Sequence record: PZ386964.1
DNA length: 64,000 bases
Direction: 5' to 3' (one strand)
Origin: a phage
The position numbers and the translations under genes are program-made. Below the pieces are notes generated by a model. The model was not told the DNA's origin and ran no database searches. It saw only the letters and a list, made by a program, of their open reading frames with translations. This document shows, piece after piece, positions 1 to 64,000 of the stretch; positions within the stretch are counted from its first letter, which is position 1; each line of letters opens with the position of its first letter.

Positions 1-24
1 GATGGATACCCGAAAAACGCCATC

Positions 25-1533
25 GTGGTAAGCAACTCTGGAACTCCTTCAGCGCCTGAGTGGCGCATTTTCCAGAGCGTGGTTGACGGCAACACCAGCG
101 CCGTCCCAGCCAACGGCGAAACGGAATCTTGGCAGGAATTGACGCTGCCTAGCGAAGCGCGAAAATATATTCCTATGCCTGCTGGCGGCGATGCGCAAAA
201 CCCGTATTTTGTTCGCGGACTGATTTCAAACTTTGTGGACTTTGATAATATCACGACTTCCACAACTATTGTTATTCAATCTGACGCAGTCGCCGCTCTC
301 TGCTCTAACATCCCGAACGCGGTTGGTGCGACGAAGGTTGCAGGTCGTCTCCAGGTTTGCGCTTGGCAGGTTGATGCACAGACTTTCGCCCTGCAACAAT
401 ACACGTCAATGAACGGATATGTTTTCACCCGCTCTTATACTTCTGGTGCTTGGAGTGCTTGGATTCAAAATGCCACTGTTCAAGATGTGCAAATTGGAAC
501 GCCGAATCTTGCATCAGGTAAAGGCGCGCAAGATATAATTCTCACCGTTCCAGCAGGGTATTCATGGCCTCCGTCAGCAGGTAGTCGCCTGACAATCGTC
601 AATGATGTAACGACTACCGGACCTGTCACCGTGACCATTGGTGTAAACAAAGTTGCCGTTCTTGGATTCGACGGCGGCGAGTTGCCAGCTGGCGCTATCG
701 TAGGATTGCTGCCATTCACCATCATTTATGACGGAACTGTTTGGCGTCTCCTTCAGGCGTTTGGCGCGGCGCAAATCGGCGTTGATGCTACTGAGCCGCA
801 ACAGTTTGTTACAAAGCGCCAACTCGATGCTTTGGCTGCGAAGTTGATCACTATGGGTGATGTGTTCGAAGTCGGTGAGACTCGATTCCTCACCAACGGG
901 ACCAACCCGAATACTAAACTGGGCGCTTACGGCCAGGTATGGACACGACTGCCTGATAACATGGTGATTCGCACGTCCGGCGCTGCACGAAACGGTCTTG
1001 ATACAGGCGGAGCAGACTCTGTTACCCTTACCGCCGCCATGCTTCCTCTCCACAATCACAGCGTGAACATTACCACGCGACAAAGTGGTCCATGGTCCAA
1101 TACCACTGGAGACGCAGGCAACCACAACCACACAGGCGATACCAGTCAAAACGGCGCTCACGTGCACGGAATGGACACGGCAGGCAACCACCACCATGAC
1201 AGTAGCTGGGGTGAAGCCAATACTAGCGATGCGCGGTACGGCGTTTATGATGGGACACACAACAACTTCGGAAGTCGCAAAGGCGGCGACTGGGATAACT
1301 ACAAATACAATACGTCAACTAATGGCAACCACGTTCATAATATTCAATCTTCTGGATCACACACCCATGGGTTGAATATAAATTACGCTGGCAATCACAG
1401 CCACAGCTATACCCTTCCCGCTCACACTCACGATGTGGTCGGTAACACTGGCAATGCAGGGCAGTCGGTGCCAACGGCTGTTGCGACTTTGCCGCGATAC
1501 GTTGTTTTGAATGGCTGGTACAGAAGCGCATAA
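25..1533 (+). CDS. Tail fiber protein, distal receptor-binding part with His-rich HxH repeats; 5' end probably cut by the window edge
   Basis: Reading frame is open back to position 1. Translation has repeated HxH motifs (NHNHTGD, AHVHGMD, NHHHD, NHVHN, SHTHG, NHSHS, AHTHD), as in metal-binding tips of long tail fibers. Lies just upstream of the endolysin. Confidence 0.6.
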   Translation: MVSNSGTPSAPEWRIFQSVVDGNTSAVPANGETESWQELTLPSEARKYIPMPAGGDAQNPYFVRGLISNFVDFDNITTSTTIVIQSDAVAALCSNIPNAVGATKVAGRLQVCAWQVDAQTFALQQYTSMNGYVFTRSYTSGAWSAWIQNATVQDVQIGTPNLASGKGAQDIILTVPAGYSWPPSAGSRLTIVNDVTTTGPVTVTIGVNKVAVLGFDGGELPAGAIVGLLPFTIIYDGTVWRLLQAFGAAQIGVDATEPQQFVTKRQLDALAAKLITMGDVFEVGETRFLTNGTNPNTKLGAYGQVWTRLPDNMVIRTSGAARNGLDTGGADSVTLTAAMLPLHNHSVNITTRQSGPWSNTTGDAGNHNHTGDTSQNGAHVHGMDTAGNHHHDSSWGEANTSDARYGVYDGTHNNFGSRKGGDWDNYKYNTSTNGNHVHNIQSSGSHTHGLNINYAGNHSHSYTLPAHTHDVVGNTGNAGQSVPTAVATLPRYVVLNGWYRSA

Positions 1534-1541
1534 GGTGATTT

Positions 1542-2186
1542 ATGATTAATGCAAACGTAATATCTAAAGGGACAGGATGCAGCACGGATGTTGCAGAAAA
1601 TTGGGTGGACCCTTTCAAGCAGGCTTGTGAGCACTACGGAATAAAAAGCAAGAATGCCATTGCAGCATTCCTTGCAAACGTAGGAGTAGAGACGGGCGGC
1701 TTGAAGACCTTTGTGGAAAATCTCAACTACTCTGCACAGGGCCTTGCCAATACATGGCCTAGTCGTTACAGCGTCAACGGTCGTGCTGGAAGCGCCCCGA
1801 ACTCATTGGCCCTGTCGATTGCACGTAAACCTATGGAAATCGCCAATAATACATACGCAAACCGCATGGGCAACGGTTCGGTAGCATCTGGCGACGGTTG
1901 GAAGTACCGTGGCCGTGGTGCCATTCAGCTGACTGGCAAAGCGAACTATGCTGAATATACGCGTCAATCAGGCTATGATGCATTGAACAATCCTGATATT
2001 CTGACTGAACCAAAATACATTGCCGACAGCGCGGCATGGTTCTTTAAGAATAGTGGTTGTATTCCTCTTGCGGATGCAGGGAATTTTGATTCAACCGTTA
2101 AGCGGATTAATGGGGCCGCGCCGAACGCAGCGAACCACGGTGAGTTGCGAAGAAAGCGTTACAAGGATGCACTAGCAGTCATGTAA
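1542..2186 (+). CDS. Endolysin, glycoside hydrolase family 19 (chitinase-like) type
   Basis: 214 aa with the motif YRGRGAIQLTGKANY and overall GH19-like pattern; no signal peptide; followed by a strong terminator hairpin. Confidence 0.8.
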   Translation: MINANVISKGTGCSTDVAENWVDPFKQACEHYGIKSKNAIAAFLANVGVETGGLKTFVENLNYSAQGLANTWPSRYSVNGRAGSAPNSLALSIARKPMEIANNTYANRMGNGSVASGDGWKYRGRGAIQLTGKANYAEYTRQSGYDALNNPDILTEPKYIADSAAWFFKNSGCIPLADAGNFDSTVKRINGAAPNAANHGELRRKRYKDALAVM

Positions 2187-2192
2187 GAAAAA

Positions 2193-2218
2193 GGCCCATA
2201 TGGGCCTTTGTTTATTTT
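2193..2218 (+). terminator. Rho-independent terminator after the endolysin gene
   Basis: Perfect palindrome GGCCCATATGGGCC followed by TTTGTTTATTTT; A-run upstream, so it could also act on the minus strand. Confidence 0.7.
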
Positions 2219-2424
2219 ACGGCTTCAACTTGGACGGGCGGAGCGGAACTTGTATCAATGTCTGGCAAGTCGAAGTAATACCCCGCCATACCAATCACAC
2301 CTACAATCGCGGCCCGTGCCACCTTGTTGCTAATTGACTCCCCAATAAGCTTTACCAACAGGGACAAGATTTGAGACGTCAAAGCCTTTTTCAGCCTTTT
2401 GTTTTCTTCCAAATCTTTCTGCAT
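2212..2424 (-). CDS. Small membrane protein with one predicted transmembrane helix, next to the endolysin
   Basis: In-frame ATG preceded by GGTGG; hydrophobic segment AAIVGVIGMAGYYF; start lies just past the stop of the upstream minus-strand gene. The track's longer 2442 start is a TTG. Confidence 0.4.
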   Translation of the reverse strand: MQKDLEENKRLKKALTSQILSLLVKLIGESISNKVARAAIVGVIGMAGYYFDLPDIDTSSAPPVQVEAVK

Positions 2425-2438
2425 AACTACCACCCATG

Positions 2439-2981
2439 TCAACGCACTTCCTGTGTCTTAACATTACCTGAAGCATCTCTCAAGGGCAGTGGATAGTAGG
2501 CCATTTGGTAGTCTGATACGCCTTCAATGTGATAAAACACGATTACGTCTTTGCTGTTGATGAGCATGTTAACGACATCTGATTTATCTTCTGGAGTGAG
2601 TATTAGTGCGCCGCCTGTCCTGCTGTCTACTGCAACAGGGTATGTCTTGTCGACAAGGCCGCTGTCCAATGTATTATACCTGACAACGATTTCAGGGGCA
2701 TCAACTTTTGCCATCGACATTCCGAACACAAACGACACGACCTGCCGACCGCGATCATTCATTACGCACATCTTTTCTTTGTCAAATCTTTCTTTTATTA
2801 CGTCGTATTTATTCCAGCAAAACTCAAATGACTGCCCATTGTTGAAATATCTTGTCAAAACTTTTGCACTTCCATTCGGCGGCGTGAACATATTTTCAGC
2901 CGATGCAGTCTTGGTGAAGAATATAACTGTCAGCATAGCCATGATGATGATCAAAACAATCTTTAAGTTTTTCGATTTCAT
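2439..2981 (-). CDS. Secreted or periplasmic protein of unknown function
   Basis: N-terminal signal-peptide-like sequence (MKSKNLKIVLIIIMAMLTVIFFTKTASA); a sigma70-like promoter (TTTACT, 16 bp, TATACT) lies upstream on the minus strand. Confidence 0.5.
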   Translation of the reverse strand: MKSKNLKIVLIIIMAMLTVIFFTKTASAENMFTPPNGSAKVLTRYFNNGQSFEFCWNKYDVIKERFDKEKMCVMNDRGRQVVSFVFGMSMAKVDAPEIVVRYNTLDSGLVDKTYPVAVDSRTGGALILTPEDKSDVVNMLINSKDVIVFYHIEGVSDYQMAYYPLPLRDASGNVKTQEVR

Positions 2982-3012
2982 TATAATTCACCTTTTGATT
3001 ACGAATATTAAT

Positions 3013-3040
3013 AGTATAGGCCGAAGGTTTTGAAAGTAAA
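3013..3040 (-). promoter_or_regulatory. Sigma70-like promoter for the 2439-2981 gene
   Basis: On the minus strand: -35 TTTACT (plus 3035-3040), 16-bp spacer, -10 TATACT (plus 3013-3018). Confidence 0.45.
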
Positions 3041-3050
3041 TAAGGCGAAA

Positions 3051-3085
3051 GGTAAATAAAAGAAAAGCCGGAAATTTCCGGCTTT
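3051..3085 (-). terminator. Rho-independent terminator ending the ligase / MazG / spanin transcription unit
   Basis: Palindrome GCCGGAAATTTCCGGC (3067-3082) followed on the minus strand by TTTTCTTTTATTT. Confidence 0.65.
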
Positions 3086-3157
3086 ATGTATACACTGTAT
3101 ATTAAATTCTATAAAACGGCGCGATAGATTATACGCAACAATTATTTATCCAGTGTG

Positions 3158-4132
3158 TTAAAAATACTCCATATCGGTAATATCACGGAAGCATTTATAA
3201 AGCGCAGAGCGCGGCACGTCAACGATGCCAAAGTTAAAGAATTTATACGTCAAGTATTTGTGGCGATAATTTTCGCGATTATCCCAAAGCATCTTCCGCT
3301 CTGCCATAGGCATTGAACCTGCGGACACACGGAAAGGAATCATCTCACCCTTCTCATCTACATACTTTGGATTGACTACGACAAATGATCCGAGATAACC
3401 CTTGGCAACGAGTCCTTCAGCTTCCTTTGATCGTTTTGTGCGACCAAGCTCATCAATGAACGCTTCGTTGTTATTCTCCATCATCTCGACGAAATCTATG
3501 ATCTGTCCTTCTTCGTCGGTCCACGGCTTGTCTTTCCATACATCACGCGACTTCGGCGTTGCGCGACCATGCTTGTATTTGCCCGTCCACGATTTGCCGT
3601 ATAAGCCTTCATATCCAAGCTGGTCCGCTTCGACTTGCATTGCCGCGTATTGATCCATATTCTCAATGTTTCGGTATTCAAGGGCGCGAAGGAATGGTCT
3701 GTGGCCATGGTCCAAGAGATACTGATTGACCTCAGCAACTCTAGCCCGATAGTTCGCATAACGCTTTTCAAAAGGTAAATCGGGGTCGCTGAAGTCATCA
3801 AACACCCACCATGTAAAGTTAGTTATTGCATCAGTATTCATGCACGCAGTATATGCCTGCTGCATGACGTTCTTGTCATTAGGATTGCCGTCGATGAGTT
3901 CACCATCAAGGCCGTAAATCAAATCGCCCAAGAAAAGGAACTCTTTCTTGATTTGAACGTTTCGCAGCGGCATTCCAGACGTACCCATAGGAAGCTTGTC
4001 ATAAGCCATAGCACGTATGCCATCAACCTTAAATGACAATCCGCAAGGTAACGGAACGTCTTCACCGCGTTCGATGATTTGCTTACGTTGACAGCCTTTC
4101 ATTGGCTTAAGCGCTTTGATCTCTCCTGCCAT
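3158..4132 (-). CDS. ATP-dependent DNA ligase
   Basis: Adenylation motif KVDGIR (KxDGxR), LDGELI and EGLYGK motifs typical of ATP-dependent ligases; ATG at 4132 overlaps the stop of the upstream gene. Confidence 0.75.
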   Translation of the reverse strand: MAGEIKALKPMKGCQRKQIIERGEDVPLPCGLSFKVDGIRAMAYDKLPMGTSGMPLRNVQIKKEFLFLGDLIYGLDGELIDGNPNDKNVMQQAYTACMNTDAITNFTWWVFDDFSDPDLPFEKRYANYRARVAEVNQYLLDHGHRPFLRALEYRNIENMDQYAAMQVEADQLGYEGLYGKSWTGKYKHGRATPKSRDVWKDKPWTDEEGQIIDFVEMMENNNEAFIDELGRTKRSKEAEGLVAKGYLGSFVVVNPKYVDEKGEMIPFRVSAGSMPMAERKMLWDNRENYRHKYLTYKFFNFGIVDVPRSALYKCFRDITDMEYF

Positions 4133-4725
4133 CACTCTTTCCCCTCATTCATTACTTGTTCCAGCGCATAGGCGTAAGCCTGATCAGTCGATTTGATAAA
4201 CGTGCCGTTGTACATGACACCTTTGCGGTCCTTGATGTCTTCGTAGGCCGCTTGCGCACAGTCGGATAAGCGAAGGCCATAATCATGAGCTACGCCGGAA
4301 AGGTAATCGACTGCGACCATGATGGTGACATCAATATCCATGCTCTGATTTTTAGCAATGGCGTCACCAAGCCGTCCGAGAGTCTTTGCCAAGCGAAGGA
4401 TAAACGAGTGAGGGTGGGTACCTTTGTCAGCGCAACCGCCGCCGTTGATGTCTTCGATTTTTGCACCATTTTGCGCGGCAAGGATAGTCAATACAACAAG
4501 ACAATCACCAATGTCGTCCTTGATTGCGGCCTGCAGGTCACAGATGGCCTGCTCTGTATATCCAATTTCAGGGTCAAAGAACACAAGGTCATGGAGTTGA
4601 TCAACGTGGTCGGTTAACTCCCCAAACTCGCTGATAAGCTTCGGGTATTGGTCCTTAAGGTCGCAACCTTGGATGATGTTACGGTCAGAAGCCCACTGGC
4701 GAATGTTTGCATAAATCTGTTTCAT
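4132..4725 (-). CDS. MazG-like nucleoside triphosphate pyrophosphohydrolase (putative)
   Basis: All-alpha-looking protein with an EFGELTDH acidic helix motif resembling MazG-type NTP pyrophosphatases; translationally coupled to neighbours. Confidence 0.45.
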   Translation of the reverse strand: MKQIYANIRQWASDRNIIQGCDLKDQYPKLISEFGELTDHVDQLHDLVFFDPEIGYTEQAICDLQAAIKDDIGDCLVVLTILAAQNGAKIEDINGGGCADKGTHPHSFILRLAKTLGRLGDAIAKNQSMDIDVTIMVAVDYLSGVAHDYGLRLSDCAQAAYEDIKDRKGVMYNGTFIKSTDQAYAYALEQVMNEGKE

Positions 4726-5240
4726 TTATTTTCCTTTGATGCATTGAATTGATCGATTTTTATTTTAGCCTGATTATAAGTATCAATCAAGCTATTAACT
4801 TTATCTTTTAATCGGTTTGTTTCTGCGGCGAACTGAACAAGAAATCTGACATCTTCTTCTGATAGTCCACAGTTTCCTTCTGGGATAGAGAGGCGTCCAG
4901 TGGTCGCAGAGTCGGGCACACTCCTGAGTAACTCACGGGAGCAGCTGAGTTGCTCGCGCAACTTGATATTCCCAGACTTGTAACGAGCAATAGTGTCATC
5001 AGCAACCAGTTGCGCTTCCTGGCGACCTTTCTCATATGCCGATGCCGATTCAACCTGTAAAGATGCAATTTGCTCTTCGAGTGCATTTATCTTGTCCTTA
5101 CGCTCATTAAGCGATGTCAGATATTGGTTATCCTTGGCCAGTGATGCGTTGGTTTGCTGCAGGTCTTCAACGTATGATCCAGCGGCAAACGCGCCAACAA
5201 GGGCCATAATCTTCAGGAGTGGTACAATTCTTTCTATCAT
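4722..5240 (-). CDS. Rz: Inner-membrane spanin (Rz-like)
   Basis: N-terminal transmembrane helix (IVPLLKIMALVGAFAAGSYV), coiled-coil body, overall Rz-like architecture; contains an embedded +1-frame lipoprotein ORF. Confidence 0.65.
   Translation of the reverse strand: MIERIVPLLKIMALVGAFAAGSYVEDLQQTNASLAKDNQYLTSLNERKDKINALEEQIASLQVESASAYEKGRQEAQLVADDTIARYKSGNIKLREQLSCSRELLRSVPDSATTGRLSIPEGNCGLSEEDVRFLVQFAAETNRLKDKVNSLIDTYNQAKIKIDQFNASKENK
4808..5035 (-). CDS. Rz1: Outer-membrane lipoprotein spanin (Rz1-like), embedded within Rz
   Basis: Alternate-frame ORF wholly inside Rz; basic N-region, hydrophobic core and lipobox ISSC; short Pro-containing mature part. Confidence 0.55.
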   Translation of the reverse strand: MRKVARKRNWLLMTLLLVTSLGISSCASNSAAPVSYSGVCPTLRPLDASLSQKETVDYQKKMSDFLFSSPQKQTD

Positions 5241-5250
5241 GATGCACCAG

Positions 5251-5279
5251 ATAAATAAAAGGCCGCCAATCGGCAGCCT
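5251..5279 (-). terminator. Terminator-like hairpin between the SSB-like gene and Rz
   Basis: Minus-strand RNA GGCUGCC-GAUU-GGCGGCC followed by UUUUAUUUAU. Confidence 0.5.
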
Positions 5280-5297
5280 TGTTGATTTGATTGTCGA

Positions 5298-6158
5298 TTA
5301 AAACTCTTCTGCGTCGGTCGGAGTTTCATTAACAGGGCCAGCGGCACCGCTTGCTTCTTCCTGCTTGCTGCGGTCAATGTTAACGTTGCCGCCAACTACA
5401 TCGTTGTGGAATGCTTTGGCGACTTCATACAGACCTTTGTCCTGCACCAGACCTTCCAGCTCAAACTTCAGAACTGACCAGGTGTTGCCATCTTTGGACT
5501 GAGACGCAGTACCCATGCGAACGATGTTCATGAAGGTCGGCGGAGTTTTCAGGCCCTGCGGAGTCTGAACTTTCTTCTGCTGCAGCGCGGTCATCAGCAT
5601 GCGAGACGGCTTGATCATGGAAGAAGTCAGAGACAGCATTGCGCTACCAAATTCACCAGTTTCTTCGTTCAACAGAATCACGAAGTGGTTACGTGTATCT
5701 GCGTAGTAAGGTGATTTCTTCTCGTGCACCTTGCCGTTCTCGTCTGGCACAAACACCTTACCGTTGATTTCAACAGCGCGGCCTGCTGCGACTTCTGCAT
5801 CAACGTGCTCTTTGGTGAATTCACCTTTAAAGCCTTTATCGTCGGACTCGCGACCGCCCCAAAGGATGAAGGTGCGTTTGAATGCGCAGGGGATGATCTG
5901 CACACCTTTCTTGCCGTCATACAATTCACCAGTAACGGTGTTGTACAACATGCCAGCTTTTGCGCCAGGAACGTGTTTTGGATCATCTTCGTCGACCATC
6001 GGAGACATCTTTTGCAGCACGACGATAAAAGGAATGGCATAAGCGTCGGCATCGGCACCTTCAAAGCCAGCGCCAAAATCGGTCATGTCGACAAAATCAG
6101 CCATAGCGGACATCTGGGTGTTTTTCACTGCAACTTCGGTAGTTTCTTTCTTAGACAT
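5298..6158 (-). CDS. Putative single-stranded-DNA-binding protein
   Basis: 286 aa ending in an acidic tail with terminal Phe (ETPTDAEEF), reminiscent of T7 gp2.5-type SSBs; sits in the replication block; terminator hairpin downstream. Confidence 0.4.
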   Translation of the reverse strand: MSKKETTEVAVKNTQMSAMADFVDMTDFGAGFEGADADAYAIPFIVVLQKMSPMVDEDDPKHVPGAKAGMLYNTVTGELYDGKKGVQIIPCAFKRTFILWGGRESDDKGFKGEFTKEHVDAEVAAGRAVEINGKVFVPDENGKVHEKKSPYYADTRNHFVILLNEETGEFGSAMLSLTSSMIKPSRMLMTALQQKKVQTPQGLKTPPTFMNIVRMGTASQSKDGNTWSVLKFELEGLVQDKGLYEVAKAFHNDVVGGNVNIDRSKQEEASGAAGPVNETPTDAEEF

Positions 6159-6217
6159 TTGATGTTTTCCTATAGTATCAAGTTTCGTGGCAACCTGATT
6201 TCAAGATAAAGGTTAAA

Positions 6218-6775
6218 TTACTTTTTGCTTTTAGGCAAGGTTATTTTAGCTTCTTTATACTCAAAAACGCTAATATCTTCACTAACTGGATTACCCGCTT
6301 CCAGCTGTTCTTTTACAAATGACTTCAGTGTAGCAGAATGAATGCCTTGTTTCAACGTGGCTTCAACACCATCTTCACGCAGCGCGGCAACAATCTCTTG
6401 CGCTTGCTCGATTTCTTCGCGACCGAACTCAGCCGTGACGCTGGACTTGATCAAGCCGCCGTAACCGTTGTTGACAAGCCAATCGAATACCTTCAATTCA
6501 TTTTCTTTCTTGATTGAAGCATTTACTTTTGACTCGACCTTGATTTTGGTCTTGTCTTCAAGCTTGATTTCGGACACGCCAAGCTCATCCATAACGCCAG
6601 GAAGCAGAACAGTTTTGATTTCACTGATGCGCTGCTTTTGCATATCAGCTTCATCTTCAAGCTCTGTCAAAGCTTCTTGGCGCTCTGCCAATTCCGATAC
6701 TAAGCGCGCAAGACGCTCCTGAATGCTCTCAGGAGCAACCTGCGGCAAATCATCTTCCCAATTAATATTGCTCAT
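6218..6775 (-). CDS. Hypothetical protein with N-terminal coiled coil
   Basis: 185-aa ORF coupled to the upstream gene; charged coiled-coil N-terminus; no confident family assignment. Confidence 0.5.
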   Translation of the reverse strand: MSNINWEDDLPQVAPESIQERLARLVSELAERQEALTELEDEADMQKQRISEIKTVLLPGVMDELGVSEIKLEDKTKIKVESKVNASIKKENELKVFDWLVNNGYGGLIKSSVTAEFGREEIEQAQEIVAALREDGVEATLKQGIHSATLKSFVKEQLEAGNPVSEDISVFEYKEAKITLPKSKK

Positions 6776-7035
6776 ATTTTACCTTCTTGCATTAGCCCTT
6801 CAACACGGGTCATTTGATAACGTTCAGGTTTCCAAGCCGCCAAAGCCTTCTCAGCGCCTTTTAAAGTCTTATATGCCTTGATGCCAGGCATAATGACGGT
6901 ATTCACCCCAGCACCGTTGCCATAATCAAACTCTTTTACAACGCGGAACATGCCGTCAATTTCTTTGACCAAAAGACGTTTGAACGCGATTGCGCCAGTA
7001 GCTTCATTTTTGTAACGTTCAAGGATGCGTACCAT
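6772..7035 (-). CDS. Hypothetical protein
   Basis: 87-aa ORF with an upstream sigma70-like promoter (TTGACT, 17 bp, CATAAT) and AGAGGA ribosome-binding site. Confidence 0.5.
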   Translation of the reverse strand: MVRILERYKNEATGAIAFKRLLVKEIDGMFRVVKEFDYGNGAGVNTVIMPGIKAYKTLKGAEKALAAWKPERYQMTRVEGLMQEGKI

Positions 7036-7067
7036 TTTGTATTCCTCTATTTCGTTTCGATGAAGTA

Positions 7068-7096
7068 ATTATGACTCATCTTCCGTGACAAGTCAA
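7068..7096 (-). promoter_or_regulatory. Sigma70-like promoter with conserved leader motif (upstream of the 6772-7035 gene)
   Basis: Minus strand: -35 TTGACT (plus 7091-7096), 17-bp spacer, -10 CATAAT (plus 7068-7073); leader contains CATCGAAACGAA, shared with the promoter near 14.0 kb. Confidence 0.45.
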
Positions 7097-7111
7097 ATTA
7101 TTTTTTTGATA

Positions 7112-8635
7112 TTAATTCATCTTTTTGCCGTCGAGGATGTGATCAGCAAGCATTGACTTCATACTGAGTGAACGCTGAATTTCTTCGTCGATGGTATCAA
7201 CACCAATAAAATCAACATACAACACGCTTGATTTGGTGCCGATGCGGTGATTTCGGTCTTCGGATTGTTTGCGCAGCTCGTTGTCGTAGTTGCAAGAATA
7301 ATAAATTGCCAAGTCAGCGGCGGTAAGCGTGATTCCGATGCCTGCCGCGGCTGCGTGACACACCAACACTTGCGTTCCACCGTTCTCGACTGTGTTTTTC
7401 TGGAAGTCATCAATCAAGAACTCGCGCTGCTCTTTTGATGTTTCACCGTTGTACACACCAGTGACCACGCCTTCAGACTCAAGCCAGTCCTTAATCTGGT
7501 TCATCTCTTCCTTAAAGATGGCCCAAACAATGAATTTGCGCTCTGGGTCGTCTTCCAGCACCCCTTCCACATAATCCTTAAAGGCTGTGAATCGTGGGTT
7601 GTCTTCCATGTAGACCATCTCATCATACACCTTAACAAAGCCTGATGTCACCTGCTTCATCTTGGTGCGAGATGCGATCATCTCAAACTTAACGTTTTCT
7701 TCTTCGCCTTTATACTCCATCAGATAATTGTACTCATTCTTGAGTTCATCATAGACATCGCGCTGCTTAGGCGACAACTCGAAGTCGATAAACTTGTACA
7801 CCTTCTCTGGAAGGTCCGGCAGGTATTCCGCTTTTGTCGCGCGGAAATAGTGCGGCTCCATCAGCCGGATAAGCTTGTCAAGGTTTTTGTACATCGGTCG
7901 GCCAAACTGGTCTTTGCGCGGCACTTGCGGAATGCCATAACCGTTGCCGCCGATTTTCTTGAGAATGGCCTGCATCTCTGGGTCGTGCGCTTCAAGCAGC
8001 ACTGTAAATTCAGAGTTAAATGCGCGGAACGATTTGGTGCCAAGCAAACCTGCTTCAAGGAAGTGATACTGCATGTAAATATCAGCAGGCGAGCGCGGCA
8101 GCGGCGTACCGGAAAGGATTCGACGGGCCTTTGCCAGCCGTCCCAATTCCACAACCTTGATGGAGCGTTTGGCTGTGTTATTTTTGATACGCGTCGATTC
8201 ATCAATGATCATCAAACAGCGGTACTTCTTCAGTACGGACTCAATGTGTTGATAACCGACTGGCGTGTTCACCGTGTCAATGTTGAATGAGAAGATTCGT
8301 GCAGGCACTTCGCCTTCAGGATAGTGATCAGCAAACATCTTCTCCCAAAGTGCCTTGCCCTTTTTAGTTTTCATTTTGTCATTGCCGCGCCAGTAATGAC
8401 CAATCCATTTAATGGAAAGGTGCTCTGGTGCTTCACGACGAATCCAGTTTGAGTGTACACCGTTAGGAGCGATTACAACCATGGCATCAAATGCGCCAGC
8501 GGTAAAATGCTTTTCAAACTCTGCCAAAGCGGTCCAGGTTTTGCCAAGACCCTGCTCCATGAAATAAGCAAAGTATTTTCTGCGGCCTGCTTTATCAAGC
8601 GCCAATAATTGGTGGCGCATTCCTTGTGTTTTCAT
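7112..8635 (-). CDS. SNF2-family DNA helicase / ATPase
   Basis: Walker A GLGKT, DExx box IIDEST, and a C-terminal helicase domain pattern. Confidence 0.8.
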   Translation of the reverse strand: MKTQGMRHQLLALDKAGRRKYFAYFMEQGLGKTWTALAEFEKHFTAGAFDAMVVIAPNGVHSNWIRREAPEHLSIKWIGHYWRGNDKMKTKKGKALWEKMFADHYPEGEVPARIFSFNIDTVNTPVGYQHIESVLKKYRCLMIIDESTRIKNNTAKRSIKVVELGRLAKARRILSGTPLPRSPADIYMQYHFLEAGLLGTKSFRAFNSEFTVLLEAHDPEMQAILKKIGGNGYGIPQVPRKDQFGRPMYKNLDKLIRLMEPHYFRATKAEYLPDLPEKVYKFIDFELSPKQRDVYDELKNEYNYLMEYKGEEENVKFEMIASRTKMKQVTSGFVKVYDEMVYMEDNPRFTAFKDYVEGVLEDDPERKFIVWAIFKEEMNQIKDWLESEGVVTGVYNGETSKEQREFLIDDFQKNTVENGGTQVLVCHAAAAGIGITLTAADLAIYYSCNYDNELRKQSEDRNHRIGTKSSVLYVDFIGVDTIDEEIQRSLSMKSMLADHILDGKKMN

Positions 8636-9054
8636 GACAATTCCTCTAAATACTTGATGATGTGATGAATAGTTCCCTTCACGATTATCTCACGTTGAAC
8701 GTCTGCAGTATTATAACGCTTTAATTCAATAGAAGGGTGGACTAAATAAAACATCTTCTCAGAATCAACCTTAAGCAGAACAAATGATGGGTATTTCCAA
8801 TCATTCCACGAAGAAAGAAAGCTGCATTGACCTTTCTCAAATGCATTTCTGAAAGGTGCAGTGGTGACCCTTGCAGGCCACGATTCAAAGAACTTCATTT
8901 CAAGCCAAAAGCCGCGCCCTTTCCGGTTGGTGCCGATTACGTCCGGCACGCCATCACCAGTCATCGACTCGATTCGTTGAAGCTTCAATACTGACTCTGA
9001 ATGCTTCTTTAAAGGTACGAATATGTATTTCTGCTCACGGTTATTTGTTGCCAT
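8632..9054 (-). CDS. VRR-NUC-like nuclease (PD-(D/E)xK fold)
   Basis: GVPDVIG and WLEMKF motifs consistent with VRR-NUC; immediately downstream of the SNF2 helicase, a common pairing. Confidence 0.55.
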   Translation of the reverse strand: MATNNREQKYIFVPLKKHSESVLKLQRIESMTGDGVPDVIGTNRKGRGFWLEMKFFESWPARVTTAPFRNAFEKGQCSFLSSWNDWKYPSFVLLKVDSEKMFYLVHPSIELKRYNTADVQREIIVKGTIHHIIKYLEELS

Positions 9055-11938
9055 CTGGATACACCTGTTTGATAACGTCGACTATGAACATGTCAATGCC
9101 TTCAAGCTTGCGACCTTTCATCAGGAAGAATGCGCCGTTCCCGACGTTTTCAGCAATGTATTTCCCGTACTTCTGGAACTTTTCTGGACGAATCCTGAAG
9201 CGCATTGGCGAGTCGGTCGAGTCGTCTTTGCACATAAGGTCGATGAACTGAGTCTCAAGCTTGTTTCCGTACTGGTCAAACTCTGCGTAGCGGCCATCAG
9301 CTTGAAGACCTTTTTTAAGCTTGCCGTGCTTTGTATAGATGCCGCGCTCAAGTCGTTTACGGATGCGTGTCGCTTCGTTCTCGTCTGCAAGCACTTTCTT
9401 TGTCAACTTGCCGATTACTATTGCACGCTCGTCATCACCGACTTCCTTCATCTGGCGTATTGAAGCGCCGGACGTCACGCCAATAAGATAAGGGTCATTA
9501 TACGCCCAGCCAAACTTTGTGTGCATCTCTGTAAGGTCGCCGTATTTGACTTCAGCATTGGCCAATGCATCCTTTTGCTTTTGCGTTAAGGTTCCGGCTT
9601 CACGTGCTTCGATATACTTCATCGCCTTCACCATTCCGTATCCTTTCGCGTTCATGATGCCGCCGATTAGCTTTCCGTTCGCGATGGTCCAGTTCATCGA
9701 AGAGTGATCAGGGTCGATTGGCACATAATCCACGCCTTCTTTCGCAAGTTCACGTAGTATCGCAATCGTCTGGTCTTCGTCCTTAGCAGCGCGTAAGCAG
9801 GCAGCGGCAAATTCCAACGGGTAGTGTCGCTTAAGCCACAAAGTCCAGTAGGTCACGACCGCGTATGACACGGAGTGTGACTTGTTAAAGCCCCATGACC
9901 CGAACGTGGCCATCGCTTGCCAAAGCTTTCTTGCATCCGCTTCCGGTACACCGTTATTTATTGCTCCTGCAACGAAGTCTTCGCCAAGCTTGTTAAAGTA
10001 TTCTTCACCCTTACGGCCTGACATCGCCTTACGTACAGCGGACGTTTTCGCCCAGTCAAATGAACCAATCTCTTTAACCACGGCCATGATTTGCTCTTGG
10101 TAAAGAAACACGCCGTAAGTCTCTTTTAAGTACGGCTCAAGCTGCGGCACGTCGTATTCAATCGGCGCACGCCCTGCCGCGCGTTCAATGTATTTCTGGG
10201 CCATACCGGACGACAACGGGCCAGGTCGACCCAAAGCTGTCAGGTTGTCGATTTTGTTAAAGTTATCGACGTGAACAAAGTTTGTTACTGAGCGTACAGC
10301 ATCACCTTCAAACTGGAAGATGCCTGACATCTTGTTTTCGTTAAGAATGTCAAGGACGCTTTGATCATCAAGCTTGATTCCGTAGAGCGTTTCAGCATCA
10401 ATAACGCCTGTATCAGAAATAATGCCGAGAGTACGAAGGCCCAGCGCATCAAGCTTCAAAAGGTTTAGGTATTCGCTGTCAGGCTTATCGATTTGCGCAA
10501 TCCCTTCTGCAGTTACAGTACAGTAATCAGAGATTGGGTCATTACACACAATGATTCCCGCTGCGTGAACACCTGTGTGAGACGGGTGAATCTCAAGGTC
10601 ACCCATGCAACGCGCGGCGTCAGGATATTTCGCCACGAACTCTTGACCCGTGGTCGTTGTTGCAAAGGTATCCTCCAGGCCGTGACCATAACGGGCGTCA
10701 CCGGATGAGTATTCAAGCAGTGCGTTTTTAATGTTGGCTGTTTCGTGGTATCCAATGTTGAACTTCTTACCAACTTGAGCCATTACTGAGTTGGCCTTAA
10801 GCGTGTTGATGTTGCCAAGCTTTGCAACGTTCATTTCGCCGTATTTCTCTTTAAGATAATCAAACACCATATAGCGTTTGGTATCTTCAAAGTCGATGTC
10901 GATGTCAGGAAGGTCGGCGCGGCTTACGTCAATGAATCTGGCAAACAGCAGCTTATACGGGATTGGGTCCACTTCCGTGATGCCGAGGCAATAGCAAACA
11001 AGTGAACCGGCTGATGAGCCGCGCGCAGGACCGACGAGCATTTTTGTTTTTGCGAATCGTACAAGGTCCGCTACTACCAGAAAGTATGAGTCGAAATCTT
11101 TCAGCTGAATCTGGTGAATTTCTTCGTTGAAGCGGTCCTCATATTCCTGAGTCCATTCTTTGATGTGACCTGCTTTTAGACGGTACTCCATCCCCTCACG
11201 CGCAAGCTTTACCATGTCACCAGCAAGGTGAATAATCGGTGCCTTACGCAATTTCAGGTCAAGTCCGACTATGCCGTTTGCTATGTCAACAGCATTGGCC
11301 GTTGCCTGATTGAGCTCATCTTCAGTCAAGATGCCTTTAAGCTGTTTGCGCAAGTCTTCCGCGTCAACGATGCAGTGCGGCTTGACCGTGTCGCGCACTT
11401 CCCAAGCATAAGCGAAGTCAACGTGCTCAGGAGAAGGCATGTGATTGTATCCGGTTAAAACCAGCGGCCTTCCACTGCTACGATGAGCCAATGCCTGGCG
11501 CTTTGCCAAAAGGAACGACGATGGGTTGACGTCTATATAGTCGTAGTCCTCTGGCCGCAGCAACTCCACAGCACCGCCACAGAATTTAACGACGCCATCG
11601 AGCGCACCGAACTCTGAACGGGTAAGTCCACCGCGCTGCGTTGCAAGTGTTGTAGCATTGTAAAAAGATTTTAAGTCAAGGGCCAATATCCAAGCCTTCG
11701 GTTTGAATCCCTTTTTAGGGTCCGCATCAGGGTCGATGATTGGAATCTCCATCCCAAACATAGGCTTAATATCATTTTTCTGGCATTCCTTTTCCCAGCG
11801 AACGTGACCCCATGTATTGTTATCAACTAATGCCGCGACTTCGCAACCCAACTCTTTGAGCCGTGCTATAATTTCAGGATGCCGTCCATATACTTCTTTG
11901 AACGTGTAACCGCTGCGAACTCTCAATTGTGGAAACAT
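9041..11938 (-). CDS. dnaE: DNA polymerase III alpha subunit-like replicative polymerase (DnaE type)
   Basis: 965 aa; N-terminal PHP-like region and the motif GSSAGSLVCYCLGITEVDP matching the DnaE signature. Confidence 0.85.
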   Translation of the reverse strand: MFPQLRVRSGYTFKEVYGRHPEIIARLKELGCEVAALVDNNTWGHVRWEKECQKNDIKPMFGMEIPIIDPDADPKKGFKPKAWILALDLKSFYNATTLATQRGGLTRSEFGALDGVVKFCGGAVELLRPEDYDYIDVNPSSFLLAKRQALAHRSSGRPLVLTGYNHMPSPEHVDFAYAWEVRDTVKPHCIVDAEDLRKQLKGILTEDELNQATANAVDIANGIVGLDLKLRKAPIIHLAGDMVKLAREGMEYRLKAGHIKEWTQEYEDRFNEEIHQIQLKDFDSYFLVVADLVRFAKTKMLVGPARGSSAGSLVCYCLGITEVDPIPYKLLFARFIDVSRADLPDIDIDFEDTKRYMVFDYLKEKYGEMNVAKLGNINTLKANSVMAQVGKKFNIGYHETANIKNALLEYSSGDARYGHGLEDTFATTTTGQEFVAKYPDAARCMGDLEIHPSHTGVHAAGIIVCNDPISDYCTVTAEGIAQIDKPDSEYLNLLKLDALGLRTLGIISDTGVIDAETLYGIKLDDQSVLDILNENKMSGIFQFEGDAVRSVTNFVHVDNFNKIDNLTALGRPGPLSSGMAQKYIERAAGRAPIEYDVPQLEPYLKETYGVFLYQEQIMAVVKEIGSFDWAKTSAVRKAMSGRKGEEYFNKLGEDFVAGAINNGVPEADARKLWQAMATFGSWGFNKSHSVSYAVVTYWTLWLKRHYPLEFAAACLRAAKDEDQTIAILRELAKEGVDYVPIDPDHSSMNWTIANGKLIGGIMNAKGYGMVKAMKYIEAREAGTLTQKQKDALANAEVKYGDLTEMHTKFGWAYNDPYLIGVTSGASIRQMKEVGDDERAIVIGKLTKKVLADENEATRIRKRLERGIYTKHGKLKKGLQADGRYAEFDQYGNKLETQFIDLMCKDDSTDSPMRFRIRPEKFQKYGKYIAENVGNGAFFLMKGRKLEGIDMFIVDVIKQVYPDGNK

Positions 11939-12480
11939 TATTTACTCCATATGTCATATACGCCAATTTGCTGGCAGACTTTGTGCAGTAATATTACGTC
12001 GTCTAATGCACGGTGCTTCTGTTCATATTTTCCGAAATATAATTCATACAACTCTTGAAGCTTAACTCTTCGACCAAAAATAGGCAAGGTTTGCTCGACC
12101 GTACAAATGTTTATATCTGGAAATGATACATCACTTAATGTAAGTCCTTCGCGCTGTAGTGCATAATCAAGAATGTTTTTATCGAACGCATGGTTGTGCG
12201 CGATAGTTGCATCAGTCTTCTTGAAGATTTCTTTTAGCTGCGGGACGAAATTGATGAACGGTGGATTGCACTCAAGGTCTTCATTTGTTAATCCGGTAAT
12301 CTTTGTGATAATTTCTTCAATCACGATTTCAGGATTAATTATGAATTCAAACGTTTCAAGAATCTCTTTGCCGTCTGTCAACAGACCTGCAAATTCAATA
12401 GGGCGCGGCTGCATCCCAAGCGGCGCTTTCGGGTGCACGGTCAATCCGGTTGTTTCGAAGTCATAAGGGAGAAATAACAC
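11938..12480 (-). CDS. dnaQ: 3'-5' proofreading exonuclease, DnaQ/epsilon-like (DEDDh)
   Basis: Exo motifs YDFETTGL, HNHAFD and HRALDDV; immediately upstream of and coupled to dnaE. Confidence 0.8.
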   Translation of the reverse strand: MLFLPYDFETTGLTVHPKAPLGMQPRPIEFAGLLTDGKEILETFEFIINPEIVIEEIITKITGLTNEDLECNPPFINFVPQLKEIFKKTDATIAHNHAFDKNILDYALQREGLTLSDVSFPDINICTVEQTLPIFGRRVKLQELYELYFGKYEQKHRALDDVILLHKVCQQIGVYDIWSK

Positions 12481-12491
12481 ATTAGCCTCCT

Positions 12492-12518
12492 ACAAAAAGG
12501 CCGCCCATTAGGACGGCC
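12492..12518 (-). terminator. Terminator-like hairpin in the leader of the dnaQ-dnaE pair (possible attenuator)
   Basis: Minus-strand RNA GGCCGUCC-UAAU-GGGCGGCC followed by UUUUUGU, ending only ~10 nt before the AGGAGG site of dnaQ. Confidence 0.45.
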
Positions 12519-12534
12519 ACAGATTCACGATTCG

Positions 12535-13086
12535 TTATACAGTGTACGGAGTACCGTCTTGATTCAAGCGCACGATGAACTTCAAATCGACGCCGATGAT
12601 ATCGCGCGTGTCAAAGATCACGTAATTGTAGCGACGTTGACCAGCAATGTTTGGATTGGTGTGGGAGTCGGTGATGACTTCCTGCGCAACCTGAATGCCT
12701 TCTTCGCTAAAGAACTTACGCCATTCAGCAAGTTCAGCGGCAGTTACGTGCATGCCAAGATGGCTAACCTGATTGTCGTGTGCATCGATATATTCGATGT
12801 TTTCGTTGATCCAGTTGCAGCCCATTGTGTAGTCAAGGATTTCAAGCTCAAGAGGCTTACCAGCGTCGCCATCAGTACCATTGCCAGCCTGATAGTTGAA
12901 GCGCAAGTCAGCTTCATTGGTGCAATCGTCGCGACGACCTTTAAAGTCATCAGCTTCAAATACGCGACCAGTAGCAACAACATGATCATGGAACCATTCT
13001 GTCAGGCCGATTTTAGCCAAGAAATCCTGTGCGCGCTGAGCATCTGGAATTGACAGGGCGATTTGTTCAATTTTAAAATGTGGCAT
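12535..13086 (-). CDS. Hypothetical protein, possibly glyoxalase/VOC-fold
   Basis: 183-aa ORF; weak resemblance to the VOC superfamily (HLGMHV); assignment tentative. Confidence 0.4.
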   Translation of the reverse strand: MPHFKIEQIALSIPDAQRAQDFLAKIGLTEWFHDHVVATGRVFEADDFKGRRDDCTNEADLRFNYQAGNGTDGDAGKPLELEILDYTMGCNWINENIEYIDAHDNQVSHLGMHVTAAELAEWRKFFSEEGIQVAQEVITDSHTNPNIAGQRRYNYVIFDTRDIIGVDLKFIVRLNQDGTPYTV

Positions 13087-13106
13087 TTTGTTTCCTTAAT
13101 TAAATA

Positions 13107-13277
13107 TTATTGATTAATTACTGTGTTGCCTTCGATGGAATAAGTCTCAATGGAACCGACGCGCTCGTGGTTAATCTTTGCGTTTTCGATTCTTATTACT
13201 TCAAATCCAACGCCTTCTTGATCAATCTTCACTTCTGCCACGTCGCCAATCACTTCTACAACAACTTTGATAGTCAT
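13107..13277 (-). CDS. Small hypothetical protein (56 aa), absent from the ORF track
   Basis: ATG-initiated minus-strand ORF (MTIKVVVEVIGDVAEV...) filling the gap between two genes. Confidence 0.3.
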   Translation of the reverse strand: MTIKVVVEVIGDVAEVKIDQEGVGFEVIRIENAKINHERVGSIETYSIEGNTVINQ

Positions 13278-13280
13278 GAT

Positions 13281-13964
13281 TTATTTCCCAAATGGAATAT
13301 CAGTACCAGACATAAAGCGCCATGCGCCCGTAATTAAGATATGGCGAATGAAGTCAGCAATTACTTGCGGCTCAGTTTCCAATCCATTCATCAACGCCTT
13401 TTTCTGGTATTCAGCAGCATACTCAGGAGTCCAGCCGCGAGTCGCGCAAACAGCATCTTCAATCTGTTTGGACATGCCAGTACCGCGTAGCTTGTTAGGA
13501 CTAATAGAGAATACCGTGATCCCGTATTTAGGCGTAAGCTCGTGAGCCATCTGCTTGCTAATCATGAGCGCAGCAGCCTTGGAAGCATTATAACACAAGC
13601 TGGACGTCATAGGAATATGCGCAGCGTTGGAAACGATATTGATCACAAAACCTTTGTTGTCAATAAGACTTTTCAGCGCGGCCTGAGTCGTGTTGACGAA
13701 AGAGAAGGCGTTGGTGTGCATAACGCGATTGAACTCTTCGTAGTTAACATCTTCGAACCAGTTGTTGGAGTTGACGCCAGCGCAGTTGATCAAGCCTTCT
13801 ACATCATATGGGCTTAAAATTTCTTTCATCTGTTTAGCGTCGCGGACGTCATATCCGTATGCTGAATCGATGCCAAGCACGTTATGACCGTAAGCGCCAA
13901 GGGTGTCGAAAATAGATTTACCAAGACCGGAATTGGAACCTGTTACAACAATTACTTTTTTCAT
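13281..13964 (-). CDS. Short-chain dehydrogenase/reductase (SDR) family oxidoreductase
   Basis: N-terminal VTGSNSGLG (TGxxxGxG) and catalytic YNASK (YxxxK) motifs; own promoter upstream. Confidence 0.75.
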   Translation of the reverse strand: MKKVIVVTGSNSGLGKSIFDTLGAYGHNVLGIDSAYGYDVRDAKQMKEILSPYDVEGLINCAGVNSNNWFEDVNYEEFNRVMHTNAFSFVNTTQAALKSLIDNKGFVINIVSNAAHIPMTSSLCYNASKAAALMISKQMAHELTPKYGITVFSISPNKLRGTGMSKQIEDAVCATRGWTPEYAAEYQKKALMNGLETEPQVIADFIRHILITGAWRFMSGTDIPFGK

Positions 13965-14000
13965 TTATTTATCCTTTTTGGACTTCGTTTCGATGAGATA

Positions 14001-14029
14001 AATATAACTCATCGAAACGCACAAGTAAA
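14001..14029 (-). promoter_or_regulatory. Sigma70-like promoter with conserved leader motif and inverted repeat across the -10 (upstream of the SDR gene)
   Basis: Minus strand: -35 TTTACT (plus 14024-14029), 17-bp spacer, -10 TATATT (plus 14001-14006); 12-bp inverted repeat CGTTTCGATGAG / CTCATCGAAACG flanks the -10. Confidence 0.45.
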
Positions 14030-14902
14030 CTATTTATTGAAATTAATATTATGGGTGTTAACAAGACGTTCACACATGGCGCTGTAAACACCATCATCGT
14101 GTATAGAGTCTTCGTGCTTCAGGCCGCTGATTGCAAAGCGTGTAAGCTTGACAATCTTAAGCTCGAACAGATGCCACATGTGGTAGTCTTCCGGCGTTTT
14201 CAACGTTACTCCATTAGGGAAAAGCACCTGCATAACCTGGCCAACCATCACGGCGTTATCGCCATAGACAGCGTTGCGCTCACGGAAGGTTGCTGCCATT
14301 GCATCAAGAATATCGGCGGCAGTTGCCGGAGATTGTTCAACTTTCACAGCCTTAGTCTCTTCTTGCCCTGTTGCACTTGGATCAATTGCTAATTGTTGCA
14401 CCACTTCACCTGCCTTGCAAAGATTAAATGTAAAAGCGATTTTATTTTGAGCAACGGAATTATAATACAATGCTTCATCTTGCATCCGCGCGAGTACGTC
14501 TTGTCGGTCGTCGAATACGTTGATGATTCGATAATCGCCGTGCCGCAATGCGTGCGATAGCCATGCAGATTTCATAATAGTTGATGGACGTTTGTCGCCA
14601 TAGTCTCTCATCTTGATTGTAAATTCATCAAAAGGAAAAACATTGTCCAGACGTTCAAAAGTCGCTTGTCTGTATTTTTCTGGCCTTGCAGTCCAATATT
14701 CAACCGCCTCACCGCGAAGAGATGCCGACTCTACTGCTGATGCAATGTGAGGATAGAACTGATCATAACCAATACCGCTGTGATAGTCATCATAGTCTGA
14801 CAACGGACCTGCCACCTTGATGCGGTCTAAGCGCCAACGGTCATCAAACAGCGTTCCGTCAAGGTCGAATACGTTTAAGATTTCGCTGTTTTTAATACTC
14901 AT
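14030..14902 (-). CDS. HAD-superfamily phosphatase fused to a C-terminal alpha-helical domain (possibly NTP-pyrophosphatase-like)
   Basis: N-terminal FDLDGTL and later VFDDRQD motifs; C-terminal ~140 aa with paired acidic helices (FELKIVKL, HEDSIHDDG). Confidence 0.55.
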   Translation of the reverse strand: MSIKNSEILNVFDLDGTLFDDRWRLDRIKVAGPLSDYDDYHSGIGYDQFYPHIASAVESASLRGEAVEYWTARPEKYRQATFERLDNVFPFDEFTIKMRDYGDKRPSTIMKSAWLSHALRHGDYRIINVFDDRQDVLARMQDEALYYNSVAQNKIAFTFNLCKAGEVVQQLAIDPSATGQEETKAVKVEQSPATAADILDAMAATFRERNAVYGDNAVMVGQVMQVLFPNGVTLKTPEDYHMWHLFELKIVKLTRFAISGLKHEDSIHDDGVYSAMCERLVNTHNINFNK

Positions 14903-15729
14903 CCTTTTGATACTCCATCTTTAGCAACTGGATTGTTGGTGATTGGCATCGCACTCCAAAACTGGATGCGCAACTCTTCTTGCTGTGCCGTTGTATCCAT
15001 CCAATCACGATACCAAGGGCAATGGGCTTTGCCATGACGAGGAAACGCGCATTTACCCATACCGATGCATTGCGGCTGTAATAATGGATTTGCCCACGGG
15101 TGCACCTTGAGGACTTCCGCAACCATTGCGCGGAATACTTCTTGATACTCGCCTTGAGTGCGCGTGCACAAGCGGTTTGACGCCATCTGCTGCAGCGTGC
15201 GCAAGTTGAACTTTGCCATGATATGCGTTTGCATATTAGAAGGCAACACGGCACGTGCATCTTGAATCTCTGCACCAGCCGCGCGAAGTTCTTGATACAA
15301 AGCATCGATAGTCGCCATCGCATCATCCCACTTCTCTGCTAAGTATTGCTTTTGAAGTAAAGATTGGTGCTCTTCATCAGTCCCAAATGCTTCACATTGA
15401 TCAATCAACTCTGGATTTTGGTGTGAGAATGCCTTCGGACGAATCGCATCAAATGCAGACGACTCCTGAGCGCGGCTGGTGCGTTCTTGATATGCGCCTG
15501 TGCGTGTGCGTACCATCTGATGGGTCATGTTCTTTGATACAGCTGTGATATCAAAGATATAGTCCACAAAGTCAAAAGGAGACTTGATTGTATCAAGCAT
15601 GTAGCGCCAATGCTCTTGCTTCTCTGATTCCGTCATCTCAGAGACAGGCTTACCAGTCATGCGCGTGTTCTTTGTTTCCAGCAAAAGGTCAAGTGCATCT
15701 TGGGTGTATCGAATTAATTCAACTTTCAT
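14899..15729 (-). CDS. thyX: Flavin-dependent thymidylate synthase (ThyX)-like protein with a divergent motif
   Basis: Segments THQMVRTRTGAYQERTSR and ARAVLPSNMQTHIMAKFNLRTL align to ThyX motifs (THELIRHRH...SQRY; ARAVLPNATETR), but RHR is replaced by RTR; Cys/His-rich C-terminal extension. Confidence 0.6.
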   Translation of the reverse strand: MKVELIRYTQDALDLLLETKNTRMTGKPVSEMTESEKQEHWRYMLDTIKSPFDFVDYIFDITAVSKNMTHQMVRTRTGAYQERTSRAQESSAFDAIRPKAFSHQNPELIDQCEAFGTDEEHQSLLQKQYLAEKWDDAMATIDALYQELRAAGAEIQDARAVLPSNMQTHIMAKFNLRTLQQMASNRLCTRTQGEYQEVFRAMVAEVLKVHPWANPLLQPQCIGMGKCAFPRHGKAHCPWYRDWMDTTAQQEELRIQFWSAMPITNNPVAKDGVSKG

Positions 15730-15742
15730 TTTAATTGTCCTA

Positions 15743-16189
15743 TTAACGGTAATTCACTAGTTGCTGATCACCAGAGAAGGTGCAATGATAAACGAATTGT
15801 GCGTTATAAAGCAACTGAAAACTTTTCTTTGGTTCACTATTAGAACTCATTGATGTAAAGATTTCTGCACCAGAACGGTTTTCACCAATCAGATTGATAA
15901 AGCCGCCAGTTGAACGAGGCTGGACGAAAGTGAAACGTTGCATCCACGGAGTACGGTTGGCACCTTTCCCTGTGAATCCCTGAATCTGAATATTCAAACC
16001 TTCTTGCTCATTCACACCGATGTAAGTGGTAATCTTCGCACCAGTCGTTGCTGCGGTCTTACCGTCCATCGCTTCGCAATCATAAACAGCGATTGAATCG
16101 GAAGTGCGGATGGCAGCTTCAGTCGCTTCCATATACATGGTGCCGAGAATAGCAGTTGCGGCAAGCGTGATTCCAGTGATTCGTTTCAT
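15743..16189 (-). CDS. Putative secreted protein (signal peptide), unknown function
   Basis: Hydrophobic N-terminus MKRITGITLAATAILG; two cysteines in the predicted mature part; embedded between enzyme genes. Confidence 0.5.
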   Translation of the reverse strand: MKRITGITLAATAILGTMYMEATEAAIRTSDSIAVYDCEAMDGKTAATTGAKITTYIGVNEQEGLNIQIQGFTGKGANRTPWMQRFTFVQPRSTGGFINLIGENRSGAEIFTSMSSNSEPKKSFQLLYNAQFVYHCTFSGDQQLVNYR

Positions 16190-16254
16190 TTTCGTTTCCT
16201 CTATGAGTTCTGCTTCAATGATTAAAGTATACGCCCATTGAAGCAGAAAGCAAA

Positions 16255-17250
16255 TTATTTATTAGCAATATAAGCAAATTTTTGATAGTTATTTGCTTTG
16301 ATGAGTTTTTCAACTTCAACAAGGTCATGAGCGACGTCATCAAGCAAAATGTTGCGCCAGGTAGCAAATCGACCGACACTAAACACGTTCAAATCCATGG
16401 TCAGCTGCAGGAGTAGGGCGTGTCGCAAGTCTTTCGGAATGTCGACAATCTTGCCATATTTCTGGTCGACCTTTTCAACTTCTTCAAGAGCGATGTCGCT
16501 CCATGAGAGGCCAAATGCCGTCAGCACTTCGTCAACTTCTGCGCGCAACTTGATGTCACGGTAACGAGTGATGCCGCCAGCGGCTTCAACTGCAGCTTCA
16601 CTTACGCTGACCAAAGGAATTGTTTCAATGATAAGCGTGTCACCAGTAATTGATGCGCGGTAAGTTCTGACGGAGTAGTCAGGGAAGTAAATTGTCTGAT
16701 ACAAATCACACTTACGTTTAATCTTAAAGCGGTAAACGCGAATGTTTGCTTTATCAAATGAGAAATCAAGCTTTTGATCAATTCCAGCAAGCTTCATCAT
16801 GACTGGCAGCGGCGACGTGTTGATGATTGGCGTCTCGCTATAGCCGCAAAGAGTATCAACCGGAGTATTAAAGAATATGCGGTCACCCAGTTTGTCGACA
16901 AGCTGATCATAAAAGTCATCAGGTGCAATATAACGCGTTGCAGTTTTAAGCTTCATGATTGAACGACTGCCAAACTGATTGGTGACCTTCATGGAATACA
17001 TATTGGCAAGGTTGATTGGGCAATGGTCGTGATAGTAGTTGCCGCGAAAATACACAGCCTTGTCAACTGTCACGGCCTTAAAGGGGATTCCGGTAATACG
17101 GCTTACTTCTTCGCCGCGAAAGCGTAGCAGCGCCTTGTGCTGTTGCGCTCGTTCCCCTGCTTCGTACACAATAGAGTTCGGGAAGTGACACGCGGTGATA
17201 AGTCCTGCCAGTCCGCCGCCGATAATCATTACAGGTTGTTTCATGTTCAT
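16255..17250 (-). CDS. FAD/NAD(P)-binding oxidoreductase
   Basis: N-terminal dinucleotide-binding motif VMIIGGGLAGL; ~331 aa; specific family not resolvable by eye. Confidence 0.6.
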   Translation of the reverse strand: MNMKQPVMIIGGGLAGLITACHFPNSIVYEAGERAQQHKALLRFRGEEVSRITGIPFKAVTVDKAVYFRGNYYHDHCPINLANMYSMKVTNQFGSRSIMKLKTATRYIAPDDFYDQLVDKLGDRIFFNTPVDTLCGYSETPIINTSPLPVMMKLAGIDQKLDFSFDKANIRVYRFKIKRKCDLYQTIYFPDYSVRTYRASITGDTLIIETIPLVSVSEAAVEAAGGITRYRDIKLRAEVDEVLTAFGLSWSDIALEEVEKVDQKYGKIVDIPKDLRHALLLQLTMDLNVFSVGRFATWRNILLDDVAHDLVEVEKLIKANNYQKFAYIANK

Positions 17251-17327
17251 TTGTCCTTTGTGGGTGATATGAGAAGTATAATAGCTAAATTATTTTACAG
17301 CAACAAGTCATTTCTATTTAGTACAGA

Positions 17328-17357
17328 CGAAAAAAAGACCCACAACAAGTGTGGGTC
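17328..17357 (-). terminator. Rho-independent terminator after the KEA-rich protein gene
   Basis: Minus-strand hairpin GACCCACA-loop-UGUGGGUC followed by a run of seven U. Confidence 0.65.
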
Positions 17358-17385
17358 AATTACCGCTATATAACCGTCCTACAGG

Positions 17386-18231
17386 TTATTCCGCTTGATC
17401 ACCGTCTTCGGCATCGTCGTTGGATTCAACATCGACAAACTCGATGTGGCCCATCTCTTCCAGCTTGCTCAGGTAGGAGCGAACGGAAGCGCCAAACAGT
17501 TGATCTTTAACTTTCTCTCCCAGCTCATCGATAGACTGCGCCACGCCAACTTCGCCTTCTTTGATCGCCGCCAGAACGCGCCCACGGGTGGAGTGCTCTT
17601 GCGGCTGGCTCAGGCCATTGCCAGTGTAGATGAAGTGAGTAGCTTTTGCACGACGCTGACCGTTTGCCTTTTTAGCAGCCTTGCGCTCTGCGATGGCTTT
17701 GCGACGTTCTTCAGCTTCTTTCTTACGCTGTTCTTTCTGCTGTTCTGCAGCTTCTTTCGCCGCAATCTTAGCAGCTTCACGCTCTGCCTTGCGTTTCGCT
17801 TTAGCTTCTTCTTTGGCCTTCTCTTTTTCGGCCTTCGCTGCAGCACGGGCCTGATCACGTTCGGCCTTTTTCGCCGCAGCTTGTTCAGCTTTCAGGCGCT
17901 TGGCTTCTTCTTTCGCCTTTGCCTTTTCAATTTCTTTAGCGGCTTTAGCGGCTTCACGCTCTGCCTTCTTAGCGGCAGCCTTTTCTGCACGCTCTTTAGC
18001 TTTCTTAGCTGCTTCTTCAGCACGCTTCTGAGCCTTCTCATCAGCAGCTTGCTTGCGTTTCAGCGCAGCTTCTTCACGCTTGGCTTGTTTTTCCTGCTCA
18101 CGCTTCTGGCGTTTTTCTTCGGCTTCTTTCTTTTTAGCCAGGCGTTTTTCTTCAGCCACGCGACGACGTTCTGCTGCGGCTGCTTGTTTTTCTTCTTTAG
18201 ATAATACTTTGATTGCTTCGGCCATATTCAC
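17386..18231 (-). CDS. Lysine/alanine/glutamate-rich low-complexity protein with C-terminal globular (possibly winged-helix) domain
   Basis: ~200 aa of KEA repeats (AAKKAEREAAKAAKEIEKAKAKEEAK) followed by ...VRSYLSKLEEMGHIEFVD and an acidic tail; terminator downstream. Confidence 0.55.
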   Translation of the reverse strand: MNMAEAIKVLSKEEKQAAAAERRRVAEEKRLAKKKEAEEKRQKREQEKQAKREEAALKRKQAADEKAQKRAEEAAKKAKERAEKAAAKKAEREAAKAAKEIEKAKAKEEAKRLKAEQAAAKKAERDQARAAAKAEKEKAKEEAKAKRKAEREAAKIAAKEAAEQQKEQRKKEAEERRKAIAERKAAKKANGQRRAKATHFIYTGNGLSQPQEHSTRGRVLAAIKEGEVGVAQSIDELGEKVKDQLFGASVRSYLSKLEEMGHIEFVDVESNDDAEDGDQAE

Positions 18232-18384
18232 AGTCCTTAAATAAATTAGTTTATTTTATATTCCCCGTTTGGGATAACTTAATTATGCCTTCAGTTGCCG
18301 CCAGTAGCAACTAAAAACTATGGCGGCAATGCCACTTTAATTAAACTGATTTTCAGTTTTATTTTTCGTAAATTTACGTCAACA

Positions 18385-19569
18385 TTAACGCGCTTTCAAA
18401 TCACGGTACACGGTCAGATTCTTCTTAGCACGGGTGATAGCGGTGTACATCATCTTGGAGTACGGAACGCCGCGCAAGATTTCTTCCAGCACGCACACAT
18501 TGTCCCACTCGCTGCCTTGCGATTTGTGCACCGTGATGACATAGCCATAGTCCATGCCTCCAACAGCGCGTTGCGCTTCTTTGCGCACTTCCTGATCAGT
18601 AGAGAAGGAAAGAGGATTGATCTTCACCTTTATATCTTTACCATCAGTTAATGAACGTAAGTTGACATACATTATTTCATTCGACTCATCTTCATCCCTT
18701 TCAAAGTCCGGCACTGGCTCATAGCTAATAACAATCCCTTGCTCGCCATTACAGAATCCTGGCCCGTGTTGGTTGAAGGTGCAAATAACCTTCTCACCGA
18801 TTCCTGGCATTGGCGTTATACGTCCGCTCACTTGCCGTAATAATGAATTCCATTTATCTTTGGTGCTATTATAGGAGCAAATAATTTGATCATCTTCGCC
18901 CATGAATTTCTTCAACGCAGTAACGCGCGGCGATTCTGCCAATACTTTGACGTCATCGTATTCACGCGGAGGAAGTCGGTTGCCTTGGCGCACGAAGAAG
19001 GAGGCACGGATGATGTTGGACTCTTTCCCTTGCCGCATGATTTCTGTTAACAGAACGTCAACGGCATCTTCAGTAAAGTAGGCGGCGGCTTTTACCGGAG
19101 GGACTTGTCCAATGTCGCCTAATGCCAGCACAGGGATGCGGTGATCAAGAAGGCGCTCTGTGTCCCACTCGCCAACCATCGACGCTTCATCGAGTACAAC
19201 AAGGTGCGGCCTTTCATCCAGCTTTGACTTTCTCGAAAAGATTGGCTCATTGTCGTCATTTACGCCGCGCACGTTATAGATGAACTGGTGAAGGGTCTTA
19301 GCGCCACGACAGCCTTTTTGCTTTAATCGGCTTGCAGCCTTTCCGGTCGGCGCAATATAGATAGCGCCGTACTCACCGACACAGCGACGCACAATCTCGC
19401 GAGCAATAGAGGTTTTACCAGTCCCTGCATAGCCAGCAATGAAAAACACACGCTTCGTCGTTTTACCGTCCTGCAATCGCTTGTACCATGCAACGGCCTT
19501 CTCGATGGCATTGATTTGTTGCGCGTTAAACTGAATCACTGGCTCATCATTAAATTCTGGAATGTTCAT
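18385..19569 (-). CDS. Superfamily 1 DNA helicase, Dda/RecD-like
   Basis: Walker A GYAGTGKT, Walker B VLDEASMV, C-terminal motif ITVHKSQGSEWD. Confidence 0.8.
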   Translation of the reverse strand: MNIPEFNDEPVIQFNAQQINAIEKAVAWYKRLQDGKTTKRVFFIAGYAGTGKTSIAREIVRRCVGEYGAIYIAPTGKAASRLKQKGCRGAKTLHQFIYNVRGVNDDNEPIFSRKSKLDERPHLVVLDEASMVGEWDTERLLDHRIPVLALGDIGQVPPVKAAAYFTEDAVDVLLTEIMRQGKESNIIRASFFVRQGNRLPPREYDDVKVLAESPRVTALKKFMGEDDQIICSYNSTKDKWNSLLRQVSGRITPMPGIGEKVICTFNQHGPGFCNGEQGIVISYEPVPDFERDEDESNEIMYVNLRSLTDGKDIKVKINPLSFSTDQEVRKEAQRAVGGMDYGYVITVHKSQGSEWDNVCVLEEILRGVPYSKMMYTAITRAKKNLTVYRDLKAR

Positions 19570-19895
19570 TATAACTCCACTACGCTGTCAAGGTCCAGAT
19601 ATACTGGAATAAAATGGCAATCTTCTTTTCGTTCAAACATCTCACCATCAACATGGCTGAAGAAAACAGTTGTGTTTGGTATCTTCCATCCTTTCTCGTC
19701 GCGCACTAAGTACGCCATGGATTCAACAGGGATGTACAGCGATACCGGATTTGCGGCAAAAATAAATTTGATTCTGTCTGGTTGACCCAGGAATCGCATG
19801 ATTGTTAGGCTTGAATTCAATCTTGTATTAAGGAAGGACTCAACGATTCCGACGTGTGTTGCACGTTCGCGTTGCTTCGTCTCTTTTTCGTTCAT
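19569..19895 (-). CDS. Hypothetical protein
   Basis: 108-aa ORF, first gene of the minus-strand block; coupled to the helicase gene. Confidence 0.5.
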   Translation of the reverse strand: MNEKETKQRERATHVGIVESFLNTRLNSSLTIMRFLGQPDRIKFIFAANPVSLYIPVESMAYLVRDEKGWKIPNTTVFFSHVDGEMFERKEDCHFIPVYLDLDSVVEL

Positions 19896-19998
19896 TTCAG
19901 GCGACCTTTGTTAGTGCGGAAATATTTTCTGATAGTATAATTGCAGATATAGTATAAAGCAAAGTAAATCGAAATTGTGAACTAAATGGTAAATATTG

Positions 19999-20026
19999 TT
20001 GACTTTGTATCACTCAATATTATACT
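19999..20026 (+). promoter_or_regulatory. Sigma70-like promoter for the plus-strand primase / early-gene block
   Basis: -35 TTGACT (19999-20004), 16-bp spacer, -10 TATACT (20021-20026), in the divergent intergenic region. Confidence 0.55.
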
Positions 20027-20055
20027 GCAGGTATTGATCACCGAAGGAAAGAAAG

Positions 20056-21138
20056 ATGGCTAGTTTAAGAGAAGAAGCAAAAATAATCGAAGAGTTTTTA
20101 ACAGAACTCCAAAGAGGCATTCCAGAAGATGAGCGCGTCATGACGGTGTTTGCGCCTGAAGCAACGGTACAGACTGACGAGCGCGGCAAGAAGATTAACA
20201 GCAGCTTCTGGCCTAAGCCTTGGAAGTTGGGAAAGCCGCTGATGCAACATCAGAACGGTTACGCCTGCATAAGTTCAATGCGTAAGTCTCCCAACCCAAA
20301 GACGGGTGAGATGCGATACTGGCGTACAGAGTCGGCCTTTGGTCACGGCATGGCGATGATGGTCGACGACATCGGTCACGGTAAAGGGTCCAAAGGCGAT
20401 TTAGATTTGGAATTCTTTTTTGAGCGACTGAAGCCGACTGTCATCGTCGAGACTTCACCGAACAACCACCAGCTTTGGTACTTCTTTAAAGAACCGATTG
20501 ACCATCTTATTCAGTTCAAAGCGTTCCTTGGGTCTTTCGTTAACATGGTACTCAAGAAGGGCGGCGACAACACGATTAAAGACGTAACGCGCGTGGGCCG
20601 TGTTCCTGGGTGCATCAACAACAAGCGTGTGACTCACGACGGCCCCTATAAATATGTCGATGAGAACGGCGACCCGTTCCGCTGCCGACTTGTCCATGCA
20701 GACTACTCATTGCGCTACACCATCGAAGACATTTGTCAGGCATTTGGCTTTCACGTCGTCATGCCGCAAAAGCGTGAGATTCAAATTGACGTCGATGAAT
20801 ACAAGTATGATGCTGTTTGGTATAAAATAGCCCAGCAGATTCTATCGCGCAGCAAAATGGGTGAAGGGTCTGATGGTGACGTCATCGAGAACATGTCAGG
20901 CAAGTGCCGCATAATCTGTCCTTGGGGTGAAGAACACACCAACGGCGACCCGTATGGCGCTTACTTTCGCGGCCCTATTCCTGGTGCAGAACATGAGTTT
21001 GTGTTCGGTTGCGCCCACGACTGTCACCGGAAAGGGGAAGGCAAGAAAGGTTGGACTGCTTTTGTTGAAGCAATCGTCATGCCTTATATTGAGAATCAAC
21101 TTGACATGATAAATCGTCGTGCAGGTGGCATAAAATAG
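20056..21138 (+). CDS. Putative DNA primase / primase-polymerase-like replication initiation protein
   Basis: Motifs MVDDIGHGKG and VIVETSPNNHQLWYFF resemble primase-polymerase catalytic motifs; C-terminal Cys/His cluster; upstream of a P-loop helicase. Confidence 0.4.
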   Translation: MASLREEAKIIEEFLTELQRGIPEDERVMTVFAPEATVQTDERGKKINSSFWPKPWKLGKPLMQHQNGYACISSMRKSPNPKTGEMRYWRTESAFGHGMAMMVDDIGHGKGSKGDLDLEFFFERLKPTVIVETSPNNHQLWYFFKEPIDHLIQFKAFLGSFVNMVLKKGGDNTIKDVTRVGRVPGCINNKRVTHDGPYKYVDENGDPFRCRLVHADYSLRYTIEDICQAFGFHVVMPQKREIQIDVDEYKYDAVWYKIAQQILSRSKMGEGSDGDVIENMSGKCRIICPWGEEHTNGDPYGAYFRGPIPGAEHEFVFGCAHDCHRKGEGKKGWTAFVEAIVMPYIENQLDMINRRAGGIK

Positions 21139-21139
21139 T

Positions 21140-21168
21140 TTGCTTTTATTTTCATAGCAACTATAATC
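21140..21168 (+). promoter_or_regulatory. Sigma70-like promoter
   Basis: -35 TTGCTT (21140-21145), 17-bp spacer, -10 TATAAT (21163-21168). Confidence 0.45.
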
Positions 21169-21196
21169 ATTTTATGAACTGAAGCAGAGGTGATTC

Positions 21197-21343
21197 ATGC
21201 AAAGCGAAGAATTGAACATCGAGGTTGAATGTCTGTTAAAGTCGTTAGAACCTAAACCAGCAGAGCTTCCGACCCTTCAAGGAGTCATGGCTCACCATCA
21301 AGCGGCTGCGGCCCAACACTACTCTGAATTTGTTAAGGAATAA
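21197..21343 (+). CDS. Small hypothetical protein (48 aa), absent from the ORF track
   Basis: ATG preceded by GAGGTG; promoter-like TTGCTT, 17 bp, TATAAT upstream. Confidence 0.35.
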   Translation: MQSEELNIEVECLLKSLEPKPAELPTLQGVMAHHQAAAAQHYSEFVKE

Positions 21344-21345
21344 AA

Positions 21346-21636
21346 ATGAACGAACCAAAAATGATGACCGTTGAAGAAGCACAAAATCTTCGTGTTGAAA
21401 ACGAGCTTAAGCTTGTCAACCAGATTCTTCCTTTGTTTGCGGGCTACGCAGTGGAGGAAGTTGTTGGGGCAATCCTTAACGTATCCACGCATGTCGCTAT
21501 GAATCTTCAGGCCGAACGATTCAATACGCTGCTGACTATTAAAAACCTTACGGTCAGTGCAACGTTCACCGTTGAGCCAGTCAATTTTGACGAAGCTTCA
21601 GCCGCGATTCAACAGCAAAGAGATCAAGAGGTGTAG
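21346..21636 (+). CDS. Hypothetical protein
   Basis: 96-aa ORF in co-oriented array. Confidence 0.5.
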   Translation: MNEPKMMTVEEAQNLRVENELKLVNQILPLFAGYAVEEVVGAILNVSTHVAMNLQAERFNTLLTIKNLTVSATFTVEPVNFDEASAAIQQQRDQEV

Positions 21637-21637
21637 C

Positions 21638-21901
21638 ATGGGTGCTTTCCGTAACGAGTTCACCTGGAACGTTACCAGCAATCTCTCGACTTGTCCTAAC
21701 TGTGCGAGCGATGTTATCAAGGTGCGGCAGCATCGCAACGCGGAGGAAGGTGCCTGGGAAGATGGCGACCTTGTAGAGTGCCAGTGCTGCTCTCATGAAG
21801 GCGTTGTGGAGCTTTACGCTGGCGAAGGTTGCCCACCAGCAGAGCGCACAGCACGCGTTGAATGGGATGCAACAGACTCCATTGGTGATCCTCAACAGTA
21901 A
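21638..21901 (+). CDS. Small zinc-ribbon-like protein
   Basis: Internal ATG with GAGGTG site; CPNC ... CQCC cysteine pairs. Confidence 0.45.
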   Translation: MGAFRNEFTWNVTSNLSTCPNCASDVIKVRQHRNAEEGAWEDGDLVECQCCSHEGVVELYAGEGCPPAERTARVEWDATDSIGDPQQ

Positions 21902-21919
21902 ATTTAGGTATAGATACTT

Positions 21920-22024
21920 ATGAAAGCCGTAAAGAAATACACATTAATCATTTCCCTTGTCATCATCCTGGGGCTATTATACATATTGGATATGACATAT
22001 TATTTGGCAGGGGTGAGTGGATGA
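21920..22024 (+). CDS. Small hydrophobic peptide (34 aa), absent from the ORF track
   Basis: Single predicted transmembrane helix (LIISLVIILGLLYIL); stop overlaps the next start (ATGA). Confidence 0.3.
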   Translation: MKAVKKYTLIISLVIILGLLYILDMTYYLAGVSG

Positions 22025-22311
22025 ATATTGTAATTCTTTATGGTGAAAATATCAGCGATGACGACATCGAAGTTGCCGTTGATGTTTACGGTATCGATGA
22101 GGTGAAACGTGTTGAAGAAATTAGTGGCGCAAATCTCAATGAGATTGTCAAAGAAGCTGGCTGTCCTTCGGAAGAGATTCTGGTGGTTACTAACGATGAC
22201 CTGTCTTCTATGGATCATTTGCGCCGCATCTTCACCGATTGCCAATACCTTCATGCTGTTCAATCAGTAAACAAATTGAGAAAGGCATACGCCAACCAAT
22301 TTCCTTGTTGA
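22021..22311 (+). CDS. Hypothetical protein
   Basis: 96-aa acidic ORF; followed by a terminator hairpin. Confidence 0.5.
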   Translation: MNIVILYGENISDDDIEVAVDVYGIDEVKRVEEISGANLNEIVKEAGCPSEEILVVTNDDLSSMDHLRRIFTDCQYLHAVQSVNKLRKAYANQFPC

Positions 22312-22352
22312 TAGTTCACCAGTTATATTGCTTTAAATTGAGTTTTACTATA

Positions 22353-22376
22353 TTAATATACAACGCCAGAAATCTG
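22353..22376 (+). terminator. Rho-independent terminator upstream of the helicase gene
   Basis: Hairpin ACGCCAGA-AA-TCTGGCGT followed by TTATTT. Confidence 0.6.
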
Positions 22377-22447
22377 GCGTTTATTTACCGCACCCTGAAA
22401 GGATATATCCATGCAACAATATAACAAAGCCGTATCAGGAGGATTAA

Positions 22448-24118
22448 ATGTCAATTGAACATGACAATCTTCCAGAGGATACAGGTGATGAATTTGGTGC
22501 AATCTTTGACGAAATTCAAGACGCTGGTGTTTCAGAAGAGATGCAAGCGGCAGAGCAGCAAGGCACCAGAGCTAAAATCAGCCTCCAGCATAAGGCTGTT
22601 GAGAAAGATGCAGAGCGCATGGAATGCTACGGTGAAGAAGACTTGGTTGAAAGAGCACGCTTGCTCGCCTCACTTCAGGTAATCAAGTTCCCTCACTACA
22701 AGCCTACCAAAGATGACTTCGTTCTACAGGCAGACCGGACGAGTGACATGAACCGTTATGCGGTTTTCGACGCGTTGTTTGATAAGGGAAGTGGCATTGT
22801 TCCATTCCCTCACAAAGATACTTTTCGTGGGCGCTTAGTCGACCATCGCGGCGAAACATTCACTGACCGTACCTTGGAAGTCACAGAGATAGTTGCCGCT
22901 GTCGACGCAGCAGGACTGTCTAACCCAAACTCACGTCAGGTCGCTCAATCCTATAAGGAATGGGCCATGCGTTATCAGCGCGACGACCTGATGGACTTCT
23001 TCTACAAGAAGCTTCCTGAATGGGACGGTACTGCGCGCATTGAAAAATACCTTATCGAGCTATTCCGACCGTTCGATACAGAGTTAAACCGACAAATCGG
23101 TGTGTATTTTTGGCTATCGCTCTACAACCGCCTGACAAACCCTGGATGTCAAGCGCCAATCTCCATCGCGCTCATCGGCGGCCAGAACGCAGGGAAGAGT
23201 TATTTTAGTAAGCTACTTTGCGAAGCTATTATGAACGACCGCCACGCAACACCGATTCCGTTGAACTTGGCCGCGCAGAACTTCAACCCGTTCTTGCGAG
23301 CTATTACGGGTCGCTCAATTATCGCGAACGTTGGCGAGATGACAGGCTTTAAAAAGGCTGACATCGAAAACATGAAAGCATTCCTGACTAAGACGGAAGA
23401 TGACCTGGACTTCAAATTTGAAGATACGCAGGTTAAACCACGCCAGTGGATTGCTATCATGGACGGCAACGAATACGCAGGTATGCAGCGTGATGACACG
23501 GGCAACCGTCGTGTGTATCCTATCTTTGTTGGCCAACTCGCCGACAAGGACGGGCAACCGAACTGGTCGAAAGATTTCCAAGCCGACCTTTCCACTTTGA
23601 AAGAAGACGTTTGGCAGTTGATGGCTGAGTGCGCTGCATGGATGGAGAAGCACGGCGAAGCAGGTTACAACGCATTTGTCGGTGAAACATCTCGCATGCT
23701 TACTGAGTTCAGCAAGAACGAAATGGAACGTGCACGCGGCGTTATCCGTGATGAGATGGTCGACAACGACCTTGTTGAAGTAGTCATCACCGCGCCTTAT
23801 GACCGACATCACAGCGGACGCTGGCACATCACCAGTGGTGCAATCGCTATGGGATTCAGAGCTAAGTGCGGCAAGTCGCCTTTCTCACGTACCCTTGCGC
23901 CGCACATGTCGAAGCTTGGATTTGAGCCTGCAACCTATCGCAACCAGCGTGGTTACTTTACGCCGCTGATTAAGAATGAAGCAGGGGAATACATTTCTGA
24001 CTTGATGACCATCTTAGCGTATCTTATTCGCGATGAGTCTGACCCTGAAGATATTGACTTCTTGAAGAAGGTTATTGAACGCAAACGTTCTTTAGGAAGA
24101 GATAAGGATGAATTCTGA
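22448..24118 (+). CDS. P-loop NTPase / helicase of the phage-plasmid primase-associated (VirE/D5-like) type
   Basis: Walker A IALIGGQNAGKS and a Walker B-like IAIMDGNE; 556 aa; CAGGAGG ribosome-binding site. Confidence 0.6.
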   Translation: MSIEHDNLPEDTGDEFGAIFDEIQDAGVSEEMQAAEQQGTRAKISLQHKAVEKDAERMECYGEEDLVERARLLASLQVIKFPHYKPTKDDFVLQADRTSDMNRYAVFDALFDKGSGIVPFPHKDTFRGRLVDHRGETFTDRTLEVTEIVAAVDAAGLSNPNSRQVAQSYKEWAMRYQRDDLMDFFYKKLPEWDGTARIEKYLIELFRPFDTELNRQIGVYFWLSLYNRLTNPGCQAPISIALIGGQNAGKSYFSKLLCEAIMNDRHATPIPLNLAAQNFNPFLRAITGRSIIANVGEMTGFKKADIENMKAFLTKTEDDLDFKFEDTQVKPRQWIAIMDGNEYAGMQRDDTGNRRVYPIFVGQLADKDGQPNWSKDFQADLSTLKEDVWQLMAECAAWMEKHGEAGYNAFVGETSRMLTEFSKNEMERARGVIRDEMVDNDLVEVVITAPYDRHHSGRWHITSGAIAMGFRAKCGKSPFSRTLAPHMSKLGFEPATYRNQRGYFTPLIKNEAGEYISDLMTILAYLIRDESDPEDIDFLKKVIERKRSLGRDKDEF

Positions 24119-24765
24119 TGAATAAAGCAATCAACATCGCTAAATTCTTTCAACATCTTGGTGAACTGAACAAAGAAAGTGACGTTCACGGCGAAGAAAT
24201 GAACCGAATGATCTCAACCGTGTTGCGCGGCTTTGGTTATGATAAGGACTCGATCACTTGCAAGCGTACAAAGCTTGTCGATGAGTCTTATCTTTACTAT
24301 GTAGAGCTTCGCATCGGGAAAGATGTGATGATCATTGACCCTAAACTGGAAGGGGCGCACTGTTTTGGCGCTCACCCTCGTGCGAGTGAATTCAAGGGTC
24401 GCGGTCGCAACCGAATCCAAAAGCTTGATGATGCAGGCGACTTGAACATTGCTATGTTCCTCAAAGAGTTCCTTGCTCTTCCAAAGGTTGCATCATCCAC
24501 GGGTCGCGATGACCCTTGCAAGATTGGCTTCAGAACTAAAGATTTGCGCAATGCGCTACGCAAGAAGGGATTTGTGCCTTCTTATGACAACGTCGCCGCG
24601 CTGATGGCTTCAATGGAGGAAGCTGAAGCGATGGACAAGGTGCGCGGCTATTTCCTGAATACAGGCTTCACCATGTATGAATGGCACACGAAGGGATTGA
24701 CTGTCGCCGACTTCATCTATTCATTAGAGCAGAAGTATGTACGCAATATGCAGGCCACAGGATAA
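24118..24765 (+). CDS. Hypothetical protein
   Basis: 215-aa ORF coupled (ATGA) to the helicase gene. Confidence 0.55.
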   Translation: MNKAINIAKFFQHLGELNKESDVHGEEMNRMISTVLRGFGYDKDSITCKRTKLVDESYLYYVELRIGKDVMIIDPKLEGAHCFGAHPRASEFKGRGRNRIQKLDDAGDLNIAMFLKEFLALPKVASSTGRDDPCKIGFRTKDLRNALRKKGFVPSYDNVAALMASMEEAEAMDKVRGYFLNTGFTMYEWHTKGLTVADFIYSLEQKYVRNMQATG

Positions 24766-24804
24766 TCATCATCAAAATATTTGCTTTTCTGACGAGGTGA
24801 TATT

Positions 24805-25029
24805 ATGATTAATTTAGACAGGATTGAGTTAGCACTTAGTACCTTAATCAAATATTACCAGTTTGCTTTTAAGGCTAGTTTGTTTGGCTTGTTCAATCCT
24901 CATCAAGCAGCAAAGGCGCGAAGCAATGCCAACCGCCTGCGCTGCACTGGTATAGTTATCCACGACCGGATATTGACAGAGGGTAGATTCAGCCATGAAT
25001 ACACAAGGGAGAATAACAAAGCAACGTAG
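24805..25029 (+). CDS. Hypothetical small early protein
   Basis: ORF with GAGGTG ribosome-binding site; first of the small-gene array. Confidence 0.45.
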   Translation: MINLDRIELALSTLIKYYQFAFKASLFGLFNPHQAAKARSNANRLRCTGIVIHDRILTEGRFSHEYTRENNKAT

Positions 25030-25204
25030 GGCTTTACAAGTCCTCATCCACTACCTGTCACGCCTTTATCCAACGGCGCACGAGCAGAATCCAGCAACTG
25101 GTCATCTGTTTAAGCGCCGTAACCTTTCGTTAAAAACATTCGCTTTAATCCAATATGACCGCTACCTGGACGGGCGCTACTGCGGCCCGAAGGATTCTCT
25201 ATGA
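24995..25204 (+). CDS. Hypothetical small protein (overlaps the previous ORF in another frame)
   Basis: 69-aa ORF, weak ribosome-binding site; uncertain. Confidence 0.3.
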   Translation: MNTQGRITKQRRALQVLIHYLSRLYPTAHEQNPATGHLFKRRNLSLKTFALIQYDRYLDGRYCGPKDSL

Positions 25205-25479
25205 TTACTACATACAAAGTATTCTTTGTCAAGTGCACATCATCTATTGATGACCAATTTACTGCTGGCAAGAATTATCCCGTGATTTCTGAGTCAAAGC
25301 TAGATATAATCTTGAACGATCACGAAATCTATGAGCCGATGCCAGCGACTGCGTTTGATGTTATCGGTCACGTTCGGATTAAGACGAATGTTGAAACGAT
25401 GCACGACCCGTTGTTCAAGAAGCAAATCAAGAATGCCATGCAAGACTTTTGCGCGGCCATGTTTAAATATTATAAGTGA
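25201..25479 (+). CDS. Hypothetical small early protein
   Basis: 92-aa ORF, ATGA-coupled. Confidence 0.5.
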   Translation: MITTYKVFFVKCTSSIDDQFTAGKNYPVISESKLDIILNDHEIYEPMPATAFDVIGHVRIKTNVETMHDPLFKKQIKNAMQDFCAAMFKYYK

Positions 25480-25486
25480 GTTGAAG

Positions 25487-25708
25487 ATGAGCAAGAAAAC
25501 CCTTAAGGCTGGCGACCGTATCCGTTGGGTGTCAGGACAGCACATGCGTGCGGGCACCATCCTTGAGTTGGACCAATACCTTACTGATTCACGCGGTCGC
25601 AATCACTACCGCGTTCGAATCGATACGGTAAAAGAAGATGACAAGTCACTTGTTGGTGAAGTGGTCATCGTTACTCCACGTCAAATCAAGGCGGCTTGTG
25701 AAGCATGA
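25487..25708 (+). CDS. Hypothetical small early protein
   Basis: Internal ATG (MSKKTLKAGDRIRW...) preceded by GAAG; the track's longer N-terminus overlaps the previous gene. Confidence 0.5.
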   Translation: MSKKTLKAGDRIRWVSGQHMRAGTILELDQYLTDSRGRNHYRVRIDTVKEDDKSLVGEVVIVTPRQIKAACEA

Positions 25709-25860
25709 ATAAATATCAGTTTAGCGATAATAAAATCAGTAAGGCAGATGCAATCAAGCAGCTTCGCCGCGTACTTGAAGCCAGCGGTCATACGAAAGAG
25801 CGCGCACGCGTCCTAGCCAAAGAACATTATAAACGTTTTGTGTCACAAATCAGAGGTTAA
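25705..25860 (+). CDS. Small hypothetical protein (51 aa), absent from the ORF track
   Basis: ATGA-coupled ORF filling the gap between neighbours. Confidence 0.4.
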   Translation: MNKYQFSDNKISKADAIKQLRRVLEASGHTKERARVLAKEHYKRFVSQIRG

Positions 25861-25862
25861 TT

Positions 25863-26345
25863 ATGATCATCCATCGCCCTTTAATGTTAAGTAAATCAGA
25901 AGCCGCAATTATTTTAGCGGCAGCCAGTCAATGTGACGTTCCAATTTCATTAAGGATGAAAATAAATAAATTCATCGACAGAGAGTTTGCGGATGTTGAG
26001 TCATTCGATATTTTGCCGCCAACCAAAAGGCATGTTGAAAGAACTGTGTATCACCAATCACGTTGCGTAAAAGTTCCTATTAAAACTTATGTAGATCAAA
26101 AGCCGCGCCTTAAGCCTGTTCCGGCTGATAAAATAGAAGTCGGTGATGTTATCGTCTGCGTATATTACGGCAGTCAGATTTTCAATGCTGTTGTAGTAAG
26201 ACGATACAGCATAAACGGCTGCCAATACATGGAAGTGACAAACGCAAAGAAAGAACCTGGCAGCTTGAACGTGGCTTACGCATTAAGGGAATTCAGCAGC
26301 CCTTCTTGCACTCTTTATAAGGTACTCGACCATGGCTCATGTTAA
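25863..26345 (+). CDS. Hypothetical protein
   Basis: 160-aa ORF in co-oriented array. Confidence 0.5.
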   Translation: MIIHRPLMLSKSEAAIILAAASQCDVPISLRMKINKFIDREFADVESFDILPPTKRHVERTVYHQSRCVKVPIKTYVDQKPRLKPVPADKIEVGDVIVCVYYGSQIFNAVVVRRYSINGCQYMEVTNAKKEPGSLNVAYALREFSSPSCTLYKVLDHGSC

Positions 26346-26679
26346 AGACGAAGTGCTGTTTGGCGCAGAGATTAAGAAGCGTGTCAGAGAAATGGCAGGA
26401 GAAGAAAGAATGAAACCACTGCGAAAAGGTTTTGATCACATCAATGGTGTATCCGGCACTAAGGAGATGGGCGTGTTGGTGAAAGACATCCGCGTTGGCG
26501 ATGTCATGGTCATCGACCGACAAGCGCGAGTCGTTATCCAGGTGCAACCGAACGATGATGAAGGGTGTGTCCTATTGAAGCTGAAGAAGCTTTCATCCAG
26601 CCCAGCAAAAGCCGTCATCAAGAAGGTCTGGCCCAAAGGATTACGCAAACTCATTCGTCGACCCGTGGAGAATGTGTGA
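26332..26679 (+). CDS. Hypothetical protein
   Basis: 115-aa basic ORF. Confidence 0.5.
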   Translation: MAHVKDEVLFGAEIKKRVREMAGEERMKPLRKGFDHINGVSGTKEMGVLVKDIRVGDVMVIDRQARVVIQVQPNDDEGCVLLKLKKLSSSPAKAVIKKVWPKGLRKLIRRPVENV

Positions 26680-26915
26680 TGGAAGATTATATCAATTCTA
26701 TGTACATGGCATTCTATGTCGTACAACTTCCCAATGGCGCGGTATTTTATGGCGAGTATACCTTTGACGTTCAATATGACGTATCAGAGCGTACAGTGTT
26801 AACAAGGGAGTTGATTACGGACCTTAAGGACGACATCAAGCGCGTCGCGCGGCAGCAGTTCAATTTAGATGACACCGTAATCGTTCGTATCACCGGAATA
26901 ACAGAGGTGCAGTAA
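26679..26915 (+). CDS. Hypothetical protein
   Basis: TGATG-coupled start; 78 aa. Confidence 0.5.
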   Translation: MEDYINSMYMAFYVVQLPNGAVFYGEYTFDVQYDVSERTVLTRELITDLKDDIKRVARQQFNLDDTVIVRITGITEVQ

Positions 26916-27244
26916 TGACCCGTGATCAGATACTCGCCGCGCATGAGCGTGGATTGATAAAAGAAGTATGGAAGAAGGCCAATGCCTTTGCTGATTCTTA
27001 TTACTTCTTAAAGAAGTGCATCAAGCAAAACGCAAAGATGGATAACACTGTATTGACATTCAACCTTTTGTCTAACGGAGCGAAGCTTGATGCAATATGC
27101 GGTTGCAGAATTGCCAGTGTGATGTTTGAACGAGGTGCTCACAAAGACTCTTTCTTCTATCAATTCTCTCACCGGACGGGTGATACAAAGATAACAAGGA
27201 CAAGGCACGAGATAGAGATTGACCTACTCCACTATGTAAAATGA
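26915..27244 (+). CDS. Hypothetical protein
   Basis: 109-aa ORF, TAATG-coupled; followed by a terminator-promoter cassette. Confidence 0.5.
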   Translation: MTRDQILAAHERGLIKEVWKKANAFADSYYFLKKCIKQNAKMDNTVLTFNLLSNGAKLDAICGCRIASVMFERGAHKDSFFYQFSHRTGDTKITRTRHEIEIDLLHYVK

Positions 27245-27254
27245 ATATCAAAAA

Positions 27255-27297
27255 GGTGAGCTAAATGCTTGCCTTTTCTTTTATCAATACTTATACT
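27255..27297 (+). promoter_or_regulatory. Terminator-promoter cassette, copy 1
   Basis: Hairpin GGUGAGC-UAAAU-GCUUGCC (two G-U pairs) plus U-run, overlapping a promoter: -35 TTGCCT (27269-27274), 17 bp, -10 TATACT (27292-27297). Confidence 0.5.
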
Positions 27298-27329
27298 CTT
27301 TTCATCAAGACGAACAAGTGAGGTGAATT

Positions 27330-27647
27330 ATGATTTACTTAGGCATGGACGAAGACGCGAACAAAGACCTTTCAAGGGTGCCAAACGTTAAGTTAGACAC
27401 AGCTGTACACATCAAGCCTTGGCCAATCGCCCACCCCGACGTAGTTGTACCAGTCGCGCCTGGCACGCGTTACGTGGCCATTGATGACGACGGAGTAATT
27501 CACTGTTATTCGGAAAAACCAAAGTATATAAAGCAATATCACGGTTGGTTTTTGGACGAGCACGCAATGGCGCGTTACTGCGGCGAAGTCGGGCTGGAAG
27601 GCTGGAGCTTCAAGGCTAGTGAATCGTGTGTCGAGGTGCAATTATGA
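27330..27647 (+). CDS. Hypothetical protein
   Basis: 105-aa ORF with GAGGTG site downstream of the promoter at 27269-27297. Confidence 0.55.
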   Translation: MIYLGMDEDANKDLSRVPNVKLDTAVHIKPWPIAHPDVVVPVAPGTRYVAIDDDGVIHCYSEKPKYIKQYHGWFLDEHAMARYCGEVGLEGWSFKASESCVEVQL

Positions 27648-27862
27648 ACGCCGCGCTGGGTAAGTTGCCATTCAATAAGCGTAATGAGTTGCGCATGGTA
27701 TCGCGCTTTCAACAAACGCATTTATCACTAATCAAGATTGCAAACAAGGCATACTCTCTAAATTGTCCTGAAGAAGAATGGAAAGAATTGAATGAGCGTC
27801 GTAAACAATTACAAAAGGCTGCATTTAAGCTGCAGCAATATGCTATGGAGTATGCGAAATGA
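27644..27862 (+). CDS. Hypothetical small protein
   Basis: ATGA-coupled internal start (MNAALGKL...). Confidence 0.45.
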   Translation: MNAALGKLPFNKRNELRMVSRFQQTHLSLIKIANKAYSLNCPEEEWKELNERRKQLQKAAFKLQQYAMEYAK

Positions 27863-28242
27863 GAATGAAACGCTGTCCTTATTGTCATGACGTCATGCAC
27901 CTTCCGCATGAAGAGTTTGTGCAGCACATGACTAATTGTGATAAGAATCCTAAGAGCGAAAGCCAGCTTGAAGAAAGAATGTTTCTTGTGTCATTCAAAG
28001 CTTCTGCTTATGAAGTGCAACGGGCTTACGGCGCACCAAGTACGATTTACTGTCCAACAACATTGAGAAGTGACATCGACTCAATTCAGCTTGCGGCCTG
28101 GATTAACGTTAAGGAAGGAATCACGCCGCACTTTATTGCGCGCATCCAATCTCAGATTCTACAAATCAAGCGCGAATACAACCGTGACATTACTGAAGTG
28201 AAGGTGTTGTCTATCACGCCTATGAATAAGGAGTTGCCGTGA
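27859..28242 (+). CDS. Hypothetical protein with N-terminal Cys/His cluster (zinc-finger-like)
   Basis: CPYCHDVMHLPHEEFVQHMTNC near the N-terminus; ATGA-coupled. Confidence 0.5.
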   Translation: MRMKRCPYCHDVMHLPHEEFVQHMTNCDKNPKSESQLEERMFLVSFKASAYEVQRAYGAPSTIYCPTTLRSDIDSIQLAAWINVKEGITPHFIARIQSQILQIKREYNRDITEVKVLSITPMNKELP

Positions 28243-28499
28243 ACAAGGGTCCGATGACGAAGTTGGCTGTTGCCGCGCGGAAGCTTCGACAAGCCGTTAA
28301 TGGGTCGCGGCCCGTGGCGTTAACACTCGACGACGCAAAGGCACTGGTAGAGCTACTCGACGAGCACAACCGACGCAAGAATCTGGAGAACACATTACGC
28401 TGGCGCGTTACTCCGAAAGGGCGGGAGAGTGAAAAGAAAGCTTACTTGCGACGCAAACTAAGGTCGGTCGGCCTCCACGAAGAGGCAAAGAATATTTAA
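28239..28499 (+). CDS. Hypothetical basic protein
   Basis: 86-aa ORF; followed by the second terminator-promoter cassette. Confidence 0.5.
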   Translation: MNKGPMTKLAVAARKLRQAVNGSRPVALTLDDAKALVELLDEHNRRKNLENTLRWRVTPKGRESEKKAYLRRKLRSVGLHEEAKNI

Positions 28500-28507
28500 T
28501 TCAAAAA

Positions 28508-28549
28508 GGTGAGCTATATGCTTGCCTTTTTATTTGCCTGTATTATACT
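28508..28549 (+). promoter_or_regulatory. Terminator-promoter cassette, copy 2 (near-identical to copy 1)
   Basis: Same AAAAAGGTGAGCTA-ATGCTTGCCTTTTT element; -35 TTGCCT (28522-28527), 16 bp, -10 TATACT (28544-28549). Confidence 0.5.
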
Positions 28550-28577
28550 TAGTTCATCAAGCAAAGGAGATTTGATT

Positions 28578-28880
28578 ATGAGTTACGACGAAAGGTTTGG
28601 CAGAAGCGGATTATTCCACGACGCTGTATACAAAGACAGCAAAGATGTTGTCTGCGCATTCAAGGTTGATTCTTACGGTACGCTGAAACCTTTTAAGGTC
28701 GGCGAAACATACAAGCTGTTTCACGGCTGGTTGACGCGTCGCAACAACTTGCCTGACATGGAAGTTTGGTGGATAGAACACAAGGGTCAGGCTCATCGGT
28801 GCAAGGTTGTAGAGGTGCGCGGCGTGAACTACTATCAATCTGTTATCAGCGGATTTGTTTTTAAAGAGGGTGAGCTATGA
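28578..28880 (+). CDS. Hypothetical protein
   Basis: ATG preceded by AAGGAG at an 8-nt spacing; the track's longer N-terminus runs through the terminator-promoter cassette. Confidence 0.5.
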   Translation: MSYDERFGRSGLFHDAVYKDSKDVVCAFKVDSYGTLKPFKVGETYKLFHGWLTRRNNLPDMEVWWIEHKGQAHRCKVVEVRGVNYYQSVISGFVFKEGEL

Positions 28881-29182
28881 GTACCGAAGCAATGAAGAAA
28901 AAGATTTTGAACGCTTTGCAAGAAGCCGTGAACTGTGGTGCCATTAAAGTATTTCATGAATTGCAATTTGGTGAAGGTGACGCGGTAGAATTTTACAGCA
29001 ATAAAGACGGTCTTGCGACAATTTTCTTTTCAGAGCAAAGGGTTGGTGAGTGTATCCTGCAAATTGGTGGATATAGGCTTGTCGTCGACGATGCATTCAT
29101 CACCTGCGCTGATGGCCTTGATCCGATGTTGACGCTTGAGCGTCGCGGCATCCGTGTTGCAACATTTGGAGGGAAGTTATGA
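28877..29182 (+). CDS. Hypothetical protein
   Basis: 101-aa ORF, ATGA-coupled. Confidence 0.5.
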   Translation: MSTEAMKKKILNALQEAVNCGAIKVFHELQFGEGDAVEFYSNKDGLATIFFSEQRVGECILQIGGYRLVVDDAFITCADGLDPMLTLERRGIRVATFGGKL

Positions 29183-29364
29183 GCACTGAAGTCCATAACG
29201 CATCAGCATTGGTCAGCTTCTACCGTAACAAAGGTGTGTCGCTCGTTAAAACGCCGCAAGGGATGTTGTTCTTTGGAACGCGATTCCTTAAGGCTTCGGA
29301 GCGTGAAACGCTGTCCAAGTTCGACCAGAAAACATTACACGCAGTATGGAGAAGACAGCAATGA
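29179..29364 (+). CDS. Hypothetical small protein
   Basis: 61-aa ORF, ATGA-coupled. Confidence 0.45.
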   Translation: MSTEVHNASALVSFYRNKGVSLVKTPQGMLFFGTRFLKASERETLSKFDQKTLHAVWRRQQ

Positions 29365-29597
29365 CATCCAACCTTAAAGCCCGTTTGTTATTCATCAAGC
29401 CGCATGTGCCGTATAAGATTAGCAAGCGCACCTGGCTGAACATCTACAACCGCAGTGGCGACCGCTGCTTGTACAAGGCAAAGCGACGCAAGAAGGTCTA
29501 TTTAAAAGCGGTAATGTCGCAGCCCGTCGATGCATTTAACATCGGCGAAAATGAATTGTCAATCGGCTATCAAATTGAACTCGGAGTAAAGAAATGA
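29361..29597 (+). CDS. Hypothetical small basic protein
   Basis: ATGA-coupled internal start (MTSNLKARL...). Confidence 0.45.
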   Translation: MTSNLKARLLFIKPHVPYKISKRTWLNIYNRSGDRCLYKAKRRKKVYLKAVMSQPVDAFNIGENELSIGYQIELGVKK

Positions 29598-30100
29598 AAA
29601 TCGAACAACTCGAAGCAGTATTGGAAATGGCCGTAAAGGCAGGCGCAATCAAAAGCTATCGTCGCGAGAAGTCCGACGATGCTGCGCACTTTTGTCGCAA
29701 CTTCTATATCGTCGGCAACCTTAACGACCACTACACTATCGAGTGGTATATAAATATAATGACGCTTAAGTCGCGCACCATGGAGCTTTGGTGTGATGAC
29801 ATTTGCTTATCCAACACCCATCCATCCTACGACGTTGCGTTAGCATTCTATTACGGAAGCCGTCAACCTGTCGCCCACATCGGTGAGAAGTATGAGCACT
29901 TGAAGGAGAAGCCAACGAAAAATGACGGATGGATTGATTGGGACAGCGGCGAGAATCCGGTGCCTGGTAAGAAGGTCATGTATAAGTTGCGCGACGGCGA
30001 TGAATCAAGAAAGCCTGTTCTTTCAGATGATTTGAGATGGGAGATGGTTGACGATTCTTATGCAGCTGACATCATTGCTTATCGGGTCGTGGAGGAATAA
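29594..30100 (+). CDS. Hypothetical protein sharing a C-terminal ~50-aa domain with the product of 31270-31689
   Basis: C-terminus ...GENPVPGKKVMYKLRDGDESRKPVLSDDLRWEMVDDSYAADIIAYRVVEE is paralogous to the C-terminus of the 31270-31689 product. Confidence 0.55.
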   Translation: MKIEQLEAVLEMAVKAGAIKSYRREKSDDAAHFCRNFYIVGNLNDHYTIEWYINIMTLKSRTMELWCDDICLSNTHPSYDVALAFYYGSRQPVAHIGEKYEHLKEKPTKNDGWIDWDSGENPVPGKKVMYKLRDGDESRKPVLSDDLRWEMVDDSYAADIIAYRVVEE

Positions 30101-30441
30101 TGAAAGAGCAAGAAGGCCGTGAGCTGACATTCGATGAACAGATGGCCGAACTTCAGCGCACATCGCCGCTGCGCGGTAAGGTTGTTGACATCGAGGCAAG
30201 CGAATCCAATCTCACCCAGTGGCGGCTCAAGTGCACCAGCACAAGCAAGGATATGTTAAGCTTCAAAGTCGGTCAGACTTATTTGCTTTATGAGGCAAAA
30301 GGACTTATTATTGATGGAAGGCAAATTGTCTTCACAGTCGTCAACGGCACGCGTTGGTTTGTGAAGCGTGGTGTCGAGGGTCGTGACATTTTTGTCGCAG
30401 GCTTTCCAGAAACAAGATTCCAATTGGAGAAGGTTAAATGA
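30100..30441 (+). CDS. Hypothetical protein
   Basis: 113-aa ORF, TAATG-coupled. Confidence 0.5.
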   Translation: MKEQEGRELTFDEQMAELQRTSPLRGKVVDIEASESNLTQWRLKCTSTSKDMLSFKVGQTYLLYEAKGLIIDGRQIVFTVVNGTRWFVKRGVEGRDIFVAGFPETRFQLEKVK

Positions 30442-30770
30442 AATTGAAATGGTACGTGGACCCTGAGCCGACAGGCTCATACAGGTCATTCCAACGTCGC
30501 GGCTGGCCGATTTGTTACAGCGGCAATCCCGATAAAGAAGATTGCGAGATGATCGCCGCGATAGTAAGTCTTAACCATGACGGCTATGAAGGCCACTACG
30601 CGAGAGCAACCAACCTTCGGCTCAAGGTGCGCATTCATTTCAAGGTCGCAGGCGAGGACCGCACCGGACTCTCCAAGGAAGAGTTCAGCAGCATCGCTGA
30701 AGCAAAGGCATGGCTCAAGGCGTTCTATAAGAACAACCCTAAATTCTATCCAACTAAGGGTGCATCATGA
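30438..30770 (+). CDS. Hypothetical protein
   Basis: 110-aa ORF, ATGA-coupled. Confidence 0.5.
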   Translation: MKLKWYVDPEPTGSYRSFQRRGWPICYSGNPDKEDCEMIAAIVSLNHDGYEGHYARATNLRLKVRIHFKVAGEDRTGLSKEEFSSIAEAKAWLKAFYKNNPKFYPTKGAS

Positions 30771-31273
30771 CTAACAAAACGCAACGCATCAATTTTGAAG
30801 GCAAAGAATATGAAATAGATGCTCGTGCAAAGTTTATCGCACGGGATTCTAACGGCACCGTCTGGACGTATGAAGAGAAGCCTGCATGGAACGAGCGACA
30901 TGGCCAGTGGGTTGGCCAGTGGGGATATGCAATCGGCGATTCACTTTGGTGCAAGCAAATTGGCGATGGTAAAATTTTCGAAGAAAACAGACCAGCGTCA
31001 CGTGATTCATTAAAAGAAGTCGCAACAATCAAGGTGCAAGAACGAATGGCATCGACCAACCAATACTACGCAGTCGGGCAGCGTGACATCGAGCAACTCG
31101 ACGAGGGCGGCTATTATACGCGCCACATCTATGCCATAACGCATGAAGGACTCTACAGCAAGTCGGACATCGCCGCTGAACTGGCCCATCGTGACTTGCA
31201 AATTGACATGTTGCGTCTAGCTCTTGAGAAGCAAACACAAATCGCTATTGGAATTTTGGAGAAGTTAAAATGA
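30767..31273 (+). CDS. Hypothetical protein
   Basis: 168-aa ORF, ATGA-coupled. Confidence 0.5.
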   Translation: MTNKTQRINFEGKEYEIDARAKFIARDSNGTVWTYEEKPAWNERHGQWVGQWGYAIGDSLWCKQIGDGKIFEENRPASRDSLKEVATIKVQERMASTNQYYAVGQRDIEQLDEGGYYTRHIYAITHEGLYSKSDIAAELAHRDLQIDMLRLALEKQTQIAIGILEKLK

Positions 31274-31689
31274 TCCAACGTTATGATGTAGACTATTGCA
31301 CGCAGCACGCCTGCACTTGTGAAATGGAAAAGGATGATGAAGGCGGTTACGTTGAGTATGAAGCTTATGCCGCGCTGGAAGCGAAATACAGTGAAGCGCA
31401 ACGCGAGTTGGTTGCATTACGCTCACAGGTCCGTGATGCGTCGGCGCTCGTTAAGCAGTTGCACGACGTTGTTGCTACTATAGGCGTGGATGATGATGCG
31501 CCGAAGGAGGAAGCGTGGACCGTGTGGTTTGGTGGCGCGAATCCGGTGCCTGGGAAGATGGTTGAGTTTGAATTACTCAACGGTTATAAATCAAAAGAGG
31601 CCGTTCCTTCGGATAGTTTGACATGGGATAAAGTCACAAGCCCGACTGGTGCAAAGATCATTGCTTATCGGGTCGTTAAGGAGGGGTGA
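31270..31689 (+). CDS. Hypothetical protein, paralogous C-terminal domain (NPVPGK ... IIAYRVV)
   Basis: C-terminus ...GANPVPGKMVEFELLNGYKSKEAVPSDSLTWDKVTSPTGAKIIAYRVVKEG matches that of the 29594-30100 product. Confidence 0.55.
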   Translation: MIQRYDVDYCTQHACTCEMEKDDEGGYVEYEAYAALEAKYSEAQRELVALRSQVRDASALVKQLHDVVATIGVDDDAPKEEAWTVWFGGANPVPGKMVEFELLNGYKSKEAVPSDSLTWDKVTSPTGAKIIAYRVVKEG

Positions 31690-32225
31690 TGGGCGGCTTT
31701 TGGCGTAAAGCGAAATACTCTAAAGAGTTGCATTACTTCTTAAAAGATGAAGGCATAAGCATTTGCGGCAGGTATAAAAGGGATGGCAATTCAACTTTGC
31801 AAATTGACAAGAAGGCCGATTGGTTGCTCAAGGAAGAGTGCACCGTTTGCCGCGAGCGTTTAGATAGAAAAGTGAAAACGGTTGACTACATAAAGGAGCT
31901 TCAAAGCAGGTGCAAAAGTCCGCAGGAGTTCGCCATTGCTCTTTGGGGTGATCACCCTGAATTAAGAAAGGAATGGTTAAAGACTGATGCGATCAACTCT
32001 ATTTTTAAAATGAAGTATATGACTACCGCCAGATATAAAATGGAAAAATCAGTCATTAAGAAGGTATTATCTTATTGGAGGGATACGGTTGACATTGTAA
32101 AAATAAAGAAATACCAAAAGGAAGTATTGCTGGAATTGGAAAGGATTGGTTATAAAGTCACCAATAAAATGATAGAGGAAGAGATAAAAAGACGGACTGA
32201 CAAAGGATTGATGCCTAAATTGTAG
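31686..32225 (+). CDS. Hypothetical Lys-rich protein with a Cys cluster; AT-rich 3' half
   Basis: 179-aa ORF; CGRYKRDG ... CTVCRERL cysteines; the last ~230 nt are visibly AT-rich compared with neighbours; last gene before the repeat locus. Confidence 0.5.
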   Translation: MMGGFWRKAKYSKELHYFLKDEGISICGRYKRDGNSTLQIDKKADWLLKEECTVCRERLDRKVKTVDYIKELQSRCKSPQEFAIALWGDHPELRKEWLKTDAINSIFKMKYMTTARYKMEKSVIKKVLSYWRDTVDIVKIKKYQKEVLLELERIGYKVTNKMIEEEIKRRTDKGLMPKL

Positions 32226-32299
32226 CTAATAAACGGACGCTGCTTTACGTGTTTTGAATAATGGGATGTGTACAATGGGTCGCTTTATGCGGCCTTTTG

Positions 32300-32530
32300 T
32301 CGTTTTTGTTGGAAATTTTGAAGTGAGTGGCGTGGACCGTGGTGGTTTGAGGCTTGGTTGATACGTATGGAATTTAGGATATTGTGGATGAAAATAATAA
32401 ATAAAATGGAAATTTGTATTTATTTTTGGAGTATGAGCATTTGATTTTGGATTTTAGTGTGCGGATTTTGGAGAGTGAACCGTGGTGTGTGGTGGCGAAA
32501 GCCGCGCCGTGCCTGGATTCTATGGTTGAA
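32300..32530. repeat. Strand-skewed (GT-rich top strand) repeat region upstream of iteron locus A
   Basis: Repeated GGA(A)ATTTTG-like units and two direct copies of (G/A)ACCGTGGTG (32338-32350, 32478-32490), with an inverted copy at 32893-32905; TGTGGATGA at 32383-32391 is one mismatch from a DnaA-box complement. Confidence 0.4.
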
Positions 32531-32539
32531 GAGTACACT

Positions 32540-32812
32540 CTTACGGATAGGTTTTTATCCGTATCATGGCGCTAGGGTGCGCCGCGCCTGGATTTGTACA
32601 CTGAATCTTACGGATGATACGGATGATACGCCATTTTTCCTTATTGTAACCAGAATTATTTCAAAAATTAATTAACTCCATTTTGAATTAATTTAAATTA
32701 ATTTTTTCTACATCCTCATACTTATGTTAATTTATATATTTAACGTATTATCCGTAAGATATAAGTAAAAACAAAGACTTGCGGCAATACGGATGATACG
32801 TCATGATACGCT
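32540..32812. repeat. Iteron locus A: TACGGATGA-type repeats in both orientations flanking a ~100-bp AT-rich core
   Basis: Hairpin TACGGATA-6 nt-TATCCGTA (32542-32563); tandem ACGGATGAT twice (32610-32627); AT-rich 32641-32745 containing AATTAATTTAAATTA; inverted copy TATCCGTA (32749-32756); further TACGGATGATACG (32788-32800). Confidence 0.6.
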
Positions 32813-33024
32813 TCAACCAGCCAACTGCGGCTAAGTCATTGATTTGCATAACAAGCGGCGAAAGGGATGGATTTCTTTTATACGTATCAAACAGTACACC
32901 ACGCACCACGGTCCGTTATCCATTCAGCACTATGATTTGTGTACGTTTATAGCCATAATGAACATCAATCTGCACTTGAATATAATGTCCATCCATTGTA
33001 TAATTCACACTATTAATTTGCACT

Positions 33025-33513
33025 ATGGGATTTTGCACTATGAGTCAAGATTATGTAGCGATGCCTGAAGACTTTGAAGACCCGCGATTTGCAGAGCACA
33101 ATCAGGCTTTATTCGATGAGTTCATTGACCTTGTTATTCAGGGCCATGACATGCGCGCAGCTTTTGCACTAGTATTTGGAATGGAAGTTGCAACGGATAA
33201 CTACACTGGCCAGCGAATCCTTTGCGCGCAACGCAATCCATACTACAAGATGCGCTTCAAAAAGCGTATGGAAGAGATGCCACTCAAGGATTTGTGGAGC
33301 GTAAAAGGTGCAATTCACAATTTGGTCAAGCTTGTGCGTGATCCAGAAGTCGCGGCATCAGCCAAGCTTAATGCTATTCGTGAACTGAATATCATCTACG
33401 GCATCACGATGATTGATGAAAACGGCAATAGTAAAATGGGCCGTTCTATGGACGATTTCTACAAGGATTTTGGAGAGGCGGCCAAAGAAGGTGAGCAATT
33501 CTCCCGCCACTAG
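33025..33513 (+). CDS. Hypothetical protein, possibly DNA-binding; small-terminase-like at low confidence
   Basis: 162-aa ORF whose start codon sits inside the AATTTGCACTAT motif; helical N-terminal region then charged coiled coil; hairpin after the stop. Confidence 0.45.
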   Translation: MGFCTMSQDYVAMPEDFEDPRFAEHNQALFDEFIDLVIQGHDMRAAFALVFGMEVATDNYTGQRILCAQRNPYYKMRFKKRMEEMPLKDLWSVKGAIHNLVKLVRDPEVAASAKLNAIRELNIIYGITMIDENGNSKMGRSMDDFYKDFGEAAKEGEQFSRH

Positions 33514-33627
33514 CCAATTTGCACTATAAAACGGCCCTAGAACACATTTTCTCCACTTCTAGGGCCATCGGTAATACGACGGGGAAGGTTACAACCATAA
33601 ACGCGTTAGAAAGTGTATTATTATAAG

Positions 33628-33891
33628 TCATCTTTTAGTCACTTTCCGTAACAATTTACGACCTTCAACCGTCCAATCGAACGACTCCACCAGCAGATTT
33701 GCACCATAACCCAAGACGATGCGCCCTTTCTCGTTATCGACCCGCCAACAAGTCTCGAATAGCATTCGATTTGCACTATTAACTATTGCCGCAACGCGCG
33801 TTGGGTAAGCGCAATTTGCACTATGGTCATAAAGGGATAAGGTGCGACCACTTCCGATGGACAACGTAGCAATGAGAATAAGCGTATTCAT
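33628..33891 (-). CDS. Hypothetical small protein with hydrophobic N-terminus
   Basis: 87-aa ORF; C-terminal region paralogous to the C-terminus of the 33942-34568 product; carries two copies of the DNA motif (encoding SAN). Confidence 0.4.
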   Translation of the reverse strand: MNTLILIATLSIGSGRTLSLYDHSANCAYPTRVAAIVNSANRMLFETCWRVDNEKGRIVLGYGANLLVESFDWTVEGRKLLRKVTKR

Positions 33892-33941
33892 AAGCCACCA
33901 ATTTGCACTATGAAAAGCGACCCCGAAGGGCCGCCATTCAA

Positions 33942-34568
33942 TTAGATGATTTGGAATGTGTAGGATTTATTACCGAACTCGAAGTTCAAGCGCCCAGCTT
34001 CCTTAAGCTTCATGCGGAAGCGAATATGCTTGCTATCCGGTAGGCCCAGCGCGGCGAACGCTACGCGGACCGATTTGAACTCTCCTACACCCTCGACCAT
34101 AACGCCGTTACGGGTGAGACGCTTTTGCGCCACTTCCTTATTGTCCCAACTTTTTGCAATGCCTTCGCTATTCGAACGGCGATGGGAAGGAGTTCCATTT
34201 TGCACTACGCAATTTGCACTATCGTTTAAACCGCTCTTAACGAAGGCTTCATACTCTTCGTCGGTCATCGCGTCGAGTTCTTCCTGAGTCGGCTCGGCCT
34301 TTTTAACTACCGCACGCGCCTTATGCGTTTTTACATCGCTGGACACTTCCTCGCGCGGCTTCGCGTCGGGGATGGGCGATTCGTTGGACGGCTCATCGAG
34401 CGCGTTTAAGGACTCGATTAACGCGATTACGCGAGTCTCGGCGGTCCGGCGGTCCGCAAACTTCTTAATCGGCTTCGAACCGGAATTTGCATTATAAAAT
34501 GCAACGAGGTCGGCGGTCTTAGTTGCGATAACGTCGCCGCTAGTCGAGAAACGATTTAAGCTAACCAT
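33942..34568 (-). CDS. Hypothetical protein
   Basis: 208-aa ORF with TAGGAG site; C-terminal part (DSANC...WDNKE...NGVMVEGVG) paralogous to the 33628-33891 product. Confidence 0.5.
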   Translation of the reverse strand: MVSLNRFSTSGDVIATKTADLVAFYNANSGSKPIKKFADRRTAETRVIALIESLNALDEPSNESPIPDAKPREEVSSDVKTHKARAVVKKAEPTQEELDAMTDEEYEAFVKSGLNDSANCVVQNGTPSHRRSNSEGIAKSWDNKEVAQKRLTRNGVMVEGVGEFKSVRVAFAALGLPDSKHIRFRMKLKEAGRLNFEFGNKSYTFQII

Positions 34569-34648
34569 AATAAACTCCTATTTGTTAGGGCGCTAGGCGC
34601 GAAAGAATTTTATTAAAGCGCCGCGCACGACGCTCTAAAAATCCTCTC

Positions 34649-34933
34649 TTACGCTTCGACGAGGGAGAAGGTCTCAAATTCTTCTTCGCCCATAACGAGT
34701 AAGATATTACCGATTTCGACCGCTTCGAAGAAGTATCCGTTAACGTTTACTTCGAAGGCTTCGCGGTCCGATTCCGGTAGCGCCGCGTAAAGTTTAAAAG
34801 CCTCGGCGACCGTTACCCCACCCGCCTCGATAGTTTGGTCTACGTTCGCGGCGTAGACTTCGGATAAATTTTGTTTAACGCCGTAGTTCTCGACGATAGC
34901 GTTACGAATAGAAGAAACGTTAAGAATAGCCAT
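34649..34933 (-). CDS. Small acidic protein, paralog A
   Basis: 94 aa, strongly acidic (net about -12); TAGGAG site; paralogous to the 35568-35858 product. Confidence 0.55.
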   Translation of the reverse strand: MAILNVSSIRNAIVENYGVKQNLSEVYAANVDQTIEAGGVTVAEAFKLYAALPESDREAFEVNVNGYFFEAVEIGNILLVMGEEEFETFSLVEA

Positions 34934-35002
34934 TTTAAACTCCTAGTTGGGAGAGGCGTTAACGACCTATTCGTTAACTCATCCCGTCCCGATATGAGTA
35001 CA

Positions 35003-35029
35003 TTATAATATAGTGTAGAAAAAAGTAAA
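35003..35029 (-). promoter_or_regulatory. Possible minus-strand promoter for acidic paralog A (divergent from the 35157 gene promoter)
   Basis: Minus strand: -35 TTTACT (plus 35024-35029) within an inverted copy of the AAAGTGCTTTACT element; -10 TATAAT (plus 35003-35008) at a short 15-bp spacing. Confidence 0.3.
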
Positions 35030-35072
35030 GCACTTTTTCGATAAAAATGAGATAAATTATTTTATCTTTTTC

Positions 35073-35100
35073 TTTACTTCTTCGTACACTCGCATATACT
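35073..35100 (+). promoter_or_regulatory. Sigma70-like promoter for the 35157-35459 gene
   Basis: -35 TTTACT (35073-35078), 16-bp spacer, -10 TATACT (35095-35100); shares TTTACTTCTTCGTACACT with the next promoter. Confidence 0.5.
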
Positions 35101-35156
35101 TGTTTATATCGAGACGGGCGATGTCCCTTCCTTCTACTAGCATCGGGAGCTTTATT

Positions 35157-35459
35157 ATGACTACTTTAATCTCTTCCATCCTTACTTACGACGAAGACCG
35201 CTTAACCGTTCGCTCTCTTATCGCCGCCGTTAACGCGGAACTAGAATCTAGCGCCATTAAGGTCCGCGCGGTCGCCTTCATCGGCCTTTCCTTCGACGAT
35301 ATGAAGTATGCCGAACGTAGCGCTATCCGCTTCGCGAAGACCGACGACGAAGCCGTTACCCTTATCGAGACGGTTACGCCGCGCGGCGAAGCGTTAATTA
35401 TCGTCGAGTATATCGACGTAGAAGGCGATAAGGCTTATAAATATTTTATCGCAGAATAA
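35157..35459 (+). CDS. Small acidic protein, possibly a third member of the same family
   Basis: 100 aa; GGGAG site; promoter TTTACT, 16 bp, TATACT upstream; acidic composition similar to the flanking paralogs. Confidence 0.5.
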   Translation: MTTLISSILTYDEDRLTVRSLIAAVNAELESSAIKVRAVAFIGLSFDDMKYAERSAIRFAKTDDEAVTLIETVTPRGEALIIVEYIDVEGDKAYKYFIAE

Positions 35460-35470
35460 CGAAAAAGTGC

Positions 35471-35499
35471 TTTACTTCTTCGTACACTAAGACTATAAT
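35471..35499 (+). promoter_or_regulatory. Sigma70-like promoter for acidic paralog B
   Basis: -35 TTTACT (35471-35476), 17-bp spacer, -10 TATAAT (35494-35499). Confidence 0.55.
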
Positions 35500-35567
35500 G
35501 TTTTATATCGAGAGGGGGATGAGGTAGCGAATAGGTCGCTACCCTCCCGACCAACTAGGAGATTATT

Positions 35568-35858
35568 ATGATTACTTTAGCCGCTATCCGTAACGCTCGC
35601 GCCGAAACTTCCGAAAACTCTAACGTATTTGGCGAAAAACTTAAAAACGTTTATCTCTTTAACGTAGATGCGACTATCGAGGAGCTTCATAGTCCTATCG
35701 ATTTTAGCGAATTTACGGAACTCGAAGAGGAAGATATTTCTACCTTCCGCGTTACTATCGAAGGCAAGGTTTATTTTGCTACGGAGTTCGGCGGCGAATA
35801 TCTCGCGGTATCCGAAGGCGAAGGCCGTTACTCTTTCTTTAAAATCGTCTCCTTATAA
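35568..35858 (+). CDS. Small acidic protein, paralog B
   Basis: 96 aa; AGGAG site; promoter TTTACT, 17 bp, TATAAT upstream; terminator downstream; N-terminal and FxV...G...F.A.E.G motifs shared with paralog A. Confidence 0.55.
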   Translation: MITLAAIRNARAETSENSNVFGEKLKNVYLFNVDATIEELHSPIDFSEFTELEEEDISTFRVTIEGKVYFATEFGGEYLAVSEGEGRYSFFKIVSL

Positions 35859-35878
35859 TACCCTTCCGTTATTAATAG

Positions 35879-35903
35879 GCCGCGCTTAGTCGCGGCTTTT
35901 CTT
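35879..35903 (+). terminator. Rho-independent terminator after acidic paralog B
   Basis: Hairpin GCCGCG-CTTAGT-CGCGGC followed by TTTTCTT. Confidence 0.6.
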
Positions 35904-35905
35904 CG

Positions 35906-36557
35906 TCCCTATCTCGATGCGCTTCTCCGCGAAAACTCCTTTATCCTTCCCTTCTTCGTCGCATAATCTTCATCGAGATGCGCCTTAGTTCGCATAACAG
36001 GTATTACGTTAAATGGAGAACATCGCGTAAGTCCTTGTTTTATATAGACACCTATATCGGACCGTTAGGGCGGGTCGCGTAAGTCGTTGTTTTATAAAGG
36101 CGCAAAACTTTCCCTTCGTTCCGAACTAAAACGAGAAATATGCCGACCCTTCGCCGGAAAATAGTACGCATGCGAAATTACATGCATCTAGAATAATCCC
36201 CACCGATATTATCCTACACGCAATCATTCGCTTTCGAATCATTATGCTTCATATTATTATGCGTCGAATCATTCGCTTTCGAATTGTAACGCTGGAAACT
36301 GTAACGTCGATTGATTATTGCGTTCGTGTGGTTTTTATGGCATGGGTCTTTTGGTGCGTTTTGCTACTTGATGGAATTTGCAGTACACTAATCAAAATAC
36401 GACACATTTGGTCCACTAACTTTTCAAAGAAAAAGTCCTAGACAGTACCGTACTATTTTGTACCCACAGGAAATTTGCAGTACACTCCTGTGCGGCAGGC
36501 AAAATAAAGGGCCGCACCAAGCGACCCACGATTCACGGTTAAATCAACAAGCACCCA
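35906..36557. repeat. ORF-free, repeat-rich ~650-bp region
   Basis: Direct repeat CGCGTAAGTC(C/G)TTGTTTTATA (36014 and 36076); palindrome ATTCGCTTTCGAAT twice (36225, 36270); AATTTGCAGTACACT twice (about 36366 and 36470); hairpin GTGCGGC-14 nt-GCCGCAC. Confidence 0.5.
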
Positions 36558-36938
36558 CTATTCACTCTTATGGGCATCACCAAAGCCATCCGCAATCTGG
36601 CTGATCAGCGATTCAATGGACACAGTTTTACCAATTGATCGAGCGGTAATAGCAAGCATATTATCAATCAAACCGCGATTGACTTCACATGTTCCAGGCT
36701 TTGATTCATCTCCAGGACAACCAAAAAGCTGGTCGCGCAAACTTTCGAGGGAACGCTCAATATTTTCCAGCTTCTCTTCTAAATCGGATTGGCGACGTAA
36801 AACCCATGTTAAGTCGCGGTTGCCGACTTCCAATCCATTATAATCGCAAGATGGAACGTCAATTTTGATACTGGAACCAAAAGCAGTACCGCTGCCTTTA
36901 GTATATGTGTGGCTAATAGAATCATTTTTATTTGACAT
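36558..36938 (-). CDS. Hypothetical protein with coiled-coil segment
   Basis: Internal ATG (MSNKNDSISHTY...) with AAAGG site; last gene of the minus-strand block. Confidence 0.45.
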   Translation of the reverse strand: MSNKNDSISHTYTKGSGTAFGSSIKIDVPSCDYNGLEVGNRDLTWVLRRQSDLEEKLENIERSLESLRDQLFGCPGDESKPGTCEVNRGLIDNMLAITARSIGKTVSIESLISQIADGFGDAHKSE

Positions 36939-37117
36939 ATCATTACCTTTAATATTTGGGTGATTAACAATAACTATAATAAAGCCGCATAGCGCGGCAT
37001 TCAAATCGATTTATTAATCGTGACGATTGGATTTACTTATCCAACCAATCAATAAGCGCAATCATGGCTACAACAAATACTGCACTTATTGCTAATATGA
37101 TCAAAAACATCACGAAA

Positions 37118-37354
37118 TCAACGTTCATCAATCGATACCAATTGTGCAGGGTCGCCGGATACCGTTGCGCCGATGATACCCATCTGAGAGAAAAATTCTG
37201 AATAAACTTCCTTCCAGTACTTGCGCGCAGCTTTCTGGGCTTGACCTTTTCGCTTGTAGCTTTTACCTTGAAAGATGAAGCGGTCTTTTGGAGCGTAATA
37301 CTCCACCACACCTTCCAGCCATTGTAAGAATGCTACTGATTCATTTTGATTCAT
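37118..37354 (-). CDS. Hypothetical protein
   Basis: 78-aa ORF with GAGGT site. A 31-aa hydrophobic ORF (37033-37128, MNVDFVMFLIILAISAVFVVAMIALIDWLDK) overlaps its end and may be a separate small membrane peptide. Confidence 0.45.
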   Translation of the reverse strand: MNQNESVAFLQWLEGVVEYYAPKDRFIFQGKSYKRKGQAQKAARKYWKEVYSEFFSQMGIIGATVSGDPAQLVSIDER

Positions 37355-37361
37355 GTCAACC

Positions 37362-37829
37362 TCAATATTTTAATAAGAAAGCACCCAACCAACTTTCCTC
37401 AACCTCGCGACCAGTAGCCACACGGTCGGTCTTGGCTATGGGTCTGGATTCGCCGCAGGGCAATCCGTCTTGTAGCTGTGTACTATTGCCAATTCTCACC
37501 ATGACCTTTCCATCAGGGTCGATATAAGCGCGACAACCCATTATTTCGAGACGTTGTAGACACTGGCGAATCGTTTTCAGCCTTTCACCGGACCGGATAG
37601 AGCGTGGTCGCGACCGCTGACCGTTCTTATTCACTGTCCGCTTCACAACCGGAATCTCATTGGTGCGTTGCGCTTTCGGTCGGTAGTAGGCTTCTTCTCC
37701 AGGAGTCGCACCTGGTGTCAATTCGCGCTTGAGAGCCTTTTCAATATCGATGATCATAATTATGCCGCTGCAGCGTAAACAATTGCATAAGCGATTCCAA
37801 ACAGCGCGACGATGCATACCGTGCCCCAA
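37362..37829 (-). CDS. Hypothetical basic protein (start codon uncertain)
   Basis: The track's start is a TTG; in-frame ATGs at 37817 and 37757 lack strong ribosome-binding sites. Confidence 0.4.
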   Translation of the reverse strand: MGHGMHRRAVWNRLCNCLRCSGIIMIIDIEKALKRELTPGATPGEEAYYRPKAQRTNEIPVVKRTVNKNGQRSRPRSIRSGERLKTIRQCLQRLEIMGCRAYIDPDGKVMVRIGNSTQLQDGLPCGESRPIAKTDRVATGREVEESWLGAFLLKY

Positions 37830-37850
37830 AATGCAAAGCGTCGTGATTCT

Positions 37851-38060
37851 TTATCCATTGTCCACCGCCCCAATATCAATTAAGAACTTGTGCAAGTCGC
37901 CTTTCTTATTAAGCTTTTGCATAGTTTTGATATCATCAAGTGATATGCCTTGATTGCTTTGTTGTTTGTCAATGCAGACAATGCCGCCTTTCTTAGCCTT
38001 GATTGTCATGCCTTTGGCTTCAATACTTTTTACAAAATCGGACAACACTTTAATTTCCAT
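37851..38060 (-). CDS. Hypothetical small protein
   Basis: ATG (MEIKVL...) preceded by GAGGTG; 69 aa. Confidence 0.45.
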   Translation of the reverse strand: MEIKVLSDFVKSIEAKGMTIKAKKGGIVCIDKQQSNQGISLDDIKTMQKLNKKGDLHKFLIDIGAVDNG

Positions 38061-38141
38061 AAAACACCTCACTTGTTAACGTATAATGAGTATAACTTAA
38101 TAGCGCATAAAGTAAAGGCGCTTTTCAGCGCCTTGAGTGAA

Positions 38142-40424
38142 TTATTTTGCTGCTTTCAGCGCGGCTATCTCTGCCTTGAGTTCATCAATCTGATCCATCA
38201 ATGCGAGAATAGCCTCGTGGTGCAATGCCGCTGCCACTCCGTAAGTGTCGACTGACTTGACATCCTTGACCACGGTCCCATCAGCCAGTTCCATATCACC
38301 TGAAACAGAAACGGCTTCTGGGAAATCAACCTCAACATCTTGAGCCACGAATCCAAAACCTACTTTCGCGCCGTCAGTTTTCAATCGCCATGACACGCCA
38401 TTAATCCTTTTCATCTTGGTCAATGGGTCTTGAATCTTGACAATCTCATCCTTGATTCTGACGTCTGAAGAAGTACCCCAACCGCCAGCGCAAACAGCAT
38501 TACCTGCTTGCAGGAATTGGAAATACTTGTTGGTGCCTGCACCGCCAGCAGTAGTGGTCATTATGGTTACATCGCCATTACGCTCAGAATATACCCGACC
38601 ATACGTTGCTGTGTTGGCACTGTTCTTAAAATCGATGAACGATTGGTTGTTGGTGTTCCCAATGAACGTCGCTTGACCACCACGCGATATAAGCTGCCCT
38701 CTTGCATCAACGTTTCCAGAGCTAGTGATCAAGTTACTTGGAACAATCAAGTTGCCGTTGTCGACAAAATCGAATGCCTGGCTGGCGGCAGTAGTTAAAT
38801 TGGTAACTGTCAATCGCATATAATAATTGCCACCGATAACAGCGCGAATGCGCATGCGACCTTCAGCCTCGACAGCAGTCCCCACTCGATACTCCGACAT
38901 GACGCTGCCGCCGTCAGCGGTCGTGCCTGGACCCGGAATTGCCGCATCACCGTTTATAACAGACCATTGCGTATTCGCGGCAACAAACCCACCCGATGCA
39001 CGAATAACCCAAACGCCAACAAAGTTACGCGGAAGTATGTTGTCAGTTATTGAGTTGCGACCGTAAACAGGACTTGATCTTGAAGCCCTAAAATTTATGT
39101 CGAATGACGCGCTTACTCCAGGGTGACTTGAGTTCCATTGGTTCATAGGAGTTGATTCAGACTTGCCATTCATCCCTAATGCGCCTGACGCATTGTCATA
39201 TGCAGCGGCTTGGAATCCATAAAAACTAGGGATTTCACCAATTATGTTAGGTGCCGCTGCAGCGAATATCAGCCCATCGTCACCAGAGTTGCCGCCATCA
39301 CCTCTTCCAAACAATGCTTGGATAGAACCAGTTTGAACGCCGTTCTTATCAGGCACGCGAAATGTCGTTGTGCCGTTACCCAGAGAATACTTGCCGCGCT
39401 TTGTAGGGTCCGCAAGCCAGTCAGAATCGGCAATAGGGGAAAGCATTTGAGCATATGCCCAAAGCTCAGGCCAGTCTGCACGGTTAAGCAATTGCCCATC
39501 GGCAACAACTTCGTATGGTTGAATATAAGCGCGACTGTCACGCAGATGGAAATCACCTACACCATAGTTCATGACGCCGTTCATGCTTGGTCCAACGGTG
39601 CCTGTGTTTACTAAGTTCTCAACCCAACGCTTGGTTGCAGCATCATAATCGTTAACAGGATCACCAGCCAGCGGAGTTGAACCTTGTGGACGAATGTTTA
39701 ACCATGCTTGAGCATTATCCGCCGAACCAGTGCCGCCCATGGAAGTTGGAACGATGTTTTGATCAGCGACAGAACCAAACCCAAATGTTGTTTTCATTCC
39801 CTGAACTGTCGTTTGCCCTGTTCCGCCGTTGGCAATTGGAATTACATCCTTATCTGTATATATTTTGCGCCACTGAAACCAAGTCTGAGATTCGGCAGAG
39901 TATGCGCGCGCATATATTATTCCACTATCCCAAACGGAATATCTTTGAACGCAAGATTCAGTCAACACTCCTGTTTGTAACACTTCTAAAACGCCAGCCT
40001 TCTGAACAGGATAATTTAAAGAAGGTGAAGCATTCGCATTGCCCTCCTGAAAATACTTACCGAACCATGAACCAGTCAAAGCATTAAGGTTTATCCCAGA
40101 TGGAATTGCTCCAAAATTCCTCTCAGTATTAGTAAGAGTTGCGGCAGTGGTTCGAATAGAAAGCAAATCGCCAGCCGCCCATGCACGCGCTGCAGTACCT
40201 TCCTGTGCACGCTGCACGGTTAGAACGTTCCCAACCACGGCTGTTACTGTGACGATTTCGAATTGGAGGCCTGTTGCAGCGTCGACAATTGTCGCCACTA
40301 CACGCTCGTTTGCGCCCAAAGTCGGAAAGCCCGACCCTGAGCGAATTGTGATTGTGGTGTCTGAAGTCGTCGTTGGTTGAGCCAGCGCGACCTCAAAGTT
40401 GTTTTTGAATATTAGCCTTGGCAT
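38142..40424 (-). CDS. Tail fiber / tailspike protein with C-terminal intramolecular-chaperone (S74-type) domain
   Basis: 760 aa; C-terminus SSDVRIKDEIVKIQDPLTKMKRINGVSWRLK ... ending in a coiled coil resembles the self-cleaving chaperone domain of endosialidase-type fibers. Confidence 0.7.
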   Translation of the reverse strand: MPRLIFKNNFEVALAQPTTTSDTTITIRSGSGFPTLGANERVVATIVDAATGLQFEIVTVTAVVGNVLTVQRAQEGTAARAWAAGDLLSIRTTAATLTNTERNFGAIPSGINLNALTGSWFGKYFQEGNANASPSLNYPVQKAGVLEVLQTGVLTESCVQRYSVWDSGIIYARAYSAESQTWFQWRKIYTDKDVIPIANGGTGQTTVQGMKTTFGFGSVADQNIVPTSMGGTGSADNAQAWLNIRPQGSTPLAGDPVNDYDAATKRWVENLVNTGTVGPSMNGVMNYGVGDFHLRDSRAYIQPYEVVADGQLLNRADWPELWAYAQMLSPIADSDWLADPTKRGKYSLGNGTTTFRVPDKNGVQTGSIQALFGRGDGGNSGDDGLIFAAAAPNIIGEIPSFYGFQAAAYDNASGALGMNGKSESTPMNQWNSSHPGVSASFDINFRASRSSPVYGRNSITDNILPRNFVGVWVIRASGGFVAANTQWSVINGDAAIPGPGTTADGGSVMSEYRVGTAVEAEGRMRIRAVIGGNYYMRLTVTNLTTAASQAFDFVDNGNLIVPSNLITSSGNVDARGQLISRGGQATFIGNTNNQSFIDFKNSANTATYGRVYSERNGDVTIMTTTAGGAGTNKYFQFLQAGNAVCAGGWGTSSDVRIKDEIVKIQDPLTKMKRINGVSWRLKTDGAKVGFGFVAQDVEVDFPEAVSVSGDMELADGTVVKDVKSVDTYGVAAALHHEAILALMDQIDELKAEIAALKAAK

Positions 40425-40462
40425 TTTACGGTCCTCGTTTTGTCGACAACCGTATTATAACC

Positions 40463-40804
40463 TTAATTTCTTTTGAGAGGAATATGACGGTGGCTGCCAT
40501 TATTTGGTTTAATAATGAGCATAAAAACGATTAGAAAGATGATGGCTGATATACTTAATTCAATCAGCGCGGCTTGAGATATAGATTGATCTTCATGATA
40601 CTGCTTTTGCATTTCTGCTTTCTTCTGAGCGCAAACTTCAGGCGATATATAATCACCTTTTGAGTTGCCATAATAAATTTCGCCGTTTTCAGAAATCAGT
40701 CTGCCACAAATATCCGTTTCAGCCTGTGCGCTTGACATCATAATAACAGTTCCGATGATAGCGGCGATAGTCCAGATTAACAGTTGTGATAAAGTGTCGT
40801 TCAT
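40463..40804 (-). CDS. Membrane-associated protein: signal peptide plus C-terminal transmembrane helix
   Basis: Internal ATG with AAGAGG site; MNDTLSQLLIWTIAAIIGTVIMMSSAQA signal-like N-terminus; C-terminal hydrophobic helix SISAIIFLIVFMLII. Confidence 0.5.
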   Translation of the reverse strand: MNDTLSQLLIWTIAAIIGTVIMMSSAQAETDICGRLISENGEIYYGNSKGDYISPEVCAQKKAEMQKQYHEDQSISQAALIELSISAIIFLIVFMLIIKPNNGSHRHIPLKRN

Positions 40805-41000
40805 AATAACCTCTTTAAATTCCCTTCCCATTTCGGGAAGGGTGATGATTATTTTACGCGAAAGAATAGGCGCGTGCCACACAGCGAGTCCCAACGGCCC
40901 TCACCATCCCATATCGACCCAACACCAGCAGCGATTGGGCCAGCAGAATTGGCGGCATTGGCCCAAGCAAGACGTTTCAACTTCCAACTGCACCAACGAT

Positions 41001-41234
41001 TCACAGTTCATCTCCAGATTGCAGAACAAGTCCCGCATAGAGGATTGCCAAGGCCAAAGGTGCACCACCACCAGCCTCTCTATTCTCTTTGATTTGAAGA
41101 GTATCCTTAAGGAATTGCAACTGAACGTTGAATTCATTTTCAATTCCAAGAACCCCAGCCAATTCTTTTACAGAATCTGCACATGCCTTATCTAGCACTT
41201 CTTTTGGTACTTTTAAAGTTAATTCACTTACCAT
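41001..41234 (-). CDS. Hypothetical small protein
   Basis: ATG (MVSELTL...) with GGAG site; the track's longer start is a TTG. Confidence 0.4.
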   Translation of the reverse strand: MVSELTLKVPKEVLDKACADSVKELAGVLGIENEFNVQLQFLKDTLQIKENREAGGGAPLALAILYAGLVLQSGDEL

Positions 41235-41445
41235 TTTCTTTCCACTCCACAAATGTGCTGCCGCTCGCTTCTCTGTTTAGCAGGTATCTGCCGCGCATAC
41301 CATGAAGGCTGAATTCAGCCGTCGATGGATTAGATTTTGAAAGCCATATAGGCTGCCCGTCGAATGGACCGCCTACGCATGTATATTTCGCTTTTGGCTC
41401 ACTCCTTTTGGGCCGTTTTGCCCTCTCTTTTATTGATAGTCTCAT
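41224..41445 (-). CDS. Hypothetical small basic protein
   Basis: 73-aa ORF coupled to the upstream membrane protein gene. Confidence 0.45.
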   Translation of the reverse strand: MRLSIKERAKRPKRSEPKAKYTCVGGPFDGQPIWLSKSNPSTAEFSLHGMRGRYLLNREASGSTFVEWKENGK

Positions 41446-41660
41446 CAGTCTTCACCTTGAGATTCCAGACAAGTAAGGACAAGCCACGTCATCGGAAGAA
41501 TCAAAACCAGAGAAATGAGGGACCAGATAGACCAGCACAAGATGACAGACTTGAATGTGTGAACGTCGCCAAACGCAGCAGTAAAACAGAATCCCATTAC
41601 AAATGCAATAGCTGTGGAATGGTTATCTATGGCTTTGATGGCACGGTCGATGAGTTTCAT
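41445..41660 (-). CDS. Small two-transmembrane-helix membrane protein, holin candidate
   Basis: 71 aa; two hydrophobic helices; GGAGGT site; promoter TTGCCT, 16 bp, TATAAT upstream on the minus strand. Confidence 0.45.
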   Translation of the reverse strand: MKLIDRAIKAIDNHSTAIAFVMGFCFTAAFGDVHTFKSVILCWSIWSLISLVLILPMTWLVLTCLESQGED

Positions 41661-41686
41661 ATTACCTCCGGTTTTGAGTTAATATG

Positions 41687-41714
41687 ATTATAACGCAGAC
41701 TTTCAGAAAGGCAA
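41687..41714 (-). promoter_or_regulatory. Sigma70-like promoter for the holin-candidate / minus-strand fiber block
   Basis: Minus strand: -35 TTGCCT (plus 41709-41714), 16-bp spacer, -10 TATAAT (plus 41687-41692). Confidence 0.5.
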
Positions 41715-41837
41715 ACTTTTTGTGAATTTTAATCAAAAAAATGGCCAGAAAAAATCTGGCCGAAAGATCACCCTTTATCCACTACTAAGCTGGAATCATA
41801 ATTTTACTTGATATAGCTTGTACAAGCAAACTATAAT

Positions 41838-43298
41838 ATGAATAAAATATTAACACATAATTGGAAATTCATGTACCAGTTGAATCCTGCTTTAAAAGAA
41901 GTCTGGAAGACAAAAGCGCGATACAAAGTAATATACGGCGGTCGTGCATCTTCCAAATCGCACGATGCCGCTGGTTTTGCTATTTATTTGGCGGCAAACT
42001 TCAAATTAAAATTCCTTTGCGTTCGACAATTCCAGAACAAGATTTCTGAATCTGTATATACTCTATTAAAAGATAAAATAGAGATTTCTGATTTTAAAGA
42101 TGAGTTCAATTTATTAAAGAACTCTATCGAGCATAAAAGAACTAAATCTGAATTTCTATTTTACGGTATCGCACGTAACGTTGATGAAATTAAATCAACG
42201 GAAGGCGTTGATGTTCTTTGGCTGGAAGAAGCGCACGCACTTACTGAAGAACAGTGGGACATTATTGAGCCGACAATCCGTAAAGAAGGGTCAGAAATAT
42301 GGATCATCTTTAACCCTGATGAAGAGGCCGATTTCGTCTACCAAAACTTTGTTATGCGACCGCCGAAGAATGCCATAGTTAAAAAGATAAACTGGCAAGA
42401 CAACCCATTCTTGTCGCAAACAATGCTGGATGTTATCGCAGGCATGTACGAGCGCGACCCGAAAAAGGCAGAGCACGTTTATGGCGGCGTGCCGAAGACT
42501 GGTGGCGATAAATCTGTAATCAACCGTGCATTCGTTAAGGCCGCGCTAAATCTCCACAAACATCCTACGCTGGGGTGGAGTTTGTCAGGGTCCAACCGTA
42601 TAGGCTTTGACGTAGCGGACGATGGCGACGACCTTAACGCCACTGCATTCGTCACAGGAAACGTATTGCGCGGCATCAAGACGTGGGAAGGTCTGGAAGA
42701 TGAATTGTTGAAATCGGCAAGCGGAGTTTGGAAAGATGCGCTTACATTTGGCGCTTCTATAACTTATGACGCCATCGGTGTCGGCGCTTTTGCTGGTTCA
42801 AAATTTGATGAACTGAACGAGTATGCAATACATGAAAATCCATCATTTCCAAGAATCGAATTTAATGCGTTCAATGCGCAAGGGTCTGTTGATGATCCTG
42901 ATGACGTTTTTCTTGAATTACCACACGTTGAAATACTCAATAAAGACCATTTCGCAAACATAAAAGCGCAAAAGTGGACTGAAATTGCAGAGAGATTCAG
43001 AAAGACATACGAATATGCAACTGGGCAAGCCGTATATCCGACTGATGAATTGATTTCAATCGACACCGATGGCATACCGGAACTTGGGATTCCAGCTTGG
43101 ACTACTGAAGAGATTGAGACGTTTCTTTTTGAGATGTCAGCGCCGCGCAAAGACACTTCTGTTCTTGGCAAGTTCAAAGTTGAATCCAAAAAGGATATGG
43201 CAAAGCGTGGAGTCAAATCACCTAACAAAGCGGACGCAGCAATCATGGCATTGATGAAACCAATCGTTGCAGCATCCGGCTTCTTCTCTAACCTTTAA
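41838..43298 (+). CDS. terL: Terminase large subunit
   Basis: Walker A-like GGRASSKS, Walker B VLWLEEA, C-terminal nuclease motif IGFDVADDGDD; 486 aa. Confidence 0.8.
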   Translation: MNKILTHNWKFMYQLNPALKEVWKTKARYKVIYGGRASSKSHDAAGFAIYLAANFKLKFLCVRQFQNKISESVYTLLKDKIEISDFKDEFNLLKNSIEHKRTKSEFLFYGIARNVDEIKSTEGVDVLWLEEAHALTEEQWDIIEPTIRKEGSEIWIIFNPDEEADFVYQNFVMRPPKNAIVKKINWQDNPFLSQTMLDVIAGMYERDPKKAEHVYGGVPKTGGDKSVINRAFVKAALNLHKHPTLGWSLSGSNRIGFDVADDGDDLNATAFVTGNVLRGIKTWEGLEDELLKSASGVWKDALTFGASITYDAIGVGAFAGSKFDELNEYAIHENPSFPRIEFNAFNAQGSVDDPDDVFLELPHVEILNKDHFANIKAQKWTEIAERFRKTYEYATGQAVYPTDELISIDTDGIPELGIPAWTTEEIETFLFEMSAPRKDTSVLGKFKVESKKDMAKRGVKSPNKADAAIMALMKPIVAASGFFSNL

Positions 43299-43301
43299 CA
43301 A

Positions 43302-43541
43302 TCAAAGCATTCCGTGCTGAAGGTCAAGCTTTCTTGCGGCAAACGACCTGGCACGGAATCGCTTACCCGCTCTTACCGCCTGCCGAATCTTCTTTTGCAT
43401 ACACTTACGGTCAAAATCGTTGCGGTCAACGGCTTCGAGTAAATCCCGACGCAAAGCACCTAGTGTCGCCTTTTCGGATAATTCTACGCCCAGCGCGGCT
43501 GCAACGTCTTTCAAAACATCGAGTTCGGTTAACGTTCTCAC
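43302..43541 (-). CDS. Hypothetical small basic protein
   Basis: 79-aa ORF convergent with terL, between terminase and portal genes. Confidence 0.45.
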   Translation of the reverse strand: MRTLTELDVLKDVAAALGVELSEKATLGALRRDLLEAVDRNDFDRKCMQKKIRQAVRAGKRFRARSFAARKLDLQHGML

Positions 43542-43954
43542 TTGATAATCCCCTTGATGTCTGATTCTGCCATAAAGATTGGAGTGCCGCCGCCAGGAAC
43601 AATCGAGCGCGTTACTTTGTCGAACATATCGTTTTCTTCAACTTGAATACGATAAAATTTATTCTTGGATGAAGATGGGCACAATCCCATGAATTTACCA
43701 ATGCCGCGAACGCATTCATCTTCAAAGTATACTGTTTCACCTTGAATGGATTCGATGTTTTCAACCGGATACACCTTGCGACCTAAAAGCCACTCATCCA
43801 TGGTCGCCTGCAACACGTTTCGCGCATCCAAAATCCAAGGGTCAACTGTGGCACCTTCATATCGCGCAGCAGTGGCTTTTGCCAGCTCTTCATATTCGCA
43901 TACGTTTACTACTTCGCCTTGATGAAGGACGACAAATACAATTGTTGTGCTCAT
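43538..43954 (-). CDS. Hypothetical protein
   Basis: 138-aa ORF coupled to the previous one. Confidence 0.5.
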   Translation of the reverse strand: MSTTIVFVVLHQGEVVNVCEYEELAKATAARYEGATVDPWILDARNVLQATMDEWLLGRKVYPVENIESIQGETVYFEDECVRGIGKFMGLCPSSSKNKFYRIQVEENDMFDKVTRSIVPGGGTPIFMAESDIKGIIK

Positions 43955-44049
43955 TTCAATCTCCTTTCGTTTGGTTAACTAAAATATAACTCAAAATGAT
44001 ACAAAAGCAAAATATTTTATGAACTATTTATGATTACTATACATATCAT

Positions 44050-44078
44050 TTGCTTACAAACACATGAATATTTATAAT
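44050..44078 (+). promoter_or_regulatory. Sigma70-like promoter upstream of the portal gene
   Basis: -35 TTGCTT (44050-44055), 17-bp spacer, -10 TATAAT (44073-44078). Confidence 0.5.
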
Positions 44079-44116
44079 ATAGATTGATTCCCTTTCACTG
44101 TCAGGTGGCGTTAACA

Positions 44117-46492
44117 ATGAAAATTCTTGGCATAAAACTCTGGGAGAAGACGCAACCAGAAGCCGAACCAGCGGAGATGCCGCCAGGCGACCCATTGGCA
44201 CCGTTTGAACGCCTTGAAAGGCGCGGCAGCGGTCAACGCTGGGAAAAGACTGAAAGCAATCGACCGACCTTTAAAACGGTTGATGACTTCCCTTTATATG
44301 AGCCTGATATTAACGGGGACGGTGTTGCAATCATCAAAGGTCGCTCAGTAGATTCAGCAACCGTATCCAAAAAAGTTATGGATAATGCCTTAAAGAACAT
44401 CAGTTCAGAAGGGCAGGTGAATCCATACACAGTGCCTATTCAGTTGCAAAACTGGTACTTATCGCAATCATTTATCGGATATCAAGCTTGCGCAATTATC
44501 GCGCAGCACTGGCTGGTGAACAAGGCTTGTTCCATGGTAGGCCGCGATGCGGTCCGTAAAGGCTGGGAAGTCAAATCCAGTTCTGAGTCGGAATTGTCAG
44601 TACAGGCCAGCGAACGCCTAAAGCAAATTGATAAAGAATTTAATATCAAAGAGCACTTAGTTGAAGCCGAACGATTCAAGAATATTTTTGGCATTCGCGT
44701 CATCATATTTGACGTGCGCAGCGATGACCCAGAATATTATAGCAAACCTTTTAACATCGATGGTGTGACAAAAGGGTCTTATAAGGGAATTATTCAGGTT
44801 GACCCTTATTGGATGATGCCATTCTTGACGTCTGAAAACACCGCCGACCCTGCATCACAGCACTTCTATGATCCAGAATACTGGGTGATCAGCGGACAAC
44901 GTTATCACCGCAGCCACCTCATCATCTTGCGCAATGATGAGCCAGCTGATATTCTCAAGCCGACTTATATTTACGGCGGCATTCCTCTGACTCAGCAGAT
45001 TTATGAACGCATCTATGCCGCTGAGCGTACCGCCAACGAAGCGCCATTGCTGGCGATGTCCAAGCGTACAACCACGCTGCGGACCGACGTTGACAAGGCG
45101 ATTGCCAATGAGAGGTCTTTTGCTGAACGTCTGATGATGTGGATTAAGTACCGCGACAACTATGCAGTCAAAGTGCTTGGTCAAAAAGAAGAGATGGACC
45201 AGTTCGACATCAACTTGTCAGACTTCGATAGCATCATCATGAACCAGTACCAGCTGGTGGCTGCAATCGCAAAAGTTCCGTCAACCAAACTGCTTGGGAC
45301 TTCGCCAAAAGGCTTTAACGCCACTGGTGAATTTGAGATGGTCAGCTATCACGAAGAGTTGGAAACGTGCCAGCAACATGACCTGACAAAAATTCTCGAC
45401 CGCCATTATAAAATCCTTCTCAAATCAGAAGGGGTGGAAGTCGATGTTAAGGTTGCATGGGAACCAGTTGGCTCACTTACTGCCACTCAACTTGCAGAAA
45501 TCAACGACAAGCGAGCTAACACTGGCAAAACTCTCATTGATGCTGGAGTCATTTCTCCTGATGAAGAGCGCGACCGCATCAAAGACGACAAAAACAGCGG
45601 CTACAACCGTCTGCCGGAAGACGCAGCAGAAGAAACCCCAGGGATGTCTCCAGAGAATATGGCATTGCTTGGCAAGTCTGCTGGTGAAGTCTTGCAAGGT
45701 AAGGCCGATATTGAACAGGCGAAAGCTGATGTCGTTAAGATGGGCGGCCAGTTCTATAGCGAAACAGGTATCATGCCAGAAGGTGCCGCGCGTGGTGAGT
45801 TGGCGGAAAACCCTGACAGAGCGCCTGTCGAAATCAACATGGACGATACCGATGATGAATCAAGCCATCAGGTTGATGTCCTAATGCAGTTGAAAGAAGG
45901 TCTGGAGGGTATTGCTGATTACTACCTAAAAGAAGGTCAGGATGTGGATTTTGACCCTCAAAAAGATTCAAGGTCGGTGCAACCGTCTACCCTTCCAAGC
46001 GTCAAAGGTAATGTCGTTAACTTACGACACAACGTTGGAAAGATGGACGCAGCATCATTACCTAAGATGAAGTTGCACGGGCTGATTCTTGGCATTGAGA
46101 ATCCTCGCAACAGCATTCGTAGAGGTAACAGTCTTGACGGTGAATGGGCCGTGAAGATGCCGCACCATTACGGATTCATCAAGGGCACCAAGGGCGCGGA
46201 CGGCGATGAAGTAGACTGCTTTGTGGGTCCAAATATGAAGTCGCCGAAAGTCTTTATCGTTAACCAGAACGATAACTACTCTGGCGAGTTTGATGAACAC
46301 AAGTGCATGCTTGGATTCGATTCAGCAGAAGAAGCGAAAGAAGCTTATCAAGCATCATTTGGTAACGGTTGGAACGGATTCGACTCAATCCACGAATTGG
46401 ATGTTAACTCATTCAAAGAGTGGTTGAAGGGTGATTGCTCTCAAGCATACGGAGCACTCAATAATCCTACTAATTCACCGAAGCAAGGTTGA
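44117..46492 (+). CDS. Portal protein with a C-terminal inorganic-pyrophosphatase-like domain
   Basis: ATG preceded by AGGTGG. N-terminal ~480 aa portal-like, between terL and a MuF-like gene. C-terminal ~130 aa contains DGDEVDC (family I pyrophosphatase signature pattern) and segments alignable to E. coli Ppa. Confidence 0.6.
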   Translation: MKILGIKLWEKTQPEAEPAEMPPGDPLAPFERLERRGSGQRWEKTESNRPTFKTVDDFPLYEPDINGDGVAIIKGRSVDSATVSKKVMDNALKNISSEGQVNPYTVPIQLQNWYLSQSFIGYQACAIIAQHWLVNKACSMVGRDAVRKGWEVKSSSESELSVQASERLKQIDKEFNIKEHLVEAERFKNIFGIRVIIFDVRSDDPEYYSKPFNIDGVTKGSYKGIIQVDPYWMMPFLTSENTADPASQHFYDPEYWVISGQRYHRSHLIILRNDEPADILKPTYIYGGIPLTQQIYERIYAAERTANEAPLLAMSKRTTTLRTDVDKAIANERSFAERLMMWIKYRDNYAVKVLGQKEEMDQFDINLSDFDSIIMNQYQLVAAIAKVPSTKLLGTSPKGFNATGEFEMVSYHEELETCQQHDLTKILDRHYKILLKSEGVEVDVKVAWEPVGSLTATQLAEINDKRANTGKTLIDAGVISPDEERDRIKDDKNSGYNRLPEDAAEETPGMSPENMALLGKSAGEVLQGKADIEQAKADVVKMGGQFYSETGIMPEGAARGELAENPDRAPVEINMDDTDDESSHQVDVLMQLKEGLEGIADYYLKEGQDVDFDPQKDSRSVQPSTLPSVKGNVVNLRHNVGKMDAASLPKMKLHGLILGIENPRNSIRRGNSLDGEWAVKMPHHYGFIKGTKGADGDEVDCFVGPNMKSPKVFIVNQNDNYSGEFDEHKCMLGFDSAEEAKEAYQASFGNGWNGFDSIHELDVNSFKEWLKGDCSQAYGALNNPTNSPKQG

Positions 46493-46493
46493 T

Positions 46494-47345
46494 ATGGCTT
46501 TTAAAGCTTCGAGAAAACGTGAACGCCGCTCACCCGATAGAATCGGGCGCGGCAGTCCGATAGTACCATCAAATGCTATTGCGATGGCCTACCGTCGTGA
46601 GATGAAAGGTCTTTGCTATGCGATGATTGATGACTATCAGGAAGGCATTTCAGAATGGCTTGACAAGAAGCAGGTGCAAAAGTTTTTTGCGCAAGACTCT
46701 GCTGATTCGACATTCCAGACCCTTATGAAAAGGCTGCAGCTGAAATGGGCAAAGGCTTTTGCACGTGTTGGGTCAAAGATTGCCGCCGATTTTATCAAAT
46801 CGGTCGAAAAGGGCGCTACTTCTGCTACATTCGCCAGCCTTAAGTCAGCAGGCATAGAAGCGCCAAAGGCCACATATAACAAATTCGTTGAGAACACTCT
46901 TAGAACAAGCGAGACGTTCAACACGACTCTAGTGACTAAGGTCGGCGAGGACATTCACAACAGAGTGTACGAAGCAGTCATGCTTTCGTTGACTTCGCCC
47001 GACCCAGCCCAGCAAGGAACGTCAGGCATTCAGGCGGCGTTGCGAAACGTAAAACACTTCTCTGCAAAGAGAGTCGACTTAATCGCTAAAGACCAAACGA
47101 GCAAATTGTATTGCGTTCTAAGCGATGAAAGGATGCGCCAGAATGGAGTCGAAGAATTTGAGTGGGCGCACTCAGGAGCAGGAAAGGAGCCGCGAATCTC
47201 TCATGAGCACGTCGACGGAATGAGATTCAAACTTGATGACAAGCGCCTATGGGAAGTTGGCGGCGAATTGAAGTTCAAAAAGGGTGACATCGGTCCTCCT
47301 GGATGGGCAATACACTGCAAGTGCAGAAAAATACCAATCATTTGA
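46494..47345 (+). CDS. Head morphogenesis protein, MuF / SPP1 gp7-like
   Basis: Position right after the portal; C-terminal PGWAIHCKCR motif. Confidence 0.6.
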   Translation: MAFKASRKRERRSPDRIGRGSPIVPSNAIAMAYRREMKGLCYAMIDDYQEGISEWLDKKQVQKFFAQDSADSTFQTLMKRLQLKWAKAFARVGSKIAADFIKSVEKGATSATFASLKSAGIEAPKATYNKFVENTLRTSETFNTTLVTKVGEDIHNRVYEAVMLSLTSPDPAQQGTSGIQAALRNVKHFSAKRVDLIAKDQTSKLYCVLSDERMRQNGVEEFEWAHSGAGKEPRISHEHVDGMRFKLDDKRLWEVGGELKFKKGDIGPPGWAIHCKCRKIPII

Positions 47346-47352
47346 GGTCATT

Positions 47353-48273
47353 ATGACGATACCAATCAGCACGTTTCCTCTATCTGGACAAACGCCAGTA
47401 TTGCCTGCTGTATATGCTAACGGTTTGGCGATTGTTTCAGATTTTACATCCGACAAAAACTTGATTGTTCCATTGAGTCCGCCATTGGCGTCTGGATACA
47501 ATTCAGTTGGTCAATTCTTTATGATCGGTAATGACGGCGATTCTACCAGCAAGCCGAATCTGACACTTTCAGTTCCCAAAATGAACATAACAGACGTGCA
47601 GAGTGGTTTAACTGCATCTACAATCACCATCGCTTTTGGCGAAGCAGTGATTATAGGCATGGAGTCTGGAGGGTCCAAGAATGCTGTCGCCGTTAAGGTA
47701 GTCAAATCCAGTGGAAACCAATACACGCTACCAGCGGCAACGGCTTCTGTTCTTGGAGGCGTCAAAATAGGAAGTGGCATAAGCGTTGCAGGTGACGGCA
47801 CAATTAGCGTGACTCAATACTCGTTACCGATTGCATCAGCGTCAACCTTGGGCGGCGTAAAGGTAGGTACGACACTATCAATTGATGGTTCTGGTGTTCT
47901 TAATGCAGCAGCAAGCAACGTCCAGAATGCCACTAATGGTGTCAGCAATCCTCCAACAACTTTGGTAAATCTGGCAACCTTAAACCTTCCTGCAGGAAAG
48001 TGGCTGGTCACGGCAAGTCAGTTGACTGTCGCGACAGCAGGAATTCAAGCGAATACCGGAATTACAGTCAAATTGTCAACAAGTAATTCAGATATTACGG
48101 ATGATGCATTTACGATGTCGGCTGGCATTCGGGCTGCAGGTCGTTTCGGCGGCAATATTCCAACAAAGATAATTACTCTTGCCGCGCCTGGCAACGTGTA
48201 TCTAAACTATCAATGCACAGACGCATTGACATCTACCGTTTACGGACAGATCACTGCAATTAAGTTGAACTAA
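47353..48273 (+). CDS. Fiber-like structural protein with tandem ~30-aa repeats
   Basis: ATG with GAGGT site; repeats YTLPAATASVLGGVKIGSGISVAGDGTISVTQ / YSLPIASASTLGGVKVGTTLSIDGSGVLNAAAS resemble phage fiber repeats. Confidence 0.5.
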   Translation: MTIPISTFPLSGQTPVLPAVYANGLAIVSDFTSDKNLIVPLSPPLASGYNSVGQFFMIGNDGDSTSKPNLTLSVPKMNITDVQSGLTASTITIAFGEAVIIGMESGGSKNAVAVKVVKSSGNQYTLPAATASVLGGVKIGSGISVAGDGTISVTQYSLPIASASTLGGVKVGTTLSIDGSGVLNAAASNVQNATNGVSNPPTTLVNLATLNLPAGKWLVTASQLTVATAGIQANTGITVKLSTSNSDITDDAFTMSAGIRAAGRFGGNIPTKIITLAAPGNVYLNYQCTDALTSTVYGQITAIKLN

Positions 48274-48283
48274 AGAGGAAGTT

Positions 48284-48421
48284 ATGCAAAAGATTATTCA
48301 GTCACGTTACGTTAAAGTGCGAAATATTAATTGCAACTCTTTGCTTTCTTGGAAATGGGCTGTTTACGACTCGATGCTGATTGGCGTTTTAGTTGCTGGA
48401 GTGCTTTTTAATATTCACTGA
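48284..48421 (+). CDS. Small membrane peptide (45 aa), absent from the ORF track
   Basis: Strong AAGAGGAAG site 6 nt before the ATG; hydrophobic helix SMLIGVLVAGVLF. Confidence 0.4.
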   Translation: MQKIIQSRYVKVRNINCNSLLSWKWAVYDSMLIGVLVAGVLFNIH

Positions 48422-48461
48422 ATCGCCTGGCAATGGATTGCCGCAGGATTTTACGCGTATA

Positions 48462-48723
48462 ATGACGTATCATCCGTATCAAGTAAGTAGTTGTTTTCGA
48501 AAGAATCTTACGGGTGATACGGATGATACGCGTTGCCGCGATACTTTATAGGAATTCAAATAAATTAATTTAAAATTATATATCTAATTTAATTTTATTT
48601 TTTTATAAACTCTTATATATGAAAAGTATCCGTATCATCCGTATCATCCGTAGCACACCAGTGATAGCGCGGCTTATACACCGATACGGATAAAAATACG
48701 CCTCATTTTATCCGTATCATCCG
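48462..48723. repeat. Iteron locus B: long inverted repeat of GATACGGATGATACG-type units around an AT-rich core, plus a 13-bp-arm hairpin
   Basis: Left arm CTTACGGGTGATACGGATGATACGCG (48506-48532); AT-rich 48533-48618 containing AATTAATTTAAAATTA; right arm GTATCCGTATCATCCGTATCATCCGTAGC (48618-48646); hairpin GATACGGATAAAA-10 nt-TTTTATCCGTATC (48675-48710). Confidence 0.6.
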
Positions 48724-48785
48724 TATCACACTAATTAAGTCGCGGCTATATCGGTTGTTATACATATTCAAACCATAATTATTGT

Positions 48786-48814
48786 TTGCCTAAGTTTTTT
48801 TCATTAGATATAAT
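48786..48814 (+). promoter_or_regulatory. Sigma70-like promoter for the head-gene operon
   Basis: -35 TTGCCT (48786-48791), 17-bp spacer, -10 TATAAT (48809-48814), just downstream of iteron locus B. Confidence 0.55.
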
Positions 48815-48837
48815 ACACAATACTTATTTGAGGGTGG

Positions 48838-50259
48838 ATGCGAATGCAAACGGCACGCGAAATTGACAAAAATGGATTCTTGACGATTGTGGGTTGTCCC
48901 ATTTCGTCATTTGGCATTTTTGATTATTCTGCAGGTCAGGTTGGACTTGATGGTGATCCGAATCGCATCGTAAAAGTTTATCGCCCAGAGTCAGCGGTGA
49001 AAGACCCCGAAGCGATAGATTCATTCAAAAATATCCCTTTCATCGACAATCACGAAATGCTTTCTGGATTCGAAGGTGATGAGGATAACACAGCACCCGA
49101 AGAGTATGGCGTTGATGGCGTTCTAACTGGCAATGTTTATTATGACAAGCCATGGATGCGCGGCGACCTTAAAGTGTTTAGCCGTCGTCTTAAGAAGGCC
49201 ATTGATTCTGGAAAGGCTGATTTGTCTTTGGGCTATGACTGTGAATTCATCATACAGTCTGGAGAGTTTGACGGGCAGCCGTATGAAGTGGTACAAACAA
49301 CTCTTCGCGGCAACCATATTGCTCTCGTGGACGTTGGTCGAGTACCAGGTGCACGGGTGCTGGATGGTCGTTGCTTTGACCATCTTTGTTTGACGACTGT
49401 AACACCATCCAACGAGGATTTAGACATGCCAAAACCGTTAAAAGGTAAAGCGCGTGATAATGCTGTTGAACAGCTGAAATCACTGATCCCTGCGCTCGAA
49501 CAATTTCTGAATGAAGAGAGCACCGAAGCTGCTCATCAGGACGAAGTTGAAGTGAAAGCAGAAGAGAAGGATTCAACCGAAGAACGTGAAGAAGTGATGG
49601 TTGATCCAGAAGTTAAAGCAGAAGCTGAAGAGACTCCAGAAGGTGAAGAGAAGTTTGAAGTTGAAACTGAATCTCACGCTGGCGGCGAACTTCCGCAACT
49701 GATCAGCCAAATCGAAGCACTTATTGCAAAACTGAAAGGTGGCGCGGTAGGTGATGAAGAAGAAGTTGAAGCCGAAGTCAAAGACGAAGAAGAAATTGAA
49801 GTCAAGGCTGAAGATGTATCACCTTGCGACAAAGCTGAAGATGTGGTTAGCGGCCTGCAAAACAGCAACGTAAAGGGGGCTTCGGTCGAAAAAGATGACA
49901 AACCGACAAAAGCGGCGAAAGCGTCGCCAGGTCCAGCAAAAGGGGAACACTCAATGGCATCTGATTCAGCAGTTGCTGCTTTCTACGCTGATTCTGCTCG
50001 TAAGAATAGCCTCTACCAGCGCCTGTCTAAAGTTGTTGGTGCCTTTGATCATGCAACTATGGACTCCAAGTCCGTAGCGAAATATGGCGCTAAAAAGTTA
50101 GGCTTGAAGTGCGTTGATGGTGCTGAGTTTGACGTTGTGGATAATTATCTGCGCGGCGTTGAACACGGTCAAAAACAGCGTGTAGTCGCAAAACAAAAGG
50201 CCGCTGCGGATTCTGCAGCAACTGACGAAGCATTTGAAGCTTGGTTGAAAGGGGAATAA
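48838..50259 (+). CDS. Head scaffolding / prohead-protease-like protein (putative)
   Basis: N-terminal domain with LRGNHIALVDVGR motif, long Glu/Lys-rich acidic linker, C-terminal domain; promoter TTGCCT, 17 bp, TATAAT upstream. Start may be the ATG at 48844. Confidence 0.45.
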   Translation: MRMQTAREIDKNGFLTIVGCPISSFGIFDYSAGQVGLDGDPNRIVKVYRPESAVKDPEAIDSFKNIPFIDNHEMLSGFEGDEDNTAPEEYGVDGVLTGNVYYDKPWMRGDLKVFSRRLKKAIDSGKADLSLGYDCEFIIQSGEFDGQPYEVVQTTLRGNHIALVDVGRVPGARVLDGRCFDHLCLTTVTPSNEDLDMPKPLKGKARDNAVEQLKSLIPALEQFLNEESTEAAHQDEVEVKAEEKDSTEEREEVMVDPEVKAEAEETPEGEEKFEVETESHAGGELPQLISQIEALIAKLKGGAVGDEEEVEAEVKDEEEIEVKAEDVSPCDKAEDVVSGLQNSNVKGASVEKDDKPTKAAKASPGPAKGEHSMASDSAVAAFYADSARKNSLYQRLSKVVGAFDHATMDSKSVAKYGAKKLGLKCVDGAEFDVVDNYLRGVEHGQKQRVVAKQKAAADSAATDEAFEAWLKGE

Positions 50260-50261
50260 AC

Positions 50262-50879
50262 ATGACTTTCCAAACTAGTGTAGGCCGTCAATATACAACT
50301 GGCTTTCCTGGCGACATCGTTCGCGACGGCCCACAGCGTGGGAAGCCAGGTCGAATCGTTAGCGCCAACGAAGGGGCAAACGTAAACGCCATCAGCCGTG
50401 TGTTCGGTTTTAAGGCTGACGTATCTTTAATGGGTACTGGTCAAACCAAAACCTTGGGCGCGCAGGACTTTGAAGTTGAACTGGGCGGCACCAATTACTA
50501 CGGCGTCCTCGGCAACAGCAAGCGTTACGCTCTGTATGGCAACTCTACTGGTCCTTTGGGCGCCAGCATGGTTCTGCCTCAATATAGCGAAGGCGAGTTC
50601 TACGACATGTGCACGGGCCTCGTAGTTGAAGTATTCAACCCAAGCACCAGCCCGCAGACGCTTAACTATGGCGATTTGCTCGCTTATGTACCTAAAGGCA
50701 TCTCCAGCACGGATAACCCGAACAACTTGCCTATCGGTGCAATTATCGCCTATACTGGCTCACTGCCAACTGGCATGGTTGCCATTCCAGGCGGTATCGT
50801 GATTGACCCGACTGCTATTGCCCTTTCCGGCCCAAGCGTCCAGTCTTCCACTTATACCATTGTACAATTGACTCGTTAA
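50262..50879 (+). CDS. Hypothetical structural protein (decoration or scaffold candidate)
   Basis: ATG with AAGGGG site; 205 aa, Gly/Ser-rich; between scaffold-like and capsid genes. Confidence 0.45.
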   Translation: MTFQTSVGRQYTTGFPGDIVRDGPQRGKPGRIVSANEGANVNAISRVFGFKADVSLMGTGQTKTLGAQDFEVELGGTNYYGVLGNSKRYALYGNSTGPLGASMVLPQYSEGEFYDMCTGLVVEVFNPSTSPQTLNYGDLLAYVPKGISSTDNPNNLPIGAIIAYTGSLPTGMVAIPGGIVIDPTAIALSGPSVQSSTYTIVQLTR

Positions 50880-50893
50880 TAGGCAGGTGAATA

Positions 50894-52033
50894 ATGACTC
50901 GCATTAGCCAAACACACTCTCGCCTCCCAGCGAGCAAGGTGCGCCCTTTTGATATGCAATCCGTTACCGACGCGGCTGTTTCCCAGCTTGCTCGTATCGG
51001 TATTGTGTTTGATTCCGCGATTGTGCGTGATCAGATTGAGCACTTAAACCGTGCAGGCGCTTTCCGCGTAGGTGACGCCGCGTTTACCGCGCCGCAGACC
51101 ACGCCATCAATCCCGACCCCGCTGCAGTTCCTGCAACAGTGGCTGCCTGGCTTCGTCAAAATCATGACCGCTGCCCGTAAAATTGACGAGCTGGTTGGTA
51201 TTGACACCGTTGGTCAGTGGGAAGATGCAGAAATCGTTCAGGGCATCGTTGAACCAGCTGGCACCGCAGTTGAATATGGTGATTTCACCTCTATTCCTCT
51301 GGCAAGTTGGAACGTGAACTTTGAACGTCGTTCCATCGTTCGCGGTGAAATGGGCATGGCAGTCGGCATGCTGGAAGAAGGCCGCGCGTCTGCGATGCGT
51401 CTGAACTCCGCAGAGACCAAGCGCCAGCAGGCTGCTGTATCTCTGGAAATCATGCGTAACGCAATCGGCTTCTATGGTTGGTACAACGGGAACAACCGCA
51501 CGTTCGGCTTCCTGAATGATCCAAACCTGCCAGCGGCGATGACTTCAAACACCACTTCCGGCTGGGCTACTGCGACCTTCCAACAGGTGACTGCAGACAT
51601 CCGTTTGATGGTTCGTCAAATTCGTGTAAACTCTCAGGATCAGATTGATCCAGAGAAGGTTGACATGACTCTGGCGTTGCCGACCAACTCTATTGATTGG
51701 CTGTCAAACACCACCGACTTCGGTATTTCTGTACGTGACTGGATCACCCAGACTTATCCGAAGATGAAGATCAAATCTGCACCGGAACTCAACGGCGCAC
51801 TTGGCAGTGACCCGACTTTCCTGAACGTGGCATATCTGTACGCTGATCACATCGATTCCTCAATTGATGGCTCAAGCGATGATGGTTCCGTATTCAGTCA
51901 GCTGGTCCAGACTAAGTTCATGACTCTGGGCGTTGAGAAACGTGCCAAGAGCTACGTTGAAGACTACGCAAACGCAACAGCAGGCGTTCTGCTCAAGCGT
52001 CCTTTCGCAGTCGTCCGTATGACTGGTATCTAA
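50894..52033 (+). CDS. Major capsid protein (putative)
   Basis: 379-aa ORF in the expected position after the scaffold-like gene; followed by a strong stem-loop. Confidence 0.55.
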
Positions 52034-52058
52034 TTGCTGTGATTACACAGTAAAACAC

Positions 52059-52088
52059 ATGGGGCGTGGTCGAAAGGCTTCGCCCCAT
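52059..52088 (+). terminator. Stable stem-loop after the major capsid gene (terminator-like, no clear U-tract)
   Basis: ATGGGGCG ... CGCCCCAT 8-bp stem with a 14-nt loop. Confidence 0.4.
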
Positions 52089-52148
52089 ATCAATAGACCT
52101 CAAGGGCTGTAGGGGCTTATCTGAGGCTTATATAAATAGGACTACAAA

Positions 52149-52613
52149 ATGCCAAAATACATCGTTTCAACTATGTCTATGTCAGTCAACTACACTTTCT
52201 ATACGGAAGTGAAAGAAAACCCGAACGCAAAAGCTGGTTCAGGCGCTCTTCCAAACATTCGCAAACAGATTCTGATTAAAGGCGGCGCTGGCCTTACTTC
52301 GGCAACCTCCGGCTTTGGTGAAATGGCAAAAGGCGCTGATGGTGCACCTTTGTGGACTCCTGAAGGAATCGTCACCGTTGTAAGCGATGCTGATTTTGAA
52401 CATTTAAAAGATCATCACGTATTCAAGCAACACCTTGAAAAAGGTCTGGTTAAAGTCGTGAACCACGACATTGTTGGCAATCACAAAGCTGTCGCTAAAG
52501 AAGTGCGCGGCATGTCAGATGACCCATTCGCACCTATGACGCGTGAGACGGCTGACAAGCGCATTAAGGTTAAATTGAGCGGCGACCAAGAAGATGATTT
52601 GTTCCGCGTTTAA
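52149..52613 (+). CDS. Hypothetical structural protein
   Basis: 154-aa ORF downstream of the capsid gene. Confidence 0.5.
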   Translation: MPKYIVSTMSMSVNYTFYTEVKENPNAKAGSGALPNIRKQILIKGGAGLTSATSGFGEMAKGADGAPLWTPEGIVTVVSDADFEHLKDHHVFKQHLEKGLVKVVNHDIVGNHKAVAKEVRGMSDDPFAPMTRETADKRIKVKLSGDQEDDLFRV

Positions 52614-52627
52614 ATAAGGTGAATGCC

Positions 52628-53083
52628 ATGTCATTAGATTACGAAAAGTTCAGAATAAAATTTCCACAGTTTGCTGATCAGGTGAAATTCCCTGACGCAA
52701 CGCTTCAAGTATTCTATGACATGGCATGTGAATTTATTGAATCACAAGACAGTCCTTGTCGTGTTTTAAATGGCAGTAAATTGGAGCTGGCATTGGAATA
52801 TATGACGGCTCATCTTTTATGCATAGCCGCAGACCAACAGGTGTCTGTGTCTTCTGGCGACGGAGTTGAACAAGGCGGCTTCGTGACTGGTGCAACAATC
52901 GGTGACATCACCGTGAATAAGGTAGCGCCGCCTGCGAGTGATGGTTGGGAATACTGGCTGTCAAGCACTCCTTATGGTATGGCGCTTTGGGCGCTTCTGC
53001 AAGCACTGGCTGTCGGCGGCTTGTCGTTTGGCGGTCTTCCAGAGCGCGAAGGATTCCGTAAAATTGGTGGGGTATTCTGGTGA
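52628..53083 (+). CDS. Head-tail connector / adaptor-like protein (putative)
   Basis: ATG 6 nt after AAGGTG; position between head and tail genes. Confidence 0.4.
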   Translation: MSLDYEKFRIKFPQFADQVKFPDATLQVFYDMACEFIESQDSPCRVLNGSKLELALEYMTAHLLCIAADQQVSVSSGDGVEQGGFVTGATIGDITVNKVAPPASDGWEYWLSSTPYGMALWALLQALAVGGLSFGGLPEREGFRKIGGVFW

Positions 53084-53466
53084 GGATTCCTGGCGTAAAC
53101 TTATATCGAGTTGCGACAAAGGTCATCGGTCGCCAACCGATTCAATATTACATGTACAAGGGGCGCACTCTTGATAAAATGCGCAACTACGTTACCACTT
53201 ATGAAGAACCAATCACCCTGCTTGCTTCGGTGCAGGCTGTACTTCGAAATCAATACGTTGAGCTTGGATTAGAGCTTCAAAAGAACTATGTCAAAATCTG
53301 GGTAGACAAAGACATTGTTGACCTTGACCGCGACGCTTCCGGCGACTATTTTGTGTTTGGTGGGAAAACGTATAAAATGGAAGATGAAACGACATGGTTT
53401 GACCAAGATGGTTGGACGTCTTGCCTTGCCGTGGAAGTAAAACAAAGCTTTCCAGTGTCTACTTGA
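53080..53466 (+). CDS. Hypothetical structural protein (neck/head-closure candidate)
   Basis: 128-aa ORF, ATGA-coupled. Confidence 0.45.
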   Translation: MRIPGVNLYRVATKVIGRQPIQYYMYKGRTLDKMRNYVTTYEEPITLLASVQAVLRNQYVELGLELQKNYVKIWVDKDIVDLDRDASGDYFVFGGKTYKMEDETTWFDQDGWTSCLAVEVKQSFPVST

Positions 53467-53467
53467 G

Positions 53468-54049
53468 GTGCATATGACAGATGTCGACCTGATTGACATG
53501 CTGGCAACGCGAATTGAAGAAGGTCTGGCGGCGTATAGTCGTGCAGACCTTTCTGCTGTTCCGGTCCAGAAAAAGTATCAACCGACTCAACAGGGTATTC
53601 CGACTGGTGACCAAATTTGGTTTAACCTTTTATTCTCAGTTCCGTTTGGATGGTCCATGAGGAAAAGTGAATTTGTCAATGATGAGTCTCAATTTGTAAA
53701 CGGAAAATTCAAAGATATTGAAGATCAAATATACGCTACACGTTTTCAAATCAGCGGCTTATTTCCAGAAGTTCCTGGCAATCCAGAAAAGCCTACTGCT
53801 AATGACGTGTTGACTTATTTGGCAAGATTTATAACTCATAAAGCTAATCTGAGAGATTGGTTCAAAAAGCACCAAGCTTCAGTATATCGAATCGACATGA
53901 ATAATAATGAAAAGTTTTATGATGACATGTCTCAATTCGAATCATTCCCTTCTTTTGATTTAGTAATACTTCACAGAAACGCAATTTCAATTGATACTCC
54001 TGCAGTGGCAAGAGCTGTTAATAATGATTTGGGTGACGTTCCGGTGTAA
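53468..54049 (+). CDS. Hypothetical structural protein
   Basis: 193-aa ORF in the co-oriented structural array. Confidence 0.45.
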   Translation: MHMTDVDLIDMLATRIEEGLAAYSRADLSAVPVQKKYQPTQQGIPTGDQIWFNLLFSVPFGWSMRKSEFVNDESQFVNGKFKDIEDQIYATRFQISGLFPEVPGNPEKPTANDVLTYLARFITHKANLRDWFKKHQASVYRIDMNNNEKFYDDMSQFESFPSFDLVILHRNAISIDTPAVARAVNNDLGDVPV

Positions 54050-54050
54050 T

Positions 54051-54536
54051 ATGACAAAATCAAAAATGATAGAAAAACAGATTAAGGCACTTCAATCTAT
54101 GAAGGGTCTTACTGTTGAGGCAGGATGGTTTGATTCTACCAGATACCCTTCAGAAACTGGTGGAGAAGGCATACTGGTGTCAGAAGTCGCGCGGCTTAAC
54201 GAGTTTGGTCACATAGCCGTTTTGAACTTTGGACAAGGCCCAGTCAGGGTAGAAGTGCCACCCAGACCATTCATGAGATATGCCTATGAATTATTCGTTA
54301 GTGAGCGCAGTGAAATAGAGAATAAAATTGCTAAAAAAATTTTTTCCGGTAAAATAGACGCTAGACAGGCATTGGGTCAAATTGGGCTTGCGATGGAAGC
54401 AAAGATTGTCGAATCAATTAAAAACGGACCGTGGCAACCAAACGCCAGATATACTGTCCGTGTGAAGGGATTCGACAAGCCTTTGATTCACACTAGCCTC
54501 ATGTGGCAATCTGTCAGCAGCCAAGTCATTAAATAA
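54051..54536 (+). CDS. Hypothetical structural protein (tail completion candidate)
   Basis: Internal ATG right after the previous stop; 161 aa. Confidence 0.45.
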   Translation: MTKSKMIEKQIKALQSMKGLTVEAGWFDSTRYPSETGGEGILVSEVARLNEFGHIAVLNFGQGPVRVEVPPRPFMRYAYELFVSERSEIENKIAKKIFSGKIDARQALGQIGLAMEAKIVESIKNGPWQPNARYTVRVKGFDKPLIHTSLMWQSVSSQVIK

Positions 54537-54548
54537 GAGGACACCGAC

Positions 54549-56087
54549 GTGATCAGTCAATCTCGTTATATTAAAATTGTATCAGGGGTCGGAGCAGGCG
54601 CGGCTGTTGCAGTTCGCAAACTGTCGCTTCGCGTCATGACTTCTAATACAGTTCTGCCGCCCGGCATTGTAGCAGAATTTTCAACGGCTGATGCTGTTGG
54701 ATCATATTTCGGTTATTCTTCCGAGGAATATAAGCGCGCAGCATTATATTTTGGATTCATCAGCAAGCAAATTAACTCGCCTGATTCAATCAGCTTCTCG
54801 CGTATTGTTTCAACTGCGATTCCAGCAATGGTAATCGGTGATACTGAGCCTAAAGTGCTTGCTACGTTTCAAGCATTCACTGGCGCTATCTTAAGCATCA
54901 CTTACGATGGCACAGACTACCTGACTGACGCAATTAACCTTTCAGCGGCGACAAGTCTGGCGAATGTTGCTGAACTTCTGGAGACGGCAATCAATACTAA
55001 ATTTGCAGCAGAAGGTGGCACATCGGTGCCTGCACTTGCTGATGCAGAAGTGTATTGGAACGCTAACACTCAGCAGTTCACGCTGGAAGCAGCGCCGTCG
55101 ACCGCTGGTGCAGGAAATCTGTCTATCAACGTCACAGGCCAACCGACCGACCCGTCTCAAGCATTGGGTTGGACCACCACTGGAACCGTAACTGTTGCAG
55201 GCCAGGGCGTTTCAAGTCCGGTAGAAGCAATCGCAGCATCTGTGGAAATCTCCAACAACTTTGGCTCATTCCTTTTTGCTGGGGCTGACCGAACTCTGGA
55301 AGAAATTACCGCTGTGGCAGCGTGGACTCATTCGCAGAATAATATGTACATGTATTTATTCTCGACTTCGTTCGCCAATATCGGGTCATACTACACCGCT
55401 CTGAAAGGGTACTCAGGTGTTGGCATGATGATTCGCGCAACTAACCTTGCCAACGATTACATCGACCAAGCGCCTGCTGAAATCCTCGCGGCAACAAACT
55501 ATAATACTGTGAATGCAACTCAAAACTACATGTATTATCAGTTTGACACTCGCAACGTGACTGTTTCAACTGACTCTCGCGCAGATACTGCTGATCAAAA
55601 CCGTGCCAACTACATCGGCGCTACTCAGCAGGCCGGACAAACATTGGCGTTCTTCCAGCGCGGTGTATTGATGGGCGGGTCAACTGCAGCAGTTGATATG
55701 AACACTTATGCCAACGAAATGTGGCTCAAGTCTGCTATTACATCTCAGCTGTTTAGCATGTTCTTGAATCTGGGTCGCGTGCCTGCTAACGAAGAAGGGA
55801 AAGCGACTGTACAAGCCATGATTCAGGTTGCTGTGGATAACGCAAAAGTAAACGGCACCATCTCTGTTGGCAAGGCGCTGACTGAGATTCAGAAACAATA
55901 CATCACGCAAACTTCCGGTGACAACACTGCTTGGCGACAGGTTGAAACTATCGGTTACTGGCTGACTGTAGATTTTGATACTGAAACCACTTCCGATGGG
56001 CGCACCGAATACTATGCAACATACACGCTAATCTACTCTAAAGATGATGCTGTGCGTCGCGTTGAAGGTCGTGACGTTCTTATCTAA
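54549..56087 (+). CDS. Tail sheath protein (putative)
   Basis: 512-aa protein (GTG start, AAGAGGA site) immediately upstream of tube-like genes. Confidence 0.5.
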   Translation: MISQSRYIKIVSGVGAGAAVAVRKLSLRVMTSNTVLPPGIVAEFSTADAVGSYFGYSSEEYKRAALYFGFISKQINSPDSISFSRIVSTAIPAMVIGDTEPKVLATFQAFTGAILSITYDGTDYLTDAINLSAATSLANVAELLETAINTKFAAEGGTSVPALADAEVYWNANTQQFTLEAAPSTAGAGNLSINVTGQPTDPSQALGWTTTGTVTVAGQGVSSPVEAIAASVEISNNFGSFLFAGADRTLEEITAVAAWTHSQNNMYMYLFSTSFANIGSYYTALKGYSGVGMMIRATNLANDYIDQAPAEILAATNYNTVNATQNYMYYQFDTRNVTVSTDSRADTADQNRANYIGATQQAGQTLAFFQRGVLMGGSTAAVDMNTYANEMWLKSAITSQLFSMFLNLGRVPANEEGKATVQAMIQVAVDNAKVNGTISVGKALTEIQKQYITQTSGDNTAWRQVETIGYWLTVDFDTETTSDGRTEYYATYTLIYSKDDAVRRVEGRDVLI

Positions 56088-56134
56088 ATAATTGCCGCCG
56101 TCACTGGCGGCCATCTCTCTGAGAGGAATCTGTA

Positions 56135-56602
56135 ATGATTAACGTTTCCGGTTTTGGCGCTTCGATTCGTTTAGTGGCATCAAACACTTTTCCAAATGGT
56201 GTAACTCTTTCTGATTTCGCAGATGATGCTGATCCGATTGACGCGCCTGATCTTCAAATCTCTGAAGCAGCAATGGGATTGAACGGTGACCTGGTAGTCT
56301 GGAACCGTGCCAACCCTCTTGAAGTAGGCGTCAACATCATCCCTACTTCTGAAAGCGATGTGAACTTAGATGTTCTGGCAGCGGCTAACCGTGTAGGCAA
56401 GCGCAAGAACTCTGCGAAAGACGTGATCACCCTTATTCTGACCTATCCTTCTGGCATGGTCATCACACTGAACAAGGGCACTTTGACGACTGGTTCAGTG
56501 ATTCCTGGCATCCAGTCTCAGGGTCGTGTAAAAACACGTCAATATCGCTTTAAGTTTGAGAACGTAGTCAAAACTGGCGTGAGCAACCAAGAGATTTTAT
56601 AA
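56135..56602 (+). CDS. Tail tube protein (putative), paralog 1
   Basis: 155 aa; clear paralog of the 57553-58050 product (MINVSGFGASIRLVA... vs MVNISGFGTSIRIVA...). Confidence 0.5.
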   Translation: MINVSGFGASIRLVASNTFPNGVTLSDFADDADPIDAPDLQISEAAMGLNGDLVVWNRANPLEVGVNIIPTSESDVNLDVLAAANRVGKRKNSAKDVITLILTYPSGMVITLNKGTLTTGSVIPGIQSQGRVKTRQYRFKFENVVKTGVSNQEIL

Positions 56603-56931
56603 TGTATCAAATACCACTTGACAGCGTACCTAACCAGAATATCAGCTTTAACGTTGACGGTGCTTATTGGCAGCTGCACATATTCGCCGCAATTGAGCAC
56701 ATGTGCGCAGATGTTTACCGCAATGGCGAACTGTTGATTCAGGGGGTGCGTTGTTTTGGTGGTATACCAATGGTGCCTTATAAATATCTCATGATTGGGT
56801 ACGGCAACTTTATTTTTGACAGCGTACCCGATTATGAGAATTTTAACTCTGGCGGCTGTAATTTATATTACATGTCAGAATCTGAGTTGGCTGAATTCCA
56901 GAAGACTGCTGAAGCGGAGTTTGCAATTTGA
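56602..56931 (+). CDS. Hypothetical tail protein
   Basis: 109-aa ORF, TAATG-coupled. Confidence 0.45.
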   Translation: MYQIPLDSVPNQNISFNVDGAYWQLHIFAAIEHMCADVYRNGELLIQGVRCFGGIPMVPYKYLMIGYGNFIFDSVPDYENFNSGGCNLYYMSESELAEFQKTAEAEFAI

Positions 56932-57284
56932 CAACTCTAACGATTGAAGTTAATGATAACAACGACCTGTTTCTGCCTGATGGAAGAAATTTGAATATTC
57001 TGTCAGGAGAGAAGGCTATGGTACAAGTCATCAAGGCGGCGCATCAAATGCGACTTGGTGAAGACTTGTACGATGTTGAAAACGGAGTCGATTATTTAGG
57101 CACTGTTTTCAAATCGCCCGTTGATGAAGACGGTGCGAGAAAGTCGATTGCAGATGCTATTCTGAAGAAAGCAGACGTTGCCGGAATCGACTCATTGACT
57201 GTCACCATCCAAAACGGTATTCTTGGATTCACCGCTGAAGTGGTGACTATTTATGGCGAACGTATAAAGGTGAGTAATCAATAA
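56928..57284 (+). CDS. Hypothetical tail protein
   Basis: 118-aa ORF, ATGA-coupled. Confidence 0.45.
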   Translation: MTTLTIEVNDNNDLFLPDGRNLNILSGEKAMVQVIKAAHQMRLGEDLYDVENGVDYLGTVFKSPVDEDGARKSIADAILKKADVAGIDSLTVTIQNGILGFTAEVVTIYGERIKVSNQ

Positions 57285-57550
57285 TGGCACAAGTAATTCA
57301 TTTTGCTAATGGCGTCATGAAATTTGGCGAAAAATTTGAAGACGCATCGGAATTATTCAACAAGACTTCAAAGCCTGTTGCGGAGAAGAAAGAACAGGTC
57401 GAAGAGAAGACATTAGAGTCAAAAGTTGATTTTGATTCAATGAGCGTCTCTGAATTGAAGGCTTATGCAAAGGAACATGAGATTGACATCAAAGGTCTTT
57501 CTTATAAGGATGAAATTCTTGCGGCAGTTAAATCTGCATCTGCGGAGTAA
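57284..57550 (+). CDS. Hypothetical small protein
   Basis: 88-aa charged ORF. Confidence 0.45.
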   Translation: MAQVIHFANGVMKFGEKFEDASELFNKTSKPVAEKKEQVEEKTLESKVDFDSMSVSELKAYAKEHEIDIKGLSYKDEILAAVKSASAE

Positions 57551-57552
57551 AT

Positions 57553-58050
57553 ATGGTCAATATTAGTGGATTTGGCACAAGCATTAGAATTGTCGCTCTT
57601 CAATCTTTTCCTGTTGGGCTGAATATCAGTTCTTTGTCTGATGACCAGGATTCGCTAATTATTGAGGAAGTTGAATCAGTAGGCTATCAACTTACTTATG
57701 ACGGCGGCATTTGTATTTACGACAAGGCCGCCGTCGTTCGCGTATCCATTGCGGTGATCCCAAACACTGAAGACGACATAAACCTAAAGCTTTTGCTTTC
57801 CGCTCGTAAAGGCGGATTCAAGTGGCTTCCTATACAGGATGTCACGTCAATGCTTATTACATATCCTGATGGCGGCAGAGTGGCATTCTCTAACGGAACG
57901 ATAATCAGCGGTCCGCTTGGCGACTCCATTGAGCAATCAGGCCGTCGCAAGACAAACCGATACACATTTGTGTTTGCCAGCTACGGCGGCGCACAGAGCA
58001 CATCGCAAATTGCAAAAGGCGTGGTGCAGAGCATATTGGGGTCAATTTAA
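57553..58050 (+). CDS. Tail tube protein (putative), paralog 2
   Basis: 165 aa; paralogous to the 56135-56602 product along its length. Confidence 0.5.
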   Translation: MVNISGFGTSIRIVALQSFPVGLNISSLSDDQDSLIIEEVESVGYQLTYDGGICIYDKAAVVRVSIAVIPNTEDDINLKLLLSARKGGFKWLPIQDVTSMLITYPDGGRVAFSNGTIISGPLGDSIEQSGRRKTNRYTFVFASYGGAQSTSQIAKGVVQSILGSI

Positions 58051-58583
58051 TGGCTATCGATTTATTGTCATATAGTCTTTCCAACAGAAGCTTCACAATA
58101 AGAAGCTTCAACCTTGGGGAAGTGTCAACGCTTGGTTGGGCAATTGTTAACGTTAAAATAAGACTCCAAGCAAAGATATTCAAGAACCAAAGGGAAGATG
58201 GAAGCTATATTGTCGATGGCAGAGTCAAAATGCCTAGAATATTGACTGTGACTGTAATAGCACAGACAAAAAGCGCATCCGACGCAATCGCAAAGATGTT
58301 GCAGAACAGGTCCACGATATACACAATAAATTCTCGTGGGCTAATATTTGAACGTATGGTGCTGCAAAATAACAATTTCAGCCAAGATGCTGACAATATA
58401 ACTTCACAACCCATACAACTGGTATTCCACGAGATATTAACACAGCAGGATGTGTCTATTCAAACAGCGCAAGCAGCCGACTCTACTGTCATTGAGCGCG
58501 GCATCGCTTATATAAAAGAAACTACTGCCAGCGTCACTGGCGTTGCAACAAAGGTGATGAATGGCATCAAGGGGATGTTCTGA
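58050..58583 (+). CDS. Hypothetical tail protein
   Basis: 177-aa ORF, coupled. Confidence 0.45.
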   Translation: MAIDLLSYSLSNRSFTIRSFNLGEVSTLGWAIVNVKIRLQAKIFKNQREDGSYIVDGRVKMPRILTVTVIAQTKSASDAIAKMLQNRSTIYTINSRGLIFERMVLQNNNFSQDADNITSQPIQLVFHEILTQQDVSIQTAQAADSTVIERGIAYIKETTASVTGVATKVMNGIKGMF

Positions 58584-59143
58584 TGGACTTTGTTTCGATT
58601 CTGCTTTCTGGTCAATCTCTGACCATAACGAATGAGTCGACAGGGCTTCCTGTCTGGACAAGGCTTTCTCCAGTGTCTGCAGAAATAACATCACCAGCAG
58701 AAACTACTCAATTTCCACTTGCTGGAACGGCGATGCAGGTGGTGGAAGTATCAAGCACATCCTCAGTAAGCAATTTACAGGCGGCAAAAGTTATTATGCC
58801 AGCGCACATGGCGCTAAACGTAATTTGCAATGACCAATCGACTATTGAAAACATAATTAATGCATTCGACAATGATGAAGTTACATTTTCAATAACTTCT
58901 CGAAGCATAATTGCAAGCAAAATGTCGATGTCTGATGTTGAAATAACTCAGTCAGAAGAAAACCTGAATGGAGTCTCAATTGTAATAACATTTGAACAGA
59001 CGTCATTTAGTATTCAAGGAAGCTTTGACCCTAAACAGTCCGCAGACGAATCGTCAAATGGAGTTGCTATTAAAGAACCAGTCAGTTTGACTACAACTGT
59101 GAGTTCGTTATATAATAAAATAAAATCAACGGTAGGAATATAA
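58583..59143 (+). CDS. Hypothetical tail protein
   Basis: 186-aa ORF, coupled. Confidence 0.45.
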   Translation: MDFVSILLSGQSLTITNESTGLPVWTRLSPVSAEITSPAETTQFPLAGTAMQVVEVSSTSSVSNLQAAKVIMPAHMALNVICNDQSTIENIINAFDNDEVTFSITSRSIIASKMSMSDVEITQSEENLNGVSIVITFEQTSFSIQGSFDPKQSADESSNGVAIKEPVSLTTTVSSLYNKIKSTVGI

Positions 59144-59144
59144 A

Positions 59145-59561
59145 ATGAAGATCACCAATAAACAAACTGGTCGTAAAGTAGAAATTAAAATCAGCAAAAT
59201 GACTGCGATGGAAGGTTGGAACATACAGCGCCGATTCATCGAATTTGCGATGTCAAAAGACCCTGCCTTTCGTTCAGAATACACAATGGAAGTATTAAGC
59301 TTTGCGAAGGTTGAACTTGATGTCGGGCAAGAAATTCCTCTGAGCACTGGCGCACTTATTGACAACCATCTTGGCGACTGGGAAAACTTAAAATTGGTTT
59401 TCGAAGCAGTGTTGATGGAAAACGGAATCAACCCAGAGACTCACGCTGAACGTGAAGGATACTGGGAACAAGCCGGCGGCGAAATGGCTGCAGCATTTAT
59501 TGGCGAATCGATGCGATTAATCGCGCCATTCCTCAGCGGCGAGACTCCAAACAAGGGGTAA
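59145..59561 (+). CDS. Tail assembly chaperone (putative)
   Basis: 138-aa ORF immediately upstream of the tape measure gene. Confidence 0.4.
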   Translation: MKITNKQTGRKVEIKISKMTAMEGWNIQRRFIEFAMSKDPAFRSEYTMEVLSFAKVELDVGQEIPLSTGALIDNHLGDWENLKLVFEAVLMENGINPETHAEREGYWEQAGGEMAAAFIGESMRLIAPFLSGETPNKG

Positions 59562-59564
59562 ACT

Positions 59565-61745
59565 GTGTCTGACTCATTAGAAAAATTTGTTCTTCAATAT
59601 ACGGTGGACTTGAAAGAGTCCATCAATCGTCTTGAGCAATTGCAAGATAAGGTTGATCAGACAAACAAAAAGGCAAAGGCCGCTGGTAAGGACTTCACCG
59701 GAGCATTCAAAGATGTGTTTGGTGAGTTGAAGCCTCTCACAGCTGAACTGGGGTCTATTGACGGAATCCTTGCGCGGCTTACTTATCGCTTTGCCGCGCT
59801 TGTGCCTGTTGTCGCAGGATTGGCTGTCGTTGTCAAATCCATTGTTGATGTTCGAAAAGAATATGAAGCGCAAAGGAAGCTGGGATTTGAAGCAGGTCTT
59901 TCACCAATCGGAGTGGAACAACTACAGCGACAATTGAATGAAAGTTCAGGCGGAGTTCTTGGTGCGCAAGGGTCAAGGGATTTGATCAGCAAAGCTTCTA
60001 ATCTCGCATTCAACGCATACACCAACCCAGATGTGATGAACAAGGACAACTTGTTGCTGAACAAGATGGGCACCAGTCCTTTCAACAGTAACGGCGGCAT
60101 CAAAGACACAAACCAGCTTCTTGATGAAATTGGCACAAAGCTGAGAAGTGTGAATGAGCAAACCGCTCGTGCTATTGGTGCTCTGGCAGGTTTTACCGCC
60201 GATGAAGTCCGTGCGCTTCGTGAGCGAAATCAATCAGTCAAAGAAAGTACCCGTATAAGCGACGAAGAAACCGCGAAGCTGCAAAGACAGCAGGCCGCGC
60301 TTGAAACGATACGAAACAGCATGGGCCAAATTCAAGAAGACTGGCGACGCATTGAACTGGTAATCGGTGAGAACGTGATGCCTGCATTCTCGACGCTTGT
60401 CAGCAAAACCGCCGATACAGTCGAAGGATTCCAGATGATGTTCCAAAGAATGTCTGATGGATGGTCCGAATTTGTCGACAATTTCATTGCTGACTTGAAG
60501 CACCCGTTTGATAAACAGGCGGCTGTCAACGAGCGCCACGAGCGTGCCGTTGACAGATGGATCACACAGATGGCAGACGGCGATGTGAAACGTCAGAGGA
60601 ACCAGGAGCAAAACGCGGCTGAACAACGTTCTGCGCAAGCACTTTTCACTCGCGACATCAACCTGTTTTCAAGTGCTGTTTCAACTTTTGCTGGCGTCAT
60701 TGATGAGCGACAAGCGTGGGCTGCATGGGCTGGTGAGATAGGACGAAGTGCAGGCCAATCCGCGATGCCTGGAACGCCAGCACTAAGCACTGGTGCGACC
60801 GTAGGCAACAACTTGGGGTCAGGCAATCCGACTGCATATGACTCAATCTATGAGGAAGCCTCCAAGCGTTATGGAATCCCTGTTGCAATGATGAAGGCCG
60901 TCACAGAAGTCGAATCTGGATTCAACCCTAATGCTGTGAGCGGAGCAGGCGCGACCGGATTGATGCAGATAATGCCTTCCAACTTCAAGGGACTTGGCAT
61001 CACAGACGGTAACGACCCAAGGCAAAACATTATGGGCGGCGCTCAACTTCTCAAGGAATATTTAACCGCTGCCAATGGCGATTGGAATCTTGCTCTGACT
61101 ATGTATCACGGTGGATATGACCGAAGCGGATGGGGAAAGAACACTCGTGCATATCCTGGCAAGGTGATGGCCGCTCTCGACCGACAGGCGAATGGAGAAT
61201 ACGCCACGGGAGCGCCGCAAGGTGCACCAGTGACTCCAGTCCTTAGCGGTAGCGGAGCAGAAGTGCCGAAAGGCAGCTACGCACCAGTACAAGGCCAATC
61301 CCGCCAAACGGTGCAATACCGACAGTTGCAAGAAGCAATTGCAGGATACCTCAACGTGCCAGTTGAGCAGTTGATGCAAGGGCAAGTTAACAAAGGTGAT
61401 ATTGACTTTGCTCAAACTTACCTTAAACTTGGAACGCAAAGGGATTATATTAAAAACATGCAGCTGGCTTCAACCCCAGGTGTAAGACCGAACATTCAGG
61501 CCGAAGCGATGAAGAACGCTCGTCTTGCGGCGTTCCAGCTTGAGGCATTCCAAAAATACGGCGGCGACCTTTCCGCGAATAGTCGACCTGGTGGGCGTGA
61601 TATTACTATGGGTCAGAAAAACGTTGTCATCAACGTCAACGGCGCTCAAGACCCACGCAGCACGGCATTCGAGACAAAACGAGTGCTTGAACAAGATGAT
61701 ATCAACGACATAAACAACCTTACTGCTACACCTTTGAAGTGGTGA
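59565..61745 (+). CDS. Tape measure protein with C-terminal lytic transglycosylase domain
   Basis: 726 aa, GTG start with AAGGGG site; helical N-terminal two thirds; C-terminal motifs TEVESGFNPNAVS, GATGLMQIMPSNF and GGAQLLKEY typical of soluble lytic transglycosylases. Confidence 0.7.
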   Translation: MSDSLEKFVLQYTVDLKESINRLEQLQDKVDQTNKKAKAAGKDFTGAFKDVFGELKPLTAELGSIDGILARLTYRFAALVPVVAGLAVVVKSIVDVRKEYEAQRKLGFEAGLSPIGVEQLQRQLNESSGGVLGAQGSRDLISKASNLAFNAYTNPDVMNKDNLLLNKMGTSPFNSNGGIKDTNQLLDEIGTKLRSVNEQTARAIGALAGFTADEVRALRERNQSVKESTRISDEETAKLQRQQAALETIRNSMGQIQEDWRRIELVIGENVMPAFSTLVSKTADTVEGFQMMFQRMSDGWSEFVDNFIADLKHPFDKQAAVNERHERAVDRWITQMADGDVKRQRNQEQNAAEQRSAQALFTRDINLFSSAVSTFAGVIDERQAWAAWAGEIGRSAGQSAMPGTPALSTGATVGNNLGSGNPTAYDSIYEEASKRYGIPVAMMKAVTEVESGFNPNAVSGAGATGLMQIMPSNFKGLGITDGNDPRQNIMGGAQLLKEYLTAANGDWNLALTMYHGGYDRSGWGKNTRAYPGKVMAALDRQANGEYATGAPQGAPVTPVLSGSGAEVPKGSYAPVQGQSRQTVQYRQLQEAIAGYLNVPVEQLMQGQVNKGDIDFAQTYLKLGTQRDYIKNMQLASTPGVRPNIQAEAMKNARLAAFQLEAFQKYGGDLSANSRPGGRDITMGQKNVVINVNGAQDPRSTAFETKRVLEQDDINDINNLTATPLKW

Positions 61746-61749
61746 TAAT

Positions 61750-62622
61750 TTGAAAAAGAGAATCCTTAAAGTCACCTTATCTATGCCGGATGGCACAAGC
61801 CAAGTGCTTGATGAAGGATTGATGCTTAGGTGCCGAATCAAAAAGGCAGCACTTTCCGTTCAGAATAAGGCCACGATTGAAGTCGCAGGATTGACAGGGT
61901 ACTTGAGAGAGTACCTGCTTTCCAACTTTACGGCATTCAACAAACGTCTGCGTGATCAAGGTCAGCTGGAGGCGAACTACGTCAATGTGACTATTGAAGC
62001 TGGATACAGAGAGGGGAACGTAATCAGCAGCAACTTGGTATACAAGGGACAGGTGACGACAGTTGAGATAACAGCGCCGCCGCCGAATATAGTCATCAGA
62101 ATCACTTGTTACACCAACCAAATAAACAGAACTAAGTTCATTACTCAAGCTGCACCATCCAACCCGACTTTCAAAGAGTTCGTGGAGTGGTCGGCAAAGC
62201 AAATGGATATTGATACTGTTATATGCGATACTTCGATTAACAATCAGCGTCTTGTTAACCCAGGCCGCACAACATATGTTGCAGCAGCGTTGCTTCTTGA
62301 GATTCAGAACTATCAAAGGAACTCTATTGCGGCATATATCGATGATGATACGCTCATCGTTAAGGATAAAGACAAAATTCTTAATCCAGAACAGATCACG
62401 GTCATTGAGGAATTTGTCGGAATACCGATGTGGAACGAGTGGGGTGCAGACTTCACTTGTATGTATAACGCAGATTTGAAGCTTGCACAAGGTGTTAAAT
62501 TCAAATCAGTCTTAAACCCAAGCTTGAACGACACCACATTTGTCATCATGCAACTTGAATATGATTTAGCAAGTCGTGATGATATATTTACGGTGACGGG
62601 CGGCGTTGCACCATCGGCATAA
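61750..62622 (+). CDS. Hypothetical baseplate / distal tail protein
   Basis: 290-aa ORF (TTG start) right after the tape measure gene. Confidence 0.45.
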   Translation: MKKRILKVTLSMPDGTSQVLDEGLMLRCRIKKAALSVQNKATIEVAGLTGYLREYLLSNFTAFNKRLRDQGQLEANYVNVTIEAGYREGNVISSNLVYKGQVTTVEITAPPPNIVIRITCYTNQINRTKFITQAAPSNPTFKEFVEWSAKQMDIDTVICDTSINNQRLVNPGRTTYVAAALLLEIQNYQRNSIAAYIDDDTLIVKDKDKILNPEQITVIEEFVGIPMWNEWGADFTCMYNADLKLAQGVKFKSVLNPSLNDTTFVIMQLEYDLASRDDIFTVTGGVAPSA

Positions 62623-62624
62623 AT

Positions 62625-63146
62625 ATGAGAAAGAATAAAATAATCGACTTGTTTGGCGTGACTTATGAAATTCATCAATTCAGCGCAATAGACGCGTTTG
62701 AAATGGTTGATGCTATAAGCATATTAACTCCACTTGAATTATTAAGTGAATGTCATGTTATTAAATATGACGGAACTAAAGTCAGATTAAACTCTGAGAA
62801 GGCCATCAGTGAAGAAGTGAAAAGTGTGCCAAATCACTTGCCGCCAAACCTTGTATTGAAAGTTCTAATGGAAGCGGTAAAGAAGCACAATTTTGGATTC
62901 CTCAGTGATTGGAAAGGCACTAAGATTCCGAATAGATTCTTGGCTGACGTTCCGACCGTAGAGCCTAATTATCTTGAGCCGATGGTTGCAAGCCTAATAA
63001 ACAATGGTCTTGCTTCGTTAAAAGAATTGGAAGAATATTATTCATTGCGTGATGCATTCGCTATGTTTGATGGACTAATAGCAAAATCACTTAATGAAGC
63101 CTACTCAAACGAAGCTGCCATTAAAGAATCAAAGTCAAATCGCTAA
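62625..63146 (+). CDS. Hypothetical baseplate protein
   Basis: 173-aa ORF in the baseplate position. Confidence 0.45.
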   Translation: MRKNKIIDLFGVTYEIHQFSAIDAFEMVDAISILTPLELLSECHVIKYDGTKVRLNSEKAISEEVKSVPNHLPPNLVLKVLMEAVKKHNFGFLSDWKGTKIPNRFLADVPTVEPNYLEPMVASLINNGLASLKELEEYYSLRDAFAMFDGLIAKSLNEAYSNEAAIKESKSNR

Positions 63147-63203
63147 AATATTGCTTATAGACTCCTTATAGATTATAATTTGTTGATCAGATATAAGGAG
63201 TCT

Positions 63204-63932
63204 ATGATGGCAGAAAAGTTAACCCAACTTACAAGCCCCAACCAAACTGACAAATCAAGTATGTTTGCCGCGCTGCAGGGAATGCTGGACCGTGGCAAGT
63301 ATACCACTGACGGCATGATTCCTGCACAAGTAATATCTTATGACCGCAAACAGAATTTAGCAGTCATAAAGCCTGTTATTCATTTCGTAAGTCTTGATGA
63401 TAAACCAATAGAACGTCAACCATTGGTGTCAATTCCTGTATTGGCAATCGGCGGCGGCGGCTTCGTAATCAACTTCCCTTTGAAAGAAGGTGATTTGGGC
63501 TGGATATTCGCTGGCGACCGCGAGTTGTCGACATTCCTTGAAGAATTGAAGCCGACCGCGCCTACCAATGGTCGCGTGAAAACTTTCGCTGATGGACTGT
63601 TCATACCAGATGTATTCCGAAAATACACCATAAGCGGAGAGGATGCAGACTCAATGGTAATCCAGTCACTCAGCGGCGCTGTCCGAATCGCATTAAGTGA
63701 TGACTCGATAAACATAACCGCATCAGCTGGGGTAAACGTGAAAACACCAATTACCACTATCGACCAACAATTGATAGTGAATGGAAAGGCAACATTTAAT
63801 GGTGGTATAGAAGGGAAAGAAGGAACGACGGCAACGCTTCCGACTGGCACAACAATCGGCGGCACAAATGTATCCACTCACGGTCACATAGGTAACGGAC
63901 CTGGAAACAGAACTGGGGATATGATAGAATGA
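63204..63932 (+). CDS. Baseplate spike / gpV-like protein (putative)
   Basis: ATG after AAGGAG; small beta-rich N-terminal domain and Gly-rich C-terminus (TIGGTNVSTHGHIGNGPGN). Confidence 0.4.
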   Translation: MMAEKLTQLTSPNQTDKSSMFAALQGMLDRGKYTTDGMIPAQVISYDRKQNLAVIKPVIHFVSLDDKPIERQPLVSIPVLAIGGGGFVINFPLKEGDLGWIFAGDRELSTFLEELKPTAPTNGRVKTFADGLFIPDVFRKYTISGEDADSMVIQSLSGAVRIALSDDSINITASAGVNVKTPITTIDQQLIVNGKATFNGGIEGKEGTTATLPTGTTIGGTNVSTHGHIGNGPGNRTGDMIE

Positions 63933-64000
63933 GTGCACAATATTCTTACATAGTAAGCACTGGTGTAATAACCATCGACACAGCCGATTTGCTGGCTGAT
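63929..64000 (+). CDS. Hypothetical baseplate protein, 3'-truncated at the window edge
   Basis: ATGA-coupled start (MSAQYSYIVSTGVITIDTADLLAD...) running off the end of the window. Confidence 0.35.
   Translation, partial: MSAQYSYIVSTGVITIDTADLLAD

Follow-up and report, generated by a model that had tools for sequence, protein, structure and literature searches.

The 64-kb window, i.e., the whole stretch of phage DNA analyzed here (64,000 nucleotides), belongs to a Wifcevirus, a myovirus of Escherichia coli, and carries the direct terminal repeat (DTR; 32680 to 36351) as a single copy in a collapsed assembly. The physical left end corresponds to window position 32680, where the WFC, WFH, and Mansfield records all start. 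The position of the right edge is 36351 if taken from the homologous boundaries of Mansfield and Kyle, or 36432 according to the WFC record, whose first 3784 bp equal its last 3784 bp with 0 mismatches. The Mansfield repeat_region, derived from PhageTerm, is 3673 bp long (PMC6753283), and Korf et al. described a terminal repeat of ∼3.7 kb (PMC6563267). A plus-strand gene within the repeat (33040 to 33513) encodes a 157-aa protein that matches the TerS decamer of phage E217 (PDB 7UXE; phmmer E=7.3e-34). The top Foldseek match of its AF2 model is 7uxe_A (E=1.4e-5), the Mansfield homologue is annotated as terminase small subunit, and relatives annotate 33040 as the start. Judged by sequence, this gene is the true small terminase gene, terS. 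It is preceded by a near-consensus sigma-70 promoter (32976 to 33004, plus strand; TTGAAT-17-TATAAT, which scores 10/12), whose −10 box overlaps a degenerate copy of the motif described below. Two minus-strand genes converge on terS: that of p87 (33628 to 33891), a small protein with an N-terminus resembling a signal peptide and homologues in Kyle, PA1, and Hera, and that of p208 (33942 to 34568; phrog_4730), whose C-terminal helix is nearly invariant. Scanning the DTR proteins against Pfam, PHROGs, and NCBIfam revealed no function, only two PHROG families of unknown function, and Rfam covariance models gave no match at E<=0.1 on either strand between 32300 and 36800.

A short motif (10 to 12 bp) recurs throughout this locus, as an earlier note made from the sequence alone had described: the array is co-oriented and irregularly spaced, with at least eight copies of 11 to 12 bp within 1.2 kb according to the note and about a dozen counted here, all on the plus strand. 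The 9-mer TTTGCACTA occurs nine times in the 64-kb window, exclusively on the plus strand and between 33017 and 34221. The comparison with shuffled controls that the note had proposed set it clearly above base composition (dinucleotide shuffles of the window: mean, 0.74; maximum, 3; 0 of 100 reaching 9). Likewise, GCACTA is present in 10 copies inside 1.5 kb versus 0.29 expected (p ~1e-12). Five copies match the 12-mer AATTTGCACTAT exactly (copies 2, 5, 8, 9, and 11), three carry one mismatch (copies 3, 7, and 12), three carry two (copies 1, 6, and 10), and copy 4 is an additional weak one. The core common to the lineages compared below is RATYTGCACTAY, with conservation spanning only ∼12 bp. 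Spacings are irregular (13 to 355 bp in the window; 10 to 390 bp in the set examined for phasing) and display no helical phasing (Rayleigh test, periods of 10 to 11 bp, p ~0.7), and the array contains no regular tandem iterons. In Bas99, a close relative, neither strand of the initial 50 kb contains TTTGCACTA, and no motif copy precedes any other gene in the 64-kb window.

From left to right, copy 1 (33002 to 33013; AATTCACACTAT) abuts the −10 box of terS and is invariant in 14 Wifcevirus genomes. Copy 2 (33015 to 33026) lies in the terS leader and overlaps an ATG at 33025, and copy 3 (33030 to 33041; ATTTTGCACTAT) includes the terS start codon at 33040; the two copies thus cover in-frame ATGs, in agreement with the placement of two copies on the start codon of a gene that the earlier note began at 33025. 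Copy 4 (33161 to 33172; CTTTTGCACTAG), with weak flanks, is located within terS and is invariant in the 14 genomes; L155 also has one at +126. The copy said to follow the stop codon (33511 to 33513) does so: copy 5 (33516 to 33527) begins 2 bases past it, directly ahead of an inverted repeat (33535 to 33569). Copies 6 (33696 to 33707; GATTTGCACCAT in the window and GATTTGCACTAT or GATTCGCACTAT in relatives), 7 (33768 to 33779; GATTTGCACTAT), and 8 (33813 to 33824) are hosted by the p87 gene, with the NSAN codons of copy 7 aligning with motif copies of the Kyle and PA1 homologues. Copy 9 (33900 to 33911) lies between the start of p87 and the stop of p208, in a gap that holds a copy in every lineage. 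The p208 gene hosts copy 10 (34197 to 34208; ATTTTGCACTAC), in a segment missing from Kyle and PA1, copy 11 (34211 to 34222), and the weak copy 12 (34484 to 34495; AATTTGCATTAT), which is degenerate in several close relatives and possibly nonfunctional. The pair of copies 10 and 11 is missing from 3 of the 14 Wifcevirus genomes, which have another allele of the host gene. Seven of the 12 copies are therefore intragenic, six of them in the two minus-strand genes. The array reaches from the −10 box of the terS promoter through terS into the two converging genes, over 0.9 to 1.5 kb (−113 to +1176 relative to the terS start). The distance to the physical left end, as placed by three independent records, is 322 bp for the first copy and 1815 bp for the last, so that the array sits entirely inside the DTR.

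The search for the same array in related phages, also proposed by the earlier note, uncovered it in six further lineages (L155, L156, L158, L157, Kyle, and PA1), which carry the same core on the plus strand only, over 875 to 1001 bp between the terS promoter and the p87/p208 gap. TerS identity to the window across these six is 43 to 68%. Altogether, the leftmost 2 kb of the seven lineages contain 74 copies on the plus strand and 0 on the minus strand, with 10 GCACTA copies in Wifcevirus and L155 and 7 to 14 in the lineages that carry Chi sequences. The sites turn over between lineages, many fall at nonhomologous codons, and one motif pair lies within a lineage-specific insertion, yet density is kept. 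Among the 14 Wifcevirus genomes, motif columns hardly differ in conservation from the other columns (17% versus 19% variable), and the within-genus comparison is therefore uninformative. At the terS promoter, a copy lies on or abuts the −10 box or the transcription start in four of seven lineages, i.e., the window, L155 and L158 (arrangement TATAATCTGCACTAT), and L157 (GCACTATAAT), and the Kyle and PA1 promoters have none. Pbunavirus, which is reported to package by headful and to lack a DTR (PMC12390725), has no array, nor do XcP1, Maja, and Serratia phage MTx; the last of these has a DTR of 3566 bp, terS at 377 bp from the left end, and the same right-boundary element. TerS residues 64 and 65, which in the AF2 model end helix 56-65, the second of a putative helix-turn-helix (HTH) and its putative recognition helix, read Q/K/R followed by R in 8/8 array-bearing sequences and E followed by A/S/F in 4/4 array-free ones (MTx, Pbunavirus Banzai, XcP1, and Maja); the array-bearing set is possibly one clade, and the contrast may merely mark it. 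IMG/VR searches seeded with one TerS sequence or with three gave nothing beyond genomes already known. A scan of IMG/VR for pairs of the 8-mer yielded at least 120 loci; among the matches listed, the only genuine array was in one Wifcevirus contig and the other clusters resemble coding repeats in unrelated contigs, which speaks weakly against a general host factor shared with other phages. A literature search with the motif sequence retrieved only primers and unrelated matches, and the Wifcevirus papers do not mention the repeats.

The earlier note had also pointed to a related variant occurring twice at 36.4 to 36.5 kb. AATTTGCAGTAC(ACT) indeed occurs at 36375 and 36472, but its kinship with the array probably does not hold. 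The first occurrence, 24 bp beyond the right repeat boundary as mapped in Mansfield, is part of a right-boundary element (36357 to 36394, plus strand; TTTTGCTACTTGATGGAATTTGCAGTACACTAATCAAA) that, in Mansfield and Kyle, immediately follows the right edge of the DTR and displays the invariant pattern TTT..AC....A.T......ACAC over seven aligned DTR lineages. The second AATTTGCAGTACACT copy (36472 to 36486, plus strand) lies in the loop of a hairpin (CACAGGA/TCCTGTG) and is absent or altered in WFC, Bas99, TH32, Bas101, and Eco4M-7. Because the boundary element aligns in all seven DTR lineages, including the array-free MTx, it is probably, on sequence grounds, a different element whose likeness to the motif is lineage specific. 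Its presence in MTx and its different conserved core likewise weaken the idea that the sequence at 36375 is an array copy marking the right cut. Other repeats also lie nearer the cuts than the array, namely, ACGGATGATACG around the left boundary and GAATCATT, along with the boundary element, at the right.

The array is a real and previously undescribed cis-acting signal, as judged from its retention by relatives down to 43% protein identity. Positional turnover and the occurrence of some copies in lineage-specific insertions indicate that selection acts on the DNA and on site density. This bears out the proposal of the earlier note that the signal operates at the DNA level, regardless of gene boundaries and coding strand. 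Conversely, an origin by chance, from base composition, or as a by-product of a repeated Ser-Ala-Asn peptide has a negligible probability and is already refuted by the shuffles and the seven-lineage tally. The Ser-Ala-Asn tripeptide that the note had read in the minus-strand ORFs is encoded by the three consensus copies; others in frame specify only x-Ala-Asn. Five of the six copies in minus-strand genes share this frame, as a coding by-product would, but the bias is weak evidence because TAG closes one of three frames. Moreover, copies are also found in noncoding DNA and, in another frame, in the plus-strand gene, and the codons involved across lineages are mostly nonhomologous. A phage-specific promoter, also considered in the earlier note, fared poorly and appears very improbable. 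Promoters firing rightward from the left end, e.g., for T7-like genome entry by transcription, would account for co-oriented copies pointing inward, and the CACTAT part of the motif recalls CACTATAG of T7-group promoters and has the A and T of a −10 hexamer. However, a well-annotated relative has no annotated phage RNA polymerase or sigma factor, no copy matches a two-hexamer sigma-70 promoter (the only −10 box involved, that of terS, just abuts copy 1), and the −24 GG of sigma-54 is missing at 33516, the one copy inspected by hand. In addition, a conserved stretch of ∼12 bp is short for a promoter, most copies would run antisense through three genes, and the motif is found nowhere else in the genome. 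In a comparison by eye, none of the DnaA box, marbox, sigma-54, IHF, SlmA, or dif consensus sequences appeared to fit the motif.

Direct repeats in one orientation could also serve replication, as iteron-like sites or priming signals in an origin or for the machinery by which the terminal repeat is duplicated. Such duplication needs local DNA synthesis, as established for T7, and terS of the relatives is 0.7 to 1 kb downstream of a primase-helicase gene. Iterons such as those of P4 ori/crr and R1 parC are direct repeats of a short protein-binding word, some on a promoter repressed by the binder, and in this respect resemble the array; however, they are regular, phased, and noncoding, whereas the array is irregular, unphased, and mostly coding. 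The same features speak against the partition-like array suggested earlier. Furthermore, the cumulative GC-skew minimum maps near window position 20 kb, where the replication genes diverge, and the array sits at converging transcription. XcP1 has classical 11-bp tandem repeats right after its primase-helicase gene, far from terS. A role in replication is thus highly unlikely. Somewhat less so, but still quite unlikely, is an operator array bound by a transcription regulator, whether an autoregulating TerS or some other early phage protein (e.g., p208), that shuts the strong terS promoter and controls the convergent unit. In favor of this reading, the window has copies on the terS −10 box, leader, and start codon, L155, L158, and L157 each have one at or next to the −10 box, and others occupy the terS stop codon and the p87/p208 gap. 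Nonetheless, the intragenic majority lies distant from promoters, the sites are nonpalindromic and of a strict co-orientation that regulation of two converging units does not need, the Kyle and PA1 promoters lack a copy, and p208 occurs also in motif-free relatives. Another unlikely alternative, of better standing, is an end-acting polar signal that follows the logic of Chi, in which a nonterminase agent (a DNA translocase, a nuclease, or a polar roadblock protein) would read the array at the left genome end after injection or during replication, and the end would be protected or processed or recombination between the terminal repeats promoted. Like Chi, which RecBCD reads, the GCACTA word is short, asymmetric, multicopy, strictly polar relative to a DNA end (74 versus 0 copies within 2 kb of the left end), unphased, and under selection for its density and not its position. 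In five relatives, its zone and strand also hold genuine Chi arrays: CCACCAGC, the complement of E. coli Chi (GCTGGTGG), occurs in the same 2 kb on the plus strand only (Kyle, 9; PA1, 7; L156, 6; L158, 5; MTx, 4; other strand, 0), i.e., given the established polarity of RecBCD, in the orientation read by RecBCD entering at the left end, which shows that selection for a polar, end-related signal acts on the zone. The Chi-poor lineages Wifcevirus (a single CCACCAGC in the window's DTR, at 33687) and L155 (0) have GCACTA only. On the other hand, the array motif is unrelated to GCTGGTGG and limited to one phage clade, whereas Chi is host-genome-wide; GCACTA is not recognized by any known enzyme, and we know of no translocase that reads it. 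Finally, GCACTA copies are no more numerous where Chi is missing, and this alternative leaves the terS-promoter copy in four of seven lineages unexplained.

The reader of the array is most likely the DNA-packaging machinery. As to the packaging recognition put forward in the earlier note, the context supports it (an array inside the DTR, ∼320 bp from the left end and around terS), and binding by TerS itself stays putative. The explanation that we tentatively favor, at somewhat less than even confidence, is an orientation-dependent recognition array for TerS or terminase that marks the terminal repeat, with the copies as candidate sites. From the observed array, its polarity, conservation, and place in the repeat, and the identity of terS, we infer TerS as the possible reader and the following effects of its binding. 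TerS, predicted to be an E217-type ring with N-terminal HTH domains and made from a gene embedded in the array, would bind RATYTGCACTAY sites in one orientation. The bound sites would mark the terminal repeat on replicated concatemers and give polarity to terminase assembly or translocation, and the large subunit would cut at the repeat boundaries, set by other, boundary-proximal elements. Occupied copies on the −10 box, leader, and start codon might also repress terS. The confinement of the array to one strand and one 1.5-kb stretch far above chance, its location within the DTR around the true terS, its retention with site turnover in six further lineages, its absence from the reportedly headful, DTR-free Pbunavirus, and the copy at the terS −10 box or transcription start in four of seven lineages all count for this reading, as does, with the caveat of a possible single clade, the contrast at TerS residues 64 and 65. 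Counting against it are the invariance of the GCACTA core despite TerS divergence to 43% identity, the other repeats closer to the cuts, and the lack of appreciable DNA binding in vitro by the homologous E217 TerS (PMC9611059). MTx has the same architecture but no array; such ends can therefore be made without it, unless a different word does the job in MTx.

In both P22 and SPP1, the packaging sites are found inside or next to terS, and in SPP1 several TerS contact points flank the cut (review PMC9611059). Like SPP1 pacL/pacR and P22 pac (inside gene 3), the array would be a cis signal in or beside terS and near a packaging cut. However, P22 pac is one 22-bp site and SPP1 has two short boxed regions, both ∼200 bp or less from the cut, whereas the array consists of 7 to 14 dispersed, co-oriented copies over ∼1 kb. 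Both are headful phages, in contrast to a phage with exact ends whose array, putatively read by TerS, is 0.3 to 1.8 kb from a precise DTR boundary. Lambda cosB, with the R sites of gpNu1, and the HK97 TerS site in cos are also short, repeated elements recognized by the small terminase, adjacent to its gene and within the terminal part of the packaged DNA. In lambda, three R sites of mixed orientation, along with IHF sites, lie within ∼120 bp of cosN. HK97 has one minimal site, neither phage has a kilobase-long array of maintained density, and their ends are cohesive, versus a 3.7-kb terminal repeat here. In T7, the short-repeat arrays SRL and SRR, reportedly described by Dunn and Studier in 1983, flank the terminal repeat and are thought to act in concatemer processing. 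Together with T7/T3 pacB, they resemble the array as short direct repeats beside a terminal repeat in phages whose ends are exact and terminally redundant. In the T7 arrays, a 7-bp unit is tightly repeated in tandem in noncoding DNA outside the 160-bp repeat; unlike them, the array is dispersed through genes inside a 3.7-kb repeat.

Because copy number and orientation are maintained in evolution, whereas position and helical phase are not, a ring or motor that slides along DNA with a limited chance of recognition per site, by analogy with HK97 TerS and Chi/RecBCD, is a more likely reader than one fixed wrapped complex; the absence of helical phasing argues against a classical wrapped TerS-DNA complex. 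In the HK97 TerS ring, DNA is threaded through and its sequence is read during sliding (PMC11331095), which would be a precedent for an orientation-dependent reader. A possible, albeit rather unlikely, broader version is a phage-private, Chi-like polar signal read stochastically by a DNA-moving machine, either the sliding TerS ring together with the packaging motor or an end-processing enzyme of the host that the phage has retargeted, and it would convey the phage's own terminal repeat and its direction. If so, it would be the first code of packaging or end protection, selected for density and dependent on orientation, to be described in phages with long direct terminal repeats, and it would exist side by side with the genuine RecBCD Chi arrays of sister lineages.

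Among phages whose terminal repeats are long and exact, recognition and cutting of the DNA have been worked out mainly in T7 and T3. For the small terminase of the E217/PB1 type, the structure has been solved but the DNA target was not found (PMC9611059); the array supplies a 12-bp candidate target and, according to the structural model, a candidate protein contact in Arg65, which closes the HTH helix, with MTx and Pbunavirus TerS as natural negative controls. Wifcevirus isolates grow on engineered E. coli K-12 (BASEL Bas98-101, PMC11990801), and the question is therefore directly testable. More generally, strict polarity, site turnover, and correctly oriented Chi arrays in sister phages suggest that the first 1 to 2 kb of these terminal repeats may be a zone that gathers orientation-dependent signals for DNA-tracking enzymes, an idea that bears on genome entry, defense against RecBCD, and concatemer formation.

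Counts against shuffled controls established that the array of plus-strand motif copies, which the earlier note had reported from 33015-34222, is real. AATTTGCACTAT occurs there as five exact, three one-mismatch, and three two-mismatch copies, exclusively on the plus strand between 33002 and 34495, and a weaker copy lies at 33161. All nine occurrences of the 9-mer TTTGCACTA in the 64-kb window are on the plus strand and within 33017-34221, compared with a mean of 0.74 and a maximum of 3 in dinucleotide-preserving shuffles of the window; chance is therefore a negligible explanation. The core GCACTA was found 10 times in 1.5 kb versus 0.29 expected, and TTTGCACTA was absent on both strands from the first 50 kb of a close relative.

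The product of the gene at 33040-33513 (plus strand) matched the decameric TerS of Pseudomonas phage E217 (PDB 7UXE; phmmer E=7.3e-34), whose structure was also the first match of its AF2 model, and this gene (terS) truly encodes a small terminase. Just upstream is a sigma-70 promoter close to consensus (TTGAAT-17-TATAAT, 32976-33004). Numbering the copies from left to right, degenerate copy 1 adjoins the −10 box of this promoter, copies 2 and 3 occupy the terS leader, start codon included, and copy 5 directly follows the stop codon. Copies 6 to 8 fall within p87 (33628-33891, minus strand), which converges on terS, copy 9 between p87 and p208, and copies 10 to 12 within p208 (33942-34568, minus strand). 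The earlier note had thus placed copies correctly at the start codon, after the stop codon, and in minus-strand ORFs, and the repeated tripeptide it read in the latter corresponds to an x-Ala-Asn frame, Ser-Ala-Asn for consensus copies. No Rfam family matched in the array region. Elsewhere, an exact 19-bp repeat, CTTTACTTCTTCGTACACT, at 35072-35090 and 35470-35488 falls within sites that resemble promoters (TTTACT-16/17-TATACT or TATAAT) and precede two small plus-strand genes (35157-35459 and 35568-35858); this pair is a duplicated promoter module, with an inverted partner at 35012-35030.

The window shares 92-96% identity with members of Wifcevirus (E. coli myoviruses related to ECML-117, WFC, and Mansfield), and its position 32680 corresponds to the first base of WFC, WFH, and Mansfield, three records opened at their physical ends. 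The genomes of Wifcevirus-type phages carry a direct terminal repeat (DTR) of ~3.7 kb, given as "about 3.7 kb" by Korf et al. (PMC6563267) and as 3673 bp for Mansfield by PhageTerm (PMC6753283), and the WFC record carries 3784 identical bases at both ends. In the window, the DTR spans 32680-36351 (Mansfield-type boundary) or 32680-36432 (WFC record), the right boundary differing by ~80 bp between the duplicated ends of WFC and the PhageTerm call; sequence comparison favours 36351, because the boundary of Pantoea phage Kyle is homologous to that of Mansfield. From the mapped left end and the DTR extent, the array therefore falls inside the DTR and occupies positions 322-1815 bp away from the left genome end. 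Many public assemblies contain separate 3.2-4.4 kb contigs with terS and p208, e.g., the metagenomic relative L157 (3983 bp) and the P0006 contig (3755 bp), as expected if a double-coverage terminal repeat assembles alone. E. coli sequencing runs also seem to contain Wifcevirus-like phages very often.

The array is kept in all 11 Wifcevirus loci inspected, with copies 10 and 11 missing from three genomes that have another p208 allele. Such conservation is not very informative at within-genus divergence (17% of motif columns variable versus 19% elsewhere). At the level of sequence comparison, the decisive evidence came from distant relatives. Plus-strand GCACTA occurs 14 times in Kyle (477-1478; TerS 43% to the window), 13 times in Pantoea phage PA1 (6271-7146 of the locus; TerS 60% to Kyle), and, around terS, 10, 11, 9, and 7 times in the metagenomic relatives L155, L158, L156, and L157, respectively (TerS 68%, 54%, 51%, and 47% to the window). 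Kyle has a DTR of 3603 bp with terS 357 bp from the left end, and its 6.8-kb locus holds no plus-strand GCACTA outside 477-1478. Together, the seven lineages hold 74 plus-strand and no minus-strand copies of GCACTA in their leftmost 2 kb. These sites give the logo R-A-T-Y-T-G-C-A-C-T-A-Y, and in all seven lineages the array extends over 0.9-1.3 kb, reaching from the region of the terS promoter to the p87/p208 gap. Site positions are common to close lineages (window/L155; L156/L158) and different between groups, protein alignments place only some copies at homologous codons, and Kyle and PA1 lack the p208 segment that contains copies 10 and 11. Since the sites are confined to one strand, shift between groups, and fall only in part on homologous codons, the signal is one of the DNA itself, with orientation and density maintained. 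The earlier note had proposed a DNA-level signal and had suggested looking in related phages, where the same plus-strand core appeared in six further lineages.

GCACTA clusters were absent from Pbunavirus Banzai, Xanthomonas phage XcP1, Burkholderia phage Maja, and Serratia phages Hera and MTx, all with homologous terS and p208 genes. Pbunaviruses are reported to be headful packagers without a DTR (PMC12390725). MTx is the awkward case: it lacks the array although its DTR measures 3566 bp and its terS sits 377 bp from the left end. In a 12-sequence TerS alignment, residues 64-65 are QR, KR, or RR in 8/8 array-bearing proteins and EA, ES, or EF in 4/4 array-free ones. These residues end, C-terminally, helix 56-65 (AF2 model, pLDDT 84-90 in that stretch), the second helix of a putative helix-turn-helix (38-46 and 56-65). 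An acidic/neutral-to-basic switch on this putative recognition helix is the change expected if specific DNA binding were gained; the contrast is consistent with array recognition by TerS and falls short of proof, because the eight array-bearing proteins could all belong to a single clade. The Serratia phages carry CGATAG 9-10 times on the plus strand in the right half of the DTR (Hera 7477-9260, equivalent to MTx 1920-3703), four copies lying within ~45 bp, and CCAGC 14 times on the plus strand and 0 times on the minus strand of the first 2 kb.

Two AATTTGCAGTACACT copies that the earlier note called a related variant do exist, at 36375 and 36472, but the former belongs to a family-wide right-boundary element. 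In Mansfield and Kyle, whose right DTR edges were determined independently, AATTT(G/C)CA..GTACACTAATCA lies ~25 bp outside the repeat. The invariant pattern TTT..AC....A.T......ACAC across seven aligned lineages, array-free MTx among them, identifies this element, which closely resembles the array motif only in Wifcevirus, Kyle, and PA1. Even among Wifcevirus genomes, the 36472 copy is not uniformly conserved. Just before the right boundary, short GAATCATT-type repeats pile up in the DTR (window 36222-36275; L157 3400-3600, at least 8 copies; L156 3270-3370; Kyle 3465-3600), a third repeat family that may be part of right-end recognition. Two 25-bp direct repeats, TCGCGTAAGTCnTTGTTTTATAnAG (36023-36047 and 36075-36099, 52 bp apart), occupy the non-coding right part of the DTR.

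Less than 2 kb from the left end, CCACCAGC, the complement of the E. coli Chi sequence GCTGGTGG, is found on the plus strand in Kyle (9 copies), PA1 (7), L156 (6), L158 (5), L157 (2), and MTx (4), and never on the minus strand of these six. Five show clusters (Kyle 255-1972, PA1 5861-7433, L156 323-1824, L158 411-1836, and MTx 179-1276); CCACCAGC is scarce in Wifcevirus (one copy, window 33687), L155 has none, and a Chi-like CCACTAGC lies at window 33507. Given the known polarity of RecBCD, plus-strand CCACCAGC is in the orientation recognised by RecBCD entering at the left end. Because of this strand restriction and orientation, the first 2 kb appears to be a zone under selection for end-related, orientation-dependent signals. 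Another repeat, ACGGATGATACG (10 copies with ≤1 mismatch versus 0.22 expected, both orientations), clusters at 32610-32800, on both sides of the left DTR boundary, with 32680 at the midpoint of two inverted arms (32605-32621 and 32744-32760), and at 48466-48724, in a gap between genes of the head module; around the left boundaries of relatives, versions specific to each lineage occur.

Among the readings of the array, we tentatively rank a TerS/terminase recognition signal first, at somewhat less than even probability. The position of the array (in the DTR, around terS, and on the terS promoter) and its confinement to one phage clade favour this reading, as do the difference at residues 64-65 and a precedent: in HK97, DNA passes through the TerS ring, which reads the sequence during sliding (PMC11331095). 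Site spacings showed no helical phasing; being unphased and turning over in position, the sites would offer many independent recognition chances along the DNA rather than bind one wrapped TerS complex. Against recognition by TerS stand the negative DNA-binding result for E217 TerS in vitro (PMC9611059), the same kind of ends made by array-free MTx, and the location of other repeats closer to both cuts than the array.

The polarity of CCACCAGC supports the logic of reading by a tracking enzyme for GCACTA too, and leaves room for a reader other than the terminase; an end-acting Chi-like signal or polar roadblock is accordingly an alternative, albeit an unlikely one. An operator array is less probable still. 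We consider a replication element quite improbable, given the GC-skew minimum at ~20 kb and the location elsewhere of the classical iterons of XcP1, where four tandem 11-bp repeats, ACCCCAGAACA (3063-3107), directly downstream of the primase-helicase gene and well away from terS, are a candidate iteron-like origin. Promoters are very improbable; the annotation of Bas99, a well-annotated close relative, includes neither a phage RNA polymerase nor a sigma factor. The motif is unmentioned in the literature searched, in which papers on Wifcevirus-type phages describe no such repeats. If TerS is the reader, the array would represent a new form of terminase recognition signal, an array of co-oriented sites that extends over a kilobase within a long terminal repeat and is maintained by density, and the first candidate DNA target for the E217-type TerS family, whose structure is known but which has been functionally silent.

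Follow-up and report, generated by a model that had tools for sequence, protein, structure and literature searches.

Small acidic inhibitors that mimic DNA are grouped by their structure and function rather than by sequence: an array of surface carboxylates copies the spacing of DNA phosphates, and the protein binds and inhibits a DNA-binding protein. Ocr (T7 gp0.3) is an elongated helical dimer and ArdA a three-domain curved dimer; Ugi, T4 Arn, phi29 p56, T7 gp5.9 and ArdA are all expressed early. The pre-early genes of T5 and the takeover genes of SPO1 are known or believed to disable functions and defences of the host. We compared with these systems a module of three small genes, designated A, B and C, in a 64,000-nucleotide stretch of phage DNA (record PZ386964.1; this whole stretch is referred to as the window). 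The window belongs to a Wifcevirus, an E. coli myovirus, and phages Mansfield and WFC are 93-96% identical to it.

Like T7 gp0.3 and the class I early genes, the module encodes small acidic proteins at what would be the first-entering genome end, carries strong promoters that host sigma-70 polymerase would use at once, and specifies a structured mRNA leader reminiscent of the T7 leader or processing hairpin. Unlike Ocr, its proteins are less charge-dense and show no sequence similarity (no Pfam Ocr match at E<=1); Ocr is an all-helical dimer, whereas the low-confidence model of C has a mixed alpha/beta fold. The T7 repeat is 160 bp long and non-coding, whereas the Wifcevirus module lies inside the terminal repeat. 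In T5 and SPO1, as here, clusters of small, mostly orphan genes occupy a long direct terminal repeat with strong host-type promoters ahead of each cluster, although for the Wifcevirus the promoters are predicted and early expression is putative. The T5 and SPO1 repeats measure about 10-13 kb against 3.8 kb here, and the Wifcevirus repeat, which shares no sequence homology with them, contains only about 7 genes, one of them for a small terminase. Ugi, T4 Arn, phi29 p56, T7 gp5.9 and ArdA resemble the module proteins in size (~50-170 aa), net negative charge and phage or plasmid origin, but gave no sequence match and, with low-confidence models, no fold match.

Three small genes in the terminal repeat

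The initial annotation had picked out three small, strongly acidic proteins with their own promoters in a repeat-rich accessory region. Each element of that description was found in place, and the observation as a whole is confirmed. The genes and their setting are:

32680-36432, no strand: direct terminal repeat (window equivalent; WFC repeat mapped onto the window), holding the entire module
33942-34568, minus strand: 208-aa gene (phrog_4730) of the leftward operon, downstream of A; very strongly conserved
34649-34933, minus strand: gene A, 94 aa, pI 4.05, net charge -12; paralogous to C, first in the leftward operon, where its slot is polymorphic
35157-35459, plus strand: gene B, 100 aa, net charge -7; an orphan family of its own, in all Wifcevirus records
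35568-35858, plus strand: gene C, 96 aa, net charge -10, pI 4.4; paralog of A, here the WFC-type allele

The module does lie outside the replication and structural blocks, as had been noted, but the region itself is the direct terminal repeat. This repeat measures exactly 3784 bp in WFC, with its window counterpart at ~32680-36432, and 3673 bp in Mansfield (positions 1-3673 by PhageTerm, with gp005-007 inside); a terminal repeat of ~3.7 kb has been reported (PMC6563267). Records that include both repeats contain the module twice. The module is a self-contained accessory cassette, with its own promoters, within this repeat. Because the small terminase gene (PDB 7uxe, E 6e-34) lies in the same repeat, the repeat is not purely a host-takeover region. 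Eight AATTTGCACTAT motifs are arrayed on one strand of the repeat, and more repeats occur in its right, non-coding part.

Small size and strong net negative charge, the marks of the DNA-mimic class, are found here (A, -12 over 94 aa; C, -10 over 96 aa; B, -7 over 100 aa), and the description as strongly acidic is borne out for A and C, whereas B is clearly less acidic. A contains 16 D or E and 4 K or R residues, giving -0.13 charges per residue, and ranks first in acidity per residue among 92 ORFs of a rough gene call, with C tied for third and B about tenth. Other small acidic ORFs of the window (at 21346-22311 and elsewhere) showed no relation to A, B or C.

All three genes have good Shine-Dalgarno sites and are independently annotated in related phage records. 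The 100-aa form of B starts at the ATG at 35157, not 35158, and ends at 35459; a 1-nt indel in sequence L006, within the upstream in-frame extension, argues for this start. Compared with Mansfield, A has a dN of about 0 and a dS of 0.083; dN/dS is mostly 0.1-0.4 for B, and for C it goes from 0.1-0.25 inside an allele group to 0.33-0.64 when different groups are compared (nucleotide identity about 70%). A, B and C are real genes, all three under purifying selection.

Promoters, leaders and terminator

The predicted signals around the genes are:

34958-34978, minus strand: 5'-leader hairpin of the A transcript, GUUAACGA-AUAGG-UCGUUAAC
35002-35029, minus strand: leftward promoter P_A, -35 TTTACT, 16-nt spacer, -10 TATAAT; element copy with 3 mismatches
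35073-35100, plus strand: promoter P_B, -35 TTTACT, 16-nt spacer, -10 TATACT; exact element copy
35471-35499, plus strand: promoter P_C, -35 TTTACT, 17-nt spacer, -10 TATAAT; exact element copy
35523-35543, plus strand: 5'-leader hairpin of the C transcript, GGUAGCGA-AUAGG-UCGCUACC
35877-35898, plus strand: intrinsic-terminator-like hairpin, ending the rightward B-C transcription unit

The promoters of B and C share the element TTTACTTCTTCGTACACT, as first described, with exact copies at 35073-35090 and 35471-35488 on the plus strand. The inverted copy upstream of A is likewise present (35012-35029, minus strand) with 3 mismatches, but the promoter that it marks is not A's own: in Wifceviruses without A, the leftward promoter directly precedes the 208-aa gene, so A is an insertion heading the leftward operon. 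The 208-aa gene has a dN/dS of 0.01-0.12 and homologs at the same position in two distant contigs (L007 and L014). The window has four matches to TTTACTTCTTCGTACACT where 0.03 would be expected; the one outside the module, at 46964, has no promoter context. All three module copies include the -35 hexamer TTTACT, with TATAAT or TATACT 16-17 nt downstream, and the predicted promoters match 9-10 of the 12 sigma-70 consensus positions with spacers of 16-17 nt. Each unit of the module appears to be headed by a host sigma-70-type promoter, as in terminal-repeat early modules.

Conservation extends beyond the hexamers to the promoter spacer (TCTTCGTACACT; also TTCGTACACT, conserved in the module promoters) and to the start region (ATATCGAGA). 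The pattern TATAMT-N3-7-ATATCGR occurs three times in the window, every time in the module, against 0.02 expected; by these matches the promoter type is used nowhere else in the 64 kb. A 19-nt core, CTTTACTTnTTCGTACACT, persists with hardly any change in three distant contigs (L007, L014 and L015) despite a protein identity of about 35%. Scans of IMG/VR and metagenomes placed the promoter only beside the A/C and B gene families, bar three IMG/VR contigs with the 19-nt core alone. These three (L019, L021 and L023) are not from Wifceviruses; all have the core in a single unrelated context that lacks a -10 element, and we attribute their matches to chance.

Inverted repeats I1 and I2 span the leader and promoter of the A and C units, and I1 shows that the two units have promoter, leader and gene in common. 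Between the A and C leader hairpins two base pairs are changed on both sides, and G-U variants occur in other phages; a structured 5' leader is common to both units. A terminator is annotated at the homologous position in Mansfield and WFC. Rfam and tRNA scans of the module region returned no matches.

Two orphan families and their variation

A and C had been proposed as paralogs, and both searches agree: BLASTP aligns them at 33% identity over 87 aa (E 9e-8), and a profile built without any A sequence found A as its sole other match among 773 window ORFs (E 3e-7). Profile match and a common promoter-leader unit, the features by which we define the A/C family, are found in both genes, and P0036, P0040, P0043 and P0044 are distant members. 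B was considered as a third, diverged paralog and rejected, as BLASTP found nothing and hhalign gave a probability of 0.1%. The alternative gene of the A slot (WFC_005) was rejected as an unproven member, scoring 2.9 bits where shuffled sequences reached 6.5. AlphaFold2 models of C and B reached pLDDT values of 61.5 and 47.8, too low for a reading of surface charge, and fold searches with these low-confidence models gave no match. The two models are alike in having N-terminal helices followed by a C-terminal beta-meander.

In the three distant contigs that retain the promoter core, a B-like gene of 122-125 aa, with a net charge of -14 to -21, comes directly after an A/C-like gene. Net charge ranges from -8 to -13 in the A/C family at ~35% identity, and from -4 to -21 in the B family. 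A/C and B are, by these comparisons, two orphan families that travel together in distant relatives with their negative charge conserved. An exhaustive profile search of 1.84 billion representatives yielded only four real clusters, and scans of metagenomes, genomes and viral sequences found only Wifcevirus-like contigs and L015, plus one contig of 687 bp labelled 'Xanthomonas pisi' that carries B at 95% identity and is probably contamination. Long Ig-like repeat proteins (P0037-39) were rejected as homologs, their matches being of motif or composition only. Sequence searches with A, B and C found no similarity in Pfam, PHROG, NCBIfam or PDB; at E<=1 the Pfam scan gave two sub-threshold DUF matches only, with neither Ocr (PF08684) nor ArdA (PF07275), and profile searches against PDB sequences gave nothing relevant. 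No homolog of A, B or C was found among characterised anti-defence or host-takeover proteins, and our literature search found no functional or transcriptomic study of the three.

Mansfield gp005-007, WFC_00005-00007 and ECML-117 AFO10450/51 occupy the same locus and are orthologs (86-100% aa identity for A and B, 57-98% for C); all of these are annotated as hypothetical proteins. Across 29 Wifcevirus records the three genes vary to very different degrees. B is present in all 29, at 86-98% aa identity. A, here 100% identical to Mansfield gp005, is absent from 17: its slot holds A in 12 records and an unrelated acidic 104-aa protein (net -15) in 11, and is empty in 6. C is full length in 28 records, the 29th matching only 24% of it, and falls into allele groups with 97-98% or 57-69% aa identity to the window; the alleles are ~70% identical in nucleotide sequence amid DNA that is 93-96% identical, and some have a net charge of only -5 to -8. 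The A-slot and C alleles reassort freely, and the window's own combination, A with a WFC-type C allele, occurs in none of the 29 GenBank records.

Candidate roles of the module

Wifceviruses, which are of interest as candidate agents for therapy and biocontrol, reportedly resist every E. coli defence system tested except one, by a protection mechanism that is not known, and very fast life cycles are reported for them (PMC11990801); the BASEL paper cites a report of the latter. They are still sensitive to EcoP1_I, and the four BASEL Wifceviruses are described with one common resistance profile. Avoidance of restriction sites does not account for the resistance, since the window has 14 sites for EcoRI, 5 for EcoRV and 7 for EcoKI. 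The four BASEL isolates differ in their A-slot and C-allele combinations despite the single profile, so that none of the phenotypes tested can be put down to this polymorphism.

A, B and C are orphan genes whose role is probably immediate-early and host-directed. Since the repeat stands at both genome ends, the leading end would carry the module whichever of the two it is. Transcription by host sigma-70 RNA polymerase would start immediately on entry, and the three proteins would act as stoichiometric binders and inhibitors of host factors. Their targets could be a nuclease of host defence or repair, for example a restriction enzyme or RecBCD, or some other host protein that binds DNA or RNA, with nucleic-acid mimicry as one plausible mode of binding; the polymorphic A slot and the diverged C alleles would then reflect adaptation to variable host targets, as in an arms race. 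Both this polymorphism and the location in the terminal repeat lend circumstantial support to a host-directed or anti-defence role. Against it, B is only moderately acidic (-7), as are some C alleles (-5 to -8), and resistance to type II restriction points more to modified DNA than to a mimic protein. Taken whole, as real genes of a terminal-repeat accessory module that are expressed at once and inhibit host factors, we give this account an even chance of being right. The three genes are reasonable candidates for early host-directed or anti-defence factors.

The most specific alternative, which is that of the initial annotation, makes one or more of the three proteins DNA mimics of the Ocr, ArdA, Arn or Ugi kind, with carboxylate surfaces that would pass for the DNA backbone and titrate defence enzymes that act on DNA, restriction enzymes among them. 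In its favour, all three proteins are small, soluble and acidic, no ORF of the window is more acidic than A, the acidity of the A/C family is conserved and the alternative A-slot gene is also very acidic (-15); the module would also enter the cell first, the published restriction resistance has no known mechanism, and restriction sites are present in the genome. Pulling the other way, the proteins resemble no known mimic family in Pfam or PDB, their low-confidence models match no fold, and their charge density stands at the low end of that of known mimics, with B and some C alleles at -5 to -8. The resisted BASEL systems reportedly include type II enzymes. Classical mimics, Ocr among them, act on type I restriction-modification and BREX and leave type II enzymes unblocked, and sensitivity to EcoP1_I remains. 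We consider DNA mimicry unlikely on this balance, and hold in similarly low expectation a bolder version of the anti-defence idea: that A/C and B make up a previously unrecognised two-component anti-defence system, encoded in the terminal repeat, entering first, in two copies and expressed immediately from a promoter and leader of its own, which would explain the broad restriction resistance, the A-slot and C alleles setting which defences are neutralised.

Binding to RNA polymerase, sigma-70 or nucleoid proteins, as by T7 Gp2 and T4 AsiA, would instead make the three proteins transcription regulators that shut off host or early phage transcription, and could contribute to the very short reported latent period. 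The early-looking position and promoters suit such a role, as does the very fast life cycle in the report cited by the BASEL paper. Unusual conservation of the spacer and start region of the promoters and of the leader hairpins suggests a regulatory circuit dedicated to the module, perhaps one of autoregulation, and B is as strongly conserved as expected for the partner of an invariant host machine. Known RNA-polymerase-binding proteins are not homologous, however, and the presence or absence of A and the depth of the C alleles fit variable targets better than a conserved RNA polymerase, which leaves this role quite improbable. An accessory role in the terminal repeat itself, not aimed at the host (in packaging, in duplicating the repeat, in protecting the ends or in initiating replication), would fit the company of the small terminase gene, the eight-copy AATTTGCACTAT array on one strand and the additional repeats of the non-coding right part. 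Core packaging and replication factors are normally indispensable, whereas A is absent from 17 of 29 records and C is allelically replaced; strong sigma-70-type promoters and a terminator of its own give the module the look of an early accessory cassette, and we rate this role as very unlikely. That the ORFs are chance open frames or decaying, functionless genes is hardly conceivable: they are short and have no database homology beyond the Wifcevirus-like lineage, but their dN/dS is well under 1, their lengths are conserved, a ribosome-binding site and a promoter stand ahead of each, and distant relatives have homologs of ~35% identity in the same synteny. Selection and synteny together already effectively refute this explanation.

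Under the preferred reading as early host-directed genes, the module provides a short list of candidates for the resistance and fast-cycle traits, namely the two orphan families and the alternative slot gene, which all lie where the genome is expected to be expressed first. The anti-restriction idea is worth testing because the reported restriction resistance has no known mechanism, and the BASEL isolates Bas98-101 offer natural allele and presence/absence variants that can be compared directly. Defence inhibition, if true, would make A/C and B new families of inhibitors; if it is not, A, B and C would be further small early phage genes. The promoter core and leader hairpin could in addition serve as a compact, strong early expression cassette.

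Genes A, B and C and the kinship of A and C

We compared the window with about 29 Wifcevirus records (E. coli and Shigella myoviruses, including Mansfield, WFC, WFH, ECML-117 and the BASEL phages Bas98-101) that are 93-96% identical to the 3-kb region around the module. The initial annotation had described three small acidic proteins, and their net charges bear this out:

34649-34933, minus strand: gene A, 94 aa, net charge -12
35157-35459, plus strand: gene B, 100-aa form, net charge -7
35568-35858, plus strand: gene C, 96 aa, net charge -10
34958-34978, minus strand: A-leader hairpin, 8 bp, invariant AAUAG loop, stem GUUAACGA/UCGUUAAC
35523-35543, plus strand: C-leader hairpin, 8 bp, invariant AAUAG loop, stem GGUAGCGA/UCGCUACC
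35877-35898: terminator-like hairpin 3' of C

When 92 roughly called ORFs are ranked by acidity per residue, A comes first, C shares third place and B stands about tenth. All three are real genes. Their lengths are kept among relatives, their Shine-Dalgarno sites are good, and dN/dS is about 0 for A (window versus Mansfield, dS 0.08), 0.1-0.4 in most of all pairs for B, and 0.1-0.25 within versus 0.33-0.64 between allele groups for C; the leftward 208-aa gene downstream of A gives 0.01-0.12 in all pairs. Longer in-frame starts for B land within its own promoter or leader, its upstream in-frame extension is broken by a 1-nt indel in one relative, and distant B homologs start at the position equivalent to 35157. 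A second trio of small acidic ORFs (96, 87 and 96 aa; net charges -7, -10 and -10) lies at 21346-22311 (+) and has no sequence relation to A, B and C.

The proposed paralogy of A and C was upheld both by BLASTP (33% identity over 87 aa, E 9e-8) and by a profile built without A, whose sole match among 773 stop-to-stop window ORFs was A (E 3e-7). Neither BLASTP nor profile-profile comparison found kinship of B to A or C. Homology of the A and C units extends over ~130 bp, taking in the upstream CGAAAAAGTG, promoter, leader and ribosome-binding site and matching inverted repeats I1 and I2; duplication therefore copied the whole expression cassette in inverted orientation.

Promoters, leaders and distant relatives

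The element said to be common to both plus-strand promoters, TTTACTTCTTCGTACACT, has exact copies at 35073 and 35471 (+). An inverted copy before A is present as proposed, with three mismatches (35012-35029, -), but the promoter is not A's own: leftward promoter and leader serve the 208-aa gene directly in Wifceviruses that lack A, making A an insertion heading the leftward operon. The window holds four matches to the element versus 0.03 by chance, the fourth, at 46964, being unrelated. In all three module copies the first six bases, TTTACT, form the -35 hexamer, TATAAT or TATACT follows 16-17 nt on, and a start region, (T)TATATCGAGA, is conserved 3' of the -10. The window has three instances of the pattern TATAMT-N3-7-ATATCGR (0.02 expected), always at the module, so within the window this promoter type is private to it.

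The two leader stems differ by two pairs changed on both sides (compensatory). Other Wifceviruses show G-U-compatible variants, and in distant relatives the hairpin at this leader position is shorter. The hairpin may act as an mRNA stabiliser, processing site or regulatory site.

K-mer-seeded searches of 5.8 billion proteins returned Wifcevirus orthologs only. When 1.84 billion representatives were searched exhaustively with a profile, four real A/C-family clusters emerged, the matches to Ig-like repeat proteins being spurious; a second profile search added two further distant members. The distant members sit on contigs L007 (23 kb), L014 and L015 (1.3 kb). L007 and L014 share a small-terminase-like gene and then two leftward genes, including a homolog of the 208-aa gene, on the left, and a rightward A/C-like gene with a B-like gene directly after it on the right; L015 carries the rightward pair alone. 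The B-like proteins have 122-125 aa and net charges of -14 to -21. Among database entries, a 687-bp contig labelled 'Xanthomonas pisi DSM 18956' (NZ_JPLE01000151.1) encodes B at 95% identity and is most likely Wifcevirus contamination of that assembly. Several protein records labelled 'E. coli' likewise come from ~68-kb contigs that are whole phage genomes.

Before the first gene on the distant contigs, a promoter core, CTTTACTT(C/A)TTCGTACACT, is kept while the proteins are only ~35% identical. The core CTTTACTTnTTCGTACACT, comprising the -35 hexamer and 12 nt of the spacer, hardly varies between the window and these distant contigs:

Window 35072-35090: core site
Window 35470-35488: core site
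L007 5953-5971: core site
L014 2442-2460: core site
L015 78-96: core site

Promoter spacers are normally less conserved than this. Retention of the core despite such protein divergence argues for selection on the spacer sequence itself, which may serve as an operator or set promoter strength. In pattern scans of IMG/VR and JGI metagenomes the promoter adjoined these gene families only, except for three IMG/VR contigs with the 19-nt core alone, which we rejected as chance matches with no -10 element.

The terminal repeat and exchange at slot A

Wifcevirus genomes measure 66-72 kb and have a direct terminal repeat of ~3.7 kb (PMC6563267). Mansfield gp005-007 are the three genes and lie inside its 3673-bp repeat (PhageTerm); the WFC record has two identical 3784-bp copies equivalent to window 32680-36432, which places the whole module (34649-35898) within the repeat. 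The 'repeat-rich accessory region' of the initial annotation is in truth this direct terminal repeat.

Every one of the 29 records has B, with 86-98% identity. C was matched in all 29 as well, in one over 24% of its length only; its allele groups are 57-69% identical in protein and ~70% in DNA, versus 93-96% for flanking DNA, with divergence mostly beyond residue ~36. Slot A, the site separating the leftward promoter from the 208-aa gene (window 34569-34648 and 34927-34949; loci L002-L006), held A in 12 records and an unrelated 104-aa protein, WFC_005 (net -15), in 11, and was empty in 6. Ribosome-binding-site and start regions are alike in A and the 208-aa gene (repeat D5), suggesting cassette insertion by recombination. 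In three examined empty-slot phages (ECML-117, vB_Eco4M-7 and Ro157lw; isolated on O157 or unspecified Escherichia hosts) C is followed by an additional basic gene of 69 aa. Slot-A states and C alleles reassort (L027, L032), and the window's pairing of A with a WFC-type C was absent among the 29 records.

The repeat also contains a 12-mer, AATTTGCACTAT, in eight copies at no more than one mismatch (0.7 expected), all on the plus strand within 1.5 kb (33015-34495). This array begins where the small terminase gene has its start codon, runs antisense through an 87-aa gene and the 208-aa gene, and could represent pac-like sites recognised by the terminase or another binding-site array. The non-coding right part of the repeat and its boundary (35900-36490) hold several direct repeats: TCGCGTAAGTC(C/G)TTGTTTTATA at 36023 and 36075, whose core CGTAAGTCGTTG has two further copies in the equivalent non-coding region of L014; a 43-nt pair at 36206 and 36251; and AATTTGCAGTACACT at 36375 and 36472, flanking the boundary near 36432.

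Candidate functions

A, B and C gave no functional lead in Pfam, PHROGs, NCBIfam or PDB sequences; A/C and B are new orphan families inside a well-known kind, small acidic early phage proteins. Their acidity is conserved, and both alternative slot-A occupants are acidic. Together with the repeat location, host-type promoters, exchangeable slot A and divergence of C, this is a pattern typical of early genes that act on the host or against its defences, comparable cases being the T7 class I genes (including Ocr), the T5 pre-early genes and the SPO1 host-takeover module. Lying in the terminal repeat, the module is on whichever end enters first and in two copies per genome, and its promoters look host-type and are unique in the window. 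The best-supported reading, which we hold at about even confidence, is that A, B and C are immediate-early, host-directed inhibitors. The repeat encodes the small terminase too (33025-33513; PDB 7uxe, E 6e-34), so it is no pure takeover region; a role as repeat or packaging accessory factors nevertheless seems improbable, and regulation of transcription or RNA polymerase is unlikely. DNA mimicry or anti-restriction is plausible for such proteins, with mimicry specifically a doubtful prospect, slightly ahead of transcriptional regulation. This analysis lends no support to an unusual mechanism.

With 14 EcoRI, 5 EcoRV and 7 EcoKI sites in the window, site avoidance is not the explanation of the restriction resistance reported for Wifceviruses, and the module is a reasonable candidate behind it. 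Type II resistance, however, is unusual for Ocr-like mimics and is seen more typically with DNA modification, and the four BASEL isolates vary in what slot A holds and in their C allele although their resistance profile is described as the same. The module is cheap to test and touches a gap that has been explicitly pointed out, the mechanism of restriction resistance.

Across the whole window some short palindromes are rarer than expected: BamHI sites number 0 (9 expected), XbaI 1 (11) and KpnI 1 (5), and GATC occurs at 0.43 of expectation.

Follow-up and report, generated by a model that had tools for sequence, protein, structure and literature searches.

The window (the whole 64-kb stretch of phage DNA that was analyzed, 64,000 nucleotides of record PZ386964.1) belongs to a Wifcevirus, a Bas98/WFC-like E. 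coli myophage, and is 95.5% identical to Bas98 and vB_EcoM_WFC. Judged from related genomes, the stretch at positions 35906 to 36557 is the junction of a 3.67-kb direct terminal repeat (DTR; 32680 to 36351) with the unique DNA of the Wifcevirus genome. The DTR ends were placed by sequence identity to records with either a PhageTerm annotation (Mansfield) or two DTR copies (WFH, SP13, Ro157lw, and WFC) and are the ends of these relatives rather than ends from this phage's own reads. Because the DTR so placed ends at 36351/36352 (a slash marks a cut), the stretch would comprise the last 446 bp of the DTR and the first 206 bp of unique DNA; because the DTR meets unique DNA there, it would also contain the right-end cut point of the packaged genome. 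The features of the locus, including three repeats designated D1, D2, and D3, are as follows.

32680 to 36351, unstranded: DTR, 3,672 bp, present as a single copy in the circularly joined window
32766 to 32783, minus strand: inverted D2 core, third copy (CGCAAGTCTTTGTTTTTA), 87 to 104 nt inside the left DTR end
33002 to 34495, plus strand: eleven copies of the 12-mer AATTTGCACTAT, all on the same strand, with up to 2 mismatches
33040 to 33513, plus strand: gene for the small terminase subunit (TerS), 360 nt inside the left DTR end
35877 to 35898, plus strand: predicted intrinsic terminator just left of the stretch, closing the rightward early DTR genes
35906 to 36351, unstranded: non-coding end segment of the DTR, 446 bp, in the virion also the extreme right end of the DNA
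36023 to 36047, plus strand: D2 copy 1, with the core CGTAAGTCCTTGTTTTAT at 36026 to 36043 kept in 19/19 genomes
36075 to 36099, plus strand: D2 copy 2, with the core CGTAAGTCGTTGTTTTAT at 36078 to 36095, 52 nt past copy 1
36206 to 36293, plus strand: D1, two 43-nt units (74% identical), each with the imperfect palindrome ATTCGCTTTCGAAT
36282 to 36363, unstranded: nearly invariant right-end cut block, with the cut at 36351/36352 (...CATGGGTCTTT/TGGTGCGTTTTG)
36375 to 36389, plus strand: D3 copy 1 (AATTTGCAGTACACT), starting 24 nt right of the cut
36432 to 36433, unstranded: alternative DTR end (CAAAGAAA/AAGTCC), used in no record but WFC and located between the D3 copies
36472 to 36486, plus strand: D3 copy 2 (AATTTGCAGTACACT), starting 121 nt right of the cut
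36509 to 36527, minus strand: predicted intrinsic terminator (-14.0 kcal/mol), closing the leftward genes that come from the unique region

Both DTR copies are carried by the WFH, SP13, Ro157lw, and WFC records. The DTR annotated by PhageTerm in Mansfield has a published size of 3,673 bp (PMC6753283), and a size of "about 3.7 kb" has also been published (PMC6563267). In the window, the left genome end falls at 32679/32680 (AATTAACTCC/ATTTTGAATT). The right end, GGGTCTTT/TGGTGCG at 36351/36352, is the identical site in 4 of the 5 records (Mansfield, WFH, SP13, and Ro157lw), and the window sequence CATGGGTCTTT/TGGTGCGTTTTG coincides with the mapped DTR end of all four. These four records have exactly one right-end sequence in common, and their DTR lengths vary (3533 to 3899 bp). 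The block around the right cut contains A(A/C)TGTAACG twice, at 36282 and 36297, and is made up largely of runs that are invariant in 19 genomes (36282 to 36306, 36310 to 36337, and 36349 to 36363). In a comparison of the left and right cut sites, GGAATTTGCAGTACACTAATC resembles (G)GATTTGTACACTGAATC, located 84 nt left of the left end, a short and insignificant match that is no more than suggestive.

A sequence-only reading had described the stretch as ORF-free, and comparison with relatives agrees: none of its eight ORFs (31 to 65 aa) is intact in all 19 aligned relatives, the number with an intact frame ranging from 3 to 18. The third-codon-position excess of the flanking genes is absent from all eight, with variable sites per codon position of, for example, 5/2/6, 4/6/5, and 14/14/8 in the ORFs of the stretch and 32/26/59 and 52/51/79 in the flanking genes. 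Intactness and codon-position pattern together ruled out the small ORFs, including those annotated in Mansfield and kaset. The same reading held that non-coding DNA of this length is kept for a function, which fits with a conservation exceeding that of the flanking genes across 19 Wifcevirus genomes. Nucleotide diversity is 0.013 to 0.07 in the stretch versus 0.10 to 0.23 in the flanking genes, and 75% of its columns are invariant versus 52 to 60% in the two flanking genes. Invariant runs cluster where D2 lies and in the area of the cut and D3. Recombination sweeps in this mosaic region could be a partial source of the high conservation.

The stretch was found in 29 records, all of them Wifcevirus (90 to 97.6% identity), and no homologues were found beyond the genus. 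Scans of IMG/VR and metagenomes retrieved near-identical relatives only, and the layout differs in a Salmonella relative that encodes a TerS homologue. No similarity to host DNA was detected among 5,426 E. coli genomes, and a literature search with the motif strings returned nothing relevant.

All of the sequence elements named from the letters alone are present at the locus. The direct repeats, described as dense, are far above chance. Exact repeats reach 18 nt and 19 10-mers are repeated, neither of which was matched by any of 1,000 dinucleotide shuffles, and the stretch ranks third among 195 tiles of the window for repeated 10-mers. The palindromes named alongside them also exist, but inverted repeats as such are not above chance, with 24% of shuffles reaching the observed value. 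The motif CGCGTAAGTC(C/G)TTGTTTTATA, at 36024 to 36044 and 36076 to 36096, lies within the 25-nt repeat D2, whose two copies are 23/25 identical at a spacing of 52 nt. D2 copy 1 falls within the most invariant block (36001 to 36150, 91% of columns invariant). Near the left DTR end, the three distinct relatives that could be aligned (WFC, SP13, and Ro157lw) show no variation in the inverted third D2 core. Because this left-end copy is inverted, the CGYAAGTCNTTGTTTT motif of D2 faces outward at both DTR edges; statistical support for the third copy is weak, as the consensus was drawn from the same three copies. D1, in which ATTCGCTTTCGAAT occurs at 36226 and 36271 as 5-nt arms around CTTT, shows the lowest conservation of any block: only 48% of the columns from 36151 to 36300 are invariant, the palindrome is often broken, and Bas100 is without one 45-nt D1 unit. 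The two D3 copies are identical (15/15), and the core AATTTGCNGTACACT of copy 1 is kept in 19/19 genomes. A stem of its own framing each D3 copy was considered and rejected, as TTGAT/ATCAA is too weak to fold and CACAGGA/TCCTGTG is broken in most relatives. D2 and D3 were likewise rejected as sigma-70 promoters, since neither our inspection nor a promoter scan revealed an acceptable -35/-10 pair at legal spacing.

D3 (AATTTGCAGTACACT) is a variant member of the AATTTGCACTAT 12-mer family, which has 11 copies inside the DTR and the two D3 variants past its end. Within the window, 13 of the 17 AATTTGCACTAT matches lie on the plus strand between 33002 and 36483, and by our calculation the eight copies with at most 1 mismatch compare with ~0.3 expected. 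Copy positions are conserved in five relatives. All copies lie on the plus strand regardless of gene direction, including antisense copies inside minus-strand genes, and there are none in the part of the genome that is absent from the window and covered by 4.8 kb of Bas98. The motif families to which the repeats of the stretch belong occur in the DTR and at its edges only. Three tandem copies (at 33002, 33015, and 33030) lie directly past a TTGAAT-17-TATAAT promoter and over the start codon of the small terminase gene, where they look equally like the operator of a regulator. The copy nearest to the left cut is 323 nt away from it; thus, the family offers no obvious explanation for left-end formation.

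TerS was identified by its match to PDB entry 7UXE, the small terminase of Pbunavirus E217 (E = 6e-34; 41% identical), and its orthologue is annotated as terminase small subunit in the Mansfield record. It is the only DTR gene product identified, via PDB, as Pfam, PHROGs, and NCBIfam assigned no function to any DTR gene. For a 208-aa DTR protein, the PDB sequence search gave no significant match and a single-sequence AlphaFold model was unusable (pLDDT 40). A Pbunavirus with a homologous TerS is reported to package by a headful mechanism and to have no DTR (PMC12390725), and no comparable repeated motif was found around its terS.

Two predicted intrinsic terminators flank the repeats, each a hairpin with a U run that is conserved and located at the end of a transcription unit. 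The terminator at 35877 to 35898 has an 8-bp GC-rich stem followed by a T run (-12.7 kcal/mol), and its sequence is identical in 19/19 genomes. That at 36527 to 36509 keeps its stem in 19/19 genomes with a variable loop, and its hairpin is 87% identical to a plus-strand terminator (32277 to 32295) that faces the left DTR end. By this prediction, the stretch is bracketed by conserved convergent terminators and shut off from transcription on both sides. Of the several stable hairpins ascribed to the stretch from sequence, these two are conserved, but the internal ones, at 36143 to 36187 and around the second AATTTGCAGTACACT copy (which in the window occupies the loop of a 7-bp stem), are not maintained in relatives.

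Alignment-based folding (RNAalifold on 19 genomes against column shuffles) found no consensus structure outside the terminators, with z-scores of -1.4 to +1.1 in all central windows and -1.5 to -2.6 at the terminators. Folding of the single sequence gave unremarkable z-scores except for hairpins that are specific to this phage and not maintained in relatives. An Rfam scan of the stretch returned no match at E up to 1, and a tRNA/tmRNA scan found none. Promoter matches in the stretch are weak (9/12) and occur at a rate no higher than in shuffled sequence (7 versus 4.7 +/- 2.4); they include one on the minus strand in each D1 unit. DnaA boxes (TTWTNCACA and near variants) number 4 in the whole window, versus 7.6 expected, and no consensus box occurs from 13723 to 50136.

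From this anatomy, we infer that the stretch is probably cis-acting DNA for genome-end formation at the DTR junction. It would act as DNA and not via a product, with signals that direct the packaging machinery to the right-end cut and to the stop of terminal-repeat duplication. The co-oriented AATTTGCACTAT sites are candidate protein-binding sites, either for decameric, DTR-encoded TerS or for another DTR-encoded protein. The repeat may be marked by its 11 sites, which include the three at the terS start, and its end by the two variant copies 24 and 121 nt past the cut, with the nearly invariant block at 36282 to 36363 putatively carrying the cut site itself. Packaging probably begins near terS, at the left end; if so, the stretch would be the last DNA packaged and the first ejected, and it might then also serve the entering end as a non-coding leader. 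Several observations count against this explanation, including the distance of the nearest AATTTGCACTAT copy from the left cut and the operator-like look of the tandem copies. The right end of the WFC record lies 81 nt further right than that of the other four; a comparison of the left and right cut sites found no clear common sequence, only short insignificant matches; and the TerS of E217 shows no appreciable DNA binding in vitro (PMC9611059). Among the roles suggested by the sequence-only reading, a recombination or replication site comes nearest, as the stretch straddles the right DTR boundary; the DTR junction itself had been overlooked.

The kind of element is already known; its signals are so far undescribed. 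At the concatemer junction of T7 and T3, cis-acting DNA lies beside a direct terminal repeat that is duplicated, and terminase cuts the ends there in a sequence-specific way. That terminal repeat is bordered by short repeats, and at the entering end the early promoters come after a few hundred bases of non-coding leader. The Wifcevirus junction is similar in its putative cis-acting DNA, its short flanking repeats, and its possible non-coding leader beside a terminal repeat. The T7 repeat is only 160 bp long and is processed with the participation of the phage's own RNA polymerase; the repeat here, in contrast, is 3.7 kb and contains genes, including terS, with no sequence similarity to T7. For Wifcevirus and Pbunavirus, we are aware of no such phage-encoded polymerase. 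The R sites of lambda cosB and the pacL/pacR boxes of SPP1 are short repeats, located near or in the gene for the small terminase, that set terminase in place for a cut close by. The three tandem 12-mers at the terS start and the two variants 24 to 121 nt from the right cut are candidate sites of a similar kind. The cosB and pac sites form one compact cluster (about 100 to 200 bp) beside a single cut, whereas the 13 copies here extend over 3.5 kb, all on one strand, with none within 320 nt of the left cut.

The closest analogue is Repeat Region 3 in the left terminal repeat of T5, a candidate injection stop signal (iss). That region is conserved, untranslated, and densely packed with direct repeats, inverted repeats, and palindromes; most of it falls within the terminal repeat, beyond which it continues for 270 bp into unique DNA (bioRxiv 10.1101/866236). 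The Wifcevirus stretch has the same architecture: it is untranslated and full of repeats, varies far less among relatives than the DTR's own ORFs do, and crosses the inner repeat boundary with an overrun of 206 bp (~200 to 270 bp in the two phages). By analogy, it might be an entry-control element, that is, a leader, anchor, or pause signal for DNA transfer, with the DTR, or the right part of the DTR, entering the cell first and expressing early genes. The adjacent 1.7 to 2 kb of the DTR would suit such a role, as it contains three sigma-70-type promoters (TTTACT -35; 9 to 10/12) and small genes and is almost devoid of CA/TG dinucleotides in all relatives, and the first-entering DNA is restriction sensitive in T5-like phages and Autographiviridae (PMC10644984, PMC12455610). 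The T5 region, however, measures 1.2 kb within a 10-kb repeat and has paired DnaA boxes, the feature proposed to act there, and none are present here. T5 is also a siphovirus with proven two-step DNA transfer, a process for which no report exists in Wifcevirus. The stretch shares no sequence similarity with T5-like phages, and the repeats here, unlike those of T5, are part of a family that lies on one strand and extends across the whole terminal repeat. Moreover, right-end-first entry would put the stretch at the front of the DNA instead of at a stop position. We regard entry control as an unlikely explanation.

The remaining alternatives place the function in transcription or replication. The regulatory hub suggested by the sequence-only reading would correspond to a transcriptional insulator and operator cluster, in which the stretch buffers convergent units and its repeats bind regulators of early genes. 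The convergent terminators conserved on both sides fit this arrangement, GTACACT (the 3' part of D3) recurs in the spacers of two paralogous early promoters (35073 and 35471), and the AATTTGCACTAT copies overlap the terS -10 element, start site, and 5' UTR in an operator-like manner. D2 and D3, however, lie hundreds of bases from any credible promoter, with only the 9/12 matches that are no commoner than in shuffles, and a regulator explains neither the one-strand placement of every motif copy nor the position of two variants just past the DTR end, which makes this account improbable. Small RNAs, also suggested from sequence, found no support in the form of an Rfam match, a conserved RNA structure, or a strong promoter. 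The one candidate, a leftward transcript of ~75 nt, would start at two minus-strand promoter-like sites in the D1 units (TCGAAA-18-(G/A)ATAAT), whose -10 hexamer is kept in most relatives by our reading of the variants, and would end at hairpins and then U-rich runs at ~36190 to 36125 (z = -2.7 in this phage). Its promoter block is the least conserved part of the stretch, the hairpin at 36166 to 36187 is rebuilt differently in 11/19 genomes, no alignment window outside the terminators folds better than column shuffles, and the best-conserved blocks (D2, cut site, and D3) have no promoter; a small RNA is thus quite improbable. Finally, a phage initiator could use the co-oriented 12-mers as iterons and the junction copies as outlying control sites. 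Direct repeats on one strand, partly in tandem at 13- to 15-nt spacing, would suit an origin of replication, and some lie inside coding sequence in the manner of the lambda iterons, which are located inside gene O. Their copies are scattered over 1.5 kb with two outliers rather than clustered, however, and there are no DnaA boxes, no AT-rich unwinding region in the stretch (G+C of 0.39 to 0.46), and no initiator recognized among the DTR genes by Pfam, PHROGs, or NCBIfam. GC skew tracks gene direction only. An origin therefore appears very improbable.

To our knowledge, the recognition, cutting, and kilobase-scale duplication of long DTR edges during packaging are poorly understood outside T7. 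As the probable site of genome-end formation, the junction offers short, conserved, and mutable candidate signals for such a process, namely, the invariant cut-site block, the two boundary variants of a repeat-wide polar motif, and the outward-facing CGYAAGTCNTTGTTTT sites at both edges. A bolder proposal, which we offer as speculation that is unlikely to hold, is that the one-strand AATTTGCACTAT family and its two boundary variants form a polar "end-of-repeat" code for a moving machine, perhaps combined with the neighboring CA/TG-poor early-gene module as a protected first-entering segment. The machine reading the code could be the terminase motor or a polymerase that duplicates the repeat. 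If true, phages with long terminal repeats would have in this code a packaging-termination signal of a new kind, and the protected segment would amount to a T5-like staged infection in a myovirus. For annotation, the junction accounts for a gap of ~700 bp that is left blank or filled with doubtful ORFs of 30 to 40 aa in the 29 database records. The E. coli phages Bas98 to Bas101, which have such junctions, can now be grown on K-12 derivatives (PMC11990801).

The 1.7 kb around the stretch at 35906-36557 shares 95.5% identity with Escherichia phages HermannAdler (Bas98) and vB_EcoM_WFC, and all 29 phage records that match it belong to the genus Wifcevirus, 66-72-kb myoviruses distantly related to Pseudomonas Pbunavirus (PMC11990801). 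The record of phage kaset gives the family as Lindbergviridae. No sequence resembling the stretch was found outside Wifcevirus at blastn sensitivity or in E. coli genomes. The best description of the stretch is that of a Wifcevirus terminal-repeat junction rather than a small-RNA locus; elements of this kind are already known, and one GenBank record annotates the boundary. We regard this anatomy as very probable.

In the Mansfield record, a direct terminal repeat (DTR) of 3,673 bp is annotated on the basis of a PhageTerm prediction (PMC6753283); the repeat is present at both ends of the WFC, WFH, SP13, and Ro157lw records, and its size has been given as "about 3.7 kb" (PMC6563267). Comparison of the two copies per record places the right DTR end at ...CATGGGTCTTT|TGGTGCGTTTTG in four of five phages, and repeat lengths range from 3533 to 3899 bp among phages with this common right end. 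The DTR ends of the window were placed by sequence identity to these mapped relatives: the right-end sequence is identical, at 36351|36352, and the common left end, AATTAACTCC|ATTTTGAATT, lies at 32679|32680. Thus, the window holds one copy of a 3672-bp repeat, and the stretch comprises its last 446 bp, also the extreme right end of the virion molecule, plus the first 206 bp of unique DNA. By the mapping in relatives, the right genome end is made inside the stretch. In the WFC record, the right end lies 81 nt further right than in the four other relatives, at 36432|36433, between two copies of AATTTGCAGTACACT (D3, a 15-nt repeat at 36375-36389 and 36472-36486, +); this offset reflects either true strain variation or a difference in how the ends were mapped. 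The left DTR boundary likewise falls within ∼800 bp of non-coding DNA (32230-33024), nearly invariant inside the repeat and variable among relatives outside it, except for repeated GCCGCGCC..CCTGGATT..GTACAC..CTTACGG units.

The stretch is placed between convergent genes, 35568..35858 (+) and 36558..36938 (-). None of its eight small ORFs is intact across all 19 aligned relatives, and their variable sites lack the third-position excess seen in the flanking genes. The elements named by the sequence-only reading are all present, and the direct repeats are dense: neither the longest exact repeat (18 nt) nor the number of repeated 10-mers (19) was reached in any of 1,000 dinucleotide shuffles, and the stretch ranks third in repeated 10-mers among 195 tiles of the window. 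With no intact conserved ORF, no third-position excess, and real direct repeats, the description "ORF-free and repeat-dense" is confirmed. The palindromes occur as named, but inverted repeats are no more abundant than in shuffles. Only two of the proposed stable hairpins are conserved, both as intrinsic terminators:

35877-35898, + strand: predicted intrinsic terminator, identical in 19 of 19 genomes
36527-36509, - strand: predicted intrinsic terminator, stem kept, loop variable

The second of these and a terminator hairpin at 32277-32295 (+) are 87% identical and face the repeat from both sides; thus, transcription from the unique genome is predicted to stop before either edge. The stretch is conserved non-coding DNA and is predicted to be shielded from transcription arriving from outside. 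Just past its - strand terminator lies the heptad ACCCACG (36528-36545), which forms a tandem run of ∼7 copies in Mansfield (locus L001, about 3860-3910) and varies in copy number in other relatives.

The small RNAs proposed from the sequence alone found no support. Neither Rfam matches (E values up to 1) nor tRNA or tmRNA genes were found in the stretch. Folding of the alignment of relatives against column shuffles gave z scores of -1.4 to +1.1 in all central windows. Single-sequence z scores were unremarkable outside the terminator windows, except for hairpins specific to the window (36143-36187 and a stem around the second D3 copy), which are altered or absent in relatives. Sigma-70-like matches within the stretch are weak (9/12) and no more frequent than in shuffles; a short leftward transcript from two such matches in the D1 units (two 43-nt units, 36206-36293) is possible but unsupported.

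A function for this non-coding DNA, as originally proposed, is borne out by conservation above that of the flanking genes. Across the 19 aligned genomes, the stretch has a nucleotide diversity of 0.013-0.07, compared with 0.10-0.23 for the upstream gene and 0.07-0.16 for the downstream gene, indicating that the DNA is under constraint. Most relatives share only about 60% identity in the upstream protein. Invariant columns make up 91% of 36001-36150, 92% of 36301-36351, and 86% of 36352-36500, but the share falls to 48% in 36151-36300, where the 43-nt repeats and ATTCGCTTTCGAAT palindromes lie. The palindrome is often broken in relatives, and one unit is lost in Bas100. Constraint is strongest at the D2 repeats (25 nt, 36023-36047 and 36075-36099), the cut site, and the D3 repeats.

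Motif families confined to the terminal repeat are represented in the stretch. D3 is a variant of the 12-mer AATTTGCACTAT, and its two copies, starting 24 and 121 nt past the cut, are the only family members outside the repeat. With ≤2 mismatches, 13 of 17 window matches to AATTTGCACTAT lie on the + strand, between 33002 and 36483; with ≤1 mismatch, there are 8 copies versus about 0.3 expected by our own calculation. Eleven same-strand (+) copies occupy the left-central DTR (33002-34495). Three of the copies form a tandem array, spaced at 13-15 nt, that immediately follows a TTGAAT-17-TATAAT promoter and overlaps the start codon of the gene at 33040..33513, which encodes the small terminase protein TerS (match to PDB entry 7UXE, the E217 TerS decamer; E = 6e-34). 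Because several copies are antisense within - strand genes, the common orientation is not due to transcription. Copy positions are conserved in five relatives, and the 4.8 kb of Bas98 covering the genome part missing from the window contains none. A third copy of the D2 core, CGYAAGTCNTTGTTTT, lies in inverted orientation 87-104 nt inside the left DTR end, so that the motif points outward at both repeat edges; this is suggestive, as the consensus derives from the same three copies. GTACACT, the 3' part of D3, is also found in two repeats immediately outside the left DTR end (32533 and 32596) and in two early promoters, paralogous to each other, where it occupies the spacer (-35 hexamers at 35073 and 35471).

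We propose that the stretch acts as DNA, signaling to the packaging machinery where to make the right-end cut and limit duplication of the repeat. The polar 12-mers of the AATTTGCACTAT family would be putative protein-binding sites, and the invariant block 36282-36363 is a candidate for the cut site proper. Several observations weaken this proposal: E217 TerS showed no appreciable DNA binding in vitro (PMC9611059), the AATTTGCACTAT family is absent near the left cut, and the right end of WFC is displaced by 81 nt. A Pbunavirus with a TerS homologous to that of the window reportedly uses headful packaging and has no terminal repeat (PMC12390725), and no comparable motif family was found around its terS. 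We consider the packaging-signal role of the motifs tentative, with the odds slightly against it, while anatomy and motif role together remain the explanation we moderately favor. Should packaging begin at the left end, near terS, ejection would start with the right end, and the stretch may then be the non-coding leader of the first-entering segment.

The closest analogue is "Repeat Region 3" of T5, which is untranslated, crowded with repeats and palindromes, located mostly within the long terminal repeat but extending 270 bp into unique DNA, and conserved far better than the ORFs of the repeat (bioRxiv 10.1101/866236). However, the paired DnaA boxes of T5 were searched for and not found in the stretch, the two share no sequence similarity, and two-step transfer is a T5 feature not known here; thus, the stretch is not a member of the T5 family. 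The T7 concatemer junction and the lambda and SPP1 TerS sites are functional parallels.

CA/TG dinucleotides are nearly absent from the DTR at ∼34400-36100 (0-6 per 100 nt versus 14.2 window-wide), with tails from about 33650 to 36300 and 500-nt tiles up to 4.8 standard deviations below the mean. Symmetrized observed/expected ratios for CA/TG, CG, and TA are 0.38, 1.99, and 1.18 in 34000-36325 versus 1.18, 1.10, and 0.66 elsewhere in the window. The tail of this zone takes in the left 300 nt of the stretch but not its unique part. The zone's three small proteins (94, 100, and 96 amino acids) are almost without Gln, His, Cys, Trp, and internal Met, CAG/CTG occurs 2 times versus 57 expected, and the early promoters have TTTACT as the -35 hexamer. 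All relatives show the depletion, even in divergent alleles of the 96-aa gene and in an extra gene carried by 5 of 19 aligned relatives, and its right edge tracks the DTR end in five genomes profiled across the DTR, indicating selection at the DNA level. One possible reason is that first-entering DNA avoids sites cut by nucleases or restriction enzymes, which is known to matter for T5-like phages and Autographiviridae (PMC10644984, PMC12455610). The literature searched contained no description of the motif families or the adjoining CA/TG-free module.

The extra gene (69 aa; RefSeq product name "transcriptional regulator") sits at the position of window 35859, between the 96-aa gene and the invariant terminator, in SP13, Ro157lw, ECML-117, FEC19, and Eco4M-7 (loci L006, L008, L012, L013, and L024) and is absent from the window. 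The TTTACT promoters form one family (n = 3; 35002-35100 and 35471-35499); one pair is divergent (35029-35002, -; 35073-35100, +), and two are paralogous, with a common CTTTACTTCTTCGTACACT and downstream GTTTATATCGAGA. The strand carrying the 7-mer ATTTGCA changes at the genome end, with 6/6 copies left of 32000 on - and 14/14 right of 32800 on +; this may be coincidence, since its count outside the repeat matches chance. Finally, a second non-coding repeat hub at 48450-48750, and likewise 32540-32631, contains GATACGGAT(GATACG) units in both orientations (seven 9-mer copies) and could be an iteron or regulator site.
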